DNA of 63,492 nt from contig JBDRSV010000001.1 of the NCBI GenBank assembly GCA_043824495.1, positions 1 through 63,492 of the forward strand, read 5' to 3'. Numbering within the stretch: position 1 is the first letter of the stretch; every line of letters begins with the position of its first letter. Below, in pieces: positions 1 to 63,492 of the stretch. Origin of the DNA: Candidatus Aenigmatarchaeota archaeon. Its GTDB lineage: Archaea > Aenigmatarchaeota > Aenigmatarchaeia > QMZP01. The notes beneath the pieces were generated by a model that was not told where the DNA came from, searched no databases, and saw only the letters and a program-made list of their open reading frames with translations. The position numbers were made by a program, and so were the translations under genes.

Positions 1-1
1 A

Positions 2-1819
2 GAATGGTTCTGTGTATCAAGTACTTCAGGATCATATGAAGCATACAGAATGGAAAATTGTAGCATTATAAACAACAATGCATGTGAATTTGGGTGCGAA
101 GAAAATAGATGTGGCGCAGCTCCATTAATTGATACCAATTACATCGATTACGATTATCGAGGTTCAATGGATTTTAGTGAACGTCCTTTTAATTCTATCT
201 CCCCCGGAAGATTTCAAATTTTAAGAACTGGGCAAACCCATAAAATAATGTATAGACCAGAAAGGTGGCGTTCTGACCCTTTCATGGACCCAGATAATAC
301 TGATTATTATTCACTTTATGATTATTACACTTTTTATTTGTCTGGTGTTGGATTAATTGGTTCAACTGATGAAAATGAAGTTTATTATTCTTGGAGAATT
401 CCAGAAGAATTAAATGGACAAAAACTTGGAGGATATAATTATAGGATTTTAGTTTATGCTGAAGGCACAGATATTTTGCATGCAAAAAGTTATCCTTTTG
501 ATATTATTCCTGCGGGGGATGTAATGCCAACCTCCACTAGATTTAAGATTGGTGATAGAATAGAGTATTATTTAGAGAGTGGCCAGGATCCAAAAATGGC
601 ACAATTTGGTTCTGGGACTATTGTTGGAGGACCTAAATTAAATGAAAATGAAAATTATTGGATGTGGAATATAAGTTTTGATAGTTCTCCTGGAACAAGT
701 AGCTGGAAAGGTGAAGGAGCTCTTGATTTTTTGTATCGGGGCTATGATACAGAGCCTTTAACTGAAGATAATTGGAATTACGCTGACTCAGTATTTTTAG
801 ATAAAGATGTTCGGCTACAAAATACAGAGGGGTCTGGCACTATTTTAGCAAAAACAGGGCAAAAAGCTTCTCTATTGGACATGAAAATAGTTAATGACGA
901 GTTGTGGTTTAAAATAAAATATAATTATTATGATAGGGGAGAAGGATGGGTTAAAGCAGATATTTTGCGTAAGTTAGTTGGAGATTCTTCAAGAATTATA
1001 TATACCCTTTTAGAGTATCAAGAAGAGCTTCAAAAAGGAAGCTCTCAATGGATTTCATTCAGAGTTGGGATAACTGGAGTGGCATATAACTCGCCAGTTG
1101 CATGGATTGATTGGGGGGACGGAACTGAATTAGAATGGAAATCTTGTAGTAATTATTTAAAATTGGCAAGAGATTGTGCTCTAGTTCACCAATATACTAA
1201 AACCGGAACATACACAATAAAGCTTGCTATATCAGATAGATATAATGGAAGAGTGGAGGATACATTAATAGTAAATGTTGTTGGTGAAAGTGATAAGTTT
1301 AAAGTTGGAGACAGAGTTAAAACAACTAGTTATGTAAAAACTAAATCAGTGCCTAAAGAAGGTAATGCTTATAATCGGGGTGTTTATGAGGTAGGATCTA
1401 CTGGAAAGATAACAAAAAACGCAATACAATCAGGGATTGTTTTTGATTCATCGGGAAATGTTGATGAAGGCAAAGGATTTAACTGGTATTGGTATGTTGA
1501 CTTTGATGGTAATGGTGTTGAGAACAGTGATTATGATGGGTGGGTGGATGAAGACAATTTAGCTAAGATTAATGAAGTTGTTAATGCTAAATTTGAGATA
1601 GGACAGAGGGTGTTTACAACAACATCTGTAAGTGTTTATAGTTCTACAATTGAACCTTGGTTTTCCATGGCAAATAATGTTATAGACACCAAAGTTGCTG
1701 GTTCTGAGGGAACAATAAGAAGTTATTATGATGGTCCTGAAGGAAAATTTTGGAAACTAGATTTTCCTTATCCTCATGAAGATGGCTGGATTGCAGAAGA
1801 ATTTTTAGAGGCAGCTTAG
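2..1819 (+). CDS. Surface protein with about four SH3-like domains and a PKD-like domain; 5'-truncated by the window edge
   Basis: Frame is open from base 2 (EWFCVSSTSGSYEAYR-MENC...). Repeated 'KF(K/E)(V/I)G(D/Q)R(V/I)...W(Y/F)...DGW(V/I)xE' units and a PKD-type 'WIDWGDG...HQYTKTGTYTIKL' segment. Confidence 0.65.
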   Translation, partial: EWFCVSSTSGSYEAYRMENCSIINNNACEFGCEENRCGAAPLIDTNYIDYDYRGSMDFSERPFNSISPGRFQILRTGQTHKIMYRPERWRSDPFMDPDNTDYYSLYDYYTFYLSGVGLIGSTDENEVYYSWRIPEELNGQKLGGYNYRILVYAEGTDILHAKSYPFDIIPAGDVMPTSTRFKIGDRIEYYLESGQDPKMAQFGSGTIVGGPKLNENENYWMWNISFDSSPGTSSWKGEGALDFLYRGYDTEPLTEDNWNYADSVFLDKDVRLQNTEGSGTILAKTGQKASLLDMKIVNDELWFKIKYNYYDRGEGWVKADILRKLVGDSSRIIYTLLEYQEELQKGSSQWISFRVGITGVAYNSPVAWIDWGDGTELEWKSCSNYLKLARDCALVHQYTKTGTYTIKLAISDRYNGRVEDTLIVNVVGESDKFKVGDRVKTTSYVKTKSVPKEGNAYNRGVYEVGSTGKITKNAIQSGIVFDSSGNVDEGKGFNWYWYVDFDGNGVENSDYDGWVDEDNLAKINEVVNAKFEIGQRVFTTTSVSVYSSTIEPWFSMANNVIDTKVAGSEGTIRSYYDGPEGKFWKLDFPYPHEDGWIAEEFLEAA

Positions 1820-1953
1820 AGAAATGACAAGAATCCAAGAAGAAACTGTCCCAGTTATCTTGTATTTAGATTTAATTAGAGTTACAGGAGAAGGAAAGAC
1901 AGTAGAAATCGGCTTCAAGAAAGTTTAAGTTCGGGTAAAACTAATTATAATTG

Positions 1954-3465
1954 ATGAAAGTAACAATAACCACAGAGAAGAAAGATCTTACTTTTTTGGT
2001 TATAGCTGTGATTATAGTTGCAAGTGTAGGTTTTGTGATAGCAACTAATCCTTCACCCGAATTAACAGCTAATGTGATTGCTGATAAGATAAGTTTTCAG
2101 TCAGCCCCTGGTTTTGAACATTATGACACTTTTGAAGTAGATTTTGGCAACTGGACTAATGTTGCTGGAGATGATTTTGATTGGACACGTTTTTCAGGGA
2201 GTACGCCATCTGGTCAGACAGGCCCCACATCAGCTTATGAAGGAACTTGGTATATATACACGGAAGCATCCTCAAACAACCCATCCAGAACTGCAATTGT
2301 AGAGAGTCCTGTAATAGATTTTGATTCATACTTGAGTGAACAGATAAAATTCCGATATCATGCTTATGGTAGTAATGGAGGAATGATATATTTAGAGGTT
2401 CAGGATGGAGTAGGAGGCTGGACTACACTATGGTCTACGAGTATCGGTATTTCTAATGTTTGGCAGGTATATACCCAAGACTTATCTACACAAACTGGAA
2501 GCAGCAAGAAATTGAGATTTAGAGTTGTTACAGGAACCGATTATCTCAGTGACTTTGCTCTCGATGCCATAAATATATCAAGTGTTGGAATTGATCCTTT
2601 TTGTGGTGACGGAACACAAGACCCAGGAGAAGAATGTGATGACGGATGTCTTGTAGGAACACCAAATGTTTGTGAAGTCGGAATAGATGATGGTGATGGA
2701 TGCTCATATACATGCACAATAGAAGTTGGAGCTTCAGGGAACGATCCTGATCCCACTTTACCAACTCACCCATGGGATCAAGTATATTGCACTGATTGTA
2801 TAACAGCTGGGAATATAGAGACTGGAGCTGTGGGAGCTCTTGAGATTGCATCAAGTGCTGTTGGTCAATCTGAGCTTCAAGCAAATTCTGTTGACTCCAG
2901 TAAAATAGTTGATAATAGCATTGGTTCTGCCGACATTGGAACAGGAGCTGTTGGAACTGATGAAATAGCCGATGGAAGTATACAGGCTGATGATATTGCT
3001 GCAGGTGCAATACCCAGCAACAGTAATTGCCAAGTATATAGTTTCCAATCAGTCAATCTGGCTTTTCTAACAATACCATTTGCTGACATACAAAACATCT
3101 GTACATTCGATAACACATTCAGCGAGGGTTATTTGTGTGATGTTAAGATACTTTCACAACATCAAGGAGATCCTGATGCTATACTACAAATGTCAGGAGA
3201 AGGTTTGATGGCATTTGATGGCAGCCCTAAAAATGAATTCAGGGCTTACTATAATAACATGTTAAATCCAGACATCCTCCCAACAACATTCGCTACTAAT
3301 GGCGATGGAATAGTATCTATTATATTAGGATTTCATGATAGTGGTGATGTTTGTGAACTTGATGATGGTGAAGCTGTAGGCACTGATGCTAATCGTGATA
3401 TTTCATTAGTAGTACAGTCAGGTATAGCTACTCCATTGGATTGTAAAATAAAGATTTGTGGCTAG
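1954..3465 (+). CDS. Membrane-anchored adhesin-like protein: N-terminal TM, MAM domain, Cys-rich CGDG..GEECDDG repeat, fibre-like GAV/xxIAD repeats
   Basis: 'GDDFDWTRFSGSTPSGQTGPTSAYEGTWYIYTEASS' is a MAM signature; 'CGDGTQDPGEECDDG'; periodic 'GAVGTDEIADGSIQADDIAAGAI'. ATG at 1954 (track starts at TTG 1951). Confidence 0.65.
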   Translation: MKVTITTEKKDLTFLVIAVIIVASVGFVIATNPSPELTANVIADKISFQSAPGFEHYDTFEVDFGNWTNVAGDDFDWTRFSGSTPSGQTGPTSAYEGTWYIYTEASSNNPSRTAIVESPVIDFDSYLSEQIKFRYHAYGSNGGMIYLEVQDGVGGWTTLWSTSIGISNVWQVYTQDLSTQTGSSKKLRFRVVTGTDYLSDFALDAINISSVGIDPFCGDGTQDPGEECDDGCLVGTPNVCEVGIDDGDGCSYTCTIEVGASGNDPDPTLPTHPWDQVYCTDCITAGNIETGAVGALEIASSAVGQSELQANSVDSSKIVDNSIGSADIGTGAVGTDEIADGSIQADDIAAGAIPSNSNCQVYSFQSVNLAFLTIPFADIQNICTFDNTFSEGYLCDVKILSQHQGDPDAILQMSGEGLMAFDGSPKNEFRAYYNNMLNPDILPTTFATNGDGIVSIILGFHDSGDVCELDDGEAVGTDANRDISLVVQSGIATPLDCKIKICG

Positions 3466-3494
3466 TTATATTTAGAGAAATATAAGTAATTATT

Positions 3495-5945
3495 ATGATC
3501 AAGGTTGTGATTTTGACTGCTTTCTTATTTACATTCTTAGTTGTTTCTGGAGTGAACGGACAACTTTCTTGTGTTACTGTGGATGGGAATACAAATCCGT
3601 GTACTGATACTTTAGTTTTCAAGATGACAACACCGGACACAACAGAATCTCACGCAGAACTTCCAGGACAGACAAATTATGACTGGGAAGTTTGTTGTAG
3701 CGGAGTAGCTGGTTTAGGAAATGCATGTGATGGAAATTCTGATATTGTATTGAAACTATCTGGTGTGACGGATGCACATGTAGAAGAAGATACAGGAACT
3801 TCATATTCAACTGATGTTTGTTTAACTGCTCCTAATGGAGCTGATTGTGTTTATTACACAGATCCTAATCCATGTCCTGTGGATTATACTTGTGTGGCAA
3901 GAACTTCTGCTTCCACAGATGCACATGTAATGAATTGTACAACAACCACATATCCAATTAAAGTATGCTGCAGCGCAGCTGCGCTAGATGATGTTCAAAC
4001 TCAAATAATTTCTCCGCCTGCAAGCTCTTGGCATAGTACAGATTTTCAGGTTGATGTTCAAGACATAAGAGCAGACCCATCAATGTGTGTTTACAGGGTA
4101 TTCAACACAACTGATAAGACATATCCAATAGGGGCAGAATGGGCTTCTAGGGTATGCAATAGTGTTATTCCCAACATTCTTGTTGGACCTACTGGTTATT
4201 GTCAAGAAGAAGGTTTGGATACATGCACAGTCGAAGTAAATGCTACTAACACAACAACAGGAAACAGCGCGACATACAATAGAAGCTTCGGTATAGACTT
4301 GAGCGCCCCTACAATTTCAATAGAAATAAATTCTGCTGATGTTTACACAAATGATACTATTGTGACGTTGACTCTAACACTCCCAGATGATATAGCTGGA
4401 TGTAAATATTGGAATGAAGGGGATGGAGAACCTGGAACTTGGAACATATCTAATTGTCAGACATCTAAATCATGGACTTTGAATGTAGGAGATGGAGCGA
4501 AAACTGTACACTATAAAATAAAAGATGTTGGTGGATTTGAAGTTGAAGCAACTGATATTATAACTCTGGATACAGTTAAGCCAAACTGTGCTTTGGATCC
4601 GCCACTTGGACAATGGAGTGACATTCCATTTTATATAAATTGGACAGGCAATGATGCTTCTGGCATAGCAAATTATTTTGTGGAGATAAATGATGGTGTA
4701 TGGAAACCATTTGATGATCCTTCAGTAATTTGTAATAATCTTTCATATGATGGAGGAGAGTGCTTCTTGGGAGATGGGAATACCTATGATTTCAGATGTT
4801 CTGCCATTGATGGAGCTCTAAATCTTGGAGATCCATCTCCAATTAATACAACTACTGTAGACAACACTCCTATAATCATAACTGTATTTAATGTATCAGA
4901 ATGGGTAGGATCTGCATCTGAGTACTGGAGAGGGACCATGAATTTTGATAATAATTGGGATGCACTCGAAGCAGGTTCTGGAATAAAATGTTACACTTTC
5001 CAATGGTCTTTGGATGAAAACAATTGGGAGAATGTAGTTTATAATGCATTAGGAGATCACACTGGATGTACAACACTGAAGAATGTTACGTTTGGTCCTG
5101 ATTATGGTCCTGTTTTCCCTATTGCAACGCAAGAATCTGAAACATATTTCTTCAGGCTAAATGCTGAAGATAACGCAGGACGTGTGAGTGATTGGGAATA
5201 TGGAAACACTACAATAGACTTAACATATCCTACAATAAATCTTGGTGCCACTTTCGGACCTGGAGTAAATATAATTTCTCTCGGACAAGATATGATATCT
5301 GGTGTTGATACACATGTCATAGAATGGAGATCATCTTTTGGGGTAGGATCTAAGTCATGTAACTCTGCGCCTGCATGGGGAGGTGTAAGCACGTGCACAG
5401 AAAGTGTTAACCAAGTGTCAGCTTTAACAGTGAATTCTACTGTTGTTGATAGAGCAGGCAATTCTGTTTTCAGAGAAACTGTTGTAGGAACTCCTATTAA
5501 TTTTGATGTTCACAGTCTGAATCTTGTTTTAGGAGATTCTTTTCTGATGAGAGTTAATGTGAGAAACATAGAAGATGATATTGCTAATATTACGCTTAGT
5601 TTAGATGGAACATATCCTCAAGGACTAGTTAACTTCAAGGATGTTGGAACATGGAATTATAGTATAACTCCTGATGGAAGAGAATTGAATATAACAAACG
5701 CAGAACCAAACACAGAGATGGTATATTTCATTGAACTCTTCTCATCTGATGTTTATTCTGGAACAAAAACTTTGATAGTTGATGCTAGAATTTGGGATCC
5801 TTTCACAACAACTGGAAATGACACTGCAATAATAGGAGTTTCATATCCATCAAGTTTTTCTGGATTGAATGATATAGCCGCTGTTATTCTCATCTTAATT
5901 TCAGTTGGCATGTACTCTAGAATCAATCGAAGAAAACAGACATAA
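3495..5945 (+). CDS. Secreted, C-terminally anchored Cys-rich Ig/FN3-like surface protein (paralog family A, member 1)
   Basis: Signal peptide, many NxT/S sequons, modules shared with 9857 and 14295, C-terminus SYPSSFSGLNDIA + TM + RINRRKQT. Confidence 0.75.
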   Translation: MIKVVILTAFLFTFLVVSGVNGQLSCVTVDGNTNPCTDTLVFKMTTPDTTESHAELPGQTNYDWEVCCSGVAGLGNACDGNSDIVLKLSGVTDAHVEEDTGTSYSTDVCLTAPNGADCVYYTDPNPCPVDYTCVARTSASTDAHVMNCTTTTYPIKVCCSAAALDDVQTQIISPPASSWHSTDFQVDVQDIRADPSMCVYRVFNTTDKTYPIGAEWASRVCNSVIPNILVGPTGYCQEEGLDTCTVEVNATNTTTGNSATYNRSFGIDLSAPTISIEINSADVYTNDTIVTLTLTLPDDIAGCKYWNEGDGEPGTWNISNCQTSKSWTLNVGDGAKTVHYKIKDVGGFEVEATDIITLDTVKPNCALDPPLGQWSDIPFYINWTGNDASGIANYFVEINDGVWKPFDDPSVICNNLSYDGGECFLGDGNTYDFRCSAIDGALNLGDPSPINTTTVDNTPIIITVFNVSEWVGSASEYWRGTMNFDNNWDALEAGSGIKCYTFQWSLDENNWENVVYNALGDHTGCTTLKNVTFGPDYGPVFPIATQESETYFFRLNAEDNAGRVSDWEYGNTTIDLTYPTINLGATFGPGVNIISLGQDMISGVDTHVIEWRSSFGVGSKSCNSAPAWGGVSTCTESVNQVSALTVNSTVVDRAGNSVFRETVVGTPINFDVHSLNLVLGDSFLMRVNVRNIEDDIANITLSLDGTYPQGLVNFKDVGTWNYSITPDGRELNITNAEPNTEMVYFIELFSSDVYSGTKTLIVDARIWDPFTTTGNDTAIIGVSYPSSFSGLNDIAAVILILISVGMYSRINRRKQT

Positions 5946-6402
5946 CTAGTTCTGCTTTTCCTTTGTAAAAATGATCTTTCAGTTTTGCTTCTTCTTGGAA
6001 TCCCATTTTCTTATAGAACTCTTGAGCTCTTTTATTATCTTCATGCGTCATTAAGTAAATCTTTCTTAGCTTGAAACCCTTTCTTCTGTAAAAATCATTT
6101 GCTTCTTTCACCAAAAACTCGAATAGAAGTTTAGCTATCCCCTTTCCTCTAAAATCAGGAGAAACAGCTATTCTATCCATTTCAGCTAACATGTGCTTAG
6201 GTAAACCATGTATTTGATAGCTTGCAATTCCTATTATTTTATCATCCACTTCAGCTACCACAAAATTATATTTTTTGTGTGTCTCTTCAAGAAAAACACG
6301 AACACCTTCTTCAACCGTATCAATATTGTATGCTTCTTTGAGAAGTTCTGCTATTCCTCTCATGTCTCTTTCTTTAGCTACTCTGATTATTGGAGCCTTC
6401 AT
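5923..6402 (-). CDS. GNAT-family N-acetyltransferase
   Basis: Acetyl-CoA motif A 'IAVSPDFRGKGIAKLL' and motif B 'DNKRAQEFYKKMGF'. Confidence 0.9.
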   Translation of the reverse strand: MKAPIIRVAKERDMRGIAELLKEAYNIDTVEEGVRVFLEETHKKYNFVVAEVDDKIIGIASYQIHGLPKHMLAEMDRIAVSPDFRGKGIAKLLFEFLVKEANDFYRRKGFKLRKIYLMTHEDNKRAQEFYKKMGFQEEAKLKDHFYKGKAELVMSVFFD

Positions 6403-6451
6403 GTAAATTAGTTAGACGAGAAGGTTAAATTGTTAACCGTCCCACAGAATC

Positions 6452-6459
6452 TTTAAATA
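6452..6459 (+). promoter_or_regulatory. Candidate archaeal TATA box for the AbrB-like/tRNA-His/hutH/hisS unit
   Basis: TTTAAATA about 32 nt upstream of a GGTGA-preceded ATG at 6491, in the divergent intergenic region. Confidence 0.35.
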
Positions 6460-6527
6460 TCTCCTCTACTTACTATAATTTGGTGATTGTATGACTAAGA
6501 TCAAAACATACGGTGATGTAGTTCATC

Positions 6528-6803
6528 TTGAACAATGATTTTCTTAGCTCAAGCACTCCAAATTCTAGAAAACTCCGCATAGATTCTAAAGGTCGCATAA
6601 GTATACCAGCAGACTTAAGACGCTCTTTCGGTTTAGAAGGAGAAGTAGAACTTATTTTCGATATTGAGAAAAACATGTTACTTTTAGTTCCGTTGTATGG
6701 TCGCAATGGTGTAATGGTTAGCACAAGGGCTTGTGGAGCCCTTAGTCTGGGTTCAAATCCCAGTTGCGACCCTAAGGGAGGAGATTATGAAAGAAAATCT
6801 TAA
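6528..6803 (+). CDS. AbrB/MraZ/SpoVT-type swapped-hairpin DNA-binding protein whose 3' part overlaps tRNA-His
   Basis: 'KLRIDSKGRISIPADLRRSFGLEGEVELIFDIEKNMLLLVP' fits the AbrB fold; TTG start with GGTGA at 6512-6516. Confidence 0.7.
   Translation: MNNDFLSSSTPNSRKLRIDSKGRISIPADLRRSFGLEGEVELIFDIEKNMLLLVPLYGRNGVMVSTRACGALSLGSNPSCDPKGGDYERKS
6699..6771 (+). tRNA. tRNA-His(GTG), intronless, with encoded G-1; CCA not encoded
   Basis: Acceptor GTCGCAA 6700-6706/TTGCGAC 6764-6770; D stem GTGT/GCAC; anticodon stem AGGGC/GCCCT with loop TT-GTG-GA (GTG 6733-6735); T arm CTGGG-TTCAAAT-CCCAG; G6699 opposite C6771 is the His identity pair. Confidence 0.95.
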
Positions 6804-6998
6804 AGAGTATCCCCACAGGAGAAGAACTGAAACAGTATAGGATTGACATGAACCTGAAAAAAATAAGACTGAAACTAAGTAGAGGAGATATCGATGAAAA
6901 TGAATATAAGAACGATTTGATCCTATTGGGAGTTTATGTTACATCAGGAATGGGATGATAATATTAAAAAAATTAGATGGAAAAATTAAGGAGTTAAT

Positions 6999-8519
6999 AT
7001 GACGATAAAATTAGATGGGAAGAGCTTGACCGTAGAAGACCTGGTCAAAGTTTCTAGGGAAGACGAGAAAATAGAAATCGCTGGAGATTCTAAAGACAAT
7101 ATAAGAAAAAGTAGAGCCATAGTAGAGAGAATGTTCGAAAAAGGAGAACCTGCATATGGCATAACAACAGGTATTGGTGAACTCGCAAAAGTAATGTTAA
7201 CTAAAGAACAAGCGCAAGAATTCTCAAAATATCTCATTTACAGTCACGCAGGTGGCTATGGAAAACCTGTAGAGAGAGATAGCGTCAGAGCAGCTATTGT
7301 ATCTAGACTTAACACTTTATCTAAAGGAATGTCTGGTGTGAGATTAGAAGTAGTTGAATTTATCGCAGAGATGATCAATAGAGGCGTTACTCCTGTCATG
7401 TATCCTGCATCTGTTGGAGCATGTGGAGATTTAGCTCCATTATCACAAGCTATGCTTGTTCCAATGGGAGAAGGAGAAGCATACTATAAAGGAGAAAAAT
7501 TATCTGGACTGGAAGCATTAAGACGAGTAGGATTGGAACCTATAAAATATGAGATAAGAGACGGTTTAGCTGTAATCAACGGATCCCAATTAACAGCTGG
7601 TATGGGAGCATTAGAAATCTATGATACTGATTTGCTAATCAAAACTTCAGAAGTTGTTGCGGCAATGAGTTTCGAAGCATTGAAAGCTGTTACCAAAGCA
7701 TTTGATGAAGACTTGTTAAAAGTAAGAGGATACGAAGGCGGAATAAAATGTGCTCGAAATATAAGAAGATTGATAGAAGGATCACAAATCCTAGTTAAGC
7801 AAGAAAGAGTTCAAGATGCATACAGTATTAGATCCACACCACAGGTATTGGGATCAGTTAAAGATGCTCTAGCTTTCGCTAGAAAACAAATAGAAATAGA
7901 AATTAATGCTGGAGCAGATAATCCATTATTTATTCCTGATGGGAAAGATGGAAAATATATAGCTGGCGCAAACTTCCAAGGAACGCCTATAGCATTACCA
8001 TTAGAATTACTCGGAACATCAGTAACAGTATTATCCGTCATTTCTGAAAGGAGACTCAACAGGTTGGTAAATCCTAACTTAAACGAGGGATTACCAGCAT
8101 TCCTAACAAAAATGAGTGGTATGCATTCAGGTATAATGATACCACAATACACAGCTGCATCACTTGTTTGTGAGAATCGTGTATTATCAACTCCTGCAGC
8201 AGTTGGATCCATTCCAACAGCAGCTGACCAAGAAGACTTTGTCAGCATGGGAACAAACACAGCAATTAAAACTAAGACGATAATTGACAACTCATTTGCC
8301 GTTGTTGCAATTGAATTATTGGCCGCTGCTCAAGCTCTGGAACTTAGGGGAGGAGAACCATCAAAGGCTGTTAAAGCTGTATTTGATGTGGTTAGAAAAT
8401 ATGTTCCATTCCTCGAAGAAGACAGACCACTATACCCTGACATAGAGAGACTAGCCATGGTAGTAAAAAGTGGTGAAATTCTAGAAGCTGCAGAGAATGT
8501 TATAGGTAAACTAGAATAG
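6999..8519 (+). CDS. hutH: Histidine ammonia-lyase (MIO-dependent aromatic amino acid lyase family)
   Basis: 'YGITTGIG', 'LIYSHA' (SH selectivity motif), 'VGACGDLAPL', 'RVQDAYSIRSTPQV', 'DNP', 'GANFQG', 'QEDFVSMG'. Confidence 0.9.
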   Translation: MTIKLDGKSLTVEDLVKVSREDEKIEIAGDSKDNIRKSRAIVERMFEKGEPAYGITTGIGELAKVMLTKEQAQEFSKYLIYSHAGGYGKPVERDSVRAAIVSRLNTLSKGMSGVRLEVVEFIAEMINRGVTPVMYPASVGACGDLAPLSQAMLVPMGEGEAYYKGEKLSGLEALRRVGLEPIKYEIRDGLAVINGSQLTAGMGALEIYDTDLLIKTSEVVAAMSFEALKAVTKAFDEDLLKVRGYEGGIKCARNIRRLIEGSQILVKQERVQDAYSIRSTPQVLGSVKDALAFARKQIEIEINAGADNPLFIPDGKDGKYIAGANFQGTPIALPLELLGTSVTVLSVISERRLNRLVNPNLNEGLPAFLTKMSGMHSGIMIPQYTAASLVCENRVLSTPAAVGSIPTAADQEDFVSMGTNTAIKTKTIIDNSFAVVAIELLAAAQALELRGGEPSKAVKAVFDVVRKYVPFLEEDRPLYPDIERLAMVVKSGEILEAAENVIGKLE

Positions 8520-8548
8520 TTATATCTAATAAAATCTAAGGAGTAATT

Positions 8549-9826
8549 ATGCAACCACCTAGAGGAACTCGAGACTTCATGCCAGAAGAAATGGTGAAAA
8601 GAAACTATATGTTTAGAACTATCTCTGAAGTTTTCGAGAGTTTTGGTTTCAAGCCTTTGGAGACTCCTGCTTTTGAATCATGGGAATTACTTGCAAAGAA
8701 AGGTGGAGGAGGAGACGAAGTCAAAAATGAAATTTATTATTTCAAGGATAAATCAGATAGAGAACTTGGATTGAGATTTGATTTAACTGTTCCTATGACC
8801 CGTGTTGTGGCAAGCAATCCACAACTACCAAAACCATTCAAGAGATATCAGATTGGAAGAGTGTGGAGATATGACAGACCTCAAGCTGGACGCTTCAGAG
8901 AATTCTGGCAAGCTGATGTAGATGTAGTTGGTTCTGCAAGCATGAAAGCTGATTCTGAATGTTTATTAGTAGCTGTGAGAGCTTTGGAAGCTCTTGGTTT
9001 CCAGAAATTTGTTGTCAGAGTAAACAACAGAAAAATTCTGAATGGATTAATAGAACTTGTCAAAATAAAGGACAGGGTTGGTGTTTTCAGGAGTTTGGAT
9101 AAGTTGGAAAAGATTGGAAAGAAAGGTGTTATGGAAGAACTTTCATCCAAAAATGTTTCTAAGAAGGATGCTGAGAAGTTATTTAGTTTAATAGAATTGA
9201 AAGGAAAACCAGATGATATGATTAAGAAGGGGAGAAGCTTGCTCAAAGGGATCAAGATAGCTGAAGAGGGAATGGATGAACTAGAAACAATGATTACAGA
9301 GGCAAAGATGTATGAAATTTCAGATTACATAATATTTGATTTCAGTCTTGTCAGAGGATTAGACTATTACACAGGTCCTATATTCGAAGTATTTGAAAAG
9401 GGATTTGAGAATTTAGGATCCATATCAGCTGGTGGTAGATACGACAAAATGATCGGAATGTATGGTAGAGACACACCAGCTACTGGTATTTCTCTGGGAA
9501 TAGAAAGAATTTACGAGATTATGAAAGAGAGAAAAATGTTCAAAACTTCTGGTGTTACTAAAGCATTTGTTTTGTGCATGAATGACAGTGTAAGAAAGGA
9601 CGCTATCAAACTATCCCAAGAACTTAGAAAAAACAATATAAACAATGAGATAGACTTGATTGGAAGAGATTTTAGAAAACAGTTAGATTATGCTAATTCT
9701 ACAAACATACCATTCGTGGTTTTTGTGGGTGAAAAAGAAGTCAAAACTAAGAAATTCACTCTAAAAGACATGAAATCGGGAAAACAAGAGTTATTCAGCT
9801 TACAAGATCTTATTAAGAAGCTTTAG
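8549..9826 (+). CDS. hisS: Histidyl-tRNA synthetase
   Basis: 'PPRGTRDF', 'LRFDLTVP', 'RYDRPQAGRFREFWQADVD', 'RGLDYYTG', 'AGGRYD'. Confidence 0.97.
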   Translation: MQPPRGTRDFMPEEMVKRNYMFRTISEVFESFGFKPLETPAFESWELLAKKGGGGDEVKNEIYYFKDKSDRELGLRFDLTVPMTRVVASNPQLPKPFKRYQIGRVWRYDRPQAGRFREFWQADVDVVGSASMKADSECLLVAVRALEALGFQKFVVRVNNRKILNGLIELVKIKDRVGVFRSLDKLEKIGKKGVMEELSSKNVSKKDAEKLFSLIELKGKPDDMIKKGRSLLKGIKIAEEGMDELETMITEAKMYEISDYIIFDFSLVRGLDYYTGPIFEVFEKGFENLGSISAGGRYDKMIGMYGRDTPATGISLGIERIYEIMKERKMFKTSGVTKAFVLCMNDSVRKDAIKLSQELRKNNINNEIDLIGRDFRKQLDYANSTNIPFVVFVGEKEVKTKKFTLKDMKSGKQELFSLQDLIKKL

Positions 9827-9856
9827 CTTTTTTATGAGCTCGACCAATTATATACT

Positions 9857-12800
9857 ATGTGTATATACGGTAAGAGAAAAGCAGTTAGTTTAACTCTAGG
9901 TATATTAGTTATAACTGTTGCTCTTGTTTCTGTTTTTATGATATCTAATGCGAATGCACACGATCTAGGTATTGAAGTTTTTACCATAAATAGTTGGGAT
10001 GTAGAAACTGGGAATCTTGACGTTTTAGTAACTCTCAGTTGGACCATCAGAGAGAGTGGCTTTGAAATAAGGTATGCCAATGCTCCTTTGGGTTCTTCTT
10101 TCTGTAATAGTAATGATGACGATCTGTGGACTGAGTGGCTACCTATGCCTATTGGTTCTCCATTAAATATACAATGGAATTTATTAGAAGGGGAATCAGG
10201 TGAGAGAACTGTTTGTATGGAGGCTAGACACAACGAGTTCGGTATACACGATTATCAAAGCAGAAGTGATTCTATAATATATGATTCTCTCCTAAGTGGA
10301 GAAATTATTAATTTTGAAATAAATAACGGGAATTTCGAAACTTGGGAGTTAGATGTAAGTCTAGAAGTTGAGAGGAACACATATCTACCTGATTATGTAA
10401 TAAGATATGGTGAATTTATTGGAGATGGTAGCTGTGATAATGTTCAATCTTTTGATTGGTCACCGTCGGAGCCTTTAACTTCGAGGGTAACTATTAGTGA
10501 TTGGACTCTTATGGAAGGACCTTCAGGATACAGAACAGTTTGTGCACTAATGTTTCATATAACTGACCTGGAAAGAGTTGTTCAAGAAGTTTCAGATAAG
10601 ATATACTACAATGCGCCAATAGAATCTTTTGTAATAAATGATGATGATGTTAAAACACACTCTCTGGATGTTGAATTAGATCTCATATGGAATGAAGTTA
10701 GTGATATTGGTTATTTTGTGAGATTCGCGAATGATGATACAGGATTCATAGAGCACTGTGATTTTGGTGTAGAAATGTATTCAGATCCTATTCCTTTTGA
10801 CGGCACTGTTGAAAATTACCCGTGGACACTTGCTTCAGGAGGAGATGAAACAAAAATTGTGTGTGCACAAATAGGTTATTTGAGCGGAGAATCATTCTCT
10901 ATTGAGAGAGTTGCAGTTGATGATATATTATATGATGAGTTTGTAACAAATCCTGAACTTCCACAATCTTGTGGAACTGACATGGTTTTGGTAATGGACA
11001 GTTCTGGAAGTATAGACGCACTCGAGTTAGATCAGATGAGGAACGCATTTCAAATATTTCCTCAACATTTTATGCCAGCCACACCAACTGAAATAGCTTT
11101 AGTCGATTTTGACACTCATGTTGAAGTCATTCAGGTGTTCACAGATAATAAAAATACTATTCAGAATGCTATCAATAGTCCTTCTATTACTTCTGGTGGA
11201 AGCACAAACTGGGAAGCCGCTTTAATAGAAGCGCATAATTTATTTCCACACAGAGACAATCCAAATCTGATTATTTTTGCTTCCGATGGAAATCCTAATG
11301 TGTGCTATGATTGTCCAGGCGATGCTTTCCAACAGGCACTTGACCTTGCGATAGACGCAGCAAATGATATAAAAAGAGACGGCATCAGAATAATAACAAT
11401 TGGCATCGGAAATCAGTTAACTCCCTGGAATTTAGAAGCTATATCCAGTCCTGATGCATTTTACACATCTGATTTCGATACTCTCGCTGATGATTTAGCT
11501 ACATTAGCTCTTGAACTCTGTGGAGGAGTTGACACAATTATAACAGCTCCACCAGAAGGTGAATGGCAAGGCAATGATTTCTTTGTTTATGTAGAAGATC
11601 ACAGTCTTCTTGACAGACCTCTAGCAGATCTTTCATGTGAATATATGGTAACAAGTGGAGCAGCTGTAACTGTTCCATGGTCATCAAGAGTTTGCAATGA
11701 CACAATCGAATTAACTGTGGGTAACACACCTGGATTTAATTGTTATACTCAGGGATTTGAAACATGTGGAATCCGTACTAGAATGACTGACACTATGAGA
11801 GATAATGTAGATGAGGATTCCAGATATTTCAGCATAGATTCCATGGAACCATCATTCACTGATTTTAGTTCTGATAATTGTGCTTACGTAGATGTTAATG
11901 TTTGTTGGGTTAGAGAGGGAGATCATACGTATCACAACATAGAACACACAGACACTGGGACTTTACCAGATAAACAATACTTATCATTCACTCTTGATGG
12001 GTGCCAACCAGGCAATTGTGGTCTACCATGGGATGCATATGAAGTCAGATCTTATGATATTGTCCACTTATCTGGAGGTGGAACAGACGGATTCTTTGAT
12101 GTAGAAACTCCTGATTTCGTTAATGATGCGTACATGAATATAGAAGGAGCTTGGTGCCTTTCTGGCGATTGTTCAGGACCAATTGCAAGACAAGAATTCC
12201 TTGTTACTGCTGGTAATGTCGATGAAGATTTCTTAATATGGGTTGATGTATATGACAGAGCTGGAAACAATATTGGTTTCACAAGCACTAATTCATGGTA
12301 CAAGCTAGATAATTCACCACCAGAAATTTCAATAAACATAGCTGGAACTGAAACATATTCAAGAGATGTAACAATTGATTTGACTGCAATTGATAGAAGA
12401 TCTGGTCTAAAAGAATGTAGAATAGGATATGATGATGGTACCTGGGATCCTTGGACAACTAATTGTAACATAGAAGAATTCCCAGTTCAACTAACCGCTG
12501 GTCTTGGTACAAAAACTATGTTTTTTGAAGCAGTAGATAATGTTGGTCATACATCTCAAGTAAGTGATGACATTGAATTGATTCCTCTTCCAACAGATCT
12601 CAGCATAATAATTGAAATAAATGATGGAGACGTTTACACAAACGATACCAATATAGTGTTAAATCTGGAGAGATCCTCAGATAATATAGTTGATTATAGA
12701 TTATGGAATGATACAGAAACTCCAATACCATGGCCCGGTATTGGTATAGTAGGATTATCATGGACAGTTCCAGCTACATTAACTCCTGGTATTGATGGTG

Positions 12801-14248
12801 TTAGAACTGTATGGGCCGAGATTAGAAACACAACAGGTGGAACTGCTTTAGATAGTGACGGAATAACACTAGACATGACTCCACCAACATGTAGTGTTGA
12901 TCCTCTTCCACAATTCATTCCTGACGAGAGCTTTGAGGTTAAATGGAATGCAAATGATGTTCTATCTGGAATGGCTGCAACAGGAGCTTTATTTAATCAG
13001 AGTTCAAGCTGGATCCAAATAGGAACATTTTGTTCTCAAATTTCTCATGGAATAGACGGTGGAACATACTCATGTGATTTCCCTGTTGGAGAAACTCGTT
13101 CCTTTAGATGTTGGGCAAGGGATGTTGCTGGAAATTATTATGAATCTATAGAAACTTCTACCACAACTGTGATATCAGGCACAGGTCCTATTGCTTATTT
13201 CACAGCTCTTCCTGACTGGATGAATGATTTGAAAAATGCATGGACAGGGGATGTTGATTCAGGTGATTATAAATTCACACTAGAATGGGATGTTCAGCCA
13301 GGACCGGGAACATTCACTTGTTTCGATGTTGAGTGGAGTAAAGACGGAACTAATTATTTCCCAATTGTTTATAATGCAGCAGGTGATGACACGACTTGTA
13401 CAAATATCAAAAGTTTAGAATTTGGTTCTGGAAATTATCCTGAAAATTTAGCTGAAGGAACAAATTATCAATTTAGAGTAAGAGGTCATAATGATATTCC
13501 TATAACAGGAGAATGGTCACTAGAACACACAACATTAGATGTTAGTGGACCTATTCTCAACGTAAAGAATGTATTATCCAGTGTAAACACAACATCTAAT
13601 GCAACTGATATGATTTCTGGTATTGCTTCTCATACAATAGATTGGGACACAGGAACCAGTGGTGGATTAGTAAACTGTCCTGTAACAGGTCCTGGTATAA
13701 GCAGTATATGTAATAATTATTTAGCATCAAATCGGGTTAAATTATTTGTAAAGGCTGTTGATTATGGCGGTCTTGAAACAACAGAAACTTTCTCTATAGG
13801 AAGTATGGTAGATTTCTTATTACAAGAACTTAGACTTGTTCTTGGTAGTAAACATAATCTAAAAGTTGTTGCAAGAAACATAGATCCTGTACAAACAGAC
13901 ATCACACTCAATCTCTATGGAAATTACCCTTTAGAACTTGTAAAATTCCTGAATGTAAGTTCACACGAAGATTTTGCTATAACAAATAATGGTAAGACAG
14001 CAACAATCTATAACATAGATAAAAACAAAGAAGCCGTATTCTTTGTTCAGGTTTCTTCTTCAGATCACGACGAGTATGGAAAATACTTAAAAATAAATGC
14101 AACTTCTGCAGAAGGTACTGAAGGATCAGATGAAATTCTTATTTACGTTTCATATCCTTCTCTTTTCCCTGGACTGAATGATATTGCTGTTCTGGTTCTA
14201 ATAATCATTGCTGTTGGTATTTTCTACAGGAAAAACCGAAAAGAATGA
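9857..14248 (+). CDS. Large surface protein with vWA domain and Ig-like repeats (family A, member 2)
   Basis: N-terminal TM/signal; vWA 'LVMDSSGS...GSTNW...ASDGNP'; C-terminus SYPSLFPGLNDIA + TM + RKNRKE. Confidence 0.8.
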   Translation: MCIYGKRKAVSLTLGILVITVALVSVFMISNANAHDLGIEVFTINSWDVETGNLDVLVTLSWTIRESGFEIRYANAPLGSSFCNSNDDDLWTEWLPMPIGSPLNIQWNLLEGESGERTVCMEARHNEFGIHDYQSRSDSIIYDSLLSGEIINFEINNGNFETWELDVSLEVERNTYLPDYVIRYGEFIGDGSCDNVQSFDWSPSEPLTSRVTISDWTLMEGPSGYRTVCALMFHITDLERVVQEVSDKIYYNAPIESFVINDDDVKTHSLDVELDLIWNEVSDIGYFVRFANDDTGFIEHCDFGVEMYSDPIPFDGTVENYPWTLASGGDETKIVCAQIGYLSGESFSIERVAVDDILYDEFVTNPELPQSCGTDMVLVMDSSGSIDALELDQMRNAFQIFPQHFMPATPTEIALVDFDTHVEVIQVFTDNKNTIQNAINSPSITSGGSTNWEAALIEAHNLFPHRDNPNLIIFASDGNPNVCYDCPGDAFQQALDLAIDAANDIKRDGIRIITIGIGNQLTPWNLEAISSPDAFYTSDFDTLADDLATLALELCGGVDTIITAPPEGEWQGNDFFVYVEDHSLLDRPLADLSCEYMVTSGAAVTVPWSSRVCNDTIELTVGNTPGFNCYTQGFETCGIRTRMTDTMRDNVDEDSRYFSIDSMEPSFTDFSSDNCAYVDVNVCWVREGDHTYHNIEHTDTGTLPDKQYLSFTLDGCQPGNCGLPWDAYEVRSYDIVHLSGGGTDGFFDVETPDFVNDAYMNIEGAWCLSGDCSGPIARQEFLVTAGNVDEDFLIWVDVYDRAGNNIGFTSTNSWYKLDNSPPEISINIAGTETYSRDVTIDLTAIDRRSGLKECRIGYDDGTWDPWTTNCNIEEFPVQLTAGLGTKTMFFEAVDNVGHTSQVSDDIELIPLPTDLSIIIEINDGDVYTNDTNIVLNLERSSDNIVDYRLWNDTETPIPWPGIGIVGLSWTVPATLTPGIDGVRTVWAEIRNTTGGTALDSDGITLDMTPPTCSVDPLPQFIPDESFEVKWNANDVLSGMAATGALFNQSSSWIQIGTFCSQISHGIDGGTYSCDFPVGETRSFRCWARDVAGNYYESIETSTTTVISGTGPIAYFTALPDWMNDLKNAWTGDVDSGDYKFTLEWDVQPGPGTFTCFDVEWSKDGTNYFPIVYNAAGDDTTCTNIKSLEFGSGNYPENLAEGTNYQFRVRGHNDIPITGEWSLEHTTLDVSGPILNVKNVLSSVNTTSNATDMISGIASHTIDWDTGTSGGLVNCPVTGPGISSICNNYLASNRVKLFVKAVDYGGLETTETFSIGSMVDFLLQELRLVLGSKHNLKVVARNIDPVQTDITLNLYGNYPLELVKFLNVSSHEDFAITNNGKTATIYNIDKNKEAVFFVQVSSSDHDEYGKYLKINATSAEGTEGSDEILIYVSYPSLFPGLNDIAVLVLIIIAVGIFYRKNRKE

Positions 14249-14294
14249 TATAAGAACTATTTTTATGGACTAAACTAATATATTATAGTATTAT

Positions 14295-17200
14295 ATGAAA
14301 GAAATAATATTGGTTGTATTTATTGTATTATTATCATTGTTCTTGTTCCCTCAGGCAAGTTTATCCGCTCCAATCATAGGATGTGGTAATGGTTATATTG
14401 ACCCTGGGGACCAGTGCGAAACTATTGGACAATACCAGAATAAGCCTATGCACAATTGTATAGATTTTGGTTATGATGACAGTCATGGTTATCCTAATTC
14501 TCAGACGGTGACTCCATGCAATGGATGTGGATATGATACAAGTGTTTGCGGTTCTCTTTGGGGGTCAGCTGTTCAAGGACCTCCTCCAAGCGGAAGTTGT
14601 GGAGATGGTAGATTGAATCCTGGAGAACAGTGCGATCCAAGTTTACCACAAACCTTTAGCTGCGGCATGTTCGGCTTTCAGAGCCAGGTAAGTCCCGGGG
14701 CATATTGTGACCCTGTGACATGCCAGATAAATGTAGACAACTGCAGATATCCATGGCAGTGTAATATAGATGATTGTTATACAAACCTTGTAGGCGGAGC
14801 ATCAAGAAATTCCAGGTGTGTATACGAGCTTGATCCAGAAACACTGAAAATACTACAAGAAGGATATCAAACGTGCGATGTTAATCCGGATGGATCTAGT
14901 CCTGGACTCGGTAACTTATACAAGAGATGGGATTATGAACTTGATAGGGAATGCTCAACTTATTTGCCTCCTCACCCAGATCAGGGAAGCGCAAATGTAA
15001 GTTTTGGTATCTGTCAGCCTACAGATTATTGTGATGATGCCCTGTCTCTGACTGAAGATATTCCATGCATCAAGAAATGCGAAACTGGGAATGATATTAT
15101 AGGAAATTTTGATGGTATTATGAAGGAAATAGGAAATGATGTTAATGGCAACGGTTTTGTAGATGTTGGGGACACTGTCAAATTCACAGTATCTGTTGGG
15201 AGCGGCAGATGCAATCTTGTTGATTATCTACAACTTGATTTGCAGGATGCTTCAGGAACATGCTTAATTAAATTTAGTGGTGGACATATATCAGGAGCCG
15301 GAGTTACAAATCCGACTTTATATGACATCGTTTTTGGAGCAGAAATTCGTGCAGATAATATAACAGGAGAATGGCTTGTTACTGACATACCAGCAAACTG
15401 CCAGGGAAAAGTAATAAGCCTGGTTACAAAAGCAGAACTGTATGAAGACTCAGAATACCCAGGAGATCCTGATGGAATTCTTCTCGATACATATTCTATT
15501 CCGGTATCTGGAGATTGGCAACAAGGCATTTTCATTCTAGGATTTCCAGGCAACTACGCTGATACTGAAATAATATCCCCTCCAGCAAACACGTGGGTTG
15601 GTCCTACATATGATTTTACTGTAGATGTATCAGATCAGGGAACCAATTTGCAATGTTTTTATACAGTTTGGACTGGTGGTGTATTTACCCGAGATGCAAT
15701 ACCAAGAACATGTGATACTACCCAACAAATAACTGTAGGTGCAGGTCAAGACTGCAGAGATCACGGTGTTAGTGCATGTTATGTGTACACCGGAGCTCAG
15801 GATTCAACAGATCCTGGATCAATATATGACATAGATAGTAGAGTATTTAATGTTGATCTAACCAATCCTACATTTGATAGTTTCAGCATACTAGGTTGTG
15901 ATTATACCAGTGGAACTGATTGCTGGGTAAATGCAAATACGTTTACTCTACATAGGATAGGTCATACAGATACGGGAAGCTTGGCTAGTCACCAATACCT
16001 CTCTCTTACAAAAGATGGATGTACTCCAAACAGCTGTGCTGCTGGAAACGAAATAAAATCTTACGCTTATGTGCAACTTCCAGGAGGAGATGTGAACAAG
16101 TTTCATGATTGGATGGTAAATGATGCGTACATGAATATAATAGGTGCTTCATGCTCATTACCTAACTGTGTAGGGGTGGAAACTATTCAACAAGACTTTA
16201 CAGTTCTTACAGGCAACACAGAAGGGGATTTCAGGAACTGGGTTTTTATGTATGATAAGGTATCGAACCCTGTTGGATACACAGCCACACCGTGGTGGTA
16301 TAGGATAGACAACACACTACCAACAGCTAGCATTGTTATTGATAGTGGAAGCACCCTGACAACAAGTACAACTGTGACACTTACACTATCATCCAGCGAT
16401 GGTAGATCAGGACTAAACAATATGAAGTGTAAGATATGGAACAATGGTGATCTAGAACCTTCATGGTCTGCTTGTCCAGGAGCTTCAACATCTTGGACAA
16501 TAGCCGGAAATCCTAGCAACATAGTATATTATAAAGTAAGTGATTATGTCGGCCTTACGTTTGTAGCAAGCGATAGTATTAACTATCTGAATCCCAGTGA
16601 AGCCGGATCACCATTTACTAACATAACATCACCTGAAGAACACACATGGTTCAACAATAATTTTAATATAGACGTGAATGACACGAATGCTGACTCATGT
16701 GAATTTAACAGCAGTACAGGTGATGTTCCTGTGTCTTGGAAGACAAGAACATGCGATACAACAGCTTCCGTATGGGTAGGGACTGGAGCATCAGACATCT
16801 GCTCAACTGAAGGATATGATCAATGTATTGTGTATGTACGTGCATCCAATTCCTCTCTTGGTCTTGATGCTATAGACTATATGAATTACAGTGTAGACTG
16901 GACAATCCCAGGTTTTGATGGCTACTCTGTCACGGGCTGTGATTATGTAAAAGGGAATGATTGTTGGGTTAAGGTTGGAACGACAACACAACATAGCATG
17001 TCATTCAATGATCCGATTAGCAAGCCAAGAAGGAATAATATTTATTTCATGGATATTCCATGTCCAACGGTTAGCTTCTGTGGAGATGGAAATGAAGTAT
17101 CAGCTTATGTTGATGTTTACGATAGTCATAGATTTTACGAAAATGTTCAGTGGGATAGTTTACTGGATATAACCGATGTTACTTGTACTAATGGATGCTC

Positions 17201-19295
17201 TCCTGGAAGCGTATCTGTTACAGAAAGGTGGGGTGTAACTGCAGGGGTCAATGAACATGATCTAAAAATAAGACATTACGTTTTTGATATGGCATGGAAT
17301 AAAATATTATCCGACACTGGATATTTCTATAAACTAGACAACACATTTCCTAATGGATCAATTGATATAAACAACGACGCTCCTGAAACTTTTAATCGTG
17401 TCGTTACACTTGGTTTGGTATCAAACGATTCTAGATCAGGTCTAAAATACTGTAGAATAGGTTATGACAATGGAACATGGGAATTTTGGTCTAGAACTTA
17501 CTGTAATGGAAACATCCAAGTTACGTTACCTGATAATTTTGGTTCTAGGGCAATATACTTCGAGGTCATGGATAACGTAAGTCATGTAATGCAAACAAGT
17601 GATAATATTCAATACAGTCCTATAGGAAACTCCATAGGAGTTGATCTGAGTATAACAAGCTCCTATCCTCCTTGGGCAACCCAGATCATGGGAACTTTAA
17701 ACATGTGGACATCAGATGATGTCATAGAGTATAAAATATGGAATCAGTCAGATGGTGAGCCAGCAAACTGGCAAAGCATAGTGAGCCATTCCTGGTCACA
17801 ACCATTCTCTTACACACCAAGTGATGGACCTAAAACTATATGGACAGTTGTTAGGAATAGTACAAACGATGTGTTGTATGACTGGGATTCTAGAACACTA
17901 GATACAATATCCCCATCATGTTCTGTTTCATCTCCTGCATCCAGCACAAGTCCATTTGTTGTTTCGTGGAGCGCTTCTAACGATATTAATGGGATAGCAA
18001 GCTACGTTGTACAAACAAACAGGACAGGAGTATGGGTTAGTATCAACTATGGTAATCTTCCTGGAGATCAGTGTGTAGTAGCTGGAACCCAGGCCACGTG
18101 CACCGTACCTGCCGGTAAAACATATGCATTCAAGTGCAGAGCTCGCGATGTCCCAGGGAATTGGGGAAACTTTGGACCAGAGGCATGGACAACCGTAGTA
18201 CCTAGCGGAGGACCAAATACATATTTCACACCACAACCAGACGCAATGCCTGATTGGACACATAATGAAACAACCATATGGACTGGAGGTAATGGAGATT
18301 CTGGGGACTTCAGTTTCTGGATAAGATGGGACACATCAGAAAATCCAGATCTTGTAGATTGTTATCAAGTTCAATGGAAAAGCGCACCAAATCCAACATG
18401 GCGTTATGTTATTCGTGCGGCAGGACAAGATCTTAGCTGCACACAACTTGAAGAAATTAATTTTGGTGTTGGGAATTTCCCTGAAGATTTAGTTGAAGGA
18501 GAATTATACACATTCCGTGTTAGAGCTAATAACACATTTGGTGAATGGGGACCTTGGTCAACAGAAGAACAGACAACAATTGATGTAAGTGGCCCTATTG
18601 TTACTGTAGTGCATGTATTAGGTAGTGTCACCACATCATCAGATGCAATAGACATGATTTCAGGAATAGCAAGTAATATACTAGCTTGGGATGCAGGCCC
18701 ATTCGGTAGTGGAAGTGTTGACTGTGGTGCATCTGCACCTGCTGTAAGCAGTTATTGTGAAAATACTGTTAATGGAAATTCGGTGAGAGGAACAGTAACA
18801 GCTTTTGATAATGGCGGTTTAAGTACTGTGATCTTCTTCTCCATAGGAGACATGGTAGAATTCTTACTAAATGATTTGAGACTTGTTTTAGGCGGATCAC
18901 ATAATCTTAAAGCTTTGGTTAGAAACATAGATGATGTCACAACAAACATAACTCTTACACTAGAGGGTACTTATCCTATGGAGTTATCTAAATTCCTTGA
19001 TGTGAGCACACATGATTATTACACATTATCCAACAGCAATCAAGTATTAGAAATAGGTGATATAGAACCAGACCAAGAAGCTATAGTATACATACAAGTA
19101 AGATCTTCTGACATTGATCTTTTAGGAAAGGTTCTAACAATACGCGGACAATCTTTAGAAGGATCAGTAGAAACAGATGACATCAGAATAATAGTTTCTT
19201 ATCCTGCATTATTCCCTGGGTTAAATGATGTAGCTGTTTTACTTCTTGTAATCATATCTGTAGGATTATTTTATAAAATAAATAGAAAGAAATAA
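14295..19295 (+). CDS. Large Cys-rich surface protein (family A, member 3)
   Basis: Signal peptide; CGDG..GEQCD repeats; an internally duplicated EIISPP/ITSPE module; C-terminus SYPALFPGLNDVA + TM + KINRKK. Confidence 0.8.
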   Translation: MKEIILVVFIVLLSLFLFPQASLSAPIIGCGNGYIDPGDQCETIGQYQNKPMHNCIDFGYDDSHGYPNSQTVTPCNGCGYDTSVCGSLWGSAVQGPPPSGSCGDGRLNPGEQCDPSLPQTFSCGMFGFQSQVSPGAYCDPVTCQINVDNCRYPWQCNIDDCYTNLVGGASRNSRCVYELDPETLKILQEGYQTCDVNPDGSSPGLGNLYKRWDYELDRECSTYLPPHPDQGSANVSFGICQPTDYCDDALSLTEDIPCIKKCETGNDIIGNFDGIMKEIGNDVNGNGFVDVGDTVKFTVSVGSGRCNLVDYLQLDLQDASGTCLIKFSGGHISGAGVTNPTLYDIVFGAEIRADNITGEWLVTDIPANCQGKVISLVTKAELYEDSEYPGDPDGILLDTYSIPVSGDWQQGIFILGFPGNYADTEIISPPANTWVGPTYDFTVDVSDQGTNLQCFYTVWTGGVFTRDAIPRTCDTTQQITVGAGQDCRDHGVSACYVYTGAQDSTDPGSIYDIDSRVFNVDLTNPTFDSFSILGCDYTSGTDCWVNANTFTLHRIGHTDTGSLASHQYLSLTKDGCTPNSCAAGNEIKSYAYVQLPGGDVNKFHDWMVNDAYMNIIGASCSLPNCVGVETIQQDFTVLTGNTEGDFRNWVFMYDKVSNPVGYTATPWWYRIDNTLPTASIVIDSGSTLTTSTTVTLTLSSSDGRSGLNNMKCKIWNNGDLEPSWSACPGASTSWTIAGNPSNIVYYKVSDYVGLTFVASDSINYLNPSEAGSPFTNITSPEEHTWFNNNFNIDVNDTNADSCEFNSSTGDVPVSWKTRTCDTTASVWVGTGASDICSTEGYDQCIVYVRASNSSLGLDAIDYMNYSVDWTIPGFDGYSVTGCDYVKGNDCWVKVGTTTQHSMSFNDPISKPRRNNIYFMDIPCPTVSFCGDGNEVSAYVDVYDSHRFYENVQWDSLLDITDVTCTNGCSPGSVSVTERWGVTAGVNEHDLKIRHYVFDMAWNKILSDTGYFYKLDNTFPNGSIDINNDAPETFNRVVTLGLVSNDSRSGLKYCRIGYDNGTWEFWSRTYCNGNIQVTLPDNFGSRAIYFEVMDNVSHVMQTSDNIQYSPIGNSIGVDLSITSSYPPWATQIMGTLNMWTSDDVIEYKIWNQSDGEPANWQSIVSHSWSQPFSYTPSDGPKTIWTVVRNSTNDVLYDWDSRTLDTISPSCSVSSPASSTSPFVVSWSASNDINGIASYVVQTNRTGVWVSINYGNLPGDQCVVAGTQATCTVPAGKTYAFKCRARDVPGNWGNFGPEAWTTVVPSGGPNTYFTPQPDAMPDWTHNETTIWTGGNGDSGDFSFWIRWDTSENPDLVDCYQVQWKSAPNPTWRYVIRAAGQDLSCTQLEEINFGVGNFPEDLVEGELYTFRVRANNTFGEWGPWSTEEQTTIDVSGPIVTVVHVLGSVTTSSDAIDMISGIASNILAWDAGPFGSGSVDCGASAPAVSSYCENTVNGNSVRGTVTAFDNGGLSTVIFFSIGDMVEFLLNDLRLVLGGSHNLKALVRNIDDVTTNITLTLEGTYPMELSKFLDVSTHDYYTLSNSNQVLEIGDIEPDQEAIVYIQVRSSDIDLLGKVLTIRGQSLEGSVETDDIRIIVSYPALFPGLNDVAVLLLVIISVGLFYKINRKK

Positions 19296-19297
19296 TC

Positions 19298-19313
19298 TAC
19301 TGGCATACTGGCA
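19298..19313 (+). repeat. 8-bp tandem direct repeat TACTGGCA x2
   Basis: tactggca at 19298-19305 and 19306-19313, between the surface-gene stop and the LAGLIDADG gene. Confidence 0.8.
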
Positions 19314-19358
19314 CGACACTACCCTCAAGGGTTTATATGGAACTGACTAATTTTAATT

Positions 19359-20279
19359 ATGGAACTTAAGCTTCCTTTACAGGAAGATCCTTATGTAATA
19401 AACGTACCTATAAAAAGAAACAAGTCTTCTATAGTCATTGATCTTAAAAATCGTCATCTAGGAGCTTTCTTGGGAGCATTTAACAGTGAAGGAAATCTTA
19501 CCGGAAAATCTACGCTAAAAATATCATGTAAAGATATCAATTACCTTAATTCTGTGACAAGCCATATAAAAGAAGTTATGGGAGAATATGGAGCAACAGA
19601 AAAACCACCCACAAAAGAAGATAAAAAAGGAGAGAAAGGGTTCCATAAGTACTATTCCAGTACTGTTTCTAGAACACTAATCAATGGTTATCAAGTGAGA
19701 CCAGGGAAAAAGATTTTGATAAACAATAGGTTGCCAAAAATTATAATAAACACTAGTCTGAATTCTCCCTGGTTAAAAGAATGGCTAAAATTCTATCTAC
19801 AAATGAGATTATCTGGAGACGGTCATGTAAGAAACAGTAAAAATGTTAAGAATGGCAAAAAGTGTTTAACCCGACGGGTAGTTCTTAGTCGAAATATGGC
19901 ACTTGTCAACATTGATGAAAAGTTATTATTAGATATAATGAAAAACTATTCAAATAAGAAAAGCGTGAAAAATTATCCTCAAAGAGTAACCGATGAAATA
20001 GGAATAAGGATGAGAGGGAAAATAAACTACCCCAAAGAGTTCTTTGACTTACAGTATTTTTTGGAAAAACTTTTTGATATAAACAGTCTGATCTATACTG
20101 CTGGTTTGAGATCTATATATTATGACAAAAAGAGAAAGAAATATATAATATCATGTAAATACAGACTGATTATATCGAGAAAAGAAGATATTATAAAATT
20201 CCATGACAAAATAAATTTTGCTTTTTGTGATAAAACTAATAGAAAAAAGCTTATAAAGCTAATTAAGACGTATAAATAA
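19359..20279 (+). CDS. Free-standing two-motif LAGLIDADG-type homing endonuclease-like protein
   Basis: Motif 1 'FLGAFNSEGN', motif 2 'YLQMRLSGDGHV', both with the acidic catalytic position; very Lys/Arg-rich; TTTATAT at 19332-19338 upstream. Confidence 0.7.
   Translation: MELKLPLQEDPYVINVPIKRNKSSIVIDLKNRHLGAFLGAFNSEGNLTGKSTLKISCKDINYLNSVTSHIKEVMGEYGATEKPPTKEDKKGEKGFHKYYSSTVSRTLINGYQVRPGKKILINNRLPKIIINTSLNSPWLKEWLKFYLQMRLSGDGHVRNSKNVKNGKKCLTRRVVLSRNMALVNIDEKLLLDIMKNYSNKKSVKNYPQRVTDEIGIRMRGKINYPKEFFDLQYFLEKLFDINSLIYTAGLRSIYYDKKRKKYIISCKYRLIISRKEDIIKFHDKINFAFCDKTNRKKLIKLIKTYK
20271..20278 (+). promoter_or_regulatory. Candidate TATA box of the tRNA-iMet gene, overlapping the last codons of the LAGLIDADG gene
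   Basis: TATAAATA ends 25 nt upstream of tRNA position 1 (20304). Confidence 0.55.
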
Positions 20280-20310
20280 TAATACAATGCATCTAAGCTG
20301 TTCAGCGGGG

Positions 20311-20343
20311 ACTGTTGATTATTGAGGTAATCATCGGCCGTAA
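20311..20343 (+). other. tRNA intron 1 (33 nt) at position 7/8
   Basis: Central helix GCGG 20305-20308/CCGT 20338-20341; bulges GG^A and AA^T; long intron hairpin CTGTTGATTAT/GTAATCATCGG. Confidence 0.88.
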
Positions 20344-20367
20344 TGGAGCAGCCTGGAGTGCTCGTTG

Positions 20368-20384
20368 AGGCGTATGCCGCGAAA
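20368..20384 (+). other. tRNA intron 2 (17 nt) at position 29/30
   Basis: Central helix TCGT 20362-20365/GCGA 20379-20382; bulges TG^A and AA^G; intron helix GGC/GCC. Confidence 0.9.
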
Positions 20385-20392
20385 GGCTCATA

Positions 20393-20406
20393 GCTTGCTC
20401 TGGGAC
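20393..20406 (+). other. tRNA intron 3 (14 nt) at canonical position 37/38
   Basis: Central helix CTCA 20387-20390/TGGG 20401-20404; bulge TA^G opens into an unpaired loop (relaxed BHB); 3' bulge AC^A. Confidence 0.9.
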
Positions 20407-20413
20407 ACCCAAA

Positions 20414-20432
20414 AGGATAGAAATCCTGGGAG
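20414..20432 (+). other. tRNA intron 4 (19 nt) at position 44/45
   Basis: Central helix CCCA 20408-20411/TGGG 20427-20430; bulges AA^A and AG^G; intron helix GGAT/ATCC; removal restores variable region AGGTC. Confidence 0.88.
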
Positions 20433-20634
20433 GGTCAGTGGTTCAAATCCACTCCCCGCTATCCCCCTCCACCCACCGTTCAGATTTGCTGAATTTCGAT
20501 AACTTATAAATAAATCCTTAATAAAGACGTTTTTGATAGTTCCTATAAATAATTCCATAAAAGTCTTTTTTATTGTTTCTGAATTTTGTGACATGTAACT
20601 TAAATTATTTTTTATGAATAATTAACTGGGCTCA

Positions 20635-21984
20635 ATGACAATATTTATAGGCGATGTTCAAGATTCATATGTAGAAAAATTAGCACGAGAGTATCAAACT
20701 CTGTTAGATGACGATATAGAATTATATAGATTTCGTGTGGATGAATTTAGAGGTGGTGAATACAAGCTTCGAATTCTAGAAAATGGTGAAGATCTGACAA
20801 GACCAGGACAACCGGATTATCACCCTTCAAATGAGAATCCCGACTCACTAAAAGGCAAGATTATGGACAGTGACGTGTTTCTTGTTATTAGAGGTGGATA
20901 TGGAGATGACTGGGATTCTGATAAAATTTTCAACTTGGCCCTACAAGGATCAGAATTATTAAAGGGGGGAAACTCAGAGTTTCTCGATGGAGAGAAAGCA
21001 AAAAATCTTTATCTTGTTATGCCGCATGAACCATTTACGAAACAAGACCATATGTTTACAGATTCACATAACGACGATAAACCAATAAGAGGAGAAGCTG
21101 TCACACTAAGAATGAATAGAAAAACTCTTCAAGCATCTGGATATGACAGATTATTCACAATATATCCTCATGATTTCAGAAGAGAGGGAGACATAAGACA
21201 CAGGGCTCTAAAAACAGATCTGACTCGACCACTAACTGATTGGAGAAAATATGACAATACAGATTTAACAACTCTGGACGATTGGACTAATTATGCATGG
21301 GCAATTGATGCTGTAGAGCCTTTTGTTAAACATATTAAGAGATATGTGCCAGGACTTGATGTAGCAACGTCACCTGACACATCAGGGAATAGTTTTAGTA
21401 CTCTCATCAGAAGAGCACTTGATATATGGGAAACAGACGGTATAACAAAACACAGATCTCGTGCAGAACCATCTAAACTTCATGTTGTAAAAGGATTTGA
21501 CCCTGAACATATAAAAGGGAAAGTTGTTGGTATTTTTGATGATTGGATATTAAGCGGTGGCACTCTCATTAATGGAATAAGATCTGCAGACGAGTGTGGT
21601 GCTTCTGAAATTCACGTGTTTATTGTACATGCAGAATTAGCTACTTGGAATGAAGGAAAAGAAAAGAAGAGTGCACTCGAGGAAATTAAAAACATTGAAC
21701 TAAAAAATGCGAGTGAAATACATCTACATGTAATGGACACTGTCAGACTTGACGGGGCAATAGAAACATTCCAGGGAGAGAATAGGTCATTAACCATAAT
21801 ACCAAGTTGTGAAACCGTTGCACTGTCTATGTATTATGCTATCAATAGACCGCGCCAAAAGACAGTAGCTGAGAGTTTAATGGGAGGCCTTGATATTCAG
21901 TTAGACGAGACCGAACCAATTAAACTTACAGAACTGTCTTCAACGAGCTCTGAAGAATCTCCTCAGACGACACTTGGTATATAA
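20635..21984 (+). CDS. Divergent ribose-phosphate pyrophosphokinase (PRS)-like / type I PRTase-fold protein
   Basis: 'DEFRGGEYKLRI', 'PHEPFTKQDH', 'SPDTSG', PRPP-loop 'VVGIFDDWILSGGTL'; long insertions. Confidence 0.65.
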   Translation: MTIFIGDVQDSYVEKLAREYQTLLDDDIELYRFRVDEFRGGEYKLRILENGEDLTRPGQPDYHPSNENPDSLKGKIMDSDVFLVIRGGYGDDWDSDKIFNLALQGSELLKGGNSEFLDGEKAKNLYLVMPHEPFTKQDHMFTDSHNDDKPIRGEAVTLRMNRKTLQASGYDRLFTIYPHDFRREGDIRHRALKTDLTRPLTDWRKYDNTDLTTLDDWTNYAWAIDAVEPFVKHIKRYVPGLDVATSPDTSGNSFSTLIRRALDIWETDGITKHRSRAEPSKLHVVKGFDPEHIKGKVVGIFDDWILSGGTLINGIRSADECGASEIHVFIVHAELATWNEGKEKKSALEEIKNIELKNASEIHLHVMDTVRLDGAIETFQGENRSLTIIPSCETVALSMYYAINRPRQKTVAESLMGGLDIQLDETEPIKLTELSSTSSEESPQTTLGI

Positions 21985-22018
21985 GTGATTAATAAATCCT
22001 CTTTCTATTGATTATTAT

Positions 22019-22699
22019 ATGACTGGATTTATTGCTGGAGTAGATGAAGCTGGACGTGGGGCTGTTATAGGACCTCTTGTTATTGCGGCTGTTTCTCTAG
22101 AACCAGAAAAGGAAGCATTCTTGAAAAAGCAAGGCGTAAGAGATTCTAAACTAGTTACACCCAAAAAAAGGAAGCAGCTAGCCGAATTAATAGAAAAACA
22201 TGCAAAAGATATCATAGTGATAAATGTCGAGTCATGTAGAATTGACTCATATAGGAATGATGGGATCAACCTGAATCAAATAGAAACAATGAAATTCATT
22301 GATGCTCTTAGCTATTTAACAGCTCATACTGCTTACGTGGACTGTCCCGATGTAAACCCTGACAGAATGAAGAAGATTCTTCAGAATAAGCTAGGAAAAG
22401 ATATTAAGCTTGTTGTAGAGCACAAAGCTGATCATAACTACCCCGTCTGTTCTGCTGCATCTATAATAGCAAAGGAAGCTAGGGAAGAAGCTCTAGTGAA
22501 GCTAAAAAAAGAATATGGAGACTTTGGTCCCGGGTATTCTAGTAATGATATCACAATACAGTGGATGAAAGACTGGATAGCTAAAAACAAAGAATATCCA
22601 GATATTGTGAGAAAGACCTGGATGACATCAGAAACCATTAAAAACAACAAGCTCCAAAAGGATTTAGGCTCTTGGTTCAAGGGTATTGTTAAGAAATAA
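22019..22699 (+). CDS. rnhB: Ribonuclease HII
   Basis: 'AGVDEAGRGAVIGPL', 'VRDSK', 'EHKAD', 'SAASIIAK'. Confidence 0.95.
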   Translation: MTGFIAGVDEAGRGAVIGPLVIAAVSLEPEKEAFLKKQGVRDSKLVTPKKRKQLAELIEKHAKDIIVINVESCRIDSYRNDGINLNQIETMKFIDALSYLTAHTAYVDCPDVNPDRMKKILQNKLGKDIKLVVEHKADHNYPVCSAASIIAKEAREEALVKLKKEYGDFGPGYSSNDITIQWMKDWIAKNKEYPDIVRKTWMTSETIKNNKLQKDLGSWFKGIVKK

Positions 22700-22739
22700 T
22701 ATAGAATAGGAATAAAAAACTTATTCTCAATTCTATTTC

Positions 22740-24077
22740 ATGAGGAAATCGAATGGAAAAGAGTATAGACTTAGAACAGCATACGGAAACGAAGATATAC
22801 CAATATACGATTTTAGGGATTTAACTCACACAAGAGACATGAGGAGACTGACAAGAGTGAGCACCCTTGGATGTGTTAATGAAGTTTATCCTGGAGCCAC
22901 TCATAACAGATTTGAACATGTCCTAGGCACTTTCTATTTGGCTCTTAGAGCTGCAGAATCTCTTGGTTTACCAGAATATGAAACTAAACTTGTAGCAGCA
23001 TACGCAATGACACATGATATAGGACACGGACCAGAATCTCATATATGGGAATTCGCAGCCAAATCAATAACAGGAAAAGATCATAAAAGTGTTGGAATAG
23101 AAAGAATGAAATCACAATCCATAAGAAATGCTCTTAGAGTTGCGGGTGTAAACCCAGATGATGTAATTGCAATGCATGAAAGAACACACCCATTGTCAGC
23201 AATAGTGTCCAATATTATAGGTGTAGACAAACTAGATTACACTTGGAGGGACAGACACGAATGTGGATTAAATGGGGGATGTGATGTTACTACCATTATA
23301 ACAAATTATAACTATGATCCTGATAATGGACTAGCAATTAGTGATAAAGCTGCACCAGAAGCTAGAGCTTTCTTGCGTACGTTTTTAGATAATTATTTTA
23401 CTGTATATTTAAGAAAATCAGTGGAAATAGTTAAAGGCTTGAAACTAAGAGCAATTTACGATGCCATATCTTCAGGGAATTTGGATCCCAAAGTAGGATG
23501 GGGTATGGACGACGCAGAGCTGATGGTCGCTTTAAGAAATGGCCCTGAATCTACAAGAAGATATGTAGAGATGCTAGATACTCGCACATTCCCTAAAACA
23601 GCAGGTACTTTGAAATTACAGGGTTTTGCTGATGCTGAAAGACCCGCAGGAAAACCAATACACGTAGAGGAAGTTAGTAGAGATGAAAGAGCGCATATGA
23701 GTGAACTCTATGCAAACCAATTCGATACTAACATGGGAAATATAAGAAGATTGGAGAGAAACGTTGCCAAGAAACTTGGGTTACAACCTGATGATGTGCT
23801 CATCACCTTTCCTAGAAATTTTGGAGACGGGGTAGCCAAAAAAATTAAAATACATAGAGAGGGCTCAGCTTCAATATCTGAACTAGATTTATTCAGGAAA
23901 CCCGAATCGTCTCCAAGTGTTGTTGGAATTAGTGAAATATACCCTACTCTTGATACTGAAGTAGAAACAGAAGCCAGTAGACACTGGGCAACAAGAATAT
24001 GTGTTCCTGAAGAGAAGAGACAAGAAGCATACGAAGCTATGAGAAAGATTGGTTTAAGAGAACTAATTCTGGACTAA
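22740..24077 (+). CDS. HD-domain phosphohydrolase, SAMHD1/dNTP triphosphohydrolase-like
   Basis: 'YPGATHNRFEHVLG', 'HDIGHGPESH', 'DKLDYTWRD'. Confidence 0.8.
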   Translation: MRKSNGKEYRLRTAYGNEDIPIYDFRDLTHTRDMRRLTRVSTLGCVNEVYPGATHNRFEHVLGTFYLALRAAESLGLPEYETKLVAAYAMTHDIGHGPESHIWEFAAKSITGKDHKSVGIERMKSQSIRNALRVAGVNPDDVIAMHERTHPLSAIVSNIIGVDKLDYTWRDRHECGLNGGCDVTTIITNYNYDPDNGLAISDKAAPEARAFLRTFLDNYFTVYLRKSVEIVKGLKLRAIYDAISSGNLDPKVGWGMDDAELMVALRNGPESTRRYVEMLDTRTFPKTAGTLKLQGFADAERPAGKPIHVEEVSRDERAHMSELYANQFDTNMGNIRRLERNVAKKLGLQPDDVLITFPRNFGDGVAKKIKIHREGSASISELDLFRKPESSPSVVGISEIYPTLDTEVETEASRHWATRICVPEEKRQEAYEAMRKIGLRELILD

Positions 24078-24111
24078 ACCATATATATATTTTCGGGCAC
24101 AAATAATTATT

Positions 24112-24795
24112 ATGGGAATACAAAAAATTGGAAATATCACATTAATCCAAGTATCTGATTCTGACTCGAATATCTATCTCATTGGAGATACAGTAATAGA
24201 CGCAGGCACAGGATTGAATTTCACTAGATTAAGAGATATGATGCGTATTTTGAAGCAACCAATGGATGAAGTGAAGCAGGTAATAAACACTCATGCACAC
24301 TTTGATCACATTGGTGGTGATGGTTATTTCGTAAATGCAAAAATAGCTGCACATAAGATAGATTCAGAAATAATAGAGAAGGGTGACATGGATCTAAGTG
24401 TAGCGGAATTCTTTGATGGAAATTTACATCCTAGAAAAGTTGAAATCAAGCTTAATGATGGAGATAAGATAAAAGCAGGTAGTTTAGAACTTGAAGTTAT
24501 ACACACACCTGGACACACAAAAGGTTCCATATGCTTGTATGATAAGAAAACTCAATTCTTATTTTCTGGAGACACAGTTTTTGAGAATGCAATAGGAAGA
24601 GTAGATTTTGCTAATAGTGATCCAGCAGCAATGAAAACTTCCTTGGAAAAACTAAGCAAAATGCAGATAAAAAAGGTGTTCCCTGGTCATGGAAAGCCAT
24701 TTGAGAAAGCAGCTCTAATGAAGGTTTTGAAGACTTCTGTAGAAGAATTCCAGAAAAAAATTGAAGAAGGCGAAATAGACGAAGATTACATTTAA
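24112..24795 (+). CDS. MBL-fold metallo-hydrolase (glyoxalase II-like)
   Basis: 'THAHFDHIGG', 'HTPGHTKGS', 'FSGDTVF', 'PGHG'. Confidence 0.9.
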   Translation: MGIQKIGNITLIQVSDSDSNIYLIGDTVIDAGTGLNFTRLRDMMRILKQPMDEVKQVINTHAHFDHIGGDGYFVNAKIAAHKIDSEIIEKGDMDLSVAEFFDGNLHPRKVEIKLNDGDKIKAGSLELEVIHTPGHTKGSICLYDKKTQFLFSGDTVFENAIGRVDFANSDPAAMKTSLEKLSKMQIKKVFPGHGKPFEKAALMKVLKTSVEEFQKKIEEGEIDEDYI

Positions 24796-25418
24796 GCGTG
24801 ACTTCTTAATGGAACAAAAACACACCCGTCGTAACTCTCTTCTTTCAAACCTTTCGATGTTTTTGTGACAATTGTTAATATCTGATGATATACATGACCC
24901 AGAGGAAGAACTAACTTACCGCCCATCTTAAGCTGTTTAATTAACTCTTCTGGTATCTTAGGAGAAGAACAACTTAGAATAATAACGTCATATGGTTTCG
25001 CTTTTGGGTATCCTTTATTTCCATCCCCAGCTACCATATTCACATTATTCAGTCTTAGTTTCTTTATGTTATTTTCTGCAAAATTGGTTAATTCTGAGAA
25101 GATTTCCATTGCGTATACTTTTCCTTTAGTTCCTACTATATAGGACATCAAAGCAGCATTCCATCCAGATCCTCCACCGATTTCTAACACTTTAGATCCT
25201 GGTTTTAGATTTATTTTCTCTAATATGATAGCGACCATGCTTGGTGCACTTATTGTTTGTCCTTTTCCTATAGGTAAAGGCTCGTCAGCATATGCACATG
25301 ATTTGTATTTATCGAGAACAAAATACTCTCTGGGTGCTTTTCTAAAAGCTTCTATTATTATTTTTGTTTTTAGGTGCCCTTCATCTACGAGCATTTCTAT
25401 TAGTTGCTCTTTATTCAT
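24792..25418 (-). CDS. pcm: Protein-L-isoaspartate O-methyltransferase
   Basis: 'AYADEPLPIGKGQTISAP', 'VLEIGGGSGWNAA', 'GDGNKGYPKAKPYD', 'CVFVPL'. Confidence 0.93.
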   Translation of the reverse strand: MNKEQLIEMLVDEGHLKTKIIIEAFRKAPREYFVLDKYKSCAYADEPLPIGKGQTISAPSMVAIILEKINLKPGSKVLEIGGGSGWNAALMSYIVGTKGKVYAMEIFSELTNFAENNIKKLRLNNVNMVAGDGNKGYPKAKPYDVIILSCSSPKIPEELIKQLKMGGKLVLPLGHVYHQILTIVTKTSKGLKEESYDGCVFVPLRSHA

Positions 25419-25453
25419 ATTTAATATTTTAGTTCTTGAGATAAAATATACAT

Positions 25454-26131
25454 ATGAAATACGAGATGCATGTCCAAGACGAGAATCTATATGAAGCTAT
25501 CGAATTAGCAAAGAAGCTTGGATGGGAAGGTATTTGTATAACAACTAAATGGAAACATGATTTAACTCCACCTAAAATAAAGAAGAAGGGAATTGATGTC
25601 GCAATTGGAGTTGAGATTGAGGCCAAACCCCATGAGATAAGAAAGATTTTACCAAACATAAGAAAATCATTTGAGATTATAATGGTACGCGGTGGTGATC
25701 TAGAAGTTAATAGAGAAGCTGTAGAAAATCCTCTCGTGGATGTTTTACTAAGCCCATGGGGACCTAGAAACAGTTTAAGAGATGATTCTGGATTCAATCA
25801 CATCATGGCTAAACTTGCGAATAAAAATAATGTTGCTATAGAATTCAATTTTTCTGATTTGATGTATTCTTACAAGAAAACTAGAATTAGATTACTTTCT
25901 CATATATCCAAAGCGGCCAAACTTGTTAACAAGTATAACGCTCCTTTCATAATTTCTTCTGGAGCTAGAGATGCATGGGATCTGAAATCTCCATCTGAAC
26001 TTATATCTTTAGGAAAAACTCTTGGTTTAACAAACAATAAAATAAAGAAATCTATTTCAGATAAAATAGTCAAAGAGAATAGAAAAAGATTATCAGGCAG
26101 CTGGATCATGCCCGGTGTTGAGCTTGAATGA
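25454..26131 (+). CDS. rnp3: RNase P protein component 3 (Rpp30)
   Basis: PHP-like fold; 'GGDLEVNREAVEN', 'AKLANKNNVAIEFNF', 'IISSGARDAWDLKSP'. Confidence 0.9.
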   Translation: MKYEMHVQDENLYEAIELAKKLGWEGICITTKWKHDLTPPKIKKKGIDVAIGVEIEAKPHEIRKILPNIRKSFEIIMVRGGDLEVNREAVENPLVDVLLSPWGPRNSLRDDSGFNHIMAKLANKNNVAIEFNFSDLMYSYKKTRIRLLSHISKAAKLVNKYNAPFIISSGARDAWDLKSPSELISLGKTLGLTNNKIKKSISDKIVKENRKRLSGSWIMPGVELE

Positions 26132-27265
26132 TTCTAGGAGAATACTGACAGCTTCAGCTGTTTTATTTTCTAGAAGTAATTCGAATATTTCTTCAAAAAC
26201 TTTTGAATCTAATCCAGCTTTAGTTAAATTGTTTCTCAGAGTTTGCATGCCAGATTCTTGAACGGACAATGTCTGTTCATGTAGCTCTTTTACATTCAGT
26301 TCCTCTTTCTCTTTTTTGAAAATTATAATTGCATTTTCAAATTTATTTCTAATCTCATTTTCACGTATTTCCTCTTTCAAATTAAGACGTATCACAGGCT
26401 TCTTTTCATGAGATGTACTCAGTATCTCAGAAATTTTTTTCTCCACATCCTCTGTGTTACCCAAACCATCTTCTACATAATAAACATGTCTTTGATTAAC
26501 TAATTCTACAAATTTTGTTTCCAAATTCTTTCCATTTGTTTCAATCCTCCAAAAACCTCTAAGATTAACTGCATCTTTATTTACTTGAGTTGATACAGTA
26601 GAACCAGGTATAAGCAAATGTGTTCCATCATAATCTACTTTCTTATTTTCGTGTAGATCTCCTGAAACATACAAATCAAATCCCTTTGGTATGTTGTTTA
26701 CATGAAGATCTGAAAATGTTATAGGAGAGAAAAGTTGATGGAGCATTAGTATGTTTATGCATCCTTCAACTGGTTTTGGATTCCATTGTTTCACAGCAGT
26801 TTCAAAATATTGATCAGGAACTGCCGATAATCCATGAACACATACTCTTTCTCCATTTTTTTCTAGGACAATTGAGTTTGCGTTTAGATGAACAAGAAAG
26901 CCAGCTCTTTCCAAAGCCTGAACTGGATTCATAGTTCCCTTCACACGCCTTTCATGGTTACCATGAATAGCTACCACTGGAGTTCCAGCATCAGTAATGG
27001 GTAAAACATCATCTAAGTTCTTGTCTATCCCTTCTGATATTTTGATTGAATTCTCTTTTATGAGTGGTCTTGTTAGCAGAACCATGGCTTTTGTCAGTGT
27101 TTCTGTGCTTGGTATTTTTGTATCAAACACATCTCCTGCAAGGAGTATTAGATCTGAATCTCGGCTTTTTTCAAGAGATTCTTCAAAAGCTGAGAAGCTA
27201 TCTTCAAATCTCTCTGTGCCTGATCCAAATCCTAGATGCATATCAGAAATTATAGAGATAATCAT
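26093..27265 (-). CDS. mre11: Mre11/SbcD-like DNA repair nuclease
   Basis: 'ISDMHLG', 'AGDVFD', 'IHGNHE', 'HQ', 'SGDLH', 'PGST' phosphoesterase motifs. Confidence 0.8.
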   Translation of the reverse strand: MIISIISDMHLGFGSGTERFEDSFSAFEESLEKSRDSDLILLAGDVFDTKIPSTETLTKAMVLLTRPLIKENSIKISEGIDKNLDDVLPITDAGTPVVAIHGNHERRVKGTMNPVQALERAGFLVHLNANSIVLEKNGERVCVHGLSAVPDQYFETAVKQWNPKPVEGCINILMLHQLFSPITFSDLHVNNIPKGFDLYVSGDLHENKKVDYDGTHLLIPGSTVSTQVNKDAVNLRGFWRIETNGKNLETKFVELVNQRHVYYVEDGLGNTEDVEKKISEILSTSHEKKPVIRLNLKEEIRENEIRNKFENAIIIFKKEKEELNVKELHEQTLSVQESGMQTLRNNLTKAGLDSKVFEEIFELLLENKTAEAVSILLESFKLNTGHDPAA

Positions 27266-27300
27266 ACAACAAACTTGGAAAGAAAATTTAAAAAAGCAGA

Positions 27301-28272
27301 TTATTCAAAAAAGCTCTGAGGCAAGCATGTTTTCTTATGTGTCTTGAATACATGAAATCTATCAAAGTCTTGTATTATGTCCTGGAATTTCTCATTTAGA
27401 ATGATATACAAACTTCTGAAGTCTTTTTGTTCCATTGTCTCAACTGTTAATTCCAGATCCCATTCTCCGAAGACTTTGGTTATCTCTGTTATGTTTGGAT
27501 TACGTATACAGAAGTCAACAAGTTCTTGTTCTTTCTCCACAGAAAGATTATGATACTTGAGTAGAATTTTATTTGTTTGAACATTCAACGATTGCATATC
27601 AAATAATGGCTTGAATCCACGTATTATTTCAGATTCTCTCATTTTCTTTATTCTATTGATAACGGTTTTAGGGTCTACATTAACTACTTTTGAAATGTCA
27701 AAAATAGTTTTACTGCAATCTTGGACAAGATGAAATAATATTTTTTTATCTGTTTCTGTGATTTCAGATATCTCTCTATCTCCACCAATTACAATATATT
27801 GTTTATTTTTGTCCTCTTTGATCAAGTAGCTTTTAGGGAGATAGTAAGATACAACTGTAGTCAGAATTAGATAATTTTTCAACTGGTTCGGGTATCTTAG
27901 AATCAATTCTTTCAGCTTCTTGTTGAAAGACGAGGGGTTTTTAGAGGAGAACACAGATATTAGATCGTATCTACCTCCACATTCTGTAAGTTCAACAATA
28001 TCATTTTCTTTCCATAATTTATCTATAAGATCTAAGAATCGCTCCTTGTTCATGTAATTTATTTTGAAATATACTATGAAGTTGATGTAACCAAATCGTG
28101 CGTAATCTATCAGAGGATAAGCAGAGAGTATAATTTCTTTTTCCTGAAAACTCTTTATCTTATAATTAACAAGTTGTTGACTCATTCGTATTTTCTTTCC
28201 AATCTTAGAATGAGACATCCTCGAGTCTAAGTCATACGTATACACTAATCTTAGATCCTTTTTGCCAGACAT
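27301..28272 (-). CDS. Lrp/AsnC-family regulator with two tandem HTH-Lrp units
   Basis: Two wHTH units ('DSRMSHSKIGKKI...VNYKIK', 'DCSKTIFDISKVV...VINRIKKM'), each followed by an AsnC-like domain. Confidence 0.8.
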   Translation of the reverse strand: MSGKKDLRLVYTYDLDSRMSHSKIGKKIRMSQQLVNYKIKSFQEKEIILSAYPLIDYARFGYINFIVYFKINYMNKERFLDLIDKLWKENDIVELTECGGRYDLISVFSSKNPSSFNKKLKELILRYPNQLKNYLILTTVVSYYLPKSYLIKEDKNKQYIVIGGDREISEITETDKKILFHLVQDCSKTIFDISKVVNVDPKTVINRIKKMRESEIIRGFKPLFDMQSLNVQTNKILLKYHNLSVEKEQELVDFCIRNPNITEITKVFGEWDLELTVETMEQKDFRSLYIILNEKFQDIIQDFDRFHVFKTHKKTCLPQSFFE

Positions 28273-28369
28273 GTTTGTTATTATGGAACTTTAATTTAAA
28301 TAAATTATCTTTTTCAAAAAGAAACATAGATACTTTTTTAAGTTTTCTGTAAATCATACTTAAAGCGTT

Positions 28370-29578
28370 ATGGATAGTAGATTAACTATTGTTAATATTT
28401 TGTATGCTCCTCCACAAATTGGAGGAAGCGGTTACATGGGACTAAATCTTGGTAGAAAGCTTGCTCAAAGAGGACACAATGTACATGTAATTAGTTATAA
28501 CAACACGTTCTTAGAGGACAGTGATAGACGCCATATGAAAATTCATCCTGTAGAGAGTGTTTCTTATGGAGCATTCAGAGTTGATCCCCATGAATTAACT
28601 TTGCCTGGAGCTATTGTCAGACTTTCTACTAATGAAAGAATAGATATTGTACACGCACACTACGCAGTAACACATGGTGGAGCTGCAATTGATGCTAGAG
28701 ACATAATAAATAGAAGACAAGAAAGACGTGGCATCGGACAAGAAAATAGAATAGCAAGTGTCATAACAAATCATGGAACAGATGTTTCTGTTAACGGTTA
28801 TCAGGAACTGTTGGCTCCTGGTCTTGAATTAAGACTTTCACAAGCTGATGAGACTACATACGTTTCCAAAGCTCTTCAGGATGAAGCTAGAAGAGTTTTT
28901 GATTTAGATGATTACGGTAGTGTAATACATAATTTCATTGATCCTACTCCTTTTGAAGAAGTATCAGAAGAAGATGGGAATAAAATTAGGAGAGAATTAG
29001 GTATTCCTGAAGGTGCAACTGTTTTTTATCATGTTTCAAATCTAAGACCAGTTAAGAATCCTAACCTATTGATAGACTCTATGAGTTATTTGGTTAATGA
29101 GAACAGTAGAACAGACGCCTACATGGTTATAATAGGAGATGGTCCTGACAAGCAAGCCCTTCAAGATAGAGCTAGAGGTCTTAATCTTGGGGATCATGTT
29201 ATTTTTACTGGATCAATAAACAGGGTAGAGATTCCTAAGTACACACAAGCTGGAGATGCTTTGGTTTTACCATCAGCACAAGAGTCATTTGGTTTGGTCA
29301 ACTTAGAAGCTATGCATACTGGAAAACCTGTCATAGCTTCAAATGTTGGAGGTATTCCAGAAGTTGTAGCAAATGGAGAGAGTGGGCTTTTGTTTGATAT
29401 CAAAGATCCACGTGAACTAGTAAAACACATGGAAACTCTACTAGATAATCCTGATCTTCGACATAGATTAGGAGAAAGAGGAAAAGAAATCGCAATAAGA
29501 GATTTCGGTCCTGATAGAATAGCAAGTTTATATGAAGACGTTTATGAAAGCGCTCTTAGCAGAAGGAGGGCGGCATGA
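28370..29578 (+). CDS. GT4 glycosyltransferase, BshA (GlcNAc-malate synthase)-like
   Basis: 'IGGSG', 'HAHYAVTH', 'TNHGTDVS', 'IHNFID', 'HVSNLRPVKN', 'ESFGLVNLEAM' parallel BshA motifs. Confidence 0.8.
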   Translation: MDSRLTIVNILYAPPQIGGSGYMGLNLGRKLAQRGHNVHVISYNNTFLEDSDRRHMKIHPVESVSYGAFRVDPHELTLPGAIVRLSTNERIDIVHAHYAVTHGGAAIDARDIINRRQERRGIGQENRIASVITNHGTDVSVNGYQELLAPGLELRLSQADETTYVSKALQDEARRVFDLDDYGSVIHNFIDPTPFEEVSEEDGNKIRRELGIPEGATVFYHVSNLRPVKNPNLLIDSMSYLVNENSRTDAYMVIIGDGPDKQALQDRARGLNLGDHVIFTGSINRVEIPKYTQAGDALVLPSAQESFGLVNLEAMHTGKPVIASNVGGIPEVVANGESGLLFDIKDPRELVKHMETLLDNPDLRHRLGERGKEIAIRDFGPDRIASLYEDVYESALSRRRAA

Positions 29579-30705
29579 ATGAAACCCCTCATGGTGTTGT
29601 TCTGGGAATGTACGGTGCTAACGCTTTAGGTGTAACTAGAGCTTTAGGCAGAGAAGATATTCCTGTAGCAGGATTTCATGTTGGAGGTAGATATCCACAT
29701 GCGAGACATTCTAAATATTTAACAGAATTTCATAATCCTAGTGGAGTTGCTGAGCTATTAGATGAGCTAGGTGAATTCGGTCATAAACATCGAACGCAAA
29801 CAGGTAAAAAGGCTGTTGTTTACACAACAGGTGATGCTTATGTTTTATTGGCTCAGGACATGAGAGAAGATATGGGAGATCTTTTTCATCTTCCTGTTTC
29901 AAATAAATATGATTTAAGAGATTTGACTCATAAACAAAGAATAGCAGAGATAGCAGAGCCTTTTGGTTTTCATGTTCCCCATACCATACTTCTTTCTGAA
30001 TTAAACTCTTCTAGATTAGATGAATTTGAAGGAAGAGTAATATGCAAACCTCCTTATAGTAATGGTTTCAGTAAAGAAGATTTTTACATTTTTGAGGATG
30101 CAAGAACTGCATTAACTTCAAGAGACGAAATGCTTGAAAAACATGAAGAGTATGTTATCAGTGATTTTATTGAAGGCGGTACAGATAAAAGAGTAGAAGT
30201 TCACACATGCTTAACTGGTCGTCCTATAATTGCACTAATGCTAAAAGGTGATAGAGTATACGACAGTCAAGATGTTATTATTCCAATAACAGACATATCT
30301 ACATGGATACCGAGTTTGGTAGATCCCTCATCAGCATTTACTCGAGGTGTTGGTTTCCATGGTCCTATGGACATTAATGTTAAAATAGGCCCAGATGGAA
30401 GAGCATATTACCTGGAAACTAATTTCAGATCAAGCGCTAATATTGCTCTCGATATAGAAGCTGGTTTGAATATGCCTGCTCTTCTTTATAGATATTTTAA
30501 TGACATGAGAAATGAAGATTTAATTTCCCGTCAAATAAGAAAAGGCCTAGTATGGATGGATGAAAGTAAAGCTCCTGATGGAGAATGGGAAAAAAACCCT
30601 GCTGATGTATATGCATTCCAGGCAGATGATGACCCAGAACCATTTGAAAAATCTAGAGCTGAAGGAAAACTTAGTTTTCAATTTCAGAGAGACATCAATA
30701 AATAA
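29575..30705 (+). CDS. ATP-grasp carboxylate-amine ligase
   Basis: 'ALGVTRALG', 'ICKP', 'SDFIEG', 'YLETNFR', 'AGLNMP'; ATGA overlap with the GT gene. Confidence 0.7.
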   Translation: MNETPHGVVLGMYGANALGVTRALGREDIPVAGFHVGGRYPHARHSKYLTEFHNPSGVAELLDELGEFGHKHRTQTGKKAVVYTTGDAYVLLAQDMREDMGDLFHLPVSNKYDLRDLTHKQRIAEIAEPFGFHVPHTILLSELNSSRLDEFEGRVICKPPYSNGFSKEDFYIFEDARTALTSRDEMLEKHEEYVISDFIEGGTDKRVEVHTCLTGRPIIALMLKGDRVYDSQDVIIPITDISTWIPSLVDPSSAFTRGVGFHGPMDINVKIGPDGRAYYLETNFRSSANIALDIEAGLNMPALLYRYFNDMRNEDLISRQIRKGLVWMDESKAPDGEWEKNPADVYAFQADDDPEPFEKSRAEGKLSFQFQRDINK

Positions 30706-30707
30706 TT

Positions 30708-31862
30708 TTACTTTATCTTCTTTGGGTCAATGAAAACTAACAAAGCTACCAGTATTCCTGCTACTGCGAAACCTACTATGAACTTTGGAACTATTATTAA
30801 CAAGAACATGATTGGCAATACTCTACCAACAGCTAACCAAAGTTCTCTGACTACAGTATTTCTCAGAATATTTTTATCTCTTGTGACGTCACAAAACATA
30901 GCAAAGCTTAGTATTGGAATAAATGTGTAAAACATGCCTCCCAACAAGGATAGAGTCAAGATCTCGAATTGTGTAGTTGCAAACATTCTACCGAACCACA
31001 CAAAAGCGTATGCAATTGCACCTATTTTCAGTAGAGTTCCTCTATCATATTTGTCTGTGAGTTTACCTATGAAAAGGGTGAATATAGCTACTCCAACTCC
31101 TGCAAAGCTTGAAGCTACACCAAGTAAAATGAAATCTGTGAAATGTATGAATATGTATAGAGTCCATAGAAGATAATCTGACATTACAACTGAACCATTT
31201 ACGAGCAGTAGAAACACTAACCTCTTATCTAAAGAGAATCTCATGTCACTATATGTGAAATGAAACGATCTCTTGTAATCTTTTGTTATGAATAGCGGTA
31301 GAACACAAACTATGAGGAAAAATATTGCAATTAGAAACAAAGTTGGAAAACCAAAACTAACAAGAATAATACCACCAAACACAGGAGCCATTATAGCTGC
31401 TATTCTTGGAAGAGCAAGCAAATGACCTATTTCTTCTCCTTCATGTATTTTATCAGAGCTTTTGATAAATTCTGAGTTTAAAGGGATCCAGTATAGTGAA
31501 GCTCCTATACCACCCAGAACAGCTATGGCGTAGAATATACTAGATGGGATATCGTTGATTATCACTAGAAGGATGAAATGGACAATGGTGAATGGAATGC
31601 TCAAAGTTATTGTGTGCTTAGGTCCTATTATTGTGACTATCTTTGCTGTAATAAGAGAGAATAAGCCAAGTGTAATCCAGAAAGCAATCATGAATAGAGC
31701 AACTTCATTTAAGTAAAATGCGCTCTGAAACAAGTAAACAGGAATGAATATTCCTACTAAGGCTATAGCAATAGAATTCAGTATTGTTGTTAAGTATATT
31801 TCTTTGAGCTCTTCCTTTGTTTTGAAGGCTCTGTGAATATTATGAATAATGCCGTGGAGCAT
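30708..31862 (-). CDS. MFS transporter
   Basis: About 12 hydrophobic helices; 'GKLTDKYDR' MFS motif A-like. Confidence 0.85.
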   Translation of the reverse strand: MLHGIIHNIHRAFKTKEELKEIYLTTILNSIAIALVGIFIPVYLFQSAFYLNEVALFMIAFWITLGLFSLITAKIVTIIGPKHTITLSIPFTIVHFILLVIINDIPSSIFYAIAVLGGIGASLYWIPLNSEFIKSSDKIHEGEEIGHLLALPRIAAIMAPVFGGIILVSFGFPTLFLIAIFFLIVCVLPLFITKDYKRSFHFTYSDMRFSLDKRLVFLLLVNGSVVMSDYLLWTLYIFIHFTDFILLGVASSFAGVGVAIFTLFIGKLTDKYDRGTLLKIGAIAYAFVWFGRMFATTQFEILTLSLLGGMFYTFIPILSFAMFCDVTRDKNILRNTVVRELWLAVGRVLPIMFLLIIVPKFIVGFAVAGILVALLVFIDPKKIK

Positions 31863-31892
31863 GTTCTATAATTAGTTTAATCGGATAAAACC

Positions 31893-32222
31893 TTACTTGT
31901 AAATCTGCACTTTATTACCTTTAGCAGTTCCAGGCAATCCCTTTGTGAATCTTGCTCTAAGAACACCACTGTTTCCATGTGTATGTGTAATCTTACCGTA
32001 TATTTCCTTTTCCTTTGCTGTGTTCTTGTTCTTCCATACAACTCTCTTACCTATAAATTGAGCTGCTTTTCCCTTAGAATCAATTCCAGCTATTTCTAAC
32101 AAAAACTGGTTTGTTTTTTGATTATGTCTTCCTCTTCTAAAAGACAAAATCATTGCCTCTTTCTCTTCTACAATTTCTTTCTTTTCTGTTACTGCACTTT
32201 TCTTTTCTGCCATAGCTATCAA
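31893..32222 (-). CDS. rpl35ae: 50S ribosomal protein L35Ae
   Basis: 'SFRRGRHNQ', 'IGKRVVW', 'GKITHTHGNSGVLRARF..GLPG'. Confidence 0.9.
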   Translation of the reverse strand: MIAMAEKKSAVTEKKEIVEEKEAMILSFRRGRHNQKTNQFLLEIAGIDSKGKAAQFIGKRVVWKNKNTAKEKEIYGKITHTHGNSGVLRARFTKGLPGTAKGNKVQIYK

Positions 32223-32308
32223 CCTTATTGTATTTAACTCGTATTTGTATTTAAATATATAACTCAGGCCCTAATCATTAATATTCTGAGAACAAATAAT
32301 ATTTAGAT

Positions 32309-33718
32309 ATGCTCCAATTCTATAATACCCTGAATCGGAAGAAAGAGACTTTCAAAACCTTAAAACCAGGACTAGTCACAATGTATACTTGCGGGCCTAC
32401 TTTATATTGGTATGCTCATATAGGTAATTTTAGAACATATGTGTTTCAAGATATTTTACGCAGATATTTGAAATACAAAGGGTTCAAGATTAAGCAAGTC
32501 ATGAATCTCACTGATGTTGATGATAAAACCATAAGAGGTAGCAAGAAAGAAGGTATCAAACTAGATAAATTCACAGATAAGTACAAGAAAACCTTTTTTG
32601 ATGATCTCAAATCACTTAATATAGAGAAGGTTGAAGTTTATCCAGAAGCTACTAAACACATAAAAGAGATGATAAAGTTGGTGAAAGATTTACTAGACAA
32701 AGGTTTAGCATACAAAGGGAAGGACGGAAGCATATATTATGATATTAGCAAATTCAAAGATTATGGAAAGCTATCACATTTAGTTTTGAAGGGATTGAAA
32801 GCAGGAGCAAGGGTGAATCAAGATGAATATGAAAAACTTTCAGCTGGTGATTTTGCCTTATGGAAAGCTTGGACTGAAGAAGATGGTAATGTATTCTGGG
32901 AAAGTGAGCTAGGAAAAGGAAGACCAGGATGGCACATAGAATGTTCTGCTATGAGCATGAAGTATCTGGGAGAAACATTTGACATACATTCTGGTGGTGT
33001 TGATTTGATATTCCCTCATCATGAGAATGAAATTGCACAAAGCGAAGGATCTACAAGTAAGGATTTTGCAAAATTTTGGGTTCACGGAGAACATTTACTG
33101 GTAGAAGGGAAGAAGATGAGTAAGTCTCTAGGCAATTTCTACACTCTAAGAGATTTAATAAAAAAGGGACACGATCCTATTGTTATAAGATATTTACTTT
33201 TGTCAACGCATTACAGATCTAAACTCAACTTCACTGAGAAATCACTGAAATCAGCTAAAGATACACTAGATAATCTCAAGAACTTTATTCGGGAACTAAA
33301 TAATGCAAAAGGAAAGGACTCTGACATAAGCAAACTGATCAAGAAAGCTAAAAAGAATTTTGAAGATGCAATGGACGATGATCTTGGAATATCAGAAGCA
33401 TTGTCTAGTTTATTCAATTTTGTGAAAGAAGTGAATAAACTCATTTCTGAAAAGAAAATTGGAGAAAAGAATGTTAAAGATATCATCTCTCTAGTTACTG
33501 ATTTTGACAAAGTCTTAGGGTTAGAGCTCACAAAAGTAAAAGATGCTTGGCAATACGTAAAAGAAGCACCAAAAGAGATAAGAGAGCTTATTCAGGAGAG
33601 GGAAGACGCTAGAAAGAGCAAAGATTGGAAGAAAGCTGATAAAATAAGAGACAAACTCAATTCTATGAGCATAATTCTCGAGGACACTTCACAAGGAATA
33701 AGATGGAGAAATAAATGA
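32309..33718 (+). CDS. cysS: Cysteinyl-tRNA synthetase
   Basis: 'YTCGPT...HIGN', 'DFALWK', 'GRPGWHIEC', 'HHENE', 'KMSKS'. Confidence 0.97.
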   Translation: MLQFYNTLNRKKETFKTLKPGLVTMYTCGPTLYWYAHIGNFRTYVFQDILRRYLKYKGFKIKQVMNLTDVDDKTIRGSKKEGIKLDKFTDKYKKTFFDDLKSLNIEKVEVYPEATKHIKEMIKLVKDLLDKGLAYKGKDGSIYYDISKFKDYGKLSHLVLKGLKAGARVNQDEYEKLSAGDFALWKAWTEEDGNVFWESELGKGRPGWHIECSAMSMKYLGETFDIHSGGVDLIFPHHENEIAQSEGSTSKDFAKFWVHGEHLLVEGKKMSKSLGNFYTLRDLIKKGHDPIVIRYLLLSTHYRSKLNFTEKSLKSAKDTLDNLKNFIRELNNAKGKDSDISKLIKKAKKNFEDAMDDDLGISEALSSLFNFVKEVNKLISEKKIGEKNVKDIISLVTDFDKVLGLELTKVKDAWQYVKEAPKEIRELIQEREDARKSKDWKKADKIRDKLNSMSIILEDTSQGIRWRNK

Positions 33719-33791
33719 AAATAATTTTCCTGGCCACGACTGGTGGAAGATCGTCGAGGGTATTAATGTTAAAGTGATGGAGGTGAACGGT

Positions 33792-34551
33792 ATGAAAATA
33801 ATTATTCTTGGGACCGCAGGTGGTCGCTTTCGCTGTAATAAATCAACTAAGAGCTAGCGGTGGGTGGATTATTGAGATGAGTGGAGAAATGTTACACATA
33901 GATCCAGGACCAGGGGCCTTGGTAAGAGCTAAAGAGTATAAAGTGGATTTATTCAAACTTACAGGCTTACTCGTATCTCATGCGCATCCTGATCATTACG
34001 GAGACGCAGAAATGGTTTTAGAAGCTATGACAGGAGGCGCTAAAGTAAAAAGAGGCGTCTTAATAGGAAATGAGAATGTGATTAAAGGCGGTAAGACATA
34101 TCATCCTGTTTTCTCACCGTATCACCTAAAAGCTGTTGACAAGTATGTAGTAATGAAAGCGGGCGATAAGACAAATATTGGTAAGATTAACATCACAGCA
34201 ACAAAAACCGTACATGATGAACCTAAATGTATAGGTTTTGTTTTTGAAGGATCTAAGAAAATAGGATTCACATCAGACGGAGAGTATTTTAAAGGACAAG
34301 CTGAATACTACAAAGGATGTGATTATTTGGTTATTAATTGTATGATACAAAAGGATTATTCTTGGCCAGGTCATATCAATGTGAATGATGCAGCTAAACT
34401 AATAAAAGAGGTGAACCCTAAAACAGCTATACTAAAAGACTTTAGTAGTTATTTATTAGAAGCCGGACCAGAAGAGCAAATTGAATGGATAGAAAAAACA
34501 ACTGGAATAAAAACAATCGCTGCAAAAGACGGGATGAAACTCAATCTTTAG
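33792..34551 (+). CDS. MBL-fold metallo-hydrolase with a +1 frameshift near 33828-33831 (programmed, pseudogenised or assembly error)
   Basis: GGAGGTGA SD then ATG 33792 'MKIIILGTAGGRF'; continuation 'AVINQLRASGG...SHAHPDHYGD' is in the +1 frame. Confidence 0.8.
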
Positions 34552-37500
34552 GTTTTGACCACTTTTTAGATAGTTCATGCCATGACATGTCTGTGCCCTT
34601 TGATTTGAATGACATTACAGCCAATACCAGAACTACGAGTATTATAATACCTGCTGCTACCATGTAAACCCATGAATAATCCACTGGGCACATCGTTGGA
34701 CAATCTCCACCACAATCAACCCCATCTTCACCTAAATCCTGAACTTCATTATTACATAAATAATCCAAGTCTCTACAATCTAATCCTTCATCTGTTTCTC
34801 TGTCACAATCATCATCTACTTCATTACAAACTTCGTCTCTTGGACCAACTTCTCCAGAACATGGATCCCATGAACCACTTACACATGATTGTGTACCTTT
34901 GGCACAAGCTCCTATATCAGTTCCGCATGTTTGTGTTTGCCCATCTCTACATTGACATGCTTCATCATTACTTCCATCACAATCATTATCTAATCCATCA
35001 CCACAAACTTCTGTAACAGGATTTACTTCATCTTGACAAGCTTGCCATGCACCTGCAAAACAAACTTGTATTCCTTTTTCACATGTACCTGTATCTGTTC
35101 CACAAGACTTTAGAATTCCTTCGTCAACCAAACCATTACAATTATTATCCACATTATCACAGATTTCTGCTCCATGACCAAATTCTCCCTCACACACCCC
35201 CCACTCATTATTTTCACATACAATTATTCCAGGATTGCATGCACCAACACTACTACCACATGTTTTTGTTTCATTTCCTAAACATGAAACAACATTATAA
35301 GAGAATGTTCTATTTGTTGGATTATTGTTTATGTCAACTGCTGTTATTGTGAAAGAATGACTTCCAATTGTTTGAGTATCATTTATTAGCCATCTTAGTA
35401 ACCATGTTGGACCATCTTCTGTTTTATTTACTGGTTGTATTGTTTGAGTACCAAGTTTGAATGTGACACTCTTGATGCTGATATCATCTGTTACATTAGC
35501 TACGATGTCCACTTCTCCTCCGATTTTCACATTACTGACAAAACTTGCGTCTATTGTTGGTCCTGTTGAATCATATGTTGTTTTTCTAATTGTTTCAGAA
35601 ACTGTTTTTCTTCCAACATTGTCAGTTACTGAGCACCTGAAATAATAATCTCCTTCATTTGATGCTGTGAAAATAAGTTGTGTTTGATCTGTTCCTGAAC
35701 CACCTGGAACTGTTCTCCATAATATCCCATCAAGACTCCACTCAATATCATAATCTTTTACACCAGAAGCTGCGTCACTTCCAGACCATTCCAAATTGAT
35801 TACAGGATTTGTTGTGTAAGTAGAAAGTTCATCCATTGTACATGTTGGATTTTCAAGATCAACTCTTGTTGATATAACTGGAGTTGTTTTTGAATTGCCT
35901 GCTTTATCTTTAGCTGTTGTTTTGAAGTAATATTTCTGACCATCTGTGAAGTTTGTTGAATACTCTCCAAATGTTGCACTTGTCAAATCTTTTGTGCATT
36001 GTGTTGTTTTTCCTGAAGCTTCATAAACAATGTATTTCCAGTTAGTTGAATCTTTGCTCCATTCAACATCATAACACTCTATACCTGAAACACTATCATT
36101 TCCTTGCCATTCAACCACGAACTGGTCTGTCTTCCATTCTGATAAATTGGTCATTGATATTGTAGGTGCTGTTGCATCAACTACTGTGTGAACTAAATTT
36201 GTAGCAGATCCTCTTTCATCTATGATATTTATTGGAGTACATGAGAAACTATATTTGTGACCATCTGTTGCTGCGAATGTGTGAGAAGTCGTTGTTTTTA
36301 CAACTGTTTGCCATTCTGCTTCATCATCTAAATTATATCCAATCTCATAAGATCCGATTCCTCTTCCAGATGGATCACTAGCTGTCCAAGCAAGAGAAAT
36401 GGAAGTTGACTTTGTGTATTCTGCTAAGTCAGTCATGGTACATATTGGTTTTCTTGTATCCATATTTATTGTGACTTCTCTTGTTTGTTCTCTATTACCT
36501 GATCTATCAATAGAATAATATCTTATTGTTCTTTGACAATTTTCACTTAAACAAGAAAGTGAAATAGAAGTTTTTGTTGCGAAAGATGTACATGTTGATT
36601 CTATTTGAGAATCATATGAACAAGCAAATGTGCTTAAGTTATGACATCCTGATAATCCATCAAAACATTGTAGGTTGATGATAGCTAACCCACCATATAT
36701 GTTACCTGCTATTGCATCATTAACTGTTGTTGGTGGAGTTGTATCAATTGCTATAGAACCATAAGCTGGTGTTGTATCCCAGTTTCCTGCGTAATCTCTA
36801 CATGTAAAGTATACTGTTTTTACCCCATCTGTTGGTCCTGAATCAGCTGAATAATTATGGCTCATACTCATGACACCAGTGTAAGCAAATTCTGATGACC
36901 AACCACTGCCCCAATTAATTATACATGCAGCTGTATCGGCTGTATGATTTGTTGTTAACCCGAGTGCATGAACAACTCCATCATTATCATACTCTGATAT
37001 TGATTCATTTGTATCTCCAAGACCAATCATAACTGAATTTGGCGCATCTTTGTCAAGTCTTATTCCGTCTTCAACACCATTTGTATTTCCTGCTCTATCT
37101 TGAACTTTAAAATGAACTTTTTTGACAGATGTTTCAAAACTTATTTTGGAACCTACATAAGATCCTGGAGAAGCTGCATCTACAGGATCTCCTCCATTTC
37201 CACCACTACCGCCTGTACCACATTCACCATCAACCAAAGACCAGCAACCAATCTGTTCTTTACATTGTGACCATGTGGATGGTTCTGTATCACCATCATT
37301 CCAATATCTACAAGCTAAGTTAGCTATACCAGAAGCCCAATCATCATATATCATTTTAAGTGAGACTATAGTAGAATTTGTGCTTTCTTCTCCATTATTT
37401 ATTGTTATGCTAGCATTAGGCTTCTGTTTATCTATTGTAACATAATACTCTTGTATTGGAGAAGGATTCGGTGCTTTATCATACGCTTGAAATCTCCAAA

Positions 37501-40500
37501 GCTCTTTTACAACCTGTCCATCTTCTCCTAGGTTTCCAGCTGCACTGTGATTAATTCCTCGACTGCCTTCCACTATAGCATCTAACAATGTTCCTGGAAT
37601 GCAAGGAGGGGTAGAGAAATCTTTCTGTACACAAAGTAATATGTCTCTGAGACCTGAGACACCAGAACGATTTACAATAGGAAGGTCTTGTATATTTGTG
37701 ATGTTAGAGAAAATATTACTCGATACCCAATTAAATCCAAATGTTGTTTTATTATAAGCATAAATTATATCAAATGTTGGTGGGTTCTTGTCAAGTAAAG
37801 CTATCTTAGGTTTAAATGAATATGATGTGTTTCCTCTTGTGTTATTTGCTGCTCCGCACACATAAACAAAATTACCTTCAGTGAAACGAGCTAAATCTGT
37901 GTAGGTCGTCCAAGGGAAAGTGTAGTCTTCATATTTTTTAGGACACTCTTCTGGCTGGCTACCGTTTTGGAATGTCATGAGCCTGTAACTTGTTGAATCG
38001 CATCCTGTCTCAGGATCTACACAAACTAATTGTATGTTATAATCGCTGTTGTTCCACTTATTTATCCATGATACTGGAAGTATGCTCAGTGTTATAAGAG
38101 GCCCAGTATCGTCAGGTGTTAGTCCACCACAGGTTGTTCCTGGTTCCACTGCATCACCAGCTTTTACACAAGCTTGATCACATTTACATGAAACGTTTCC
38201 TGTGTTGTAGCCACAAGTGATGAGGTCTTCTGGTGTTTTACAGATCTGAATTTCTTCTCCACATGTTTCTCCTGGTTGTACTATATCAGGAGAATTCAAG
38301 CAAGACGTTCCACATCTGCATATATCAGAACCTGTGTTATTTCCGCACGTTGGACAGAACTGAAGTATTCCTCCACATGTTCCTCCAGGTCCCGCAACTT
38401 GACCATCTTTCAGGCATGCATCACCACATTCACATGGAAAACCTAAATCATTTGTATCACAAGTTGAACAAGCAATAATTCCTCCACATGTAGGATCAGT
38501 GTCAGAAGGTGTTATGATGGACCATTCTGGTTTCTCGCATCCAGCAGGACATGTACAATCCACTGTAGCTCCAGCATCACAAGAGGTGCAAGGAGGCTCA
38601 TCTCCTGTGCATATCACACTAGTTGGATTGGCATCATTACAAATATCGCATGTTCTAAGAGCAATCCCAAGCGGATCAGAACACCCCCAAAGAACATCAC
38701 CTTGACACCATTGGTAAGAAGGGAGCTTATCTAAACAAGTATTAGATAACAGAGAACATGGATAATAACCTTTATCATCTGAATAACTTCCACCGGGACA
38801 TCTATTATTAATTAAACCTGTTGTGGAGTCGACACATCCAGGTTCACATGAAACGCATCCAAATGAGCATTTGTTCTGTCTAGCTGAGTCTCGGAAATTA
38901 TAAGTAGTAAGGCAAAAATCATCTTCTCCAACTATAAGAGACTGAATTTCATGTTGTCTCCAGTGCGCGGCACCGCCGGGTCTGCTTATTGGAGCATATC
39001 CAACAGAACGGATGTCAAGAACACCACTATCACAAACCACATTATTTTTTATATCTACGTCTGTTGGACCCATACCATTGTCTTCTTCGGAGCTAACCGC
39101 ATATTTACGATACTCTATTCCATAACCTTCAGAATTCCATATAGAATTTCCGCTTATTTCTAGCGTGTCCAATGTGGCGCGAATCGAGATTGGCGATATT
39201 CCTAAATTTTCATATAAATATCCTTCATCCAAATGATCTGAATAACTCCATCTAGTTGCAATTCCCCTCAAATTGTTCTCAAATCTATTTTCTATTATCT
39301 GGACATCTTCACACTCATATAAAAGAATTCCTGCATTCGCATTTTTTATTAAATTGCGTTCTATTACAGCTCCTTTACAATATGTACCATGAAAATCTTC
39401 AAGACCCCAGAACCCTATAGATGAAAGATATATACCCACACTAGATCCTCTTGCATCTATGTTACAATTAGTTATTTTATTGTCCCAACCAGCTATCCTG
39501 ACTGCGCTAGATTCCCCAGATGCTTTACATACAAGTCTTTCATCTTCGTTCCCAACTTGAATGCATACTTCAGGAGAAGCTGTTCCCGGTGTTCCAGTAG
39601 TCGATATAGTATAACCTTTACAGTCAAGTGTGACTTTATCTGTTTCCCATTTTATACACGTATCAGTAGAAGAACTTATGTTTCCAATCAATTCAATGAT
39701 TGTGTCAATGTCAGCATTATTAATCTTAGCTTCACATTCTTCACAAGAAGAACAAGCGTTTTTACATAATGTCCCAATTTCATAAGTCATTGAGAAATGT
39801 GAAGTGGTAGGGTCGTCCGTAATAACAGAGAAACATCCAGGATTTGGAAAAGTTTTTGTCACAACTCCTTGCGTGTTTGAGATTTCTGTTGATAGGGGAT
39901 GAACACATTCATTGTTCTCTTGGCAGCTGGTGTATATTACAATCTGTTTATTTGCTGGCAGGTTCTCAAAGGTGACGGTTTGGCCGTGATCCAGGCATAT
40001 ATTATTGTTGGCTGTGTTTGTGTTTGGCTTTCCGATTGTTTGATATGTCAAACTTCCCACAATGGTAGACGAGGACAATATTGTATCTCTGACATAACTT
40101 GGATTTCCGGAACTACAATCAATTTCAGCACCTGTTTCTGTTACTATATTTGTTTCATCTCCTGGTATGCTACAGGCAATAGAACCTTCATACACAACTT
40201 TAAATGAATTTTCAATAGGAACATTGGAAGCTAGGGCAAAACATGTGGGTACGTCAGAAGCTGAAAAATCATGATATTTTGGTTTGCCTCCAAGACCTGT
40301 GTCTACTACTTCTATAACATTTGTGCATGGGGATGCTACATCTGGGCAACCTATAAGAACAGAATTTGAACTACTTGTTTGAGTAAAATTAATTCTCTGA
40401 GGAATATGAATACATATATTATTTCCTCCAAGCAGACCTTCAGGATGGCCGCTGATATAAGGCAGATTTCCTATATTTCCTATTATCTGGTATTTTGTAC

Positions 40501-40648
40501 CAAAATCACCTTGAGATGTTGATTGCATCTCTTCTATAAAGAAGCCATTATCTCCACACGATAGTATTGTCTGAGCTTGCGGTGTTACCATGTTCATAGA
40601 AAAAGCTAACACAACCACTGTAACTAATACTAACAACCGCTTATTCAT
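34541..40648 (-). CDS. Giant surface protein: parallel beta-helix, Cys-rich repeats, Ig/FN3 modules, CDxxDN(N/D)C(N/D)G (MopE-like) repeats, C-terminal TM (family B)
   Basis: Signal peptide; 'VTLDCKGYTI' beta-helix start; 'CDNVDNNCNGLVDE', 'CGDGLDNDCDG'; TM followed by FKSKG tail. Confidence 0.8.
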   Translation of the reverse strand: MNKRLLVLVTVVVLAFSMNMVTPQAQTILSCGDNGFFIEEMQSTSQGDFGTKYQIIGNIGNLPYISGHPEGLLGGNNICIHIPQRINFTQTSSSNSVLIGCPDVASPCTNVIEVVDTGLGGKPKYHDFSASDVPTCFALASNVPIENSFKVVYEGSIACSIPGDETNIVTETGAEIDCSSGNPSYVRDTILSSSTIVGSLTYQTIGKPNTNTANNNICLDHGQTVTFENLPANKQIVIYTSCQENNECVHPLSTEISNTQGVVTKTFPNPGCFSVITDDPTTSHFSMTYEIGTLCKNACSSCEECEAKINNADIDTIIELIGNISSSTDTCIKWETDKVTLDCKGYTISTTGTPGTASPEVCIQVGNEDERLVCKASGESSAVRIAGWDNKITNCNIDARGSSVGIYLSSIGFWGLEDFHGTYCKGAVIERNLIKNANAGILLYECEDVQIIENRFENNLRGIATRWSYSDHLDEGYLYENLGISPISIRATLDTLEISGNSIWNSEGYGIEYRKYAVSSEEDNGMGPTDVDIKNNVVCDSGVLDIRSVGYAPISRPGGAAHWRQHEIQSLIVGEDDFCLTTYNFRDSARQNKCSFGCVSCEPGCVDSTTGLINNRCPGGSYSDDKGYYPCSLLSNTCLDKLPSYQWCQGDVLWGCSDPLGIALRTCDICNDANPTSVICTGDEPPCTSCDAGATVDCTCPAGCEKPEWSIITPSDTDPTCGGIIACSTCDTNDLGFPCECGDACLKDGQVAGPGGTCGGILQFCPTCGNNTGSDICRCGTSCLNSPDIVQPGETCGEEIQICKTPEDLITCGYNTGNVSCKCDQACVKAGDAVEPGTTCGGLTPDDTGPLITLSILPVSWINKWNNSDYNIQLVCVDPETGCDSTSYRLMTFQNGSQPEECPKKYEDYTFPWTTYTDLARFTEGNFVYVCGAANNTRGNTSYSFKPKIALLDKNPPTFDIIYAYNKTTFGFNWVSSNIFSNITNIQDLPIVNRSGVSGLRDILLCVQKDFSTPPCIPGTLLDAIVEGSRGINHSAAGNLGEDGQVVKELWRFQAYDKAPNPSPIQEYYVTIDKQKPNASITINNGEESTNSTIVSLKMIYDDWASGIANLACRYWNDGDTEPSTWSQCKEQIGCWSLVDGECGTGGSGGNGGDPVDAASPGSYVGSKISFETSVKKVHFKVQDRAGNTNGVEDGIRLDKDAPNSVMIGLGDTNESISEYDNDGVVHALGLTTNHTADTAACIINWGSGWSSEFAYTGVMSMSHNYSADSGPTDGVKTVYFTCRDYAGNWDTTPAYGSIAIDTTPPTTVNDAIAGNIYGGLAIINLQCFDGLSGCHNLSTFACSYDSQIESTCTSFATKTSISLSCLSENCQRTIRYYSIDRSGNREQTREVTINMDTRKPICTMTDLAEYTKSTSISLAWTASDPSGRGIGSYEIGYNLDDEAEWQTVVKTTTSHTFAATDGHKYSFSCTPINIIDERGSATNLVHTVVDATAPTISMTNLSEWKTDQFVVEWQGNDSVSGIECYDVEWSKDSTNWKYIVYEASGKTTQCTKDLTSATFGEYSTNFTDGQKYYFKTTAKDKAGNSKTTPVISTRVDLENPTCTMDELSTYTTNPVINLEWSGSDAASGVKDYDIEWSLDGILWRTVPGGSGTDQTQLIFTASNEGDYYFRCSVTDNVGRKTVSETIRKTTYDSTGPTIDASFVSNVKIGGEVDIVANVTDDISIKSVTFKLGTQTIQPVNKTEDGPTWLLRWLINDTQTIGSHSFTITAVDINNNPTNRTFSYNVVSCLGNETKTCGSSVGACNPGIIVCENNEWGVCEGEFGHGAEICDNVDNNCNGLVDEGILKSCGTDTGTCEKGIQVCFAGAWQACQDEVNPVTEVCGDGLDNDCDGSNDEACQCRDGQTQTCGTDIGACAKGTQSCVSGSWDPCSGEVGPRDEVCNEVDDDCDRETDEGLDCRDLDYLCNNEVQDLGEDGVDCGGDCPTMCPVDYSWVYMVAAGIIILVVLVLAVMSFKSKGTDMSWHELSKKWSKPKD

Positions 40649-40715
40649 TCAACTCAATTATATTTGGTTGTTTAGTTTTATAAGTAGTGCCCATCGTGTT
40701 AATTGGGCTTGCATG

Positions 40716-43103
40716 TTATCTATCAGCTGGTGTCCACTTACTTCTCACTTCAGACCATGTAAGCTCTTTACCTTGTGATTTGAAATAACCAACAAGTATT
40801 ATAAGAACAACAAAAATAGCTACTCCAGCCATTATAAGCAAGAACCAATATTCTTTTGGTTCACAGTCTAGAGGACATATGCCTCCACAATCTACGTCAT
40901 CTTCATTTGAATCCCATTTTCCATTTATGCATGTATTTTCAGCTGGTTTACATCCTTCATCTCTTTGTCCATTGCAGTTATCATCTAGATTATTATAACA
41001 TAGCTCTGAAGTAGCAGAGATTCCTCCTGCACAAGATCCCCAGGCACCGTTAACACATGTTTCAGTTCCTTCCTCACAAGCACCCACATGTGATCCACAT
41101 GCTCTCGTATCTCCGCTTATACAACAATGTAATCCTTCGTCTACACGACCATTACAATCATCATCTATATCATTACATGCCTCTGATGCAGGTAGTGCAT
41201 CATCAAAACAACCACAATACGTTGCCACAGCTGAAGATCCTCCACCAACATTGTCAGTTACACCATCACAATTATCATCTACGCCGTTACATGTCTCGTC
41301 TCTTGGTTCTGTTGTAGCAGAACATTCTGACCAAGAACCATTTAGACATATTTGAACTCCAGCTTCACAAGCTCCTATATTATTTCCACAAGGCTTTGTT
41401 TCATTGTCTTTACAATTACATGCTGGTAAACCATTGGAAACAACTTCGTCTATCTGACCGTCACAGTTATCATCTATATCGTTTGCGCACACTTCTGGAT
41501 TAACTCCAGGTCTAAGGGTATTATTACAAACTACAGCTGCACCATTTGAAGAGCACACATAGACTCCTTCACATGCACCCACACCACACTGATTTCCTAT
41601 GTTAGAACCAGGTTCTCTGAAATCTTCATCTGGTTCTCCGTCACAATCATCATCAACGCCGTTACACAATTCTTGACCATCTGGATTTATGTTTACATTA
41701 TTATCATTACAATCTAAATCTTGACAGAAACCGTCCCCATCAGCGTCTGTACATGTTCCAAATGTTTTTGTATCTGTCTCTATCACAGTTCCTGCAGGAT
41801 CAACAAGTTCTATGGTTAATTGGTGATCTCCTGATGATGGTGTTTTTAGATTAGCAAACCTTGTTAAACTTACCGGAACATTGTAACTTCTTGAAAATTC
41901 TTTAGAGGTTGTTGTAGCTGTTACAGTAACAGACGGGTCTGAAGCATTATATGTATAACCAAAATCAACACTTCCTCCACTTGTCTTTTCAGCTCTATAT
42001 TCTGGAGCTCCTACTTGCGTACAAACAAATGGAGGATCATCTGGACAAATATCTATAGGGGGTAATTCCCCAGCTTCATGTTTTACTGAGTAAGGACTAT
42101 TATAATTTGCGCTTCCCTGTATTTCATTTCCTGTTTTTTCCCATGTTTCTGTATGCGGAATTTTATACTTTGTGTAAGCACAAACTTTGGATCCTACAGG
42201 AGGCAGAAAATATATTTCATAAACAGATCCTGCGATATAATTTTTAATTTCGATATAACCTGCTGGTCCGTTAACTACAACATCAGAACCAATATTAAGA
42301 TAATTTCCATTTCTGAATATACCGCCTATCTCTTCATCATTATTGTATCTTGATCTCCCTGTTCCTTGCAAGCTTGTATCATCAAATGGTTCTAGATTTG
42401 TTTTCTTTCCGAAGCTTCCAGAAGCTTCCCATGTTCCTGGTGTTAGAGGCAGATAAACCCATCCATTTTTATCTGTTTGAGATCCTGCATAAGCATCATC
42501 ACCACAAGCAGCTAATATCGCCATATCAACTGTAGGAGCTGTTTTGGATGCAATTGTCCATACAGTATCTCCATTATTTCCTGTAGGTATATTATATGTA
42601 CCTGCATCGAGAACAAACTTCAATCCCGAATTCTCGTCATCAGGATTTGCATTAACTGTTACTGGATCATTTTGACTAAATGTAGCAGTCCATGGACAAA
42701 TTGGATTACCACATGACGGACACCCAGATCCGCTACAAGTTCCGTCTGCTCTAATTGAGAACGTTGTTGTTTGATCTGGATACTCTACCCACGTATTCTC
42801 TCCTTGACCTTTGATCTTGTATCCGAAATTTTCACTCTTATATTGATAATAAGTTTCATCGTGTAAATCAGCATCCAACGCTACTGTGGATTTCAAGACA
42901 TTTCCTATGTAAGCTTTCAGTATTGAATTTTTATCTAGAATAATATCATGAGTTATTGTAACAATGCCTTCCACCTGTTGTCCAGGCTGATAATCAGCTC
43001 CAGTTACTTGTAGATTTAGAGTCACTCCAGGTGTTTGCGCATTAGCTATTCCAACTGTAGCTAGAACAATCAAAACCATGAAGAAAATGATCCTTGCATG
43101 CAT
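40716..43103 (-). CDS. Surface protein with multiple MopE-like CNxxDD(D/N)C(D/N)G repeats and C-terminal TM (family B)
   Basis: Likely start MHARII at 43103 (track starts at 43151); at least six 'CNG(V/I)DDDCDG'-type repeats; TM followed by FKSQG tail. Confidence 0.8.
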   Translation of the reverse strand: MHARIIFFMVLIVLATVGIANAQTPGVTLNLQVTGADYQPGQQVEGIVTITHDIILDKNSILKAYIGNVLKSTVALDADLHDETYYQYKSENFGYKIKGQGENTWVEYPDQTTTFSIRADGTCSGSGCPSCGNPICPWTATFSQNDPVTVNANPDDENSGLKFVLDAGTYNIPTGNNGDTVWTIASKTAPTVDMAILAACGDDAYAGSQTDKNGWVYLPLTPGTWEASGSFGKKTNLEPFDDTSLQGTGRSRYNNDEEIGGIFRNGNYLNIGSDVVVNGPAGYIEIKNYIAGSVYEIYFLPPVGSKVCAYTKYKIPHTETWEKTGNEIQGSANYNSPYSVKHEAGELPPIDICPDDPPFVCTQVGAPEYRAEKTSGGSVDFGYTYNASDPSVTVTATTTSKEFSRSYNVPVSLTRFANLKTPSSGDHQLTIELVDPAGTVIETDTKTFGTCTDADGDGFCQDLDCNDNNVNINPDGQELCNGVDDDCDGEPDEDFREPGSNIGNQCGVGACEGVYVCSSNGAAVVCNNTLRPGVNPEVCANDIDDNCDGQIDEVVSNGLPACNCKDNETKPCGNNIGACEAGVQICLNGSWSECSATTEPRDETCNGVDDNCDGVTDNVGGGSSAVATYCGCFDDALPASEACNDIDDDCNGRVDEGLHCCISGDTRACGSHVGACEEGTETCVNGAWGSCAGGISATSELCYNNLDDNCNGQRDEGCKPAENTCINGKWDSNEDDVDCGGICPLDCEPKEYWFLLIMAGVAIFVVLIILVGYFKSQGKELTWSEVRSKWTPADR

Positions 43104-43143
43104 ATTATTTATTTGGTCGGGACTGTTAAAATATGTTGTTAAA

Positions 43144-46100
43144 TCAACCATTTGTTACTGCGCTAGGAACATAGTCTCCTAGAGCTGATCCGCCACTAGT
43201 ACCTGCGGCTGGGGCTCCTGCTGGTGCTGCGCTAGAAGTTGCAGCTCCTATTGCTCCTGGACCGAAGGCTAGAGATGTGCTTACGCCTACAAGACATCCT
43301 ACTCCCATTAACTTACCCCATTTTTCTGCTTCTACATCTGCATCCTGATAAGAATAATCAGCATTAAAGTTACTCCATAAGTCGTCCAGCTTATCGTTTT
43401 GTTCATCTATAGTAAGATGTACGCCATACGATCCACATGTCTCTTCAAATTTATCTCTTGTTTCTTCAACTCTTCTTACATGTTCATTGTATACATTATC
43501 GTTGTTATCAGGTCCTGTTCCAGCGTATATACAAGATGCTATTCCGGATAGTAAAGCTAGTGGACAGAAGAAATATGCTGCTAAAGGTTTAAACACGAAA
43601 GCGAAAATTGCACAACCAACTCCACAACTTATGGCCAAGTAAAAGAAGAATTTAGCTAGGTCGTCAAAGTGTGGATGCATTCTTTCCATTGTTACCTTCA
43701 AACCATCAAATTCATCAACTCTTTCCTGACAAGATTTAAGTTCGTCTATTTGTGTTCTTCTTACATTAAAATCATCCAGACGATTAAGAGTTTCTCTTTG
43801 ATTTCCTTGATCATAACTCACATCTACTGTGAGATTAAGAGAATGTCTACCAACACCTTCTGTACTATAGTTTATTGGAGGGAGTGTTATAGAACATCCA
43901 TACTGTTTGAAATCATTGATAGAATTGACTTCTAGTTCAGAACAGGAATCTTTTGAAAGTGTTCTTTGATATATTTCTACTGGAGCATAAGGAGTCTGAG
44001 GTCCTTCATCAGGATCGAAAATATAGAATCCTCCAATAAGTTCTAGATCATCTGGTAACACACCTTCTGGAGCATAAATAGCAACACCGAAATAGAATTC
44101 GTTTAGATTACATTTTCCATTTGCTGTTCTGATTATACAGCTTTGATCAGGAACATCTACTATTAAATTCATTTCAGTTGGGTCTACACAAGCATTACTA
44201 TCTTGTGTTCCTATACACTGCAAACCGTCTCCACATGGTATTTCCTCAAGCACACAACACTGCCCTTCTCCAGTATCGCTCTCGTCTATACCATTACCAC
44301 AGCTATTCTCTATATTGATTATAATTGGTGGTATGTCATCAGTGAAAGATCGAGTAACTGTTTGTCCTCTATCCCGGAATGATATGGAAAGGTCTATTGT
44401 GTTTGTTGTTAGCATAACTTGATCAGGAGAAACTAAATAGCTAGTCTTTTCAAGATTTATTGCAGGTATTTGGAGTTCATATGTAAGGAAAATATCATCT
44501 CCTACATCATCTCTTGTTCCAGGAACAGCCCTACAATCAAAACTATATTCAGGTTCATTGAAATTGCACGCTGTCTGTAAAGAGTTCCAATCAATTGTGT
44601 CTGGAATATTCTCTACTTTAACTTTAAACTCTGTTGACACAGGAACCGTAACAACCGGTTGATACGCAAAACCTCCTTCATATTGAACAGGTCCCATAAC
44701 TCTTGTTGTTGTTAGTTCTGCTTCTTCTAGAGATTCGACCTCAATGTTCAAATTATCTGCTTTACATCTATTGGTTCCTGCTGATCCGTCTATCCAGTCA
44801 CAATAATATTCTGAAGGACAGGCTACATCAATACAGCAATTGCTTGCTGTCTCTCCATATTCGGCCTGACTGTTTCCACATGTAGAACCAGAAACTTGTA
44901 TCAAGAAAGGATACTGTGTTTCTCTCAAATTTTCTGTTATTATAGCTGTTGGGTCCGAGAAAGAAGAATTGTAATATCTAATAGAAATATTGAATGTTGG
45001 TCTCAATGTATATGTTTTTGCTTGATCATGATCACTTATGTAGAATCTTAAGTAGCATGTGGAATTGTAAATACTTGTGCTAGAGCTTGCGGCTTCGCTA
45101 CAAGAGGCAACACTGCATGTCGCTGTACAAGTTTCTCCTGGTGTAGAACAAGCAATACTGCATAACTCGTTCTCAGCTGCTATCCAGCTAGCAGGTTTGT
45201 TACTTATCTGATAATTAAACTCTACTAGATCTCCTGTAAGAGAATCATGATGATCAAAGGATCGTGATGCTCCTTTGACAACCAAATCCGTGTCTTTTAC
45301 CAAAGCTTGACATGAACCCTGTAAATAATCTCCTGCATATCTATCATCCACTGATAAATCACAGAATTCTGTTGAGCTTGGGCAACTAGATTCATAACAA
45401 CAGTTTTCATTCCAATCCTGTTGATAATTACCATCACCACATGTTGCCGAAGTTAGTATTAGTGAGTGTGTACTCCCCTCGAGATTCTCTTTGTGTGAAA
45501 TACCTGCAGGCACATTATTGAAATCTATCTCCATTGTCAGAGTATTACCTTCAATTATAGCGCCTCCTTGTTGACAATTAGCTCCTAAAGACGGTATAGT
45601 CACATCACATGAATATTTTCTGTATTCTGATGTTTCTTCTTCCATAACACAAGATGTTAGAGGACGAGCTCCCACACCATTACCCAAATTAAGTTGTGGA
45701 TTATCTATGCTTTTCAATCCTCTAGGAGCAAAATCTATTTTGAAGTTAACTTTTGCTTCATGAGACACATCACATCTTTCGAATGATATAGGAGATATTG
45801 TAACAGCTGATAAATCTATTAGACTTCTAAGTCTACATTCAGCATTAGGATCACTCTCTGTTTCGAAATCACAATAATAATTCACAGAATCTGGACAACC
45901 ATTAGGATAACATTCATATTGTCCATTTACACTAGGCAACACGTTCTCAATAAACTTTGTTATCACCATTTCTATTATTTTAAAGAAATCTGCTAATAAA
46001 CTTGGTACAGCTATCATCAAACCGCTTATTACATCACCTGCTGTATTTGGGTTTTCTTTTTCTGTATTCGATTTTTCCGTGAGGGATGCTGTTGACTGTG

Positions 46101-46188
46101 CATACGACACGGGTAACATTAGGATTAAGTAAGTCACGAATATTACAACTCCAAATAATATTTTTTCTTTCATATGAATCATGAACAC
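43144..46188 (-). CDS. Cys-rich membrane/surface protein with internal TCG(D/N)....CC repeats and C-terminal hydrophobic helices
   Basis: N-terminal TM; 'TCGDG...ENCC', 'TCGNS...SNCC', 'SCGNG...GQCC'; two C-terminal hydrophobic segments. Confidence 0.7.
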   Translation of the reverse strand: MFMIHMKEKILFGVVIFVTYLILMLPVSYAQSTASLTEKSNTEKENPNTAGDVISGLMIAVPSLLADFFKIIEMVITKFIENVLPSVNGQYECYPNGCPDSVNYYCDFETESDPNAECRLRSLIDLSAVTISPISFERCDVSHEAKVNFKIDFAPRGLKSIDNPQLNLGNGVGARPLTSCVMEEETSEYRKYSCDVTIPSLGANCQQGGAIIEGNTLTMEIDFNNVPAGISHKENLEGSTHSLILTSATCGDGNYQQDWNENCCYESSCPSSTEFCDLSVDDRYAGDYLQGSCQALVKDTDLVVKGASRSFDHHDSLTGDLVEFNYQISNKPASWIAAENELCSIACSTPGETCTATCSVASCSEAASSSTSIYNSTCYLRFYISDHDQAKTYTLRPTFNISIRYYNSSFSDPTAIITENLRETQYPFLIQVSGSTCGNSQAEYGETASNCCIDVACPSEYYCDWIDGSAGTNRCKADNLNIEVESLEEAELTTTRVMGPVQYEGGFAYQPVVTVPVSTEFKVKVENIPDTIDWNSLQTACNFNEPEYSFDCRAVPGTRDDVGDDIFLTYELQIPAINLEKTSYLVSPDQVMLTTNTIDLSISFRDRGQTVTRSFTDDIPPIIINIENSCGNGIDESDTGEGQCCVLEEIPCGDGLQCIGTQDSNACVDPTEMNLIVDVPDQSCIIRTANGKCNLNEFYFGVAIYAPEGVLPDDLELIGGFYIFDPDEGPQTPYAPVEIYQRTLSKDSCSELEVNSINDFKQYGCSITLPPINYSTEGVGRHSLNLTVDVSYDQGNQRETLNRLDDFNVRRTQIDELKSCQERVDEFDGLKVTMERMHPHFDDLAKFFFYLAISCGVGCAIFAFVFKPLAAYFFCPLALLSGIASCIYAGTGPDNNDNVYNEHVRRVEETRDKFEETCGSYGVHLTIDEQNDKLDDLWSNFNADYSYQDADVEAEKWGKLMGVGCLVGVSTSLAFGPGAIGAATSSAAPAGAPAAGTSGGSALGDYVPSAVTNG

Positions 46189-48215
46189 ACCGTAGCTGAT
46201 GTTGATTGTATATTATCTATTATGTATTCTGTTGCGGCTTCGAGTCCAAGTGCTTCAGCTTCTCCTCTTGTGTAATGTCCAGCGAGGCAACCAAGTATTA
46301 TATTTCCGCCTCTACATCTTCCATCATAATAATCCACTGTATCGTCGTACTTTCTAATGGCTTCAGCGTATATTTCGTCGGTTTCTGGAATTTCTATGTT
46401 TATATGAGAATTTTTTTCTGGTATTACAAGGTCTGTATCAGCTGTAGGGACAGGTATGGAAACAAAAGGATATCTTTCATAATTCTCCTCTAACACTCTC
46501 ATGTTAAGTATGAGAGTGTTTACGGTGTATGAACCAGAAGGTATAAAGGATATTTCAATAAGCGGTGTATTTTCTGTTTTCAAGCAACCGCTAGATAAGC
46601 TTATGCAACTGGAACATGAACTCTGATCTTGTGGATTTTGTGAACATGATTGACATGCCGCAGTAGCTCCACTACCGTCCATGCAAGCTGAATCAGCCGC
46701 AGGCTGATTATTTGCTATTATGTATGTTTCACCGTTTTCTTTGGAAGTTAAGTTCATAATTACGAATTCTGAATCAACTGGATCTTCGAGGTTGCATAAA
46801 GATGGAGTTTGTACGAAATTGAACTCTAAATCTGGTATTTTATGTAAGTTAAAAATTTCCTGATAAACATTATTTACTGTTATTTGCTTATTCACAAATT
46901 CCCTTTCACTGGATTCGAAAACAGTTAATGTATTATCACCGCAAACCGATGCTCCCTGAACCATTCCGTTCTGATCAGTTTTTCCAACAAGACAACCTCC
47001 AATATACGTAGGAACATTTTCTAACGGATTACCATCACCATCTCTTACAGTCAAGCTTGCAGTACATTGGAGATCAGAGCACGAAGCAACTGCTTCTATA
47101 GGCCCTTGGCATACACCGTTTTCATTGTTATCAACATAAGCAAAGTTAGCAAAATAAAAATAATTATCCAATAGATCATCATAAACTCTTATTATAACAG
47201 GGAATGAAACTGAATAGTTCTGTACGTATCTGCCCACGCAAACACTTGGTATAGAGAATGTACTAGAGGTGATGAGCCTTTCCATATTAATCAAGACTAT
47301 TGGTTCTAATGTCCTGATAGAGAAATCGAATGGTAGTAGCATTCTTATTTCTTCTGTTCTTTCTAGATCCTGATAAGTTCTACCGTTTACATCTTCTATT
47401 CCATGATGAATCAAGATACCGTTCTCTACGTATGTGTCATCCCAGAGTTTTGTATTCAATACAACGTTGTTCACAACTCCCTCTAATTTTTCACTTATTT
47501 TTTCTGGTTCCACGAATATATTGTCACCGCAAGTTACCATGAATCCTGCTCTTGGAAGATCTGTGAAGAAATCTATGTCAAATCTTGTGAATGTTTCAAA
47601 GTGTCTATTATGTGCTTGATCATTTGAGAAATCAGTTGCGAAGTCTAATATTCTTGAGAAATGTGTTGGTATGTTGACTGTGAATGGCTCTCTTATCCTA
47701 TAACCTTCAACATTTGTGTTCATTGTCACAACAATGTCTATTTTATCATTATGCATCTGTGTTTCAACAGATATTGTTTCTGTGTTAAATTCTACTTCTT
47801 TTCCTCGAATGTCCGTAATTCCTGATAAATTACCTGCTATATCCTCTGCTATTCTTTCGTTTATTCTATTCACAAACATTTCTTTGTTTAATTGTGGGGG
47901 AACTCCGTTTTCACATCTTTGCCAATAAGGGATTTTCCTGTTATTAGAAACTGGTAAATCATTACCAAGTAAGAAAGGATCTCCTGGGAGATAACCACCA
48001 TTACTTTCTAGAAGCATAATTGTTTCCACAGCTTTACTTTGTACCATGGTTTCTACAAAGTCTTTTACAACTCTTTGATCTTGTTGTACAGCTACTGGTA
48101 CTTGTGGTTCTGGTATTAGAGAAGGTCCCATAGCTAGAACAACCACAACTGCAACTACAACTAGTATACCTATAATTATTATGGCTTCTGATTGCCCTTT
48201 CAAAGGCTTTGACAT
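46179..48215 (-). CDS. Class III (type IV pilin-like) signal peptide-bearing surface protein
   Basis: 'MSKPLKG^QSEAIIIIGILVVVAVVVVL': basic residue, KG/Q cleavage site, E at +3, then a hydrophobic stretch. Confidence 0.65.
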   Translation of the reverse strand: MSKPLKGQSEAIIIIGILVVVAVVVVLAMGPSLIPEPQVPVAVQQDQRVVKDFVETMVQSKAVETIMLLESNGGYLPGDPFLLGNDLPVSNNRKIPYWQRCENGVPPQLNKEMFVNRINERIAEDIAGNLSGITDIRGKEVEFNTETISVETQMHNDKIDIVVTMNTNVEGYRIREPFTVNIPTHFSRILDFATDFSNDQAHNRHFETFTRFDIDFFTDLPRAGFMVTCGDNIFVEPEKISEKLEGVVNNVVLNTKLWDDTYVENGILIHHGIEDVNGRTYQDLERTEEIRMLLPFDFSIRTLEPIVLINMERLITSSTFSIPSVCVGRYVQNYSVSFPVIIRVYDDLLDNYFYFANFAYVDNNENGVCQGPIEAVASCSDLQCTASLTVRDGDGNPLENVPTYIGGCLVGKTDQNGMVQGASVCGDNTLTVFESSEREFVNKQITVNNVYQEIFNLHKIPDLEFNFVQTPSLCNLEDPVDSEFVIMNLTSKENGETYIIANNQPAADSACMDGSGATAACQSCSQNPQDQSSCSSCISLSSGCLKTENTPLIEISFIPSGSYTVNTLILNMRVLEENYERYPFVSIPVPTADTDLVIPEKNSHINIEIPETDEIYAEAIRKYDDTVDYYDGRCRGGNIILGCLAGHYTRGEAEALGLEAATEYIIDNIQSTSATVCS

Positions 48216-48303
48216 ATACTATATAGTTATATAGAGACAAATATATGCTTTTTATACCTGAGAGACCACTATTAATACTTCTCAACTGATTTTAGGTGAT
48301 TGT

Positions 48304-51162
48304 ATGACCACAGCTTTTGATACACTAGAACCAAAGGTGAAAAGGGCAGTCAAAAAAAGGTTTTCGCATCCAACCAAAATACAAAGTCTTGTAATACCGT
48401 CTATTCTTGAAGGAAATAACACCTTAGTAATATCGGAAACAGGAAGCGGGAAAACCGAATCTGTTTTATTTCCTATATTTGATTTATTTGTTCAGAAAGA
48501 ATACAGACCAATTTCTATTCTATACATAACACCACTCAAGTCCCTTAATAGAGATTTAATGAAAAGAATTACTTGGTGGTCACATGAACTTGAATTTGAT
48601 GCTAGTGTAAGACACGGAGACACAACACAATACGAAAGATCAATGCAAGCACAAAATCCATCAAGTATGCTCATATCAACTCCTGAAACTCTACAAGCCA
48701 TTCTAGTTGGTAAAGTTATGAGAGAACACTTGAAGAACGTGAAATGGGTTGTGATAGATGAAATACATGAGTTAATTGATAACAAGAGAGGAACACAACT
48801 TTCTATTGGTTTAGAGAGATTGAAAGAACTTACAAGAAGTAATGGCAACGAAATCCAGATAGTTGGGATATCAGCAACTGTTGGATCCCCTGAGAGAGTT
48901 GCTAAGTTTTTGACAGGAGATAAAGAATGTAAAATAATAAACACCGCGAGAGAGAGAGAAGTTAAGATACATGTAGAATCTCCTGATCCAACAAAAGAAG
49001 ACTATAAGACAGCGGAAAGCATAATGATAGGACCTGCTATTACGGCTAGACTAAGAAGAATAACAGAATTGATAGAGAATAAAAAATCTGTTCTAGCTTT
49101 TACAAACACAAGAGAATCCTCAGAAGTTTTATCTTCTAGACTGCGTGTATATAACCCAAAAATACCAATGGAAGTACATCATTCTTCTCTTTCAAAAGAT
49201 GTGAGAATCAAAGCTGAAGATGATTTCAAGAATGAAAAATTAAAGATTTTATTCTGCACGTCTTCGCTAGAACTTGGAATAGATATTGGTTCTATAGATT
49301 TTGTTTTGCAATACACATCACCAAGACAAGTAAATAAACTTCTACAGCGTATTGGAAGATCTGGTCATAACATAAGCAAGATACCAGAAGGTGTGATAAT
49401 ATCTGCAGATCATGGAGATAGTTTTGAATCAACCGTAATTGCAGATCATGCAATAAAGGGTGATATAGAAGAAACGCAAATGTATGAGAAAGCTCTAGAT
49501 GTTTTAGGACATCAGATTATGGGATTGGCTTTGGAAGAATATGATATTCCAATGGATAAAGTTTACAAAATAATTAAGAGAGCGTATCCTTACAAGGATT
49601 TGACAAAAGAAGAATTCATACAGGTATGCGATTTCATGCAAAGATTGCGATTACTCTGGATGAACCAAAAAGATAAAGAAGGCGGTTACGACATGAGTAA
49701 CATGTTTTTGAGAAGGAAAAGAAATTCATGGGAATATTATTACAGAAATTTATCTACAATACCAGATTCTAAAAATTATAGAATAATTGATATTGTCACG
49801 AATAAAGCTGTGGGTAGTTTAGATGCAGAGTTCATAGCTTTACATGGCTCTCCTGGTTCTGCTTTCATAGTGAAAGGACAAGCATGGAGAATAATAGATA
49901 TAGATAAAACTACGGTATCTGTTGAACCCTTGTCAGGTTTGGAAGCTTCAATACCTGCATGGGAAGGAGAATTAATTCCGGTTCCATTTAACATTGCACA
50001 AGACGTTGGTAAGATTAGGGGTATAACATCAAAAGAAAAAGATCCTATAAAATATTTGACAACTCAATACCCAATTAAGAAAAACGTAGCTGAAAAAATT
50101 TATGAAACAATTAAAAATCAAAAGAAGTGGGGTCCTGTTCCAACAGAAAAAAATGTATTAGTAGAGCATGGACATGATGCATCAGAAGAGGGTTTTATTC
50201 CATATGTAATAATCAACACTTGTGCAGGTTCTCTTGTAAATGATACGTTAGGTCATGCGCTATCCACACTTTTGAGAATGAAATTTGGTTCAGTCGGTTT
50301 AAGTACAGATCCTTATAGAATAACAATAAAACTTCCTTCACCTGATTGGAACGAAGTTATTGAAATGTTTCAAAAACTAACTCCAGAAATTCTAAAAGAA
50401 ACAATTAAAACAAGTATGCCTGATACTGAATTATTTGTGTGGAAATTCTTACACGTAGCAAAAAGATTTAGTATAATTTCCAGGGAAGCAGATTATGGTA
50501 AAAATTACATAAGAAAAATAATAGATGTTTACAAAAACACACCAGTATACAACGAAGCAATGAATGAAATATACCAAGATAAATTAGATATAGAAAAAAC
50601 ATGTGAATTCTTAGAGAATATAAATAGAGGTAAAGTAAAGATTATTGTGAAAGACAGCCTCTCTCCTATAGGAAGAGAAGGAATAACAAGAAGATATTCT
50701 CTAGTTTCTGAAAAGAAACCGGAAAAAGAAATACTCGCCGCATTCAAAAAGCGATTGTTATCAACCAAATTTGGTCTCCTTTGTCTTACATGTGGAACTT
50801 GGGTAGCGACGGGTACGGTTAAAGAAATTCCGGATGATTTGAAATGTAAGAAATGTCAAGCAAAACTTGTAAGTGTTATTCCTTACAGATATCTAAACGA
50901 AGCTCATGCTTTGATGATTAAACAAAAACTCGGAAAGGCTCTTGTTGGAGATGAAAAGAAAAGATATGATCATATGTCTAGAACAGCAGGACTCGTTATA
51001 GATCATGGAAAGGAGGCAGTAGTTGTCTTAGCTGGTAGAGGAATAGGTCCTAGAGCAGCTTCACGTGTATTAAGAAAGATGTTAAAAGGTGATGACATAA
51101 TAAAAGAAATTCTTTCTGAAGAAAGAAATTACGTGAAGACCAGAAGATTCTGGAAGAATTAG
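48304..51162 (+). CDS. lhr: Lhr-family SF2 helicase with C-terminal Zn-finger-like region
   Basis: 'ETGSGKT', 'DEIH', 'SAT', 'HHSSLS', 'QRIGRSGH', DEAD_assoc-like region, CxxC...CxxC near the C-terminus. Confidence 0.9.
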   Translation: MTTAFDTLEPKVKRAVKKRFSHPTKIQSLVIPSILEGNNTLVISETGSGKTESVLFPIFDLFVQKEYRPISILYITPLKSLNRDLMKRITWWSHELEFDASVRHGDTTQYERSMQAQNPSSMLISTPETLQAILVGKVMREHLKNVKWVVIDEIHELIDNKRGTQLSIGLERLKELTRSNGNEIQIVGISATVGSPERVAKFLTGDKECKIINTAREREVKIHVESPDPTKEDYKTAESIMIGPAITARLRRITELIENKKSVLAFTNTRESSEVLSSRLRVYNPKIPMEVHHSSLSKDVRIKAEDDFKNEKLKILFCTSSLELGIDIGSIDFVLQYTSPRQVNKLLQRIGRSGHNISKIPEGVIISADHGDSFESTVIADHAIKGDIEETQMYEKALDVLGHQIMGLALEEYDIPMDKVYKIIKRAYPYKDLTKEEFIQVCDFMQRLRLLWMNQKDKEGGYDMSNMFLRRKRNSWEYYYRNLSTIPDSKNYRIIDIVTNKAVGSLDAEFIALHGSPGSAFIVKGQAWRIIDIDKTTVSVEPLSGLEASIPAWEGELIPVPFNIAQDVGKIRGITSKEKDPIKYLTTQYPIKKNVAEKIYETIKNQKKWGPVPTEKNVLVEHGHDASEEGFIPYVIINTCAGSLVNDTLGHALSTLLRMKFGSVGLSTDPYRITIKLPSPDWNEVIEMFQKLTPEILKETIKTSMPDTELFVWKFLHVAKRFSIISREADYGKNYIRKIIDVYKNTPVYNEAMNEIYQDKLDIEKTCEFLENINRGKVKIIVKDSLSPIGREGITRRYSLVSEKKPEKEILAAFKKRLLSTKFGLLCLTCGTWVATGTVKEIPDDLKCKKCQAKLVSVIPYRYLNEAHALMIKQKLGKALVGDEKKRYDHMSRTAGLVIDHGKEAVVVLAGRGIGPRAASRVLRKMLKGDDIIKEILSEERNYVKTRRFWKN

Positions 51163-51917
51163 AGATCTTTTAATTCTCCTAAGAAAGTTCCATCCAGCAA
51201 GTAGATTTTTGATGTATTCTTCTTTATCATACTCATCATTGGGGTTTTTCTTTGTTTTTCTTTTTTCACATTAAGAGCATGACCACCAGCCATCTTATTG
51301 AAAGAAGGGACTATTATAGCTTCTGGGAGCTTATCATATTTCCCGTATTTTTCTGTTATTGTTTTCTTGTTTAACTCTGTTCTTACCCAAACAGCTTCCA
51401 TCCACGTTGCTCCTAGATTATTCTTGAATTGTATTTGTGGTTGCATGTGGCCCATAATCAAATAATCAGCACCTAAGAAACTTTTGTCTGGCCACGCATG
51501 ACCATGATTATAATATATTTTATTTTTCAAAAACCCATGTGTTGGTTTTATGTCCACGCTTTTTGGAACTAGTTTTTCAACCCCAGGGTCATGGTTTCCA
51601 ATAACATAAGTTATTTTGATTTTTTTTGCTAAATGATTTAAGAATTCTGGAATCTCCTTTATTTCTTGATAAGAGACTCCAGGAACTTTGTGTTTAATAT
51701 CTCCTAATAATATTAGATTTTTTGCTTTCGTCATCTTGATTATATTGTCTAATCTATCTCTCATGGTATTTGTTTGAGAATTAATTTTTATTCCAGCTAG
51801 GAAATAATCATGTTCTATGCCTATATGTAGATCTGAGACAATCAGCGTATTCCCTATTAGAACTGCAGGCTCATCTGCAACAAATTCTGGATCCATGTTT
51901 GACAATAGGTTTGCCAA
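51159..51917 (-). CDS. Metallophosphoesterase (MPE type commonly linked to Lhr)
   Basis: 'SDLHIG', 'LGDIKH', 'GNHD', 'HGH', 'GHMQP', 'PSFN'. Confidence 0.85.
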   Translation of the reverse strand: MANLLSNMDPEFVADEPAVLIGNTLIVSDLHIGIEHDYFLAGIKINSQTNTMRDRLDNIIKMTKAKNLILLGDIKHKVPGVSYQEIKEIPEFLNHLAKKIKITYVIGNHDPGVEKLVPKSVDIKPTHGFLKNKIYYNHGHAWPDKSFLGADYLIMGHMQPQIQFKNNLGATWMEAVWVRTELNKKTITEKYGKYDKLPEAIIVPSFNKMAGGHALNVKKEKQRKTPMMSMIKKNTSKIYLLDGTFLGELKDL

Positions 51918-51944
51918 TTTAAATTTTTCATCTAATAATATCCT

Positions 51945-53441
51945 ATGAGTTATGGGACGGTAATATCAACTCCAGAAGGGCCCTCAACCCGTAAATTCTC
52001 ATTCGTAATCAACAAGGGTCAAATCGTTCGGAGAGGCCAATTCATTCAGCTTCGCATACCTGATGGTGAACTAATCGGTAGGGTGTCTGATGTCTTCAAA
52101 ACAAATAGATATTTCACAATGCCAGAATCCGTGAAAGAATATGAAAGCTCTGGAAATAATCTTGGTGAAATGTTTCCAACAGAGGAATGGGAATATTTGG
52201 TAGCAGAAGCTACTGCTTTAGGTGTGTTCAAGAATAATATGTTTGCTGATTCATCTATTCCTCCATCACCAGGGGTGAAGGTTGAGACGCCAGATGAAAA
52301 CATTTTAAGCAGATTTTTTGGTTTGAAAGACCAGGGATTATATTTAGGTAAAATGCCACATCATGAAATTGACATAAAACTTGATTTAACAAAATTTTTG
52401 CAAAAACATTTAGCTGTTCTAGCACTGAGCGGTGCAGGAAAAAGTTATTTAATGGGTGTAATAATAGAAGAATTGCTTAAGAGAGATCCGGAAAAGGGTA
52501 ATTTGGCTGTTGTGGTAATTGATCCACACGGAGAATATAAATCCTTTGCTGAAGATGGAAATTTCATAAATAAATCTCGTGTGTTTTCTTCGTCTGATAT
52601 CAAATTAGGTTTGTCAGAAATATCTCCTTATAGTTTCAGAGGTTTCATACCAGATTTAGCACCAGCTCAAGAAAGAGAACTCGTTCGCATAGTGTCGGAA
52701 TTGAAGGATAAAAACAATACATTTAATATGACAGATTTGATGGACTCTATAGAAAAGAATTGCAAACCAGTGATAAAGGATTTACTTCTTTCTCATTTAG
52801 ATAGATTAAAACGCTTGAAGATTTTTGATTCTATTGATGATCCATCCGTAAACAGTTTAGCGGTTCAAGGAGAATTGTCTGTAGTAGATTTATCTGACAC
52901 AACTAACATGAAAAAGAAACAAATAATTGTTTCACGAATTGCAAAAAAGCTTTTTGATGCTAGAAGAGCTGGAAAGATACCTCCATTTGTTTTGATTATT
53001 GAAGAAGCTCATCAATTTGCTCCAGAAAAAATGAAAAGGGAGGAAGCTTTGTCAAGAGGAATTCTGACAACAATAGCAAGAGAAGGAAGAAAATTCGGAG
53101 CGTCTCTTTGTTTGATTTCACAGAGACCAAAACAATTATCTACAACAGCATTGTCTCAGTGTAACACACAAATAATTCTTAGGATTACCAATCCTTACGA
53201 TTTGAAACACATAGAGGAAAGTTCTGAAGGAATAACACGTGATGTATTAGACAGAATCTCATCACTTAAAGTTGGGACTGGTTTGATTGTTGGAGAAGCT
53301 GTTAATTTTCCGATGTTCATAAATGTAAGAAAAAGAGAATCCAAAGAATCTGAAAAATCTAAAAACTTAGAAACCTCAGCTATAGAATTCTACAAAACCA
53401 ATAAGCAGAAGCAACAAGACGCAAAAGAGTTTCTTAGCTAG
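51945..53441 (+). CDS. herA: HerA/FtsK-family ATPase with N-terminal HAS-like barrel
   Basis: 'HLAVLALSGAGKS', 'IDPHGEY', 'IIEEAHQFAP', 'AREGRKFG', 'SQRP', 'SQCNTQ'. Confidence 0.8.
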   Translation: MSYGTVISTPEGPSTRKFSFVINKGQIVRRGQFIQLRIPDGELIGRVSDVFKTNRYFTMPESVKEYESSGNNLGEMFPTEEWEYLVAEATALGVFKNNMFADSSIPPSPGVKVETPDENILSRFFGLKDQGLYLGKMPHHEIDIKLDLTKFLQKHLAVLALSGAGKSYLMGVIIEELLKRDPEKGNLAVVVIDPHGEYKSFAEDGNFINKSRVFSSSDIKLGLSEISPYSFRGFIPDLAPAQERELVRIVSELKDKNNTFNMTDLMDSIEKNCKPVIKDLLLSHLDRLKRLKIFDSIDDPSVNSLAVQGELSVVDLSDTTNMKKKQIIVSRIAKKLFDARRAGKIPPFVLIIEEAHQFAPEKMKREEALSRGILTTIAREGRKFGASLCLISQRPKQLSTTALSQCNTQIILRITNPYDLKHIEESSEGITRDVLDRISSLKVGTGLIVGEAVNFPMFINVRKRESKESEKSKNLETSAIEFYKTNKQKQQDAKEFLS

Positions 53442-54426
53442 AAACAATTAAGTTATAGAAATTATTAGCTTCTTTTTCCGATTTAGCTTCTACAATTGCC
53501 CTTGAATTTTCGAACAAAGACATTTTATTTTTTTTGTTTTGTATGTGAATTAAAAATTTATTTGATTTTATTTTGTAAGACGGATTTCTTTTTAATTTAT
53601 TTTCTAACTCGATCAAATTAATTTTCATTTTCTTTTGTGGAATTATTTGATATTTGTTTTGACCACACAGTACTGTGATTTTCTCTACAGTCACGTTTTC
53701 TAAATGGTCAAATTTCTTTTGAGAACAAACCGAACAATTTTTATTTTGTTTTATTTTACTGAAATCAAATCTTGGTTCTTTTGTTGAGAAGTTGAAGAGA
53801 ACTCCGAATTTAGTTTTTCCTGTTAAGATCTTAGTTGCTTCTGAAGCTTGCCATGATCCAATTATATGAGATGTCGGTGAAAGGATTCCGAGAGTCTCGC
53901 AAGTTTCTAATTGCCCTCGCGACTCTCTGGGAAATAAACATTTCAAACAAGGTGTACCAAAAAAGCTAACAGACATTCCTTCTTCTCCTATTGCTCCCCC
54001 ATAAATCCATGGTATACTGTTCTTTACTGCAAACTCATTGATTAGATGACGCGTTTCCATATTATCTGTACAGTCTATTATGAGATCTGATTTTAGGAGT
54101 TCTGGATTTTGTCTTAAGTCGTCTGTAATAGATTCTATTTTTATTTCTGGATTTATCTGTGCTAATCGCTCTTTTGCAGCCTCTGCTTTCGGCTTTCCTA
54201 TATCTTCTTCTGTAAATAATTCAGTTCTCTGTAGATTTGAAAGATCAACAAAATCTCTATCTATAATTTTTATGCTGCCTATACCAGCTCTTACCAAAAG
54301 AGAAGAAACCACACTACCAGTAGCTCCACAACCAACTATGGATATCTTAGCTTTGAATAGTTTGGTTTGATTTTTCTCACCAAAGTATACAATCTGTCTT
54401 GAATACCTATCATTTATAGCCATCAT
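53434..54426 (-). CDS. ThiF/MoeB/E1-like adenylyltransferase (UbaA-like)
   Basis: 'RYSRQ', 'GCGATGS', 'DRDFVDLSNLQR', 'DCTDN', 'CLKC', 'TCETLG', 'CSVC'. Confidence 0.9.
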   Translation of the reverse strand: MMAINDRYSRQIVYFGEKNQTKLFKAKISIVGCGATGSVVSSLLVRAGIGSIKIIDRDFVDLSNLQRTELFTEEDIGKPKAEAAKERLAQINPEIKIESITDDLRQNPELLKSDLIIDCTDNMETRHLINEFAVKNSIPWIYGGAIGEEGMSVSFFGTPCLKCLFPRESRGQLETCETLGILSPTSHIIGSWQASEATKILTGKTKFGVLFNFSTKEPRFDFSKIKQNKNCSVCSQKKFDHLENVTVEKITVLCGQNKYQIIPQKKMKINLIELENKLKRNPSYKIKSNKFLIHIQNKKNKMSLFENSRAIVEAKSEKEANNFYNLIVSS

Positions 54427-54480
54427 GTTTTGTATTAAAATTTACAGATATAAATTTGACTTTGACCAAGAATAAGATGT

Positions 54481-55914
54481 ATGATAGATCCAGTAGAAAG
54501 TTTAATCAATGAGGCTCTGAGAGCAGCTGACAGATTGAAATTGACTTCAGAGAACATAAGAGTAGTGTCTCATTATGATTGTGATGGTATTTCTTCAGGA
54601 GCTATAATGGTTAAAGCTCTGAAAAGGGCTGGAAAGAAATTTCAGCTTTCCATGATAAAACAGCTTGGTAGAGGAGAGTTAGAAAAAATATGCAAAAAAG
54701 AATATAATTTCTTTGTTTTTCTTGATATCGGAGCAGGACAATTAGATATAATTCAAGAGTTAATACCAGAAGCTCCAGTGATAATTTCTGATCATCATCA
54801 ACCACAAGGTTATATAAAACCAGAGAACGCAGAAAGAATTCTTCATATAAACCCAACTCATTTTGGAATAACAGAAAATATATCAGGATCTGGAACCACG
54901 TATCTGATAGCCAGAGCAATGGACCCCGAGAATAAAGATTTGAGCGAACTGGGAATAATAGGAGCTATAGGAGATTCTCAAATAGGTTCTATTGGACCTG
55001 ACTGGGGATTAGCTGGATTAAATAGAGAGATTTTGAAAGATGCAGAGACAACAGGAAAACTAGAAGTTAGTAAAGGTTTGAGATTATGGGGAATGAATAC
55101 TAGACCTGTTCATAAAACGTTAGAATACTCATCAAATCCCAACATACCGGGAATAAGCGGATCAGAATCTTCAAGCATACAATTTCTACAAGAGATGAAT
55201 ATAGAACTCAAGAACGGAGACGGAGATTGGAGAACACTATCAGAATTAACCAAGAACGAACATATGAGATTAGCCTCCGGTATAATAAGAGAAAGAATTC
55301 GAGGAGATGAAGACAATCCTGAAGAAGTTTTTGGGGATGTGTACGAGCTAAAGAGTAGAACTGGCATATTCAGTAATGCGAATGAGTTCGCAACAATGCT
55401 AAACGCTTGTGGAAAACTCTATAAAGCCTATTTGGGTGTTGCGTTATGTTTACATGATGATAAATCCGGAAAAGAAGTAAAAACACTTCTAAGAAGGTAT
55501 AGAAGAGAAATAGGAAAGGCTCTAAGCCTGGTGAATAAGACCGAAGGTATGATAAAAACAGAAGAAAATGCCAACTATATACTCGCAGGGGATCAGATAT
55601 CAGAGCACATTATCTCAAATATAACTTCTATTCTCTCGAGAAGTGGAGAAATCCCTCTAAAACCTACATTTGCATTAGTAGATGCGGAGGACGAAAAGGT
55701 CAAAATAAGCGCTAGGGCTAGCGATGAAGACGTCAAAAACGGTATCAATTTGAAGGAAATACTGACTGAGGCCACTAAGGAAGTAGGTGGAGAGGGAGGT
55801 GGTCATAAAGGAAGTGCAGGCGGCACTATCCCTAGGGGGACCGTAGAAACGTTTATAAATTGTACTAATACTATACTAAAGAACATCCAAGCTGTAGAGG
55901 TTAAAAATGGCTGA
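54481..55914 (+). CDS. DHH/DHHA1 phosphoesterase (archaeal RecJ-like)
   Basis: 'SHYDCDG', 'LDIG', 'SDHH', 'GGGHKGSAG'; upstream of rps3ae as usual in archaea. Confidence 0.88.
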   Translation: MIDPVESLINEALRAADRLKLTSENIRVVSHYDCDGISSGAIMVKALKRAGKKFQLSMIKQLGRGELEKICKKEYNFFVFLDIGAGQLDIIQELIPEAPVIISDHHQPQGYIKPENAERILHINPTHFGITENISGSGTTYLIARAMDPENKDLSELGIIGAIGDSQIGSIGPDWGLAGLNREILKDAETTGKLEVSKGLRLWGMNTRPVHKTLEYSSNPNIPGISGSESSSIQFLQEMNIELKNGDGDWRTLSELTKNEHMRLASGIIRERIRGDEDNPEEVFGDVYELKSRTGIFSNANEFATMLNACGKLYKAYLGVALCLHDDKSGKEVKTLLRRYRREIGKALSLVNKTEGMIKTEENANYILAGDQISEHIISNITSILSRSGEIPLKPTFALVDAEDEKVKISARASDEDVKNGINLKEILTEATKEVGGEGGGHKGSAGGTIPRGTVETFINCTNTILKNIQAVEVKNG

Positions 55915-56575
55915 AGAAAAAATAAGAAAAGGGAAACCTGTAAAATCTAAGGAAGAACCAACAGAAGTTCCACAAGAGAAGAAAGTAGAAAGACCAGAAA
56001 GAAAGGAAATAACAGTAAAAAAATGGAAAGGTAAAGAATGGTTCAGTATATTTAGTCCTAAGATGTTTGGCGAGAATTTCTTAGCAGAAACTCCAACCAC
56101 AGATCCTAAATCTTTGGTCGGAAGAAATATTGAAGTCAATGTTGCTGACTTAATCAATCAGCCTAACAAGTTTTATATGAAAATCACTTTCAAAGTTAAT
56201 AGAGTTGACGGTAAAAACGCATACACACGATTCAATGGATTGAAATGCGTCAAAGAATATTTATCAAGATCTGTTAGAAAAGGATTACAAAAAGTTACTC
56301 TTATACAAACATTTGACACAAAAGACGAATGGAAATTACAAGTCACTTCTACTTTAATTCTAAACAAAAACACAGAAAGCACAGTAAAAACAAAGGTAAG
56401 AGAAGTTATGGGAGAATTCCTAACGAAGAATGCACAAGCAAACACAATAGACAAGTTCATTGACGGTATAGTCAGTAGCTCATACCAAAGACAGATCAAG
56501 AAAATTGGAACAAGAGTTTATCCAGTAAGATTCAGTGAAATTGAAAAAGTAGAAGTATTGAAAGCTCCTGCTTAA
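55907..56575 (+). CDS. rps3ae: 30S ribosomal protein S3Ae
   Basis: 'KKWKGKEWFSIFSPKMFG', 'GRNIEVNVADL', 'VYPVRFSEIEK'. Confidence 0.92.
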   Translation: MAEEKIRKGKPVKSKEEPTEVPQEKKVERPERKEITVKKWKGKEWFSIFSPKMFGENFLAETPTTDPKSLVGRNIEVNVADLINQPNKFYMKITFKVNRVDGKNAYTRFNGLKCVKEYLSRSVRKGLQKVTLIQTFDTKDEWKLQVTSTLILNKNTESTVKTKVREVMGEFLTKNAQANTIDKFIDGIVSSSYQRQIKKIGTRVYPVRFSEIEKVEVLKAPA

Positions 56576-56577
56576 TT

Positions 56578-58377
56578 CTATAAAACCATTTTCAAATTAT
56601 TAGTTGCTATACCACTCATTATATCTCTACCAACATCTGATTTCTTCTTGATTTTAATTGTACCTTTCTTTCCCACAGCTGCAGATAAGACGAACTTCTC
56701 TCCGTTATACAAATCTACTGTCTTTCCTCTTAAACTATTTTTGACTTTGATAACAATGAATGCTCCACTCTCAATGAAGTTCCATGGAACTTCACTCTTT
56801 AACGTGGATTCTCTAGGCTCCACTGAGATACTTATGTTAAGTCTCTTTTCTATCTCATCTATTGTTTTTCCTCCCTTTCCAATAAGCTGAGGAATCACAT
56901 TGTTTGGGACTTTCACTACTATTCTAGTGTCTGAGAGGAATTCCACATCTATATTACGATCCCATTTTCTTAGTTCTTGGTATATCCTATCTTTTGCTAA
57001 AGCTCTTAGAGGAGATTCTTCTTCTTCCTTTACAGGCAATACTATATTCTCCTCCCCATATGTGTAGATCTCATATTCTAGATGTTTTGTTGTGAAATCT
57101 CTTATTTCAACAACAGGCCTTGCAAGATCCTGTTCTTTCATTCCTGTTGGCACTCTTACAGTCAAGCTTACTTCGTAGATCTTTTTAATCTTTCCTGCTT
57201 CTATGAATATGACAATCTTAATTACATGAGGTATTACTCCTAGTTCCAGTCTTCCTATAAATCTCTGTATAGCACTCACAGGGTCTGTTGCATGTATAAC
57301 ACCAATCATTCCTACTCCTGCTAATCTCATATCTCCAAATACCCTGAAATCTTTTGTTTTTCGTATTTCATCAAATATTGTGTAATCTGGTCTTACTAGC
57401 AATAGAAGTTCAGCTGTTTTTTCCCAATCATTTTCTAGAGGAGCGTATTGTGTTATGTCCTTTCTAACTTGTAAGTCTCTTGGTTGTTCAAATGTTTTTA
57501 CAATTTTTCCATGACCTGCTAAGAAATTGGCCACGGCAGCTGCAAAACTTGATTTACCGGCAGCAGGAGCTCCTGAAATTAAGATTCCAGACTCTTTCAA
57601 TAAAGCATCTTCTAATTCTTTATGTAACTTGTAATCTTCCAGTTTGACTTTGGCTATAGGTCTTACAGCTGTAAGTTCTAAAGCTTCTGAGAAAGGAGGT
57701 CGTGTAATGGAGATTCTTGTAATTCCCATCTGAATAACCATTGCTCCATTTTTGGACATTTCAATAAAAGAATTTTCATCTGCACGTGTCTTCATTACTA
57801 TTTCTTCTATTATTTTTTCTAGTTCCACTTCTGTTATATTTTTTTTCCTGACTTCCACGAGCTTGACATTACCTGGTCTGCCTCTTTTAGCCAGAGGATT
57901 TACACCAGTTTTCAAATGAACAGATTGTGTTTCGCTAGTGAAGAAACTTTCTAGCTTTATTTTCCCTTTTGGTTTTTCCCTTGCAATATACTCTATATCA
58001 ACACCTTCAGCTTCTCCAACTAAAGCTTGAACATAATCACCTGTTATCAGGGTTCCTTTGAGTTTATTTGCCACATCACGAATTATCGCATCTATTCTCC
58101 CCTTTCTAGCCAATTGAATTTCTTCTAGAGTTGGTCTTGTTCCTGAGAATTCTAGAATGACATTTTTCTTTTCTCCTAATTTTCTGATATTTTTAATTTC
58201 TTCTAAACCATCAAATCCTATTTGTTTGCCTCTAGACGCCTGAGCTTGAAGCTCATCTAGAGCTGCATTTGGTATAACAATTTTCTTACCTTCAAGTTTG
58301 CCGTCTTTTATGAGTTGAGAAATCAAACCTTTCACAAGAATGGACGTGTCCGGTACCACTATTTTCGTTTTTATCAT
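56578..58377 (-). CDS. PINc/VapC-ATPase (PINA): PIN + P-loop ATPase + KH
   Basis: 'VPDTS' PIN start, 'GAPAAGKS', 'RPDYTIFDEIR', 'LIGKGG' KH motif. Confidence 0.9.
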   Translation of the reverse strand: MIKTKIVVPDTSILVKGLISQLIKDGKLEGKKIVIPNAALDELQAQASRGKQIGFDGLEEIKNIRKLGEKKNVILEFSGTRPTLEEIQLARKGRIDAIIRDVANKLKGTLITGDYVQALVGEAEGVDIEYIAREKPKGKIKLESFFTSETQSVHLKTGVNPLAKRGRPGNVKLVEVRKKNITEVELEKIIEEIVMKTRADENSFIEMSKNGAMVIQMGITRISITRPPFSEALELTAVRPIAKVKLEDYKLHKELEDALLKESGILISGAPAAGKSSFAAAVANFLAGHGKIVKTFEQPRDLQVRKDITQYAPLENDWEKTAELLLLVRPDYTIFDEIRKTKDFRVFGDMRLAGVGMIGVIHATDPVSAIQRFIGRLELGVIPHVIKIVIFIEAGKIKKIYEVSLTVRVPTGMKEQDLARPVVEIRDFTTKHLEYEIYTYGEENIVLPVKEEEESPLRALAKDRIYQELRKWDRNIDVEFLSDTRIVVKVPNNVIPQLIGKGGKTIDEIEKRLNISISVEPRESTLKSEVPWNFIESGAFIVIKVKNSLRGKTVDLYNGEKFVLSAAVGKKGTIKIKKKSDVGRDIMSGIATNNLKMVL

Positions 58378-58441
58378 GCTTTCACCATATATTATAATAA
58401 GGATAGGGTAGTATTAAAACCCGGCTTTAAAAGGTTAAAAC

Positions 58442-58987
58442 ATGGCTGATAAGTACATGCTAATTGAGAATATTGTAGGTCATATCGACCTAGATTTTAA
58501 AATACCATTGAAAAAGATAATGAAAGAGGCTGTGGCTTCCGATGTTCCTGGTGTTATTTATAAGGTAAATGAACCACAAGCGGCTGCTCTTATATTCTCT
58601 TCAGGAAAGATCGTTTGTACAGGAACAAGCAGTGTAGGAAAAGCACAAGACGCTATAAATGTCATACTAGAGAAGCTGAGGGTAAGAGGAGTCGACGCTC
58701 CTGCGACTTTGGAGATTAAGATCGATAATATAACAGCTGCAGCCAGAATACAAGCAGATTTGGACCTGGAGGAACTTGGCCACTCTCTCCATCACTGTAA
58801 ATACAATTCTTCTCTATCTGCTCTTGTTTGCCATATAGAAGACACCGGAGCAACGATCTTGTTATACAGTTCTGGTAGAATTCTTTGCACAAATACAAAA
58901 ACTATAGAATCTGTCCACAAATCTCTAGAAATATTGAAAAAGGACTTAGAGTCTGTTGGAGTTAGAGTCAAACAGCTTTTAATGTAA
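58442..58987 (+). CDS. tbp: TATA-binding protein paralog, degenerate
   Basis: Two TBP repeats ('IENIVG...LIFSSGKIVCTG', 'IDNITA...LLYSSGRILCT') lacking the YEPEQFPG loops. Confidence 0.75.
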   Translation: MADKYMLIENIVGHIDLDFKIPLKKIMKEAVASDVPGVIYKVNEPQAAALIFSSGKIVCTGTSSVGKAQDAINVILEKLRVRGVDAPATLEIKIDNITAAARIQADLDLEELGHSLHHCKYNSSLSALVCHIEDTGATILLYSSGRILCTNTKTIESVHKSLEILKKDLESVGVRVKQLLM

Positions 58988-58988
58988 C

Positions 58989-59174
58989 CTATTTCTTTCT
59001 GCTTCTATTGACTGTTTTATTCTTCCATTTGAAGGTTTTGAGCTTACTAGATTTACCAAAACCACACGAAGAACACTCTTTGTGTCTAACGTGATATGTA
59101 TGTTTACCACAACGTCTACATCTAATATGGGTCTTCTTGTTCCTCTTACCCATTGATGGTGTTCCTTTTGTCAT
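58989..59174 (-). CDS. rpl37e: 50S ribosomal protein L37e
   Basis: '[23 protein letters not shown]...CSSCGFG'; start taken at ATG 59174. Confidence 0.95.
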
Positions 59175-59227
59175 AGCTTCTTCTCCCAAATACTGGTCTA
59201 GAGATCCAAAACAACAAAAATACTAGT

Positions 59228-59443
59228 TTATTTCCCTGGTGAGATGTATACGATATTATCACCACGGATAAGGACCTTTCCTATTTTGATTTCCTTTTCA
59301 CCTTCGATCTTTGCTTCGTCTAACCATATGTTTATATGTGAGTCAAAGGCTTTCAGGGTCCCGATTATATCTTCGCCTAGTTTTGTTTTTACGATTATTG
59401 TTTTGTCTACTGAACTTCCTAGTACATCAAGCGGTCTCTGCAT
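59228..59443 (-). CDS. Sm-like (Lsm/SmAP) protein
   Basis: 'RPLDVL', 'GTLKAFDSHINIWLDEA', 'LIRGDNIVYISP'; upstream of rpl37e as is typical. Confidence 0.92.
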   Translation of the reverse strand: MQRPLDVLGSSVDKTIIVKTKLGEDIIGTLKAFDSHINIWLDEAKIEGEKEIKIGKVLIRGDNIVYISPGK

Positions 59444-59555
59444 ATTACGTTCCTTTACTTTACTTAGTTATATTTCTTTTATACCAAATGTATTTAAAGG
59501 TATTTATGCTTATTTAATCATCTTATATAAGCTATGTTGACAAGGAACTGATATT

Positions 59556-59945
59556 ATGCCTAAATGGAACCTAAAATCAAAGAGGAAAACAACTGGCGGA
59601 TTAATGAAGAAAATCCGCAAGAAAAAGAAAAGAGATAGAGGATCAGAATTCTTAGCTACAAGAATATCCAAGAAAACCACTAAAATTGTTAGAGGAAGGG
59701 GTGGAAATGAAAAAAGGAAATTACTTTCAGTTGAAAAAGTTAACTTGGTAGACAAGAAAACAAAGAAATCTCATGTAACAAATATTTTATCAGTTGAAAG
59801 CAACCCAGCAAATATTCATTACGTAAGAAGAAATGTAGTCACAAAGGGTGCAATTGTAAAAACGGAATTAGGTTCTGTCAGAATCACATCACGACCAGGA
59901 CAACATGGTGTTGTGAACGGCGTTTTAGTAGAAACAAAGAAGTAA
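59556..59945 (+). CDS. rps8e: 30S ribosomal protein S8e
   Basis: 'RKTTGG', 'RGRGGNEK', 'RRNVVTKGAIV', 'TSRPGQHGVVNG'. Confidence 0.95.
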   Translation: MPKWNLKSKRKTTGGLMKKIRKKKKRDRGSEFLATRISKKTTKIVRGRGGNEKRKLLSVEKVNLVDKKTKKSHVTNILSVESNPANIHYVRRNVVTKGAIVKTELGSVRITSRPGQHGVVNGVLVETKK

Positions 59946-60590
59946 TTATTCTAGATACTTATATATTTCATCCAAAGATAATATTCTTTTTGGATAGTCA
60001 GGGTGTTTGTTCTTGACATCGAATAATATTCCTTTGATACCAGCGTTTTCTGCTGCCTTTACATCATCTTCAAGTGTATCTCCAATCATAACGGTCTCCT
60101 CTTTTTTGACTTGAAGCTTCTTCAAGATGAAATCGAATATTCTTGGATCAGGTTTCAGCATCTCAACTTCATAAGATAATACAATATAATCAAACAAATC
60201 ACTTATTTTATATTCTCTATTTATTGCAGAGAAAATTTTTGGTTCGTAAGCATTACTGATGACCCCGAGTTTGAAATTCTTTTTCAACTTCTTCAATGTT
60301 TCTAATGTTTTTGGGTATGGGGTTATTTTATTCTTTTTCATGTCAGTTAGAATTATTCCAAGCTCTTTTGTCAAGGACTAACTAGGTTTTATTCTTAATT
60401 CATTGAGAAGGGTTCCTATTACCTTTTCTATATCTTCATGTCTGTGAAGCATTAGATGTTTCTCTAGTATTTTCACATAAGAATAATCGTCCATTGATTG
60501 ACCTATTTTTCTTGAAAAAACTTCCAACGGTCTTGGAGGACCACTGAAGAACAGCGTATTCCAGAAATCGAATATTATGGCCTTTATCAT
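59946..60590 (-). pseudogene. HAD-IA hydrolase interrupted by an in-frame TAG at 60378-60380
   Basis: Track ORFs 60378-60590 (motif I 'FDFWNTL') and 59946-60374 ('SN', 'KPDPRIF', 'GDTLEDD') are in one frame: ...AAA CCT AGT TAG TCC TTG ACA... Confidence 0.8.
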
Positions 60591-60621
60591 AGAATTTATT
60601 TAGTTGAATATTTAATAAACT

Positions 60622-62451
60622 CTACTTAAACTCGCCTTTCTTCCAGACTTCTGGTCTCTTGCCCTTCTTGACAACGGTTTGTGAAAGCATGCTCCATTCT
60701 TCTTCAGGCATTTCTAGAAGATCTTTTAGAGGCTCATACATATGATCTCTCATTATTTGGAATTGTCTATTGTAATCCCCTGCAACTCTACCCTTCACTC
60801 CAAAGAATTCTAGAGGCAGCTTATCCGGAGGCGTTTCTTTTTCTAAATATTCTGCCATTAATCTCAAAGCTTCTATAGATCTCTTGTACGGATCATCTCC
60901 TCCACCTCTCTCGAAAAGAAGATAAACCATTTTATTTCTACCCAATCCTGTCTTTCTTAGATTCCATAGAAGCTCATATAAGATAGTATCACCAAGTTCT
61001 ATTGGTTGATGTGGTTGAAGAGGATTTGGATGATTTGAATGCACACAGATCATGTACTCTCCTAGATCTTTTATTTTCGCTACTGTTTCTCTACTCTCCG
61101 TGAGAGCGTCAAGACCTTGTGTTGCTAAATGTTCATGATCTATTATACTCCACACTTTAGTTGTATCTAGAACTTTTCTTATTGTTTTTACAACTGAATA
61201 TATTTGTTTTGGTCTGAACAAGAAGTATAAACCAGCGTGTTGGGGCTCTCTCGCATCGGGAGTTTCCAAAGCTATTATCAGATTCTTTGTGATATTGGTT
61301 AGTTCTTCTCTTTCTTTTGGATCCTTTAACTTTGCAATCTCTTTTCCAATTAAATCATCTTTCATCCATTTGAATGCTCTTTTCAAATGACCTTCTACAT
61401 ACTTAGCCGCTATAGCTGCATAAAAGAATTCTTTGAAATCTCTATCATTATTGTCTTCTGATTTTTTCCAGGCTTCATCAAGCCAATAAAAATTATCATA
61501 ATCCAAGTTGTATTTTTCTAGCACATTTTTATATTGTTCCGCCATTGCCATCCATTGTGGGTCTTTTGTGTAGAATAAATGATGACCCATTATGTGATAT
61601 CCCTGGACAACACTTAATCCACCTCTAAGCTCTTCTGAATCCCAATCTTTTCCATCAGCCAATTTCTTTTCCAATTCATCATCAAATATCTTCTTTCTTA
61701 TCCTTGCGTCTTCAATTGATGTATCAGTTCTAATATCTGTTAATACTTTGTCAACTAATTTGTCTATACTAGGATCTCTTGTGTGAACCAGACCTCTCAT
61801 CAAAGCAGCATCAATAACAGCATTTATTTCTTCTTTACTCACTCCTCGTTTTGACAAAGCTTCTCTCAATCTTTTCTCTGTTTCTTGTCTTTTCCATTCA
61901 ATTTCTTCCACCTGAATTCTACTGGATATTTTTGTTATTTCATCATCTGTGAAAATATCTCTTCTCCATGAATCGTCTACAACTTTTTTAATGAACCATT
62001 TTCTTAATTTTGCATCTTCTTTTAGAATTTTAGAAATGAATCTTCCGCTTTCATCACAGAAAGAGAATGTAAGTTTTCTACCAGCATATGTCATAAGTTC
62101 TAACCATATATTCAGACAAGCGTGATAGTTTACGTATTTAGCTCCTGCATTAACAGCGGATCTGATAGATTTTCTTAACCTATCTTGAGCATCTCTCCAT
62201 TCACCTCTCTCTGGTATTTCGAATGGAACATTTAGATCACCATGAAATAATATTTCTACTCCTTGTTTTCTTGCAATATGTCTTATTTCAACACCATGAG
62301 AATAAGGAACTTCGTGAGCTACATCAGCCGCTATTTCTATAGCACTAGCACCTCTTGTTAACGCATATCCTAATTTTGAAATAGCGTTAGCTAATTCTTC
62401 TGATCTGGCAGCGTAATATATCCCCGTAGTCACAGCTACTTTTAGAGGCAT
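60622..62451 (-). CDS. Xylose isomerase/AP endonuclease 2-like TIM-barrel protein with a large helical insertion
   Basis: Likely start MPLKV at 62451; 'FHG', 'YHA', 'ETPD', 'IDHEH', 'VHSNH', 'FER' metal-site-like motifs. Confidence 0.6.
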   Translation of the reverse strand: MPLKVAVTTGIYYAARSEELANAISKLGYALTRGASAIEIAADVAHEVPYSHGVEIRHIARKQGVEILFHGDLNVPFEIPERGEWRDAQDRLRKSIRSAVNAGAKYVNYHACLNIWLELMTYAGRKLTFSFCDESGRFISKILKEDAKLRKWFIKKVVDDSWRRDIFTDDEITKISSRIQVEEIEWKRQETEKRLREALSKRGVSKEEINAVIDAALMRGLVHTRDPSIDKLVDKVLTDIRTDTSIEDARIRKKIFDDELEKKLADGKDWDSEELRGGLSVVQGYHIMGHHLFYTKDPQWMAMAEQYKNVLEKYNLDYDNFYWLDEAWKKSEDNNDRDFKEFFYAAIAAKYVEGHLKRAFKWMKDDLIGKEIAKLKDPKEREELTNITKNLIIALETPDAREPQHAGLYFLFRPKQIYSVVKTIRKVLDTTKVWSIIDHEHLATQGLDALTESRETVAKIKDLGEYMICVHSNHPNPLQPHQPIELGDTILYELLWNLRKTGLGRNKMVYLLFERGGGDDPYKRSIEALRLMAEYLEKETPPDKLPLEFFGVKGRVAGDYNRQFQIMRDHMYEPLKDLLEMPEEEWSMLSQTVVKKGKRPEVWKKGEFK

Positions 62452-62515
62452 GTTTATTATTAGGGTGGGAATGCATATAATAATGCTCCTCCAATATGAT
62501 ATATAGAGACTTAAT

Positions 62516-63492
62516 ATGACCAAAATAGACCCATGGGCATCAGAAACCATAAAGGACTATGATAGACTTATCAAGGACTTTGGAATGCAGCCGTTCAAAC
62601 CGCTGCTAAAGAAAATGGTAGATCCAACTCTATACATGAGAAGAGGTGTTATTTTTGGTCATAGAGATTTTGATAAAATTCTAGATGCTAAGAAAAATAA
62701 AAAAGACTTTGCAATGCTCACGGGTTTGATGCCTTCTGGAAAATTTCACCTAGGACACAAAATGGTTGCTGATCAGATAATTTATTATCAGAACATGGGA
62801 GCCAAAATTTTTGTTTGTGTTGCTGATATAGAGGCTTACAACGTCAGAGGAAACTCTTTAGAAGAGCTTAGAAAAACTGCAATAGAAGAGTATTTGTTAA
62901 ATTATATTGCCCTGGGTTTGAAACCTAAGAATTGTGATTTTTATTTCCAGAGTAAAAGATCAGAAGATGCAGATAAATCAAATGCATATTACAAACTCAT
63001 ACAAACAATACCAAAGAAAACAACTTTCAATGAAATGAAAGCTGTTTACGGTGATTTGACTCCAGGCAAAATAATTTCTGTATTTACACAAGTTGCAGAT
63101 ATTTTACATCCAGAACTTGATGAATTCGGTGGGCAGAAACCTGTTATTGTTCCCGTGGGGGCTGATCAAGATCCTCATATCAAATTGACAAGAGATATTG
63201 CTGCTAGATTTAACAAATCAAAAGATTACAAATTCTTTTTACCTAGCTCTACATATCACGAATTTTTGAAAGGACTGAAAGGGGGAAAGATGTCCAGTTC
63301 TGATCCTTATTCTTACATTGCTTTAACTGATGACGCTAAGACTGTGAAAGAAAAAATAAATAAACACGCATTTTCTGGAGGAAGAGAGACCGTTAAAGAA
63401 CATAGAGAAAAGGGCGGAAATCCTGATGTGGATATTTCTTATCAGATGTTATATTTCATGTTCGAAGAAGATGATAAGAAGATAAAAAAAAT
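62516..63492 (+). CDS. trpS: Tryptophanyl-tRNA synthetase, 3'-truncated by the window edge (absent from the ORF track)
   Basis: 'MTKIDPW', 'MRRGVIFGHRD', 'TGLMPSGKFHLGH', 'GADQDPH', 'GGKMSSS'. Confidence 0.95.
   Translation, partial: MTKIDPWASETIKDYDRLIKDFGMQPFKPLLKKMVDPTLYMRRGVIFGHRDFDKILDAKKNKKDFAMLTGLMPSGKFHLGHKMVADQIIYYQNMGAKIFVCVADIEAYNVRGNSLEELRKTAIEEYLLNYIALGLKPKNCDFYFQSKRSEDADKSNAYYKLIQTIPKKTTFNEMKAVYGDLTPGKIISVFTQVADILHPELDEFGGQKPVIVPVGADQDPHIKLTRDIAARFNKSKDYKFFLPSSTYHEFLKGLKGGKMSSSDPYSYIALTDDAKTVKEKINKHAFSGGRETVKEHREKGGNPDVDISYQMLYFMFEEDDKKIKK

Follow-up and report, generated by a model that had tools for sequence, protein, structure and literature searches.

The locus described here lies in a 63,492-nucleotide stretch of DNA (the window) from a tiny, uncultured groundwater archaeon of the Aenigmatarchaeota (DPANN archaea), and all features are on the forward strand. 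The genome assembly (G000) is 80% complete and is backed by a 61.7-kb contig with a depth of about 40 and zero variants; the read run is probably the window's own source. The features would form an operon in the order promoter, leader ORF, AbrB-like frame running through a tRNA-His gene, ORF2, a gene for a histidine/aromatic amino-acid ammonia-lyase (HAL) and one for histidyl-tRNA synthetase (HisRS). The promoter region (6438–6459) comprises the element CGTCCCACAGAA (6438–6449) and an adjoining TATA box, TTTAAATA (6452–6459). This combination was found to be common to L002, L004, L013, L014, L022, L030, L041, L043, and L072. A CCCAC-like motif was present at most 110 nt upstream of the leader ATG at 42 of 67 loci, and within G000 the pattern CCCAC[AC]RA[AT] followed by a TATA box has its sole site here. 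We regard CGTCCCACAGAA as a candidate operator or specialised BRE. A scan for promoters and terminators of bacterial type gave no useful information, the organism being archaeal.

A Shine-Dalgarno (SD) motif read from the sequence, GGTGAT (6482–6487), is located 3 nt ahead of the ATG of the leader ORF (6491–6538, frame 0), which reads MTKIKTYGDVVHLEQ and consists of 15 codons followed by the stop TGA (6536–6538). Homologous SD-led leaders with ATG, ending in ..G-[GDE]-x-V/L-H, were found at 67 of 72 loci; these and the following counts overstate independence, since the loci share phylogenetic kinship. Within the leader lies a putative +1 frameshift cassette (6512–6526), composed of GGTGAT (6512–6517), the spacer GTA, the slippery codon GTT (6521–6523) and the His codon CAT (6524–6526). 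The AbrB-like frame (6522–6803) is +1 relative to the leader, is open from directly after TAG 6519–6521, and encodes no His. The ORF listed in this frame has 91 aa and begins at TTG 6528, the only canonical start of the AbrB frame in this window.

The tRNA-His(GTG) was placed at 6700–6772 by ARAGORN and at 6700–6771 by the Rfam tRNA model (66.5 bits). Together with G-1, which is encoded at 6699 as the first base of a GGN codon, the gene spans 6699–6771 and is embedded in the AbrB-like reading frame. ARAGORN and Rfam gave a cloverleaf with a GUG anticodon, and the sequence places G-1 opposite the discriminator C73 at 6771; CCA is unencoded. The preliminary description had noted that the AbrB-like frame continues through the whole tRNA to TAA 6801–6803, and this uninterrupted passage was confirmed. 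It had also put the RNase P cut at 6699; as G-1 belongs to tRNA-His, the cut has to be moved to between 6698 and 6699. No other credible tRNA-His turned up in the assembly, which is 80% complete. An ARAGORN intron search gave two further tRNA-His calls (C8 and C24), which were rejected, being unlike the window's gene by BLAST and resembling other intron-bearing tRNAs. Several relatives possess a second, free-standing tRNA-His.

The tail of the through-tRNA frame (6772–6803) ends at its TAA 14 nt past the A of the next SD-led ATG. This ATG (6787) belongs to a second leader (6776–6840), with the SD GGGAGGAGAT (6776–6785), the reading MKENLKEYPHRRRTETV and the stop TAG at 6838–6840. The second leader contains a weaker candidate cassette, AAAGAG-TAT-CCC-CAC (CCC 6811–6813, CAC 6814–6816), and at the homologous place in the same-genus L015 a textbook AGGAGG-TTA-GTT-CAC was found. 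ORF2 (6815–6958), read +1 relative to the second leader, encodes a small conserved 47-aa protein ending in ..YVTSGMG; homologous frames are present in L015 and L025, and Pfam gave one weak match (AF0941-like, E 0.004). An ATG at 6848 inside ORF2 could start a shorter product. The two following genes encode the HAL-like enzyme (6999–8519; Pfam Lyase_aromatic, 540 bits) and HisRS (8549–9826; Pfam tRNA-synt_His, 176.6 bits, and HGTP_anticodon). ORF2, HAL and HisRS had been absent from the preliminary description. At 29 of 71 related loci, an N-terminal HisRS motif was detected no more than 1.3 kb past the AbrB frame, and the neighbours across loci include tRNA-His, HisRS, HisG and HAL, with racemase, GNAT and others in relatives. 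Many downstream genes carry cassette modules of their own. HAL degrades histidine, which makes it an odd fit in an operon induced by His shortage. A search for expression in two metatranscriptomes of the same study gave only the tRNA-His segment of another organism.

Pfam, AlphaFold (AF2) and Foldseek placed an AbrB/SpoVT-type swapped-hairpin domain at 6573–6692. Residues 16–55 matched MraZ (PF02381) with 25.7 bits (cut-off 23) and MazE_antitoxin/SpoVT-AbrB (PF04014) with 24.8 bits (cut-off 24.7), scores at or just above the cut-offs and marginal for the single sequence; the family profile A1 retrieves homologs at up to 1e-32. The search of related loci with profile A1 also returned unrelated bacterial AbrB/MraZ matches. 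The AF2 model has a core pLDDT of 85–92, and its best PDB matches in Foldseek were 1yfb (AbrB-N), 2w1t (SpoVT; rmsd 1.8 over 46 columns) and 2l66 (Sso7c4), with probabilities of 0.91–0.99 and E-values of just 0.1–0.6 for this small domain. In N-terminal domain sequence and predicted fold the product is similar to AbrB/SpoVT/MazE proteins such as B. subtilis AbrB and SpoVT and Sulfolobus Sso7c4; unlike these, it has a putative frameshift-leader entry, a His-free composition and a tRNA-encoded tail. Comparison of the +1-frame products of 67 loci showed 3 His among 6365 residues, compared to approximately 108 expected from the proteome (1.69%). The best reading of these sequence and model data is a His-free AbrB/SpoVT-type, predicted DNA-binding protein. 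It probably acts on CGTCCCACAGAA at its own promoter, through binding that we infer.

AbrB/MazE domains, to which the Pfam match points, are common antitoxins, and tRNA genes are in general targets of integration. The locus might accordingly be taken for the remnant of a toxin-antitoxin system or integrated element, with an AbrB/VapB-type antitoxin truncated by integration at tRNA-His. In the window, no cognate toxin gene such as MazF or VapC/PIN is adjacent to the AbrB-like gene, which is followed by tRNA-His, ORF2, HAL and HisRS, and neither repeats nor an integrase were seen adjacent to it. Furthermore, at least eight families keep the arrangement with intact domains, promoter, leader and His-related neighbours, and we consider the chance of such a remnant almost negligible.

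The preliminary description had named homologs that stop before the tRNA as its refutation, and the comparative data showed the opposite. In all 39 related loci whose AbrB-like homolog adjoins tRNA-His, which represent eight families, the ORF crosses the whole tRNA, whose base 1 falls on codon position 2. The junction between domain and tRNA showed 16 distinct lengths, from −5 to 61 nt, every one of them 1 mod 3. The introns of eight embedded tRNA-His genes are 18, 36, 36, 36, 39, 45, 63, and 84 nt long, all multiples of 3, and all 10 intron-bearing loci are stop-free in frame. Among intron-less embedded tRNAs the G-1 frame was stop-free in 29 of 29, while each of the other two frames had stops in 26 of 29. 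At L072 a racemase ORF, not AbrB, crosses tRNA-His in the same phase, and in L024 and P0030 AbrB, tRNA and racemase form a single ORF. The through-tRNA frame reaches the next SD-led ATG at 25 of 28 loci, where it ends +1 to +29 nt beyond that ATG (except in the fused L024); the two control frames do so at 15 and 3 of the 28. Over all loci but the fused L024, its stop is found between −13 and +29 nt from that ATG, with an ATGA overlap at seven loci.

Because every adjacent homolog reads through the tRNA in one phase, the tRNA/ORF overlap is selected and is not a chance loss of a stop. A chance or annotation artefact, in which the regulator's stop was lost or the gene caller extended the ORF so that the overlap is meaningless, could draw on the fact that the G-1 frame is stop-free in most tRNA-His genes, including five of seven free-standing ones, through which any in-phase ORF would extend passively. 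An out-of-phase junction, however, costs just 5–7 extra residues, so that neutrality predicts about two-thirds of the junctions to be out of phase. The single phase in 39 of 39 loci despite 16 junction lengths, the stop-free introns of 3n length and the placing of the stop at the next start codon all speak against an artefact, which is very improbable.

A functional role of the encoded peptide, GxxGVxxSTxxCGxxxxGSxPGxGP, would also keep the frame open, as a C-terminal module of the protein. This tail is always there when the tRNA is adjacent, and of the 150 best public cluster representatives, roughly half show a match that extends across it. Its conservation, however, equals that of the tRNA, it was predicted to be disordered (AF2 pLDDT about 50), and it tolerates introns of 18–84 nt inside. 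Homologs without an adjacent tRNA end 5–15 residues past the domain, and in L072 the tail is borne by the racemase. A selected protein module is on these data a distant prospect.

The preliminary description had proposed tRNA maturation as a gate on the regulator, or the reverse. In its strong form, this makes competition between RNase P/tRNase Z cutting and translation the main control, with the upstream frameshift inessential. The overlap on which the proposal was built is real and conserved, intact mRNA and mature tRNA are by logic mutually exclusive fates of one molecule, and both the single credible tRNA-His of the assembly and the predicted disorder of the tail fit such a competition. 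RNase P cutting alone cannot explain the conservation of phase, because the 5′ cut gives a non-stop mRNA in any phase; the 3n introns and the position of the stop are likewise left unexplained, and the conserved cassette and the missing start codons (see next paragraphs) are ignored. Processing as the main gate thus has a small if appreciable chance of being correct, and tRNA processing may act as a second layer above a frameshift gate. The phase conservation points to ribosomes that traverse the tRNA before it is processed and so arrive at the next cistron, and this crossing may serve coupling, anti-polarity or control of processing.

Entry into the AbrB frame was compared across loci. A cassette in the right frame was found ahead of 68 of 72 homologs, whereas control searches with other A-site codons gave 7 (CAR), 4 (CGN), 2 (CTN), and 3 (CCN). 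The His specificity rests on these control counts and not on the 86 of 86 modules with a His codon, since CAY and part of the slippery-codon pattern were built into the search. In the modules an SD-like hexamer is followed after 3 nt by the slippery codon, GTT in 61, CTT in 14, CCC in 8, and TTT in 3, and the next base is always C; the A-site codon is CAT in 44 and CAC in 42. The SD-like stimulator 3 nt before the slippery codon was not imposed by the search pattern. The G at −8 was conserved in 96% and the G at −6 in 90%, both being present in 59 of 68. The hexamers include GGTGAA, GGTGGA, GGTGAT, AGGAGG and similar sequences. They agree with the genome's own SD consensus as derived from gene starts, and GGAGG, GAGGT, AGGTG, GGTGA and GTGAT show the strongest enrichment of all pentamers ahead of this genome's long ORFs. 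The anti-SD was inferred from these gene starts, 16S rRNA being absent from the G000 assembly. Two tandem modules, with frames adding up correctly, were found at 19 loci.

The strict cassette has a single instance in G000. A general gene-start motif was considered and rejected, as this locus is the one place in G000 where RTG-NNN-YAG-TTCAY, and likewise the strict cassette, is found at the start of a gene. Elsewhere in the window, GGTGGT-CGC-TTT-CGC, which has the same build, joins the N-terminus and the body of an MBL hydrolase. Codon-position entropy past the cassette showed only a weak +1-frame periodicity at this evolutionary depth. Re-pairing from GTT to TTC entails a first-position mismatch.

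The preliminary description had assumed a plain TTG start and so missed what we regard as the main gate, an upstream frame that opens at an SD-led ATG and carries, at a His codon, a prfB-like cassette for a +1 shift. A start without frameshifting would make the leader an ordinary uORF, in which a pause at the His codon alters initiation at a separate AbrB start. In this window alone, TTG 6528 is a possible ordinary start, located 10 nt after GGTGAT; in family f4 and ahead of some downstream genes, the +1 frame begins directly at the GTG of GGTGA, and plain initiation is possible there. Pausing-based leader control is also well established in bacteria (his operon leader). Nevertheless, the AbrB frame of 24 loci, including the same-genus L015, lacks any ATG, GTG or TTG upstream of the domain, in 37 modules a TAG directly before TTC separates the GTG from the ORF, and SD-like variants without GTG (AGGAGG, GGGGAT, GGCGAT) are common. 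A pause needs no slippery codon, yet this codon is limited to GTT, CTT, TTT and CCC before C; tandem modules add frames correctly, and a paused ribosome would cover nearby alternative starts. Control by a pause without a change of frame is therefore unlikely.

Initiation at the GTG or ATG of GTG-ATG-TAG-TTC (6513–6524), with TAG 6519–6521 decoded, for example as Gln, would avoid both a frameshift and the TTG start. At this position many loci have TAG, never TAA or TGA, and L019, L034 (MQFIS in both) and L036 have CAG. Genome-wide reassignment of TAG was rejected because TAG ends 139 of 585 long ORFs in the genome and is a normal stop. A dedicated SD precedes the frame-0 ATG but not the GTG; many SD-like variants offer no start codon in the AbrB frame, and the TAG arises simply from a frame-0 TTA, GTA or CTA followed by G. 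Read-through of TAG is hence highly unlikely.

The reading that we favor is that translation of a His-free regulator and, across the tRNA, of coupled downstream genes is gated by +1 slippage at a hungry His codon. The anatomy and its conservation, the phase rule, the His specificity and the lack of His in the product are apparent from the comparative data, and we put the probability of this reading at roughly 0.6. Translation would start at the SD-led ATG 6491. With plentiful His-tRNA-His, GTT-CAT would be decoded in frame and translation would stop at 6536, yielding just a 15-residue peptide. With scarce His-tRNA-His, the CAT in the A site would stay empty, and the SD-like GGTGAT, 3 bases upstream, would pull on the ribosome as in prfB. 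The P-site tRNA would then slip from GTT to TTC, leaving TTC in the P site and ATC (6525–6527) to be decoded next, and translation in the +1 frame would yield the His-free AbrB/SpoVT-type protein. The frame kept open across tRNA-His would bring the ribosome to the start of the next cistron, where termination-reinitiation or shielding of the nascent RNA could pass the frameshift signal downstream, to ORF2 here and to HisRS, HisG, racemases and others in relatives. With similar confidence, the locus as a whole would stand at the front of an Aenigmatarchaeota operon for histidine-tRNA homeostasis. Only tentatively can this be extended to a scheme in which charged tRNA-His controls its own operon via one sensor codon in the leader, scarcity causing a +1 slip through the tRNA-His precursor, with each molecule's fate decided between polycistronic mRNA and tRNA.

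The closest known system is the autoregulatory +1 frameshift of prfB (bacterial release factor 2), with AGGGGG, 3 nt, CUU, UGA and C (PMC5009743). Both share a short SD-led frame-0 ORF with ATG, an internal SD-like stimulator spaced by exactly 3 nt from a slippery codon (NUU or CCC) that a C follows, and a protein encoded in +1, a likeness known here from the sequence layout. In both, a slow A-site codon would sense the operon's own product. Unlike prfB, the A-site codon is the sense codon CAY and not the stop UGA, so that His-tRNA-His would be sensed and not a release factor; the locus is archaeal, its modules occur in tandem and ahead of several cistrons, and a tRNA gene lies within its +1 frame. 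The cassette would thus operate in the manner of prfB without belonging to the prfB family. Antizyme +1 frameshifting, a polyamine sensor/effector, differs in ligand, stimulators and domain of life.

A short leader with a His codon, placed in front of histidine-related genes, on which the ribosome would read the supply of charged tRNA-His, is also similar to hisL attenuation of the bacterial his operon. Unlike the run of seven in hisL, there is one His codon at the locus. Terminator/antiterminator hairpins were not found at the locus (no terminator-like site at 6491–6700 on the forward strand, in a scan covering bacterial-type terminators only), and the output would be a change of frame and translational coupling instead of RNA-polymerase release. 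T-box riboswitches likewise raise expression of an aminoacyl-tRNA synthetase when the cognate tRNA is uncharged, and the link to hisS is common to both; Rfam gave no T-box or other family at the locus, and sensing would take place in the ribosomal A site instead of via a tRNA-binding RNA. In the E. coli tufB operon and in mitochondrial genomes, tRNA and coding sequence share one transcript and tRNA processing cuts the mRNA. Unlike such tRNA punctuation, with the tRNA between ORFs or overlapping by a few bases, the locus has a whole tRNA and, in relatives, its introns inside a frame that keeps its phase and its openness throughout a class of archaea.

Literature searches turned up no description of frameshifting at a His codon or of an AbrB ORF that contains a tRNA. 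Reviews list one proven frameshift case in archaea, a −1 (PMC8211752), and a 2016 recoding review treats hungry-codon shifting as a merely incidental phenomenon (PMC5009743). The cassette alone is akin to prfB and antizyme, and its pairing with an in-frame tRNA is without described counterpart. If the favored reading is true, it would provide the first example of conserved +1 programmed frameshifting among cellular genes of archaea. Among natural regulators it would also be the first whose frameshift efficiency is set by a hungry sense codon, and not by a stop or polyamines, the ribosome directly sensing one aminoacyl-tRNA. A tRNA gene with its introns in frame inside a translated ORF would make competition between translation and tRNA processing on a single RNA directly testable. 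The reading would account for the hundreds of AbrB proteins with odd Gly/Pro-rich tails reported by gene callers in DPANN metagenomes, and for many such AbrB genes seemingly without start codons. The more tentative scheme of self-control by charged tRNA-His would give archaea a ribosome-based equivalent of attenuation and T-boxes, and would be the first programmed frameshift that senses an aminoacyl-tRNA.

A canonical tRNA-His(GTG) was identified on the plus strand at 6700–6771/2 by both ARAGORN and Rfam, with G-1 encoded at 6699, facing C at 6771 as read from the sequence, and without an encoded CCA. The complete gene was found inside a plus-strand frame that is open from 6522 to the TAA at 6801–6803 and contains an AbrB-like domain (the AbrB frame). 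The preliminary description, in which a tRNA-His was said to be encoded wholly within a same-strand AbrB-like CDS (6528–6803), was thereby borne out. The Rfam search showed no match at the locus to families other than tRNA. The AbrB-like domain matched the Pfam families SpoVT-AbrB/MazE and MraZ barely above their cut-offs. An AlphaFold model of the product showed a confident core (residues 17–58, pLDDT 85–92), for which the top PDB matches were AbrB, SpoVT and Sso7c4, and a tRNA-encoded segment with a pLDDT of about 50. The embedded tRNA-His was the only copy found in the window's genome assembly (1.0 Mb, 36% GC, 80% complete); two further tRNA-His candidates from the intron mode of ARAGORN, on other contigs of this assembly (C8:25109–25224 and C24:102125–102291), resembled other tRNAs with a misread anticodon and were rejected.

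Relatives of this genome carry the label Candidatus Aenigmatarchaeota, a group of DPANN archaea. When 41 relatives were searched at the DNA level, the AbrB and tRNA-His unit was recovered from a same-genus genome as well as from a second genus. A profile built from five homologs gave hits in 127 of 371 genomes belonging to the class, and the comparative set contained 72 homolog hits in 71 loci. In 39 loci from eight families the homolog lay directly 5′ of a same-strand tRNA-His, and in all 39, which are related by descent and hence not independent counts, the frame crossed the entire tRNA with tRNA base 1 at codon position 2. The distance between domain end and tRNA took 16 different values from −5 to 61 nt, all of them 1 mod 3. 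None of the adjacent homologs ended before the tRNA, and the embedded arrangement thus also held up among relatives. In the intron-less embedded tRNAs the G-1 frame was free of stops (29/29) and each of the other frames contained stops in 26/29, so that an out-of-phase junction would only add 5–7 residues to the protein. Such a junction should therefore be harmless, yet it was absent from all 39 adjacent loci. Since the homologs cross the tRNA in a single phase, selection appears to favour translation across the tRNA. Among the top 150 cluster representatives from a library of 1.8 billion proteins, roughly half had matches extending through the tRNA-coded tail.

Ten embedded tRNAs contained introns, mostly in the T-loop, and in-frame stops were absent from all ten loci. 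In the eight tRNAs with a placeable 3′ end, intron lengths were 18, 36, 36, 36, 39, 45, 63, and 84 nt, each divisible by three. Non-canonical T-loop introns were seen in L015:1685–1792, L013:3191–3301, L030, L050, L053, L045, L038, and L022, and the embedded tRNA-His of L051 had an additional intron after the anticodon loop; intron-bearing embedded genes were missed by ARAGORN.

The through-tRNA frame reached the next SD-led ATG in 25 of 28 loci, compared to 15/28 and 3/28 for the control frames, and its stop lay 1–29 nt past the A of that ATG in the reaching loci (the fused L024 excepted), with an ATGA overlap in seven; the three exceptions stopped 4–13 nt short of it. The tRNA 3′ trailer (6772–6776 and homologous positions) usually reads C-TAA or C-TGA outside the ORF frame, and the trailer frame with this stop was shut immediately in 25/28 loci. 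In L072 (984–1778) a racemase ORF crosses tRNA-His in the same phase as the AbrB frames, which shows that the phase rule is not tied to AbrB. AbrB, tRNA and racemase form one ORF in L024 (a 336-codon frame) and in the public protein P0030. Asp/Glu-type racemases recur in these operons, where a histidine-related role is possible.

Directly before the AbrB frame stands TAG (6519–6521), and TTG 6528 is the sole canonical start within the frame. Counting against the frameshift entry proposed below, this TTG could be a normal start in the window's genome, and in one family (f4) as well as in some of the downstream genes the +1 frame is opened by a GTG that lies within GGTGA. In 24 loci, the same-genus locus included, no ATG, GTG or TTG was found in the AbrB frame before the domain. 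An SD-led ATG one frame back was found in 67 of the 72 homolog loci; in the window this leader (SD GGTGAT 6482–6487, ATG 6491, stop 6536) encodes MTKIKTYGDVVHLEQ. Its conserved core, GGTGAT-GTA-GTT-CAT (6512–6526), is a putative +1 frameshift cassette in which an SD-like hexamer is followed, after a spacer of exactly 3 nt, by a codon re-pairable one base forward and then by a His codon. The slippery codons were GTT (61), CTT (14), CCC (8), and TTT (3), always followed by C, and the His codons were CAT (44) and CAC (42). As the slippery codon and CAY were imposed by the search pattern, other A-site codons were run as controls: in the right frame and place, His CAY was found in 68/72 loci compared to 7 for Gln CAR, 4 for Arg CGN, 2 for Leu CTN, and 3 for Pro CCN. 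The search did not impose the SD-like element, in which 96% of the sequences have G at −8 and 90% have G at −6; the hexamers agreed with SD pentamers enriched before the genome's own genes. A single strict cassette is present in this genome. In the AbrB frame a conserved Phe is followed by either Thr or Ile, exactly the alternation expected from synonymous CAC/CAT in the leader frame, which points to selection on the leader frame at that point. In 37 modules TAG immediately precedes the entry point in the AbrB frame and blocks upstream starts, and 19 loci contained two tandem modules with frames adding up. The re-pairing of GTT to TTC is imperfect, which counts against slippage.

Support for the cassette reading may come from elsewhere in the window, where an MBL-fold hydrolase gene (33794–34551) is divided between frame 0, which encodes the N-terminal strand (MKIIILGTAGGRF..., stop at 33855–33857), and frame +1, which encodes the body (249 codons; Lactamase_B_2, 79 bits). 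The two are joined at GGTGGT-CGC-TTT-CGC, which is built like the His cassette from an SD-like element, 3-nt spacing and a slippery codon, with Arg CGC instead of His in the A site. The layout of the His cassette is that of the frameshift site in bacterial prfB (SD-like, 3 nt, CUU, UGA, C; PMC5009743), which has a stop in place of the His codon.

The +1-frame products of 67 loci contained 3 His in 6365 residues, compared to about 108 expected from the 1.69% His in the genome's long ORFs. A second SD-led leader starts at ATG 6787 on the plus strand with a weaker candidate CCC-CAC site, whose counterpart in the same-genus locus is a textbook AGGAGG-TTA-GTT-CAC, and the leader's +1 frame contains a small conserved ORF, ORF2. 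Downstream follow, on the same strand, a histidine/aromatic ammonia-lyase (6999–8519) and a histidyl-tRNA synthetase (HisRS; 8549–9826); a HisRS N-terminal motif was found within 1.3 kb downstream in 29/71 loci of relatives. A histidine-degrading lyase is odd in a starvation-induced operon and counts against the mechanism proposed below. Downstream genes with His modules of their own encode HisG (three loci), Asp/Glu-type racemases, a GNAT, and others. The HisG-like (ATP phosphoribosyltransferase) genes lie in L056:1119–1748, L024:5–640, and L038:2–688, and the conserved HisG N-terminus (IAxPxGR) starts immediately after the putative slip site. In L082 a GNAT gene is downstream of tRNA-His with its own cassette before it; in the window a GNAT acetyltransferase gene (5923–6402, minus strand) is divergent from the operon promoter. 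This promoter contains CGTCCCACAGAA directly 5′ of the TATA element TTTAAATA (6438–6459), a combination found once in the genome and conserved at homologous promoters of many relatives, and CGTCCCACAGAA is a candidate operator at which the AbrB-like protein may act. L030 carries the element twice. Several relatives have a free-standing as well as an AbrB-embedded tRNA-His (L007 and L030 of one genome; genomes G016, G019, and G037), the embedded copy often being intron-bearing, and this second copy was counted against the reading.

From the anatomy and the comparison, which are the established part of the proposed mechanism, we infer slippage, its dependence on His-tRNA-His, a reason for crossing the tRNA and the regulator's target. 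With ample His-tRNA-His, the leader would be read in frame and terminated. With scarce His-tRNA-His, vacancy of the A site, together with the pull of the SD-like element, would let the P-site tRNA slip +1, yielding a His-free AbrB-type regulator, and the ribosome would stay on the RNA across the tRNA and deliver translation to the next cistron. The crossing may serve to couple translation, to shield nascent RNA, or to regulate access by RNase P/Z. According to reviews, only one −1 frameshift has been proven in Archaea (PMC8211752), and shifting at hungry codons is handled there as incidental (PMC5009743); no description of such a His-codon frameshift and tRNA-crossing system was found in the literature searched. 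A terminator scan (bacterial-type only) showed no terminator hairpins in the leader region. The proposed system, known here from sequence, would work like the sensor-effector frameshifts of prfB and antizyme and address the problem that his-leader attenuation and T-boxes also solve, and it belongs to none of these, having a sense codon in the A site and no Rfam match. As the sensed molecule would be the operon's own product, tRNA-His charged by HisRS, the operon would follow the autoregulatory logic of prfB.

What the first reader, a model, noticed from the sequence alone, without database searches (positions are those of the whole stretch)
20304..20461. Initiator tRNA-Met gene split by four BHB micro-introns
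Seen in sequence: five exons (7, 24, 8, 7 and 29 nt) separated by introns of 33, 17, 14 and 19 nt. Each intron has its own 4-bp central helix and 3-nt bulges, and cutting after the second bulge nucleotide gives exactly a canonical archaeal tRNA-iMet (A1-U72, GGG/CCC anticodon stem, CAU, AGGUC variable loop). Established: archaeal splicing endonucleases cut BHB motifs this way, and to my knowledge the maximum described in archaeal tRNAs is three introns (Thermoproteales). Inference: a four-intron essential tRNA that standard annotation would miss or call a pseudogene.
Basis: partly seen in the sequence, partly recalled or inferred. Interest (0 to 1): 0.95.

Follow-up and report, generated by a model that had tools for sequence, protein, structure and literature searches.

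The report
Four-intron initiator tRNA gene, DPANN archaeon

Summary
Observation confirmed exactly. Joining 20304-20310, 20344-20367, 20385-20392, 20407-20413 and 20433-20461 gives a 75-nt cloverleaf. ARAGORN calls it tRNA-Met(CAU). It has A1:U72 and GGG/CCC in the anticodon stem. ARAGORN and Rfam both miss the unspliced gene.

All four inserts (positions 7/8, 29/30, 37/38, 44/45) sit at canonical bulge-helix-bulge motifs. Shifted boundaries gave 0 of 480 canonical motifs, and shuffled introns never gave all four.

The spliced product is 75/75 identical to the spliced iMet of another genus, whose introns lie elsewhere. Orthologues in 25 relatives carry 0-3 introns. No second iMet exists in the 80%-complete assembly.

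RtcB ligase is present. The splicing endonuclease gene is not assembled here, but 29 of 31 genomes searched (this one among the two without) have it, including an ARMAN-2-like epsilon-type enzyme.

The novelty claim fails. A 2024 Asgard paper lists four-intron tRNAs in its supplement, and a 2026 preprint reports up to five. I found a five-intron orthologue (L202) and a second iMet gene with four inserts (L119). This scan had already noted 3- to 5-intron iMet genes in other Aenigmatarchaeota.

No RNA evidence was available. A LAGLIDADG endonuclease gene directly upstream recurs beside intron-bearing iMet genes.

The parts
20304..20310 (+). Exon 1: tRNA positions 1-7 (5' acceptor strand)
   Evidence: Positions 2-5 also form the central helix of the first BHB with the 3' part of intron 1.
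20311..20343 (+). Intron 1, 33 nt, at position 7/8 (HBh' type)
   Evidence: H 4/4, h' 3 bp plus an extended hairpin. An intron at the same site occurs in G001, G003, G010, G018, L066, L200 and L202. In all of them the four H-forming nucleotides and the AA of the 3' bulge are kept while the rest varies.
20344..20367 (+). Exon 2: positions 8-29 (D arm and 5' anticodon stem)
   Evidence: 20345-20364 is a 20-mer identical in iMet genes across DPANN.
20368..20384 (+). Intron 2, 17 nt, at position 29/30 (hBHBh' type)
   Evidence: H 4/4, h 2 bp, h' 3 bp. The local minimum-free-energy fold shows the bulge-helix-bulge. This site is occupied in many relatives of three families.
20385..20392 (+). Exon 3: positions 30-37, includes anticodon CAT
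20393..20406 (+). Intron 3, 14 nt, at the canonical position 37/38 (hBH type with a 7-nt loop)
   Evidence: H 4/4 (one G-U), h 2 bp, no h'. It is the weakest of the four in local folding. The site is shared with G003, G010, G011, G014, G023 and G029.
20407..20413 (+). Exon 4: positions 38-44 (7-nt micro-exon)
20414..20432 (+). Intron 4, 19 nt, at position 44/45 (HBh' type)
   Evidence: H 4/4, h' 4 bp with a 4-nt loop. Only 0.03% of shuffled introns reach this. It was seen at this exact site only in this genome. G021 has an intron one position away, at 43/44.
20433..20461 (+). Exon 5: positions 45-73 (variable loop, T arm, 3' acceptor strand, discriminator A). No CCA is encoded.
20249..20279 (+). 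Two TATA-like boxes upstream (about 20249-20259 and 20271-20278); likely archaeal promoter. Read by eye.
   Evidence: Sequence. The same two boxes and spacing appear upstream of the orthologue in G010. Not tested further.
19359..20279 (+). Neighbouring gene: free-standing double-motif LAGLIDADG homing-endonuclease-like protein (306 aa), ending 24 nt before the tRNA
   Evidence: Model pLDDT 80.8, pTM 0.84. The listed PDB fold matches are LAGLIDADG homing endonucleases or closely related LAGLIDADG proteins; the best is I-Tsp061I at E 3e-6. Four of seven homologues carry PF14528. All five members whose surroundings could be read lie directly upstream of an intron-bearing iMet gene.

Best explanation
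The locus is the functional, single assembled initiator tRNA-Met gene of an Aenigmatarchaeota (DPANN) archaeon from groundwater. It is transcribed as a precursor of at least 158 nt from a TATA-like promoter. Four protein-spliced introns at positions 7/8, 29/30, 37/38 and 44/45 each present a bulge-helix-bulge motif. In that motif, four exon nucleotides pair with four intron nucleotides between two 3-nt bulges. The archaeal splicing endonuclease EndA cuts both bulges, and RtcB joins the five exons into a 75-nt initiator tRNA. In this family the endonuclease is an epsilon-type enzyme like that of ARMAN-2, plus an alpha-type paralogue. Neighbouring motifs share nucleotides. C32 serves both helix h of motif 2 and helix H of motif 3. 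C39 and C40 serve both h of motif 3 and H of motif 4. G2-G5 serve either H of motif 1 or the acceptor stem. The precursor therefore has to refold between cuts, or is cut in relaxed forms. Shown here: the anatomy, the motifs, conservation of the spliced product, intron presence and absence among orthologues, and RtcB in the genome. Inferred: transcription, actual cleavage and ligation, stepwise order, and which enzyme acts.
For: The spliced product is a perfect cloverleaf that ARAGORN calls tRNA-Met. A cloverleaf-plus-BHB solver ranks the four-intron solution first, with the same score as intron-less tRNAs of this genome. All four boundaries are canonical BHB motifs and the nulls are near zero. 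The product is 75/75 identical to the spliced iMet of G016, whose introns are at 29/30 and 59/60. It differs by 2-6 nt from several other orthologues, including the intron-less gene of G004. Twenty distinct mature iMet sequences keep every stem pair, with compensatory changes, and GGG/CCC is invariant. Orthologues in 25 relatives carry 0-3 introns at shared and different sites. There is synteny with RNase HII and a conserved promoter region. No other CAT-anticodon tRNA or iMet-like locus is in the assembly. RtcB is present. EndA is present in 29 of the 31 genomes searched. The roughly 395-aa form matches ARMAN-2 epsilon-2 EndA (4FZ2) at E 1e-103 over its full length. That enzyme cuts strict and relaxed BHB motifs at non-canonical positions (PMC3239211, PMC3488258). 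The locus sits on a 61.7-kb contig at about 40x depth in a separately built (Logan) assembly of the probable source run.
Against: There is no RNA evidence: no RNA run holds the locus. No EndA gene was found in this 80%-complete assembly by Pfam or tblastn. Intron 3 has no h' helix and its BHB is not the local minimum-free-energy fold. Adjacent motifs overlap, so all four complete motifs cannot coexist. tRNAscan-SE could not be run.
Confidence: 0.9

Rival explanations
1. Only three of the inserts are introns. The 19-nt insert at 44/45 is retained and forms a long variable arm, as in class II tRNAs.
For: The insert lies in the variable region and contains its own 4-bp hairpin. The solver also finds three-intron solutions with long variable arms.
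Against: Those solutions score lower and weaken the anticodon stem. The insert has a perfect BHB, reached by only 0.03% of shuffles. All 26 solved orthologues have a 5-nt variable loop, and removing the insert gives a product identical to G016's. From my own knowledge, no initiator tRNA with a long variable arm is known.
Confidence: 0.04
2. A decaying pseudogene: a former iMet gene riddled with insertions and no longer used, with the working copy lying in the unassembled part of the genome.
For: The assembly is only 80% complete. No expression data exist.
Against: The exons carry no change relative to a working orthologue (75/75). All four inserts keep exact splice motifs. Promoter boxes are conserved. 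Orthologues in more complete genomes (G003 92%, G014 91%) are also multi-intron and gave one match per genome in the pattern searches.
Confidence: 0.04
3. An assembly or binning artefact: a chimeric contig or mis-joined reads create the inserts.
For: The genome is a metagenome-assembled genome.
Against: An identical 61.7-kb contig at even depth of about 40x exists in a separately built assembly of the probable source run. That run is not an independent sample. Introns at the same sites occur in many unrelated samples.
Confidence: 0.01

Closest known systems
Multi-intron tRNA genes of Thermoproteales (e.g. Pyrobaculum calidifontis), as summarised in PMC8450103
   Same: Several short BHB introns per tRNA gene at canonical and non-canonical positions. 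They are removed by EndA, and close neighbours need stepwise removal.
   Different: Those are described with at most three introns per gene, and the enzyme is an (alpha-beta)2 EndA. Here there are four introns, in a DPANN lineage whose relatives carry an epsilon-type EndA.
[quoted passage not shown]
   Same: Four introns per tRNA gene are listed there: Freyarchaeia Arg-TCT and Ile2-CAT, and Atabeyarchaeia-2 Trp and Lys. Up to five are reported in the preprint. Standard callers miss many of them.
   Different: A different superphylum. The Atabeyarchaeia-2 iMet listed there has three introns. The Asgard cases sit in 2-5 Mb genomes, whereas this genome is about 1.2 Mb.
Disrupted tRNA genes and epsilon-2 EndA of ARMAN-2 (Micrarchaeota), PMC3239211 and PMC3488258, PDB 4FZ2
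   Same: A DPANN lineage. The roughly 395-aa EndA of this family matches 4FZ2 at E 1e-103. The relatives' iMet genes carry introns at 53/54 and 59/60, the sites described for ARMAN-2 pre-tRNA-Pro.
   Different: ARMAN-2 genes were described with up to two introns. Here there are four, and the relatives also keep a separate alpha-type EndA.
Orthologous iMet genes of other Aenigmatarchaeota and DPANN found here
   Same: The same gene and the same exon sequences. Intron sites 7/8, 29/30 and 37/38 are shared. L202 has five introns and L119 has four inserts.
   Different: The intron at exactly 44/45 was seen only here. The combination 7/8 + 29/30 + 37/38 + 44/45 is unique in the sample.

Membership tests
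Archaeal protein-spliced (BHB) tRNA intron | Intervening sequence absent from the mature tRNA and from intron-less orthologues | tested here: met
   Spliced alignment to the intron-less gene of G004 gives four inserts after positions 7, 29, 37 and 44. The product is identical to G016's.
Archaeal protein-spliced (BHB) tRNA intron | 4-bp central helix between two 3-nt bulges that hold the cut sites | tested here: met
   4/4 pairs and 3-nt bulges at all four introns.
Archaeal protein-spliced (BHB) tRNA intron | At least one flanking helix (h or h') of 2 bp or more | tested here: met
   h/h' = 0/3, 2/3, 2/0 and 0/4.
Archaeal protein-spliced (BHB) tRNA intron | Splicing endonuclease EndA encoded by the organism | tested here: inconclusive
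   Not found in this 80%-complete assembly. Present in 29 of the 31 genomes searched, including the same genus.
Archaeal protein-spliced (BHB) tRNA intron | RNA ligase RtcB encoded by the organism | tested here: met
   G000:C2:319-3141, 477 bits.
Archaeal protein-spliced (BHB) tRNA intron | Spliced RNA or excised intron observed | not testable with these tools
   No RNA run holds the locus.
Archaeal initiator tRNA-Met | Anticodon CAU in a 7-nt loop with U33 | tested here: met
Archaeal initiator tRNA-Met | A1:U72 pair at the end of the acceptor stem | tested here: met
   Kept in 19 of 20 distinct orthologues.
Archaeal initiator tRNA-Met | Three consecutive G:C pairs (29-31:39-41) in the anticodon stem | tested here: met
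   Invariant in 20 of 20 orthologues.
LAGLIDADG homing endonuclease (the neighbouring ORF) | Two LAGLIDADG helices with acidic residues in an alpha-beta-beta-alpha-beta-beta-alpha double-domain fold | tested here: met
   The motif residues E44-G45 and G153-D154 are invariant. All fold matches with E <= 0.001 (top seven) are LAGLIDADG homing endonucleases; below that the list also holds one LAGLIDADG maturase. Pfam on this member alone is weak (E 0.3). Nuclease activity and target are untested.

The most novel reading that the evidence does not exclude
The iMet gene and the LAGLIDADG endonuclease gene directly upstream form one selfish unit. The endonuclease would cut intron-less or differently interrupted iMet alleles. 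Repair from the linked allele would then spread both the endonuclease gene and its introns. That would explain why this one essential gene carries 0 to 5 introns among close relatives, and it would give archaeal BHB introns a DNA-level route of spread, which is still unknown.
Probability: 0.15. Interest if true: 0.75.

Novelty: new member of a known kind. Interest (0 to 1): 0.35.

Why it matters
The gene shows that heavy tRNA-gene fragmentation also affects the single essential initiator tRNA of Aenigmatarchaeota. Until now it was documented mainly for Thermoproteales and, recently, Asgard archaea.

Common finders miss such genes. ARAGORN and Rfam found only 25 tRNAs in this genome and none with a CAU anticodon. 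tRNA complements of DPANN genomes are therefore under-counted.

One orthologous gene carries 0-5 introns at about ten different sites among related genomes. It is a convenient natural series for asking how BHB introns are gained and lost. The recurring endonuclease neighbour offers a testable lead. The intron count itself is not a record.

Tried and rejected
RNA evidence: one search listed no RNA holder. Two metatranscriptomes of the same study laid no contig on the locus. This is not evidence either way.

EndA in the own genome: Pfam PF01974 and tblastn with six relatives' proteins found nothing. I read this as a gap in the assembly, not as absence.

A genome-contig scan with the downstream 449-aa protein found no relatives.

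Genome-wide census of hidden multi-intron tRNAs with my own BHB-plus-cloverleaf solver: allowing long introns and up to five of them gave many false solutions in AT-rich DNA. After filtering for G+C only known tRNAs and this gene remained. So I cannot say how many other tRNA genes here have three or more introns. Two long tRNA-like loci (C24:102126-102291 and C8:7344-7524) stayed unresolved.

Spliced alignment guided by a reference mis-set some boundaries in relatives, for example G021 at 43/44. I corrected these with the structure-aware solver. Many relatives with relaxed motifs or C33 got no strict solution, so intron counts for those rest on the motif-free alignment alone.

No paralogue of any of the four introns exists elsewhere in the genome, so there is no sign of intron transposition.

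An EF-2 tree put G000 and G001 together (100/100) but left the backbone unresolved. Gains and losses could therefore not be ordered beyond the terminal 44/45 intron.

Full report
WHAT IS THERE

The exons are 7, 24, 8, 7 and 29 nt, and the inserts are 33, 17, 14 and 19 nt. The joined exons are 75 nt. ARAGORN calls them tRNA-Met(CAT) over the full length. The product has a 7-bp acceptor stem starting A1-U72, a 4-bp D stem and a 5-bp anticodon stem containing G29-G31/C39-C41. It also has a 5-nt variable loop and a normal T arm.

On the unspliced DNA, both ARAGORN and the Rfam tRNA model find nothing here. This holds even at E up to 10 in the whole-genome search. The locus is a G+C peak (53%) in an intergenic gap of 25-35% G+C. 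The gap lies between a 306-aa ORF and a 449-aa ORF.

ARE THE INSERTS INTRONS?

[quoted passage not shown] Four exon nucleotides just upstream of a 3-nt bulge pair with the four intron nucleotides just upstream of the second 3-nt bulge. Each bulge is cut after its second nucleotide.

- All four inserts meet this with 4 of 4 pairs.
- All four have a flanking helix of at least 2 bp.
- The types are HBh' at 7/8, hBHBh' at 29/30, hBH at 37/38 and HBh' at 44/45.

The boundaries were obtained without the motif, by spliced alignment to the intron-less orthologue of another genus (G004).

Nulls:
- The same lengths placed elsewhere in the gene gave 4 canonical motifs in 513 placements.
- Boundaries shifted by up to 5 nt gave 0 in 480.
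- Shuffled introns gave 0.5%, 5.7%, 1.4% and 0.03%, and never all four in 20,000 trials.

A solver that combines BHB candidates with cloverleaf rules ranks the four-intron solution first. Its score of 25 equals that of the intron-less tRNAs of this genome. The three-intron alternatives have long variable arms and weaker anticodon stems. Local folding shows the motif at or near the minimum free energy for introns 1, 2 and 4. Intron 3 is weaker.

COMPARATIVE EVIDENCE

Pattern searches in 30 relatives, all with genomes of 0.8-1.5 Mb, found the orthologous gene in 25 of them.

By eye and by solver these genes carry 0 to 3 introns. Sites seen were 7/8, about 10/11, the D stem, 29/30, 32/33, 37/38, 43/44, 53/54 and 59/60.

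The spliced product of the window gene is 75/75 identical to the spliced product of G016, whose two introns are at 29/30 and 59/60. It differs by only 2-6 nt from several other orthologues, among them the intron-less gene of G004.

Across 20 distinct mature sequences every stem position stays paired. There are compensatory changes in the acceptor, anticodon and T stems. The GGG/CCC stack is invariant.

Where introns share a site, the four H-forming nucleotides and the bulges are kept while the rest of the intron differs. For the 7/8 intron, the only variation in the intron strand of helix H is T or C opposite G2, and both pair. This is the pattern expected of introns under selection to be spliced. 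It is not the pattern of a decaying gene.

The locus is syntenic with RNase HII, and the upstream TATA-like boxes are conserved with G010.

IS IT THE ONLY COPY?

ARAGORN finds 25 tRNAs in the 1.01-Mb, 80%-complete assembly, and none has a CAT anticodon. A short-word BLAST of the spliced product against the genome hits only exons 2 and 5 of this locus above noise.

MACHINERY

RtcB is present. EndA was not found in this assembly by Pfam or tblastn. It is present in 29 of the 31 genomes searched; the two without are this assembly and one 70%-complete relative.

The relatives have two forms:
- A protein of about 180 aa of alpha type, closest to the M. kandleri and M. jannaschii enzymes.
- A protein of about 395 aa that matches the ARMAN-2 epsilon-2 enzyme (PDB 4FZ2) at E 1e-103 over its whole length.

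The ARMAN-2 enzyme cuts strict and relaxed motifs at non-canonical positions (PMC3239211, PMC3488258). I therefore infer that the missing 20% of the genome holds the enzyme.

HOW IT PROBABLY WORKS

Every central helix lies within its own upstream exon. All four can therefore form on the primary transcript. Neighbouring motifs, however, share nucleotides:
- C32 is used by helix h of motif 2 and by helix H of motif 3.
- C39 and C40 are used by h of motif 3 and by H of motif 4.
- G2-G5 form either H of motif 1 or the acceptor stem.

All four complete motifs cannot coexist. The precursor must refold between cuts, or some cuts use relaxed forms. This is an inference from the sequence. Stepwise removal is documented for other multi-intron tRNAs (PMC8450103, PMC3728597).

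ORGANISM

Contigs of two same-family genomes are identical in length and in gene region to GenBank records titled Candidatus Aenigmatarchaeota (G008:C3 = JAFCEK010000013.1; G013:C10 = JAPLVB010000041.1). The only DNA run holding the locus is a groundwater metagenome. There it lies on a 61.7-kb contig at about 40x depth.

NOVELTY

'Up to three introns' is the statement in PMC8450103 and PMC3239211, but it is outdated.

- Supplementary Data 4 of PMC11291895 lists four-intron tRNA genes in Freyarchaeia (Arg-TCT, Ile2-CAT, Leu-GAG) and Atabeyarchaeia-2 (Trp, Lys).
- A 2026 preprint reports up to five intervening sequences per gene.
- L119 (an uncultured DPANN archaeon) has four inserts in its iMet gene. 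Two have canonical motifs, one needs prior removal of its neighbour, and one is not canonical.
- L202 has five introns, at 7/8, 29/30, 37/38, 53/54 and 59/60. Four have full central helices and one has 3 of 4 pairs.
- Earlier notes of this scan record 3-, 4- and 5-intron iMet genes in other Aenigmatarchaeota, and one of them states that relatives carry up to six.

So this is a well-supported new member of a known kind. Only the intron at exactly 44/45 and the particular combination of sites are new. On an EF-2 tree the same-genus genome G001 is the sister (100/100). It has only the 7/8 intron, so turnover is fast. The backbone of the tree is unresolved.

NEIGHBOUR

The 306-aa ORF ending 24 nt upstream is a double-motif LAGLIDADG protein.
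- Pfam on this member alone gives E 0.3, but four of seven homologues carry PF14528.
- The motif residues are invariant in the alignment.
- The model has pLDDT 80.8.
- Every match with E <= 0.001 is a homing endonuclease, with I-Tsp061I best at E 3e-6; further down the list is one LAGLIDADG maturase (bI3).

All five family members whose surroundings could be read lie directly upstream of an iMet gene with two to five introns; these are this window, G010, L200, L201 and L202. The family was not found beside the other 82 iMet loci sampled. These genomes are related, so this is a lead and not a statistical result.

Noticed in passing
window 19359-20279 (+): A free-standing LAGLIDADG homing-endonuclease-like gene ends 24 nt before the tRNA, and its stop codon lies in the proximal TATA-like box. 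Homologues (45-53% identity) sit directly upstream of intron-bearing iMet genes in all five contexts that could be read.
   Followed up: partly
L202:2074-2261 (Logan contig SRR22388272_2950): An orthologous iMet gene with five introns (7/8, 29/30, 37/38, 53/54, 59/60; 22, 22, 15, 31 and 23 nt). It lies right after a homologue of the LAGLIDADG gene and before RNase HII.
   Followed up: partly
L119 (CAYUSU010000002.1), 199-nt gene: An iMet gene with four inserts, a 5-nt exon and C33 in place of U33. One insert near 43/44 has no canonical BHB. C33 also occurs in the iMet of G019, G027 and L066.
   Followed up: partly
G000:C2:319-3141 (L167): The RtcB ligase reading frame is 1002 aa. The Pfam match is split by about 1.5 kb of extra in-frame sequence, which looks like an intein.
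   Followed up: no
G000:C5:52150-52203 (+) and G000:C14:8943-8990 (-): GC-rich pieces that look like tRNA 3' halves (T arm plus 3' acceptor strand) with no 5' half nearby. The first resembles the 3' part of tRNA-Ser(GGA). They could be split-tRNA halves, attachment-site remnants or very fragmented genes.
   Followed up: no
G000:C24:102126-102291 (+) and G000:C8:7344-7524 (+): Long tRNA-like genes (about 166 and 181 nt) with intact acceptor and T arms and several intervening sequences. My strict solver could not resolve them. ARAGORN's calls for them (His, Ser with one long intron) look wrong or incomplete.
   Followed up: partly
relatives G001-G030 (e.g. L168:211-1398, L015:1474-2004): Most genomes of this order encode both an ARMAN-2-like epsilon-type EndA (about 395-420 aa) and a separate alpha-type EndA (about 180 aa). 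PMC5829648 (2018) described the epsilon type only from Micrarchaeota.
   Followed up: partly
whole genome G000: Only 25 tRNA genes are found by ARAGORN or Rfam in an 80%-complete genome. None has a CAT anticodon, so the elongator Met tRNA is missing, as are tRNAs for several amino acids (for example Asp, Glu, Lys, Trp). Many more disrupted tRNA genes are likely.
   Followed up: partly

Follow-up and report, generated by a model that had tools for sequence, protein, structure and literature searches.

The initiator tRNA-Met gene of a Candidatus Aenigmatarchaeota archaeon is interrupted by four introns, the first of which, at position 7/8, carries a splice motif whose outer helix is formed between the 5′ leader and the D arm of the tRNA itself. 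The gene lies in the window, by which we mean the whole stretch of 63,492 nucleotides that was analysed. Taken together, the observations described below indicate that this is probably a working initiator tRNA-Met gene with a genuine protein-spliced hBHBh′ intron at 7/8, leader-guided and derived from a LAGLIDADG cassette. What is new here is a module of leader and intron that is linked to an upstream LAGLIDADG-type gene. The gene and its parts are as follows.

20304-20461, + strand: intron-bearing initiator tRNA-Met gene of an Aenigmatarchaeota (DPANN) genome
20289..20303, + strand: leader strand of the outer helix, with core 20297-20303 and extension 20289-20295
20304..20310, + strand: exon 1, tRNA nt 1-7; nt 2-5 are the 5′ strand of the central helix, and G6 and G7 lie in the 5′ bulge
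20311..20343, + strand: intron 1, position 7/8, 33 nt; its layout is common to 12 other alleles
20344..20367, + strand: exon 2, tRNA nt 8-29; it contributes the exon strand of the outer helix (20346-20352, extended to 20361)
20368..20384, + strand: intron 2, position 29/30, from the spliced cloverleaf, with its BHB pairing read from the sequence
20385..20392, + strand: exon 3, tRNA nt 30-37, which holds the CAT anticodon, from the spliced cloverleaf
20393..20406, + strand: intron 3, canonical position 37/38, from the spliced cloverleaf
20407..20413, + strand: exon 4, tRNA nt 38-44, from the spliced cloverleaf
20414..20432, + strand: intron 4, position 44/45, from the spliced cloverleaf
20433..20461, + strand: exon 5, the remaining variable loop, T arm, 3′ acceptor strand and discriminator A, with no encoded CCA

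Taking out the four inserts leaves 75 nt that are drawn by ARAGORN as a perfect cloverleaf tRNA-Met(CAT). The cloverleaf has A1:U72, three G:C pairs closing the anticodon stem and a CAU anticodon, features by which an archaeal initiator tRNA-Met is recognised. Splice motifs are present at all four inserts. The original prediction had placed an intron at 7/8, and this intron is real: the spliced 75-nt cloverleaf is perfect and the 7/8 junction cannot slide, because the bases flanking the two cut sites differ. The unspliced gene (20304-20461) was missed both by ARAGORN and by the Rfam tRNA model, and a second initiator tRNA gene is absent from the assembly (1.01 Mb, 80% complete). The same gene has one to three introns in relatives, compared with four here, and the stated maximum for an archaeal tRNA gene is three (PMC8450103, PMC4390854). 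Among the approximately 25 tRNA genes of the genome that are recognisable by T arm plus acceptor pairing, no further 7/8 intron was found. On the whole genome (G000), ARAGORN reported no more than ~20 tRNA genes, including a few doubtful ones; many of the recognisable tRNA genes are 100-180 nt long, so that non-canonical introns are probably common there.

In the splice motif of intron 1, the central helix pairs G2-G5 (20305-20308) with CCGT (20338-20341) through three Watson-Crick pairs and one G.U pair, just as had been predicted for acceptor bases GCGG (nt 2-5) and the CCGT of the intron. It is bordered by two 3-nt bulges, G6 and G7 plus a20311 on the 5′ side and a20342 and a20343 plus T20344 on the 3′ side (GG/a and aa/T, the slash marking the exon-intron border), and an inner hairpin of 3 + 7 bp abuts it (20312-20314 with 20335-20337, and 20316-20322 with 20327-20333). 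The core of the outer helix is formed by leader nucleotides 20297-20303 and D-arm nucleotides 20346-20352 (7 bp, six Watson-Crick and one G.U). This pairing, together with an A-G mismatch, had also been predicted and is present; the helix is in fact longer, at about 14 bp in its extended form (20289-20303 with 20346-20361), the leader being almost antisense to D-arm nt 10-25. Its 5′ strand lies wholly 5′ of mature nt 1, at -1 to -7 and extendable to -15. A1 faces G9 and is unpaired, and, unless the A.G mismatch stacks, the 3′ bulge widens into a 1x4 internal loop; with this mismatch right after the 3′ bulge, the motif is slightly relaxed. Intron 1 has a 4-bp central helix, opposed 3-nt bulges, flanking helices of at least 2 bp and a canonical tRNA after its removal, as an hBHBh′ motif requires, and its layout matches the definition of that motif in the literature.

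The pairing between leader and D arm is not a product of chance. The leader/exon duplex has an energy of -16.1 kcal/mol, a value reached by 13 of 5000 shuffled leaders and by 0.8% of the 20-mers of the window. Folding of positions 20281-20363 (83 nt) gave -29.6 kcal/mol (z = -3.4; none of 200 shuffles as low) with the 14-bp helix included; in the central region, RNAfold favours a register in which the G run is slipped. When the whole precursor is folded, the structure of lowest energy pairs exon 1 with the 3′ acceptor strand and lacks the motif. Since the whole-precursor fold favours the acceptor stem, the splice-competent fold would have to be kinetic or held by protein.

The arrangement was compared across the phylum by a pattern search of 371 genomes, which found the same D arm in 75 and, with earlier matches, yielded 75 distinct loci. 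Eleven of these have an intron at 7/8, two have one at 4/5 and 62 have none in the first 12 bases. The 7/8 alleles are those of the window, G001, G003, G010, G018, G318, G351 and four of genus g109, spread over three families; two more on metagenome contigs bring the total to 13, and all of them keep the leader:D-arm pairing. Archaeal matches to a combined pattern of intron end and D arm, searched with one genome per species, came only from Aenigmatarchaeota or from archaeal MAGs. The 7/8 intron is patchy within genera g18 and g44: it is present in G018 and G318 but absent from G317, and present in G351 but absent from G349 and G352.

All 11 scored 7/8 alleles have four of four pairs in the central helix, bulges of the form GG/a or GA/a and aa/T, and an inner hairpin that abuts the central helix, the hairpin sequences being unrelated. 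G001 has A2 instead of G2, with T as its intron partner and T at nt 71 (a double change from G-C to A-U), so that pairing is preserved in each of the two helices in which nt 2 takes part. Three to seven contiguous leader pairs adjoin the bulge in every one of the 11 alleles, compared with at most one in 58 of the 62 controls without a 7/8 intron, one of which has five. The mean energy of the leader:D-arm duplex was -14.1 kcal/mol for the intron alleles and -4.5 kcal/mol for the controls (Mann-Whitney p = 1e-7, a value that overstates the difference because the relatives are not independent), and the pairing strength of the 11 alleles ranged over 9-22 kcal/mol, to an invariant D arm. The covariation of leader and D arm that was proposed earlier as a check can therefore not be two-sided, given that the D arm does not vary; the one-sided form is clear and positive. 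The leaders differ in sequence, use two pairing registers and are still complementary, which argues for maintenance over mere inheritance. On this comparison, the predicted outer helix between leader and D arm is conserved in the intron-bearing alleles and restricted to them. The two loci with introns at 4/5, L044 (G055) and L090 (G021), have leader bases -2 and -1 within the central helix, and their outer helix is formed between the leader and tRNA nt 6 onwards, with 11 contiguous bp in L044 and 3 + 9 bp around two mismatches in L090.

The position of the promoter was examined with a TATA-type weight matrix derived from 61 intron-less orthologues. In these, the best match ends mostly 23-25 nt before A1 (mode), a spacing that leaves almost no leader. 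In the ten 7/8-intron relatives the best match ends 33-55 nt before A1, and the matrix scan found a good TATA box at leaderless distance in none of the ten. Two TATA-like boxes precede the gene in the window.

20250..20259, + strand: distal TATA-like box, 44 nt before A1; matrix score 6.1, implied leader about 20-23 nt
20270..20279, + strand: proximal TATA-like box, 25 nt before A1; matrix score 6.0, implied leader almost nil

The distal box has a counterpart in G010 at a position that is conserved relative to the ORF end, and the G010 motif that corresponds to the proximal box is no more than 16 nt away from A1, a spacing too short for a promoter of the tRNA. In the window, the proximal box would start transcription inside or past the helix strand. 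Both boxes lie inside the last codons of an upstream ORF on the same strand, so that read-through could also supply the leader. This promoter ambiguity is the main weak point of the leader mechanism in the genome of the window.

Among the processing enzymes, the RNase P RNA was found in the genome of the window (contig 3, 98-447; 76 bits, full model length). No match to a splicing endonuclease gene was obtained in the window's own 80%-complete assembly; such a gene is present in 44 of 46 genomes of the same family. The 395-aa endonuclease of G010 (L112:211-1398) aligns along its entire length with the epsilon2 enzyme of ARMAN-2 (4FZ2; E = 1e-103), and some genomes of the family also carry a gene for an alpha-type endonuclease of 176-200 aa. 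In a 2018 paper, the epsilon2 type was described from no genomes other than those of Micrarchaeum-type ARMAN and of Mancarchaeum Mia14, which is related to them (PMC5829648). A relaxed motif without outer helix is a known substrate class of broad-specificity endonucleases, and for the epsilon2 type, cleavage of relaxed motifs at numerous positions has been reported (PMC4033280).

In the mechanism that we propose, the first ~80 nt of the precursor would fold into a single long hairpin, in which the outer helix is made by the leader and D-arm nt 10-16 (with extension as far as nt 25), acceptor nt 2-5 pair with the four intron bases preceding its last two as central helix, and the intron hairpin serves as inner helix, the cut sites being placed in the two 3-nt bulges. 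This splice-competent fold would either form during transcription, with ~110 nt still to be synthesised ahead of the 3′ strand, or be stabilised by protein, and the long leader helix would favour a fold of either kind. The splicing endonuclease, which is of the epsilon2 type in relatives, would cut both bulges and a ligase would join nt 7 to nt 8; afterwards exon 1 would pair with the 3′ strand and the D arm would fold, and RNase P would then remove the leader. We infer both that the leader helix is used in cleavage and that the steps run in this order, the splicing-first order following if the outer helix is needed for cleavage. Splicing before acceptor-stem formation and before RNase P trimming is plausible, and guidance of splicing by the leader appears likely.

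Upstream of the tRNA gene, with its 3′ end abutting the leader, lies an ORF that belongs to a family of endonucleases.

19359..20279, + strand: 306-aa ORF of a LAGLIDADG-type endonuclease family, ending 24 nt before tRNA nt 1, with both candidate promoters in its last codons

No Pfam domain matched the window's own 306-aa ORF, and it is assigned to the family because four of its seven homologues carry PF14528. Homologues stand directly upstream of 5′-intron initiator tRNA genes in G010, L115, L116 and L117, and in all five members of the family with readable flanks such a gene follows directly after the ORF. The intron position is 7/8 in the window, G010, L115 and L117 and approximately 10/11 in L116 (ORF end 2355); one endonuclease family thus accompanies introns at different positions. 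Upstream of the G351 allele, a 194-aa ORF encodes a LAGLIDADG endonuclease (PF14528, E = 3e-16), with homologues of 50-61% identity at the same place in G001, G018 and G318 and a broken copy in G003. When both ORF families were sought, a LAGLIDADG-type gene was found directly upstream of nine of the 13 7/8 alleles (the window included), compared with none of the 34 intron-less loci whose upstream sequence spans 700 nt or more. An endonuclease gene is missing upstream of the four g109 alleles, which look like derivatives that lost the ORF. The ORF is positioned upstream of exon 1, not within the intron, and in some relatives its reading frame extends over exon 1 and into the first part of the intron. 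In G003 (L009 / L023), the LAGLIDADG ORF lies in fragments 130-640 nt before the tRNA, and both the 7/8 intron and a leader helix of -22.5 kcal/mol are kept; since the intron is kept with the ORF broken, it outlives the endonuclease. In L021 (2640-3224) and L006, the endonuclease frame crosses exon 1 and most of the mini-intron, and in L021 a relic copy as well, so that tRNA splicing would remove the 3′ end of the endonuclease message.

A possible origin of this arrangement is suggested by G351 and G001, where tRNA nt 1-12 are found just before the start of the ORF, with a TATA box at the normal 24-27 nt. The distance from these stranded bases to tRNA nt 8 is ~613 nt in L021 (G351) and ~609 nt in L007 (G001). 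The stranded stretch of G351 matches, over 21 nt, the leader and 5′ end native to G352, an intron-less member of the same genus. G351 has a tRNA body and a downstream flank typical of its own family, and its upstream flank, ORF and ORF-to-exon-1 region resemble those at 7/8-intron loci of family f1. The states before and after can thus be set side by side: G352 and G349 are intact, and G351 consists of the native promoter and 12 bases, the cassette, exon 1, the mini-intron and the native body. Before the window's ORF, no stranded old 5′ end was found, even with one mismatch allowed. The stranded old 5′ ends of the two relatives point to the arrival of leader, exon 1 and intron as an inserted cassette. 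The endonuclease cassette would have entered an intron-less gene after approximately nt 12, bringing a new exon 1, an antisense-like leader and a mini-intron; the mini-intron would break the DNA sequence across nt 7/8, and RNA splicing would restore the tRNA. We also infer homing. The wider proposal is tentative, and we rate it as a serious possibility that falls somewhat short of an even one: the 5′-proximal mini-introns of DPANN archaea would be made by LAGLIDADG cassettes that insert in the first dozen bases of a tRNA gene and strand the old 5′ end and promoter, each cassette bringing a replacement exon 1 together with a D-arm antisense leader and a short intron, which restores the tRNA by splicing and destroys the DNA target of the enzyme. 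If true, cassette insertion would be an observed route of intron gain, and the leader helix would enforce splicing before 5′ trimming.

A second 7-nt copy of the acceptor 5′ strand was observed 13-30 nt before exon 1 in L007, L021, L030, L042 and L058, and in degenerate form in L024. Such a copy in the leader is found in five of the 11 intron alleles and in one of the 62 controls (L049), and it could be a relic or a decoy. The window is without one, and a decoy is therefore not needed there. For these upstream copies, the integrase/att-site model (Sugahara 2012, PMC3293823) was considered as well and fits less well than an endonuclease cassette, there being no integrase and the copies lying within tens of bases.

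Several other explanations have to be weighed against the leader-guided reading. The intron may be real and the leader helix dispensable, in which case a broad-specificity endonuclease would read the central helix and the intron hairpin as a relaxed motif of HBh′ type, and the complementarity may be a leftover of the cassette origin or a mild helper, with transcription perhaps starting at the proximal promoter. The proximal TATA-like box at the canonical 25 nt would agree with this, as would the four relatives in which only 3 bp adjoin the bulge and the reports that relaxed motifs are substrates of epsilon2 and (alpha-beta)2 enzymes (PMC4033280, PMC5829648). However, all 11 alleles keep 9-22 kcal/mol of pairing, compared with -4.5 in the 62 controls, although their leaders have diverged in sequence and register, and a good TATA box at leaderless distance is missing from all ten relatives; we therefore regard a dispensable helix as unlikely, if still deserving of some weight. 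It is more doubtful that the helix serves mainly another role, blocking early folding of exon 1 and the D arm against RNase P or decay, or acting at the 3′ end of the endonuclease mRNA. A 14-bp helix is far longer than the 2-3 bp that an outer helix needs, the ORF continues through exon 1 into the intron in several relatives, and the full-length minimum-energy fold favours the acceptor stem, all of which would suit such a role, but the start of the helix is in register with the 3′ bulge in every case, to within one base, as expected of an outer helix. Moreover, the two roles are compatible and do not exclude each other.

Still less probable is a long intron with the upstream acceptor copy as true exon 1, which would span ~600 nt including the endonuclease ORF in G351 and G001 and of which the window's intron would be only a part. 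Copies of nt 1-7 or nt 1-12 do occur upstream in five of 11 alleles, where intron-less genes start, and the far copy in G001 has the same derived A2. The upstream copies nevertheless have neither an inner nor an outer helix at the cut site, whereas the proximal copy has both, and the window contains no second copy; with no helices flanking them, the upstream copies were rejected as real first exons. That the locus is a decaying pseudogene with unspliced inserts, as its being missed by standard finders might suggest, is scarcely credible in view of the perfect spliced cloverleaf, the splice motifs at all four inserts, its standing as the sole initiator tRNA gene of the assembly and the conservation of related alleles across three families.

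The leader-guided intron has partial counterparts in known systems. Non-canonical BHB tRNA introns occur at many positions, with 3/4 in the Thermoproteales as the extreme (Sugahara et al. 2008, as cited in PMC4090602). The 3/4 introns are alike in being protein-spliced introns in the first tRNA nucleotides, in a multi-intron gene, with a motif that reaches into the leader; the present case differs in its position 7/8, its DPANN host, the epsilon2 enzyme of relatives, the 14-bp helix of leader and D arm, the four introns and the endonuclease link. Because a 3/4 intron necessarily uses leader bases, the concept of a leader-completed motif is not new, and tRNAscan-SE 2.0 extends candidates by 60-nt flanks to find introns near the ends (PMC8450103). 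In split and permuted tRNAs of Nanoarchaeum, Caldivirga, Thermofilum and Cyanidioschyzon, BHB helices of leader and trailer build the motif (PMC3218864, PMC4033280). There too, a long helix that presents the cut sites is supplied from outside the mature tRNA, whereas here a single transcript is spliced in cis and the partner of the leader is an exon, namely the D arm, rather than a second flank.

LAGLIDADG genes occur in archaeal rRNA BHB introns, and phages have free-standing endonucleases adjoining ORF-less introns, an arrangement called 'collaborative homing'. The loci described here share with these systems a LAGLIDADG gene tied to an intron in a conserved RNA gene, a patchy distribution among close relatives and one locus with chimeric flanks; they differ in that the ORF stands upstream of a duplicated exon 1 and in that the cassette carries its own replacement for exon 1. 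The ARMAN-2 epsilon2 endonuclease (PDB 4FZ2; PMC3239211, PMC12397907) has a full-length homologue in same-family relatives and no match in the window's 80%-complete assembly. Position 7/8 is not named in the open literature that lists intron positions, an earlier listing being possible in the primary catalogues (Sugahara 2008, Marck and Grosjean 2003). In the open literature, we found no report of a long leader:D-arm helix that is specific to intron alleles and combined with a displaced promoter, nor of a LAGLIDADG cassette that replaces exon 1.

In 2018, DPANN genomes were already expected to contain disrupted tRNA genes that had escaped identification (PMC5829648). Genes such as the one described here are invisible to standard tRNA finders, and an essential initiator tRNA would accordingly be counted as absent from DPANN genomes. 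As to the way in which introns reach archaeal tRNA genes, no general entry route emerged from a census of Asgard tRNA introns in 2026 (bioRxiv 10.64898/2026.10.13.758758); the loci reported here capture a possible route of gain. Furthermore, they offer a natural test of whether a 5′ leader can be a required part of a splice signal and thereby fix the order of tRNA processing.
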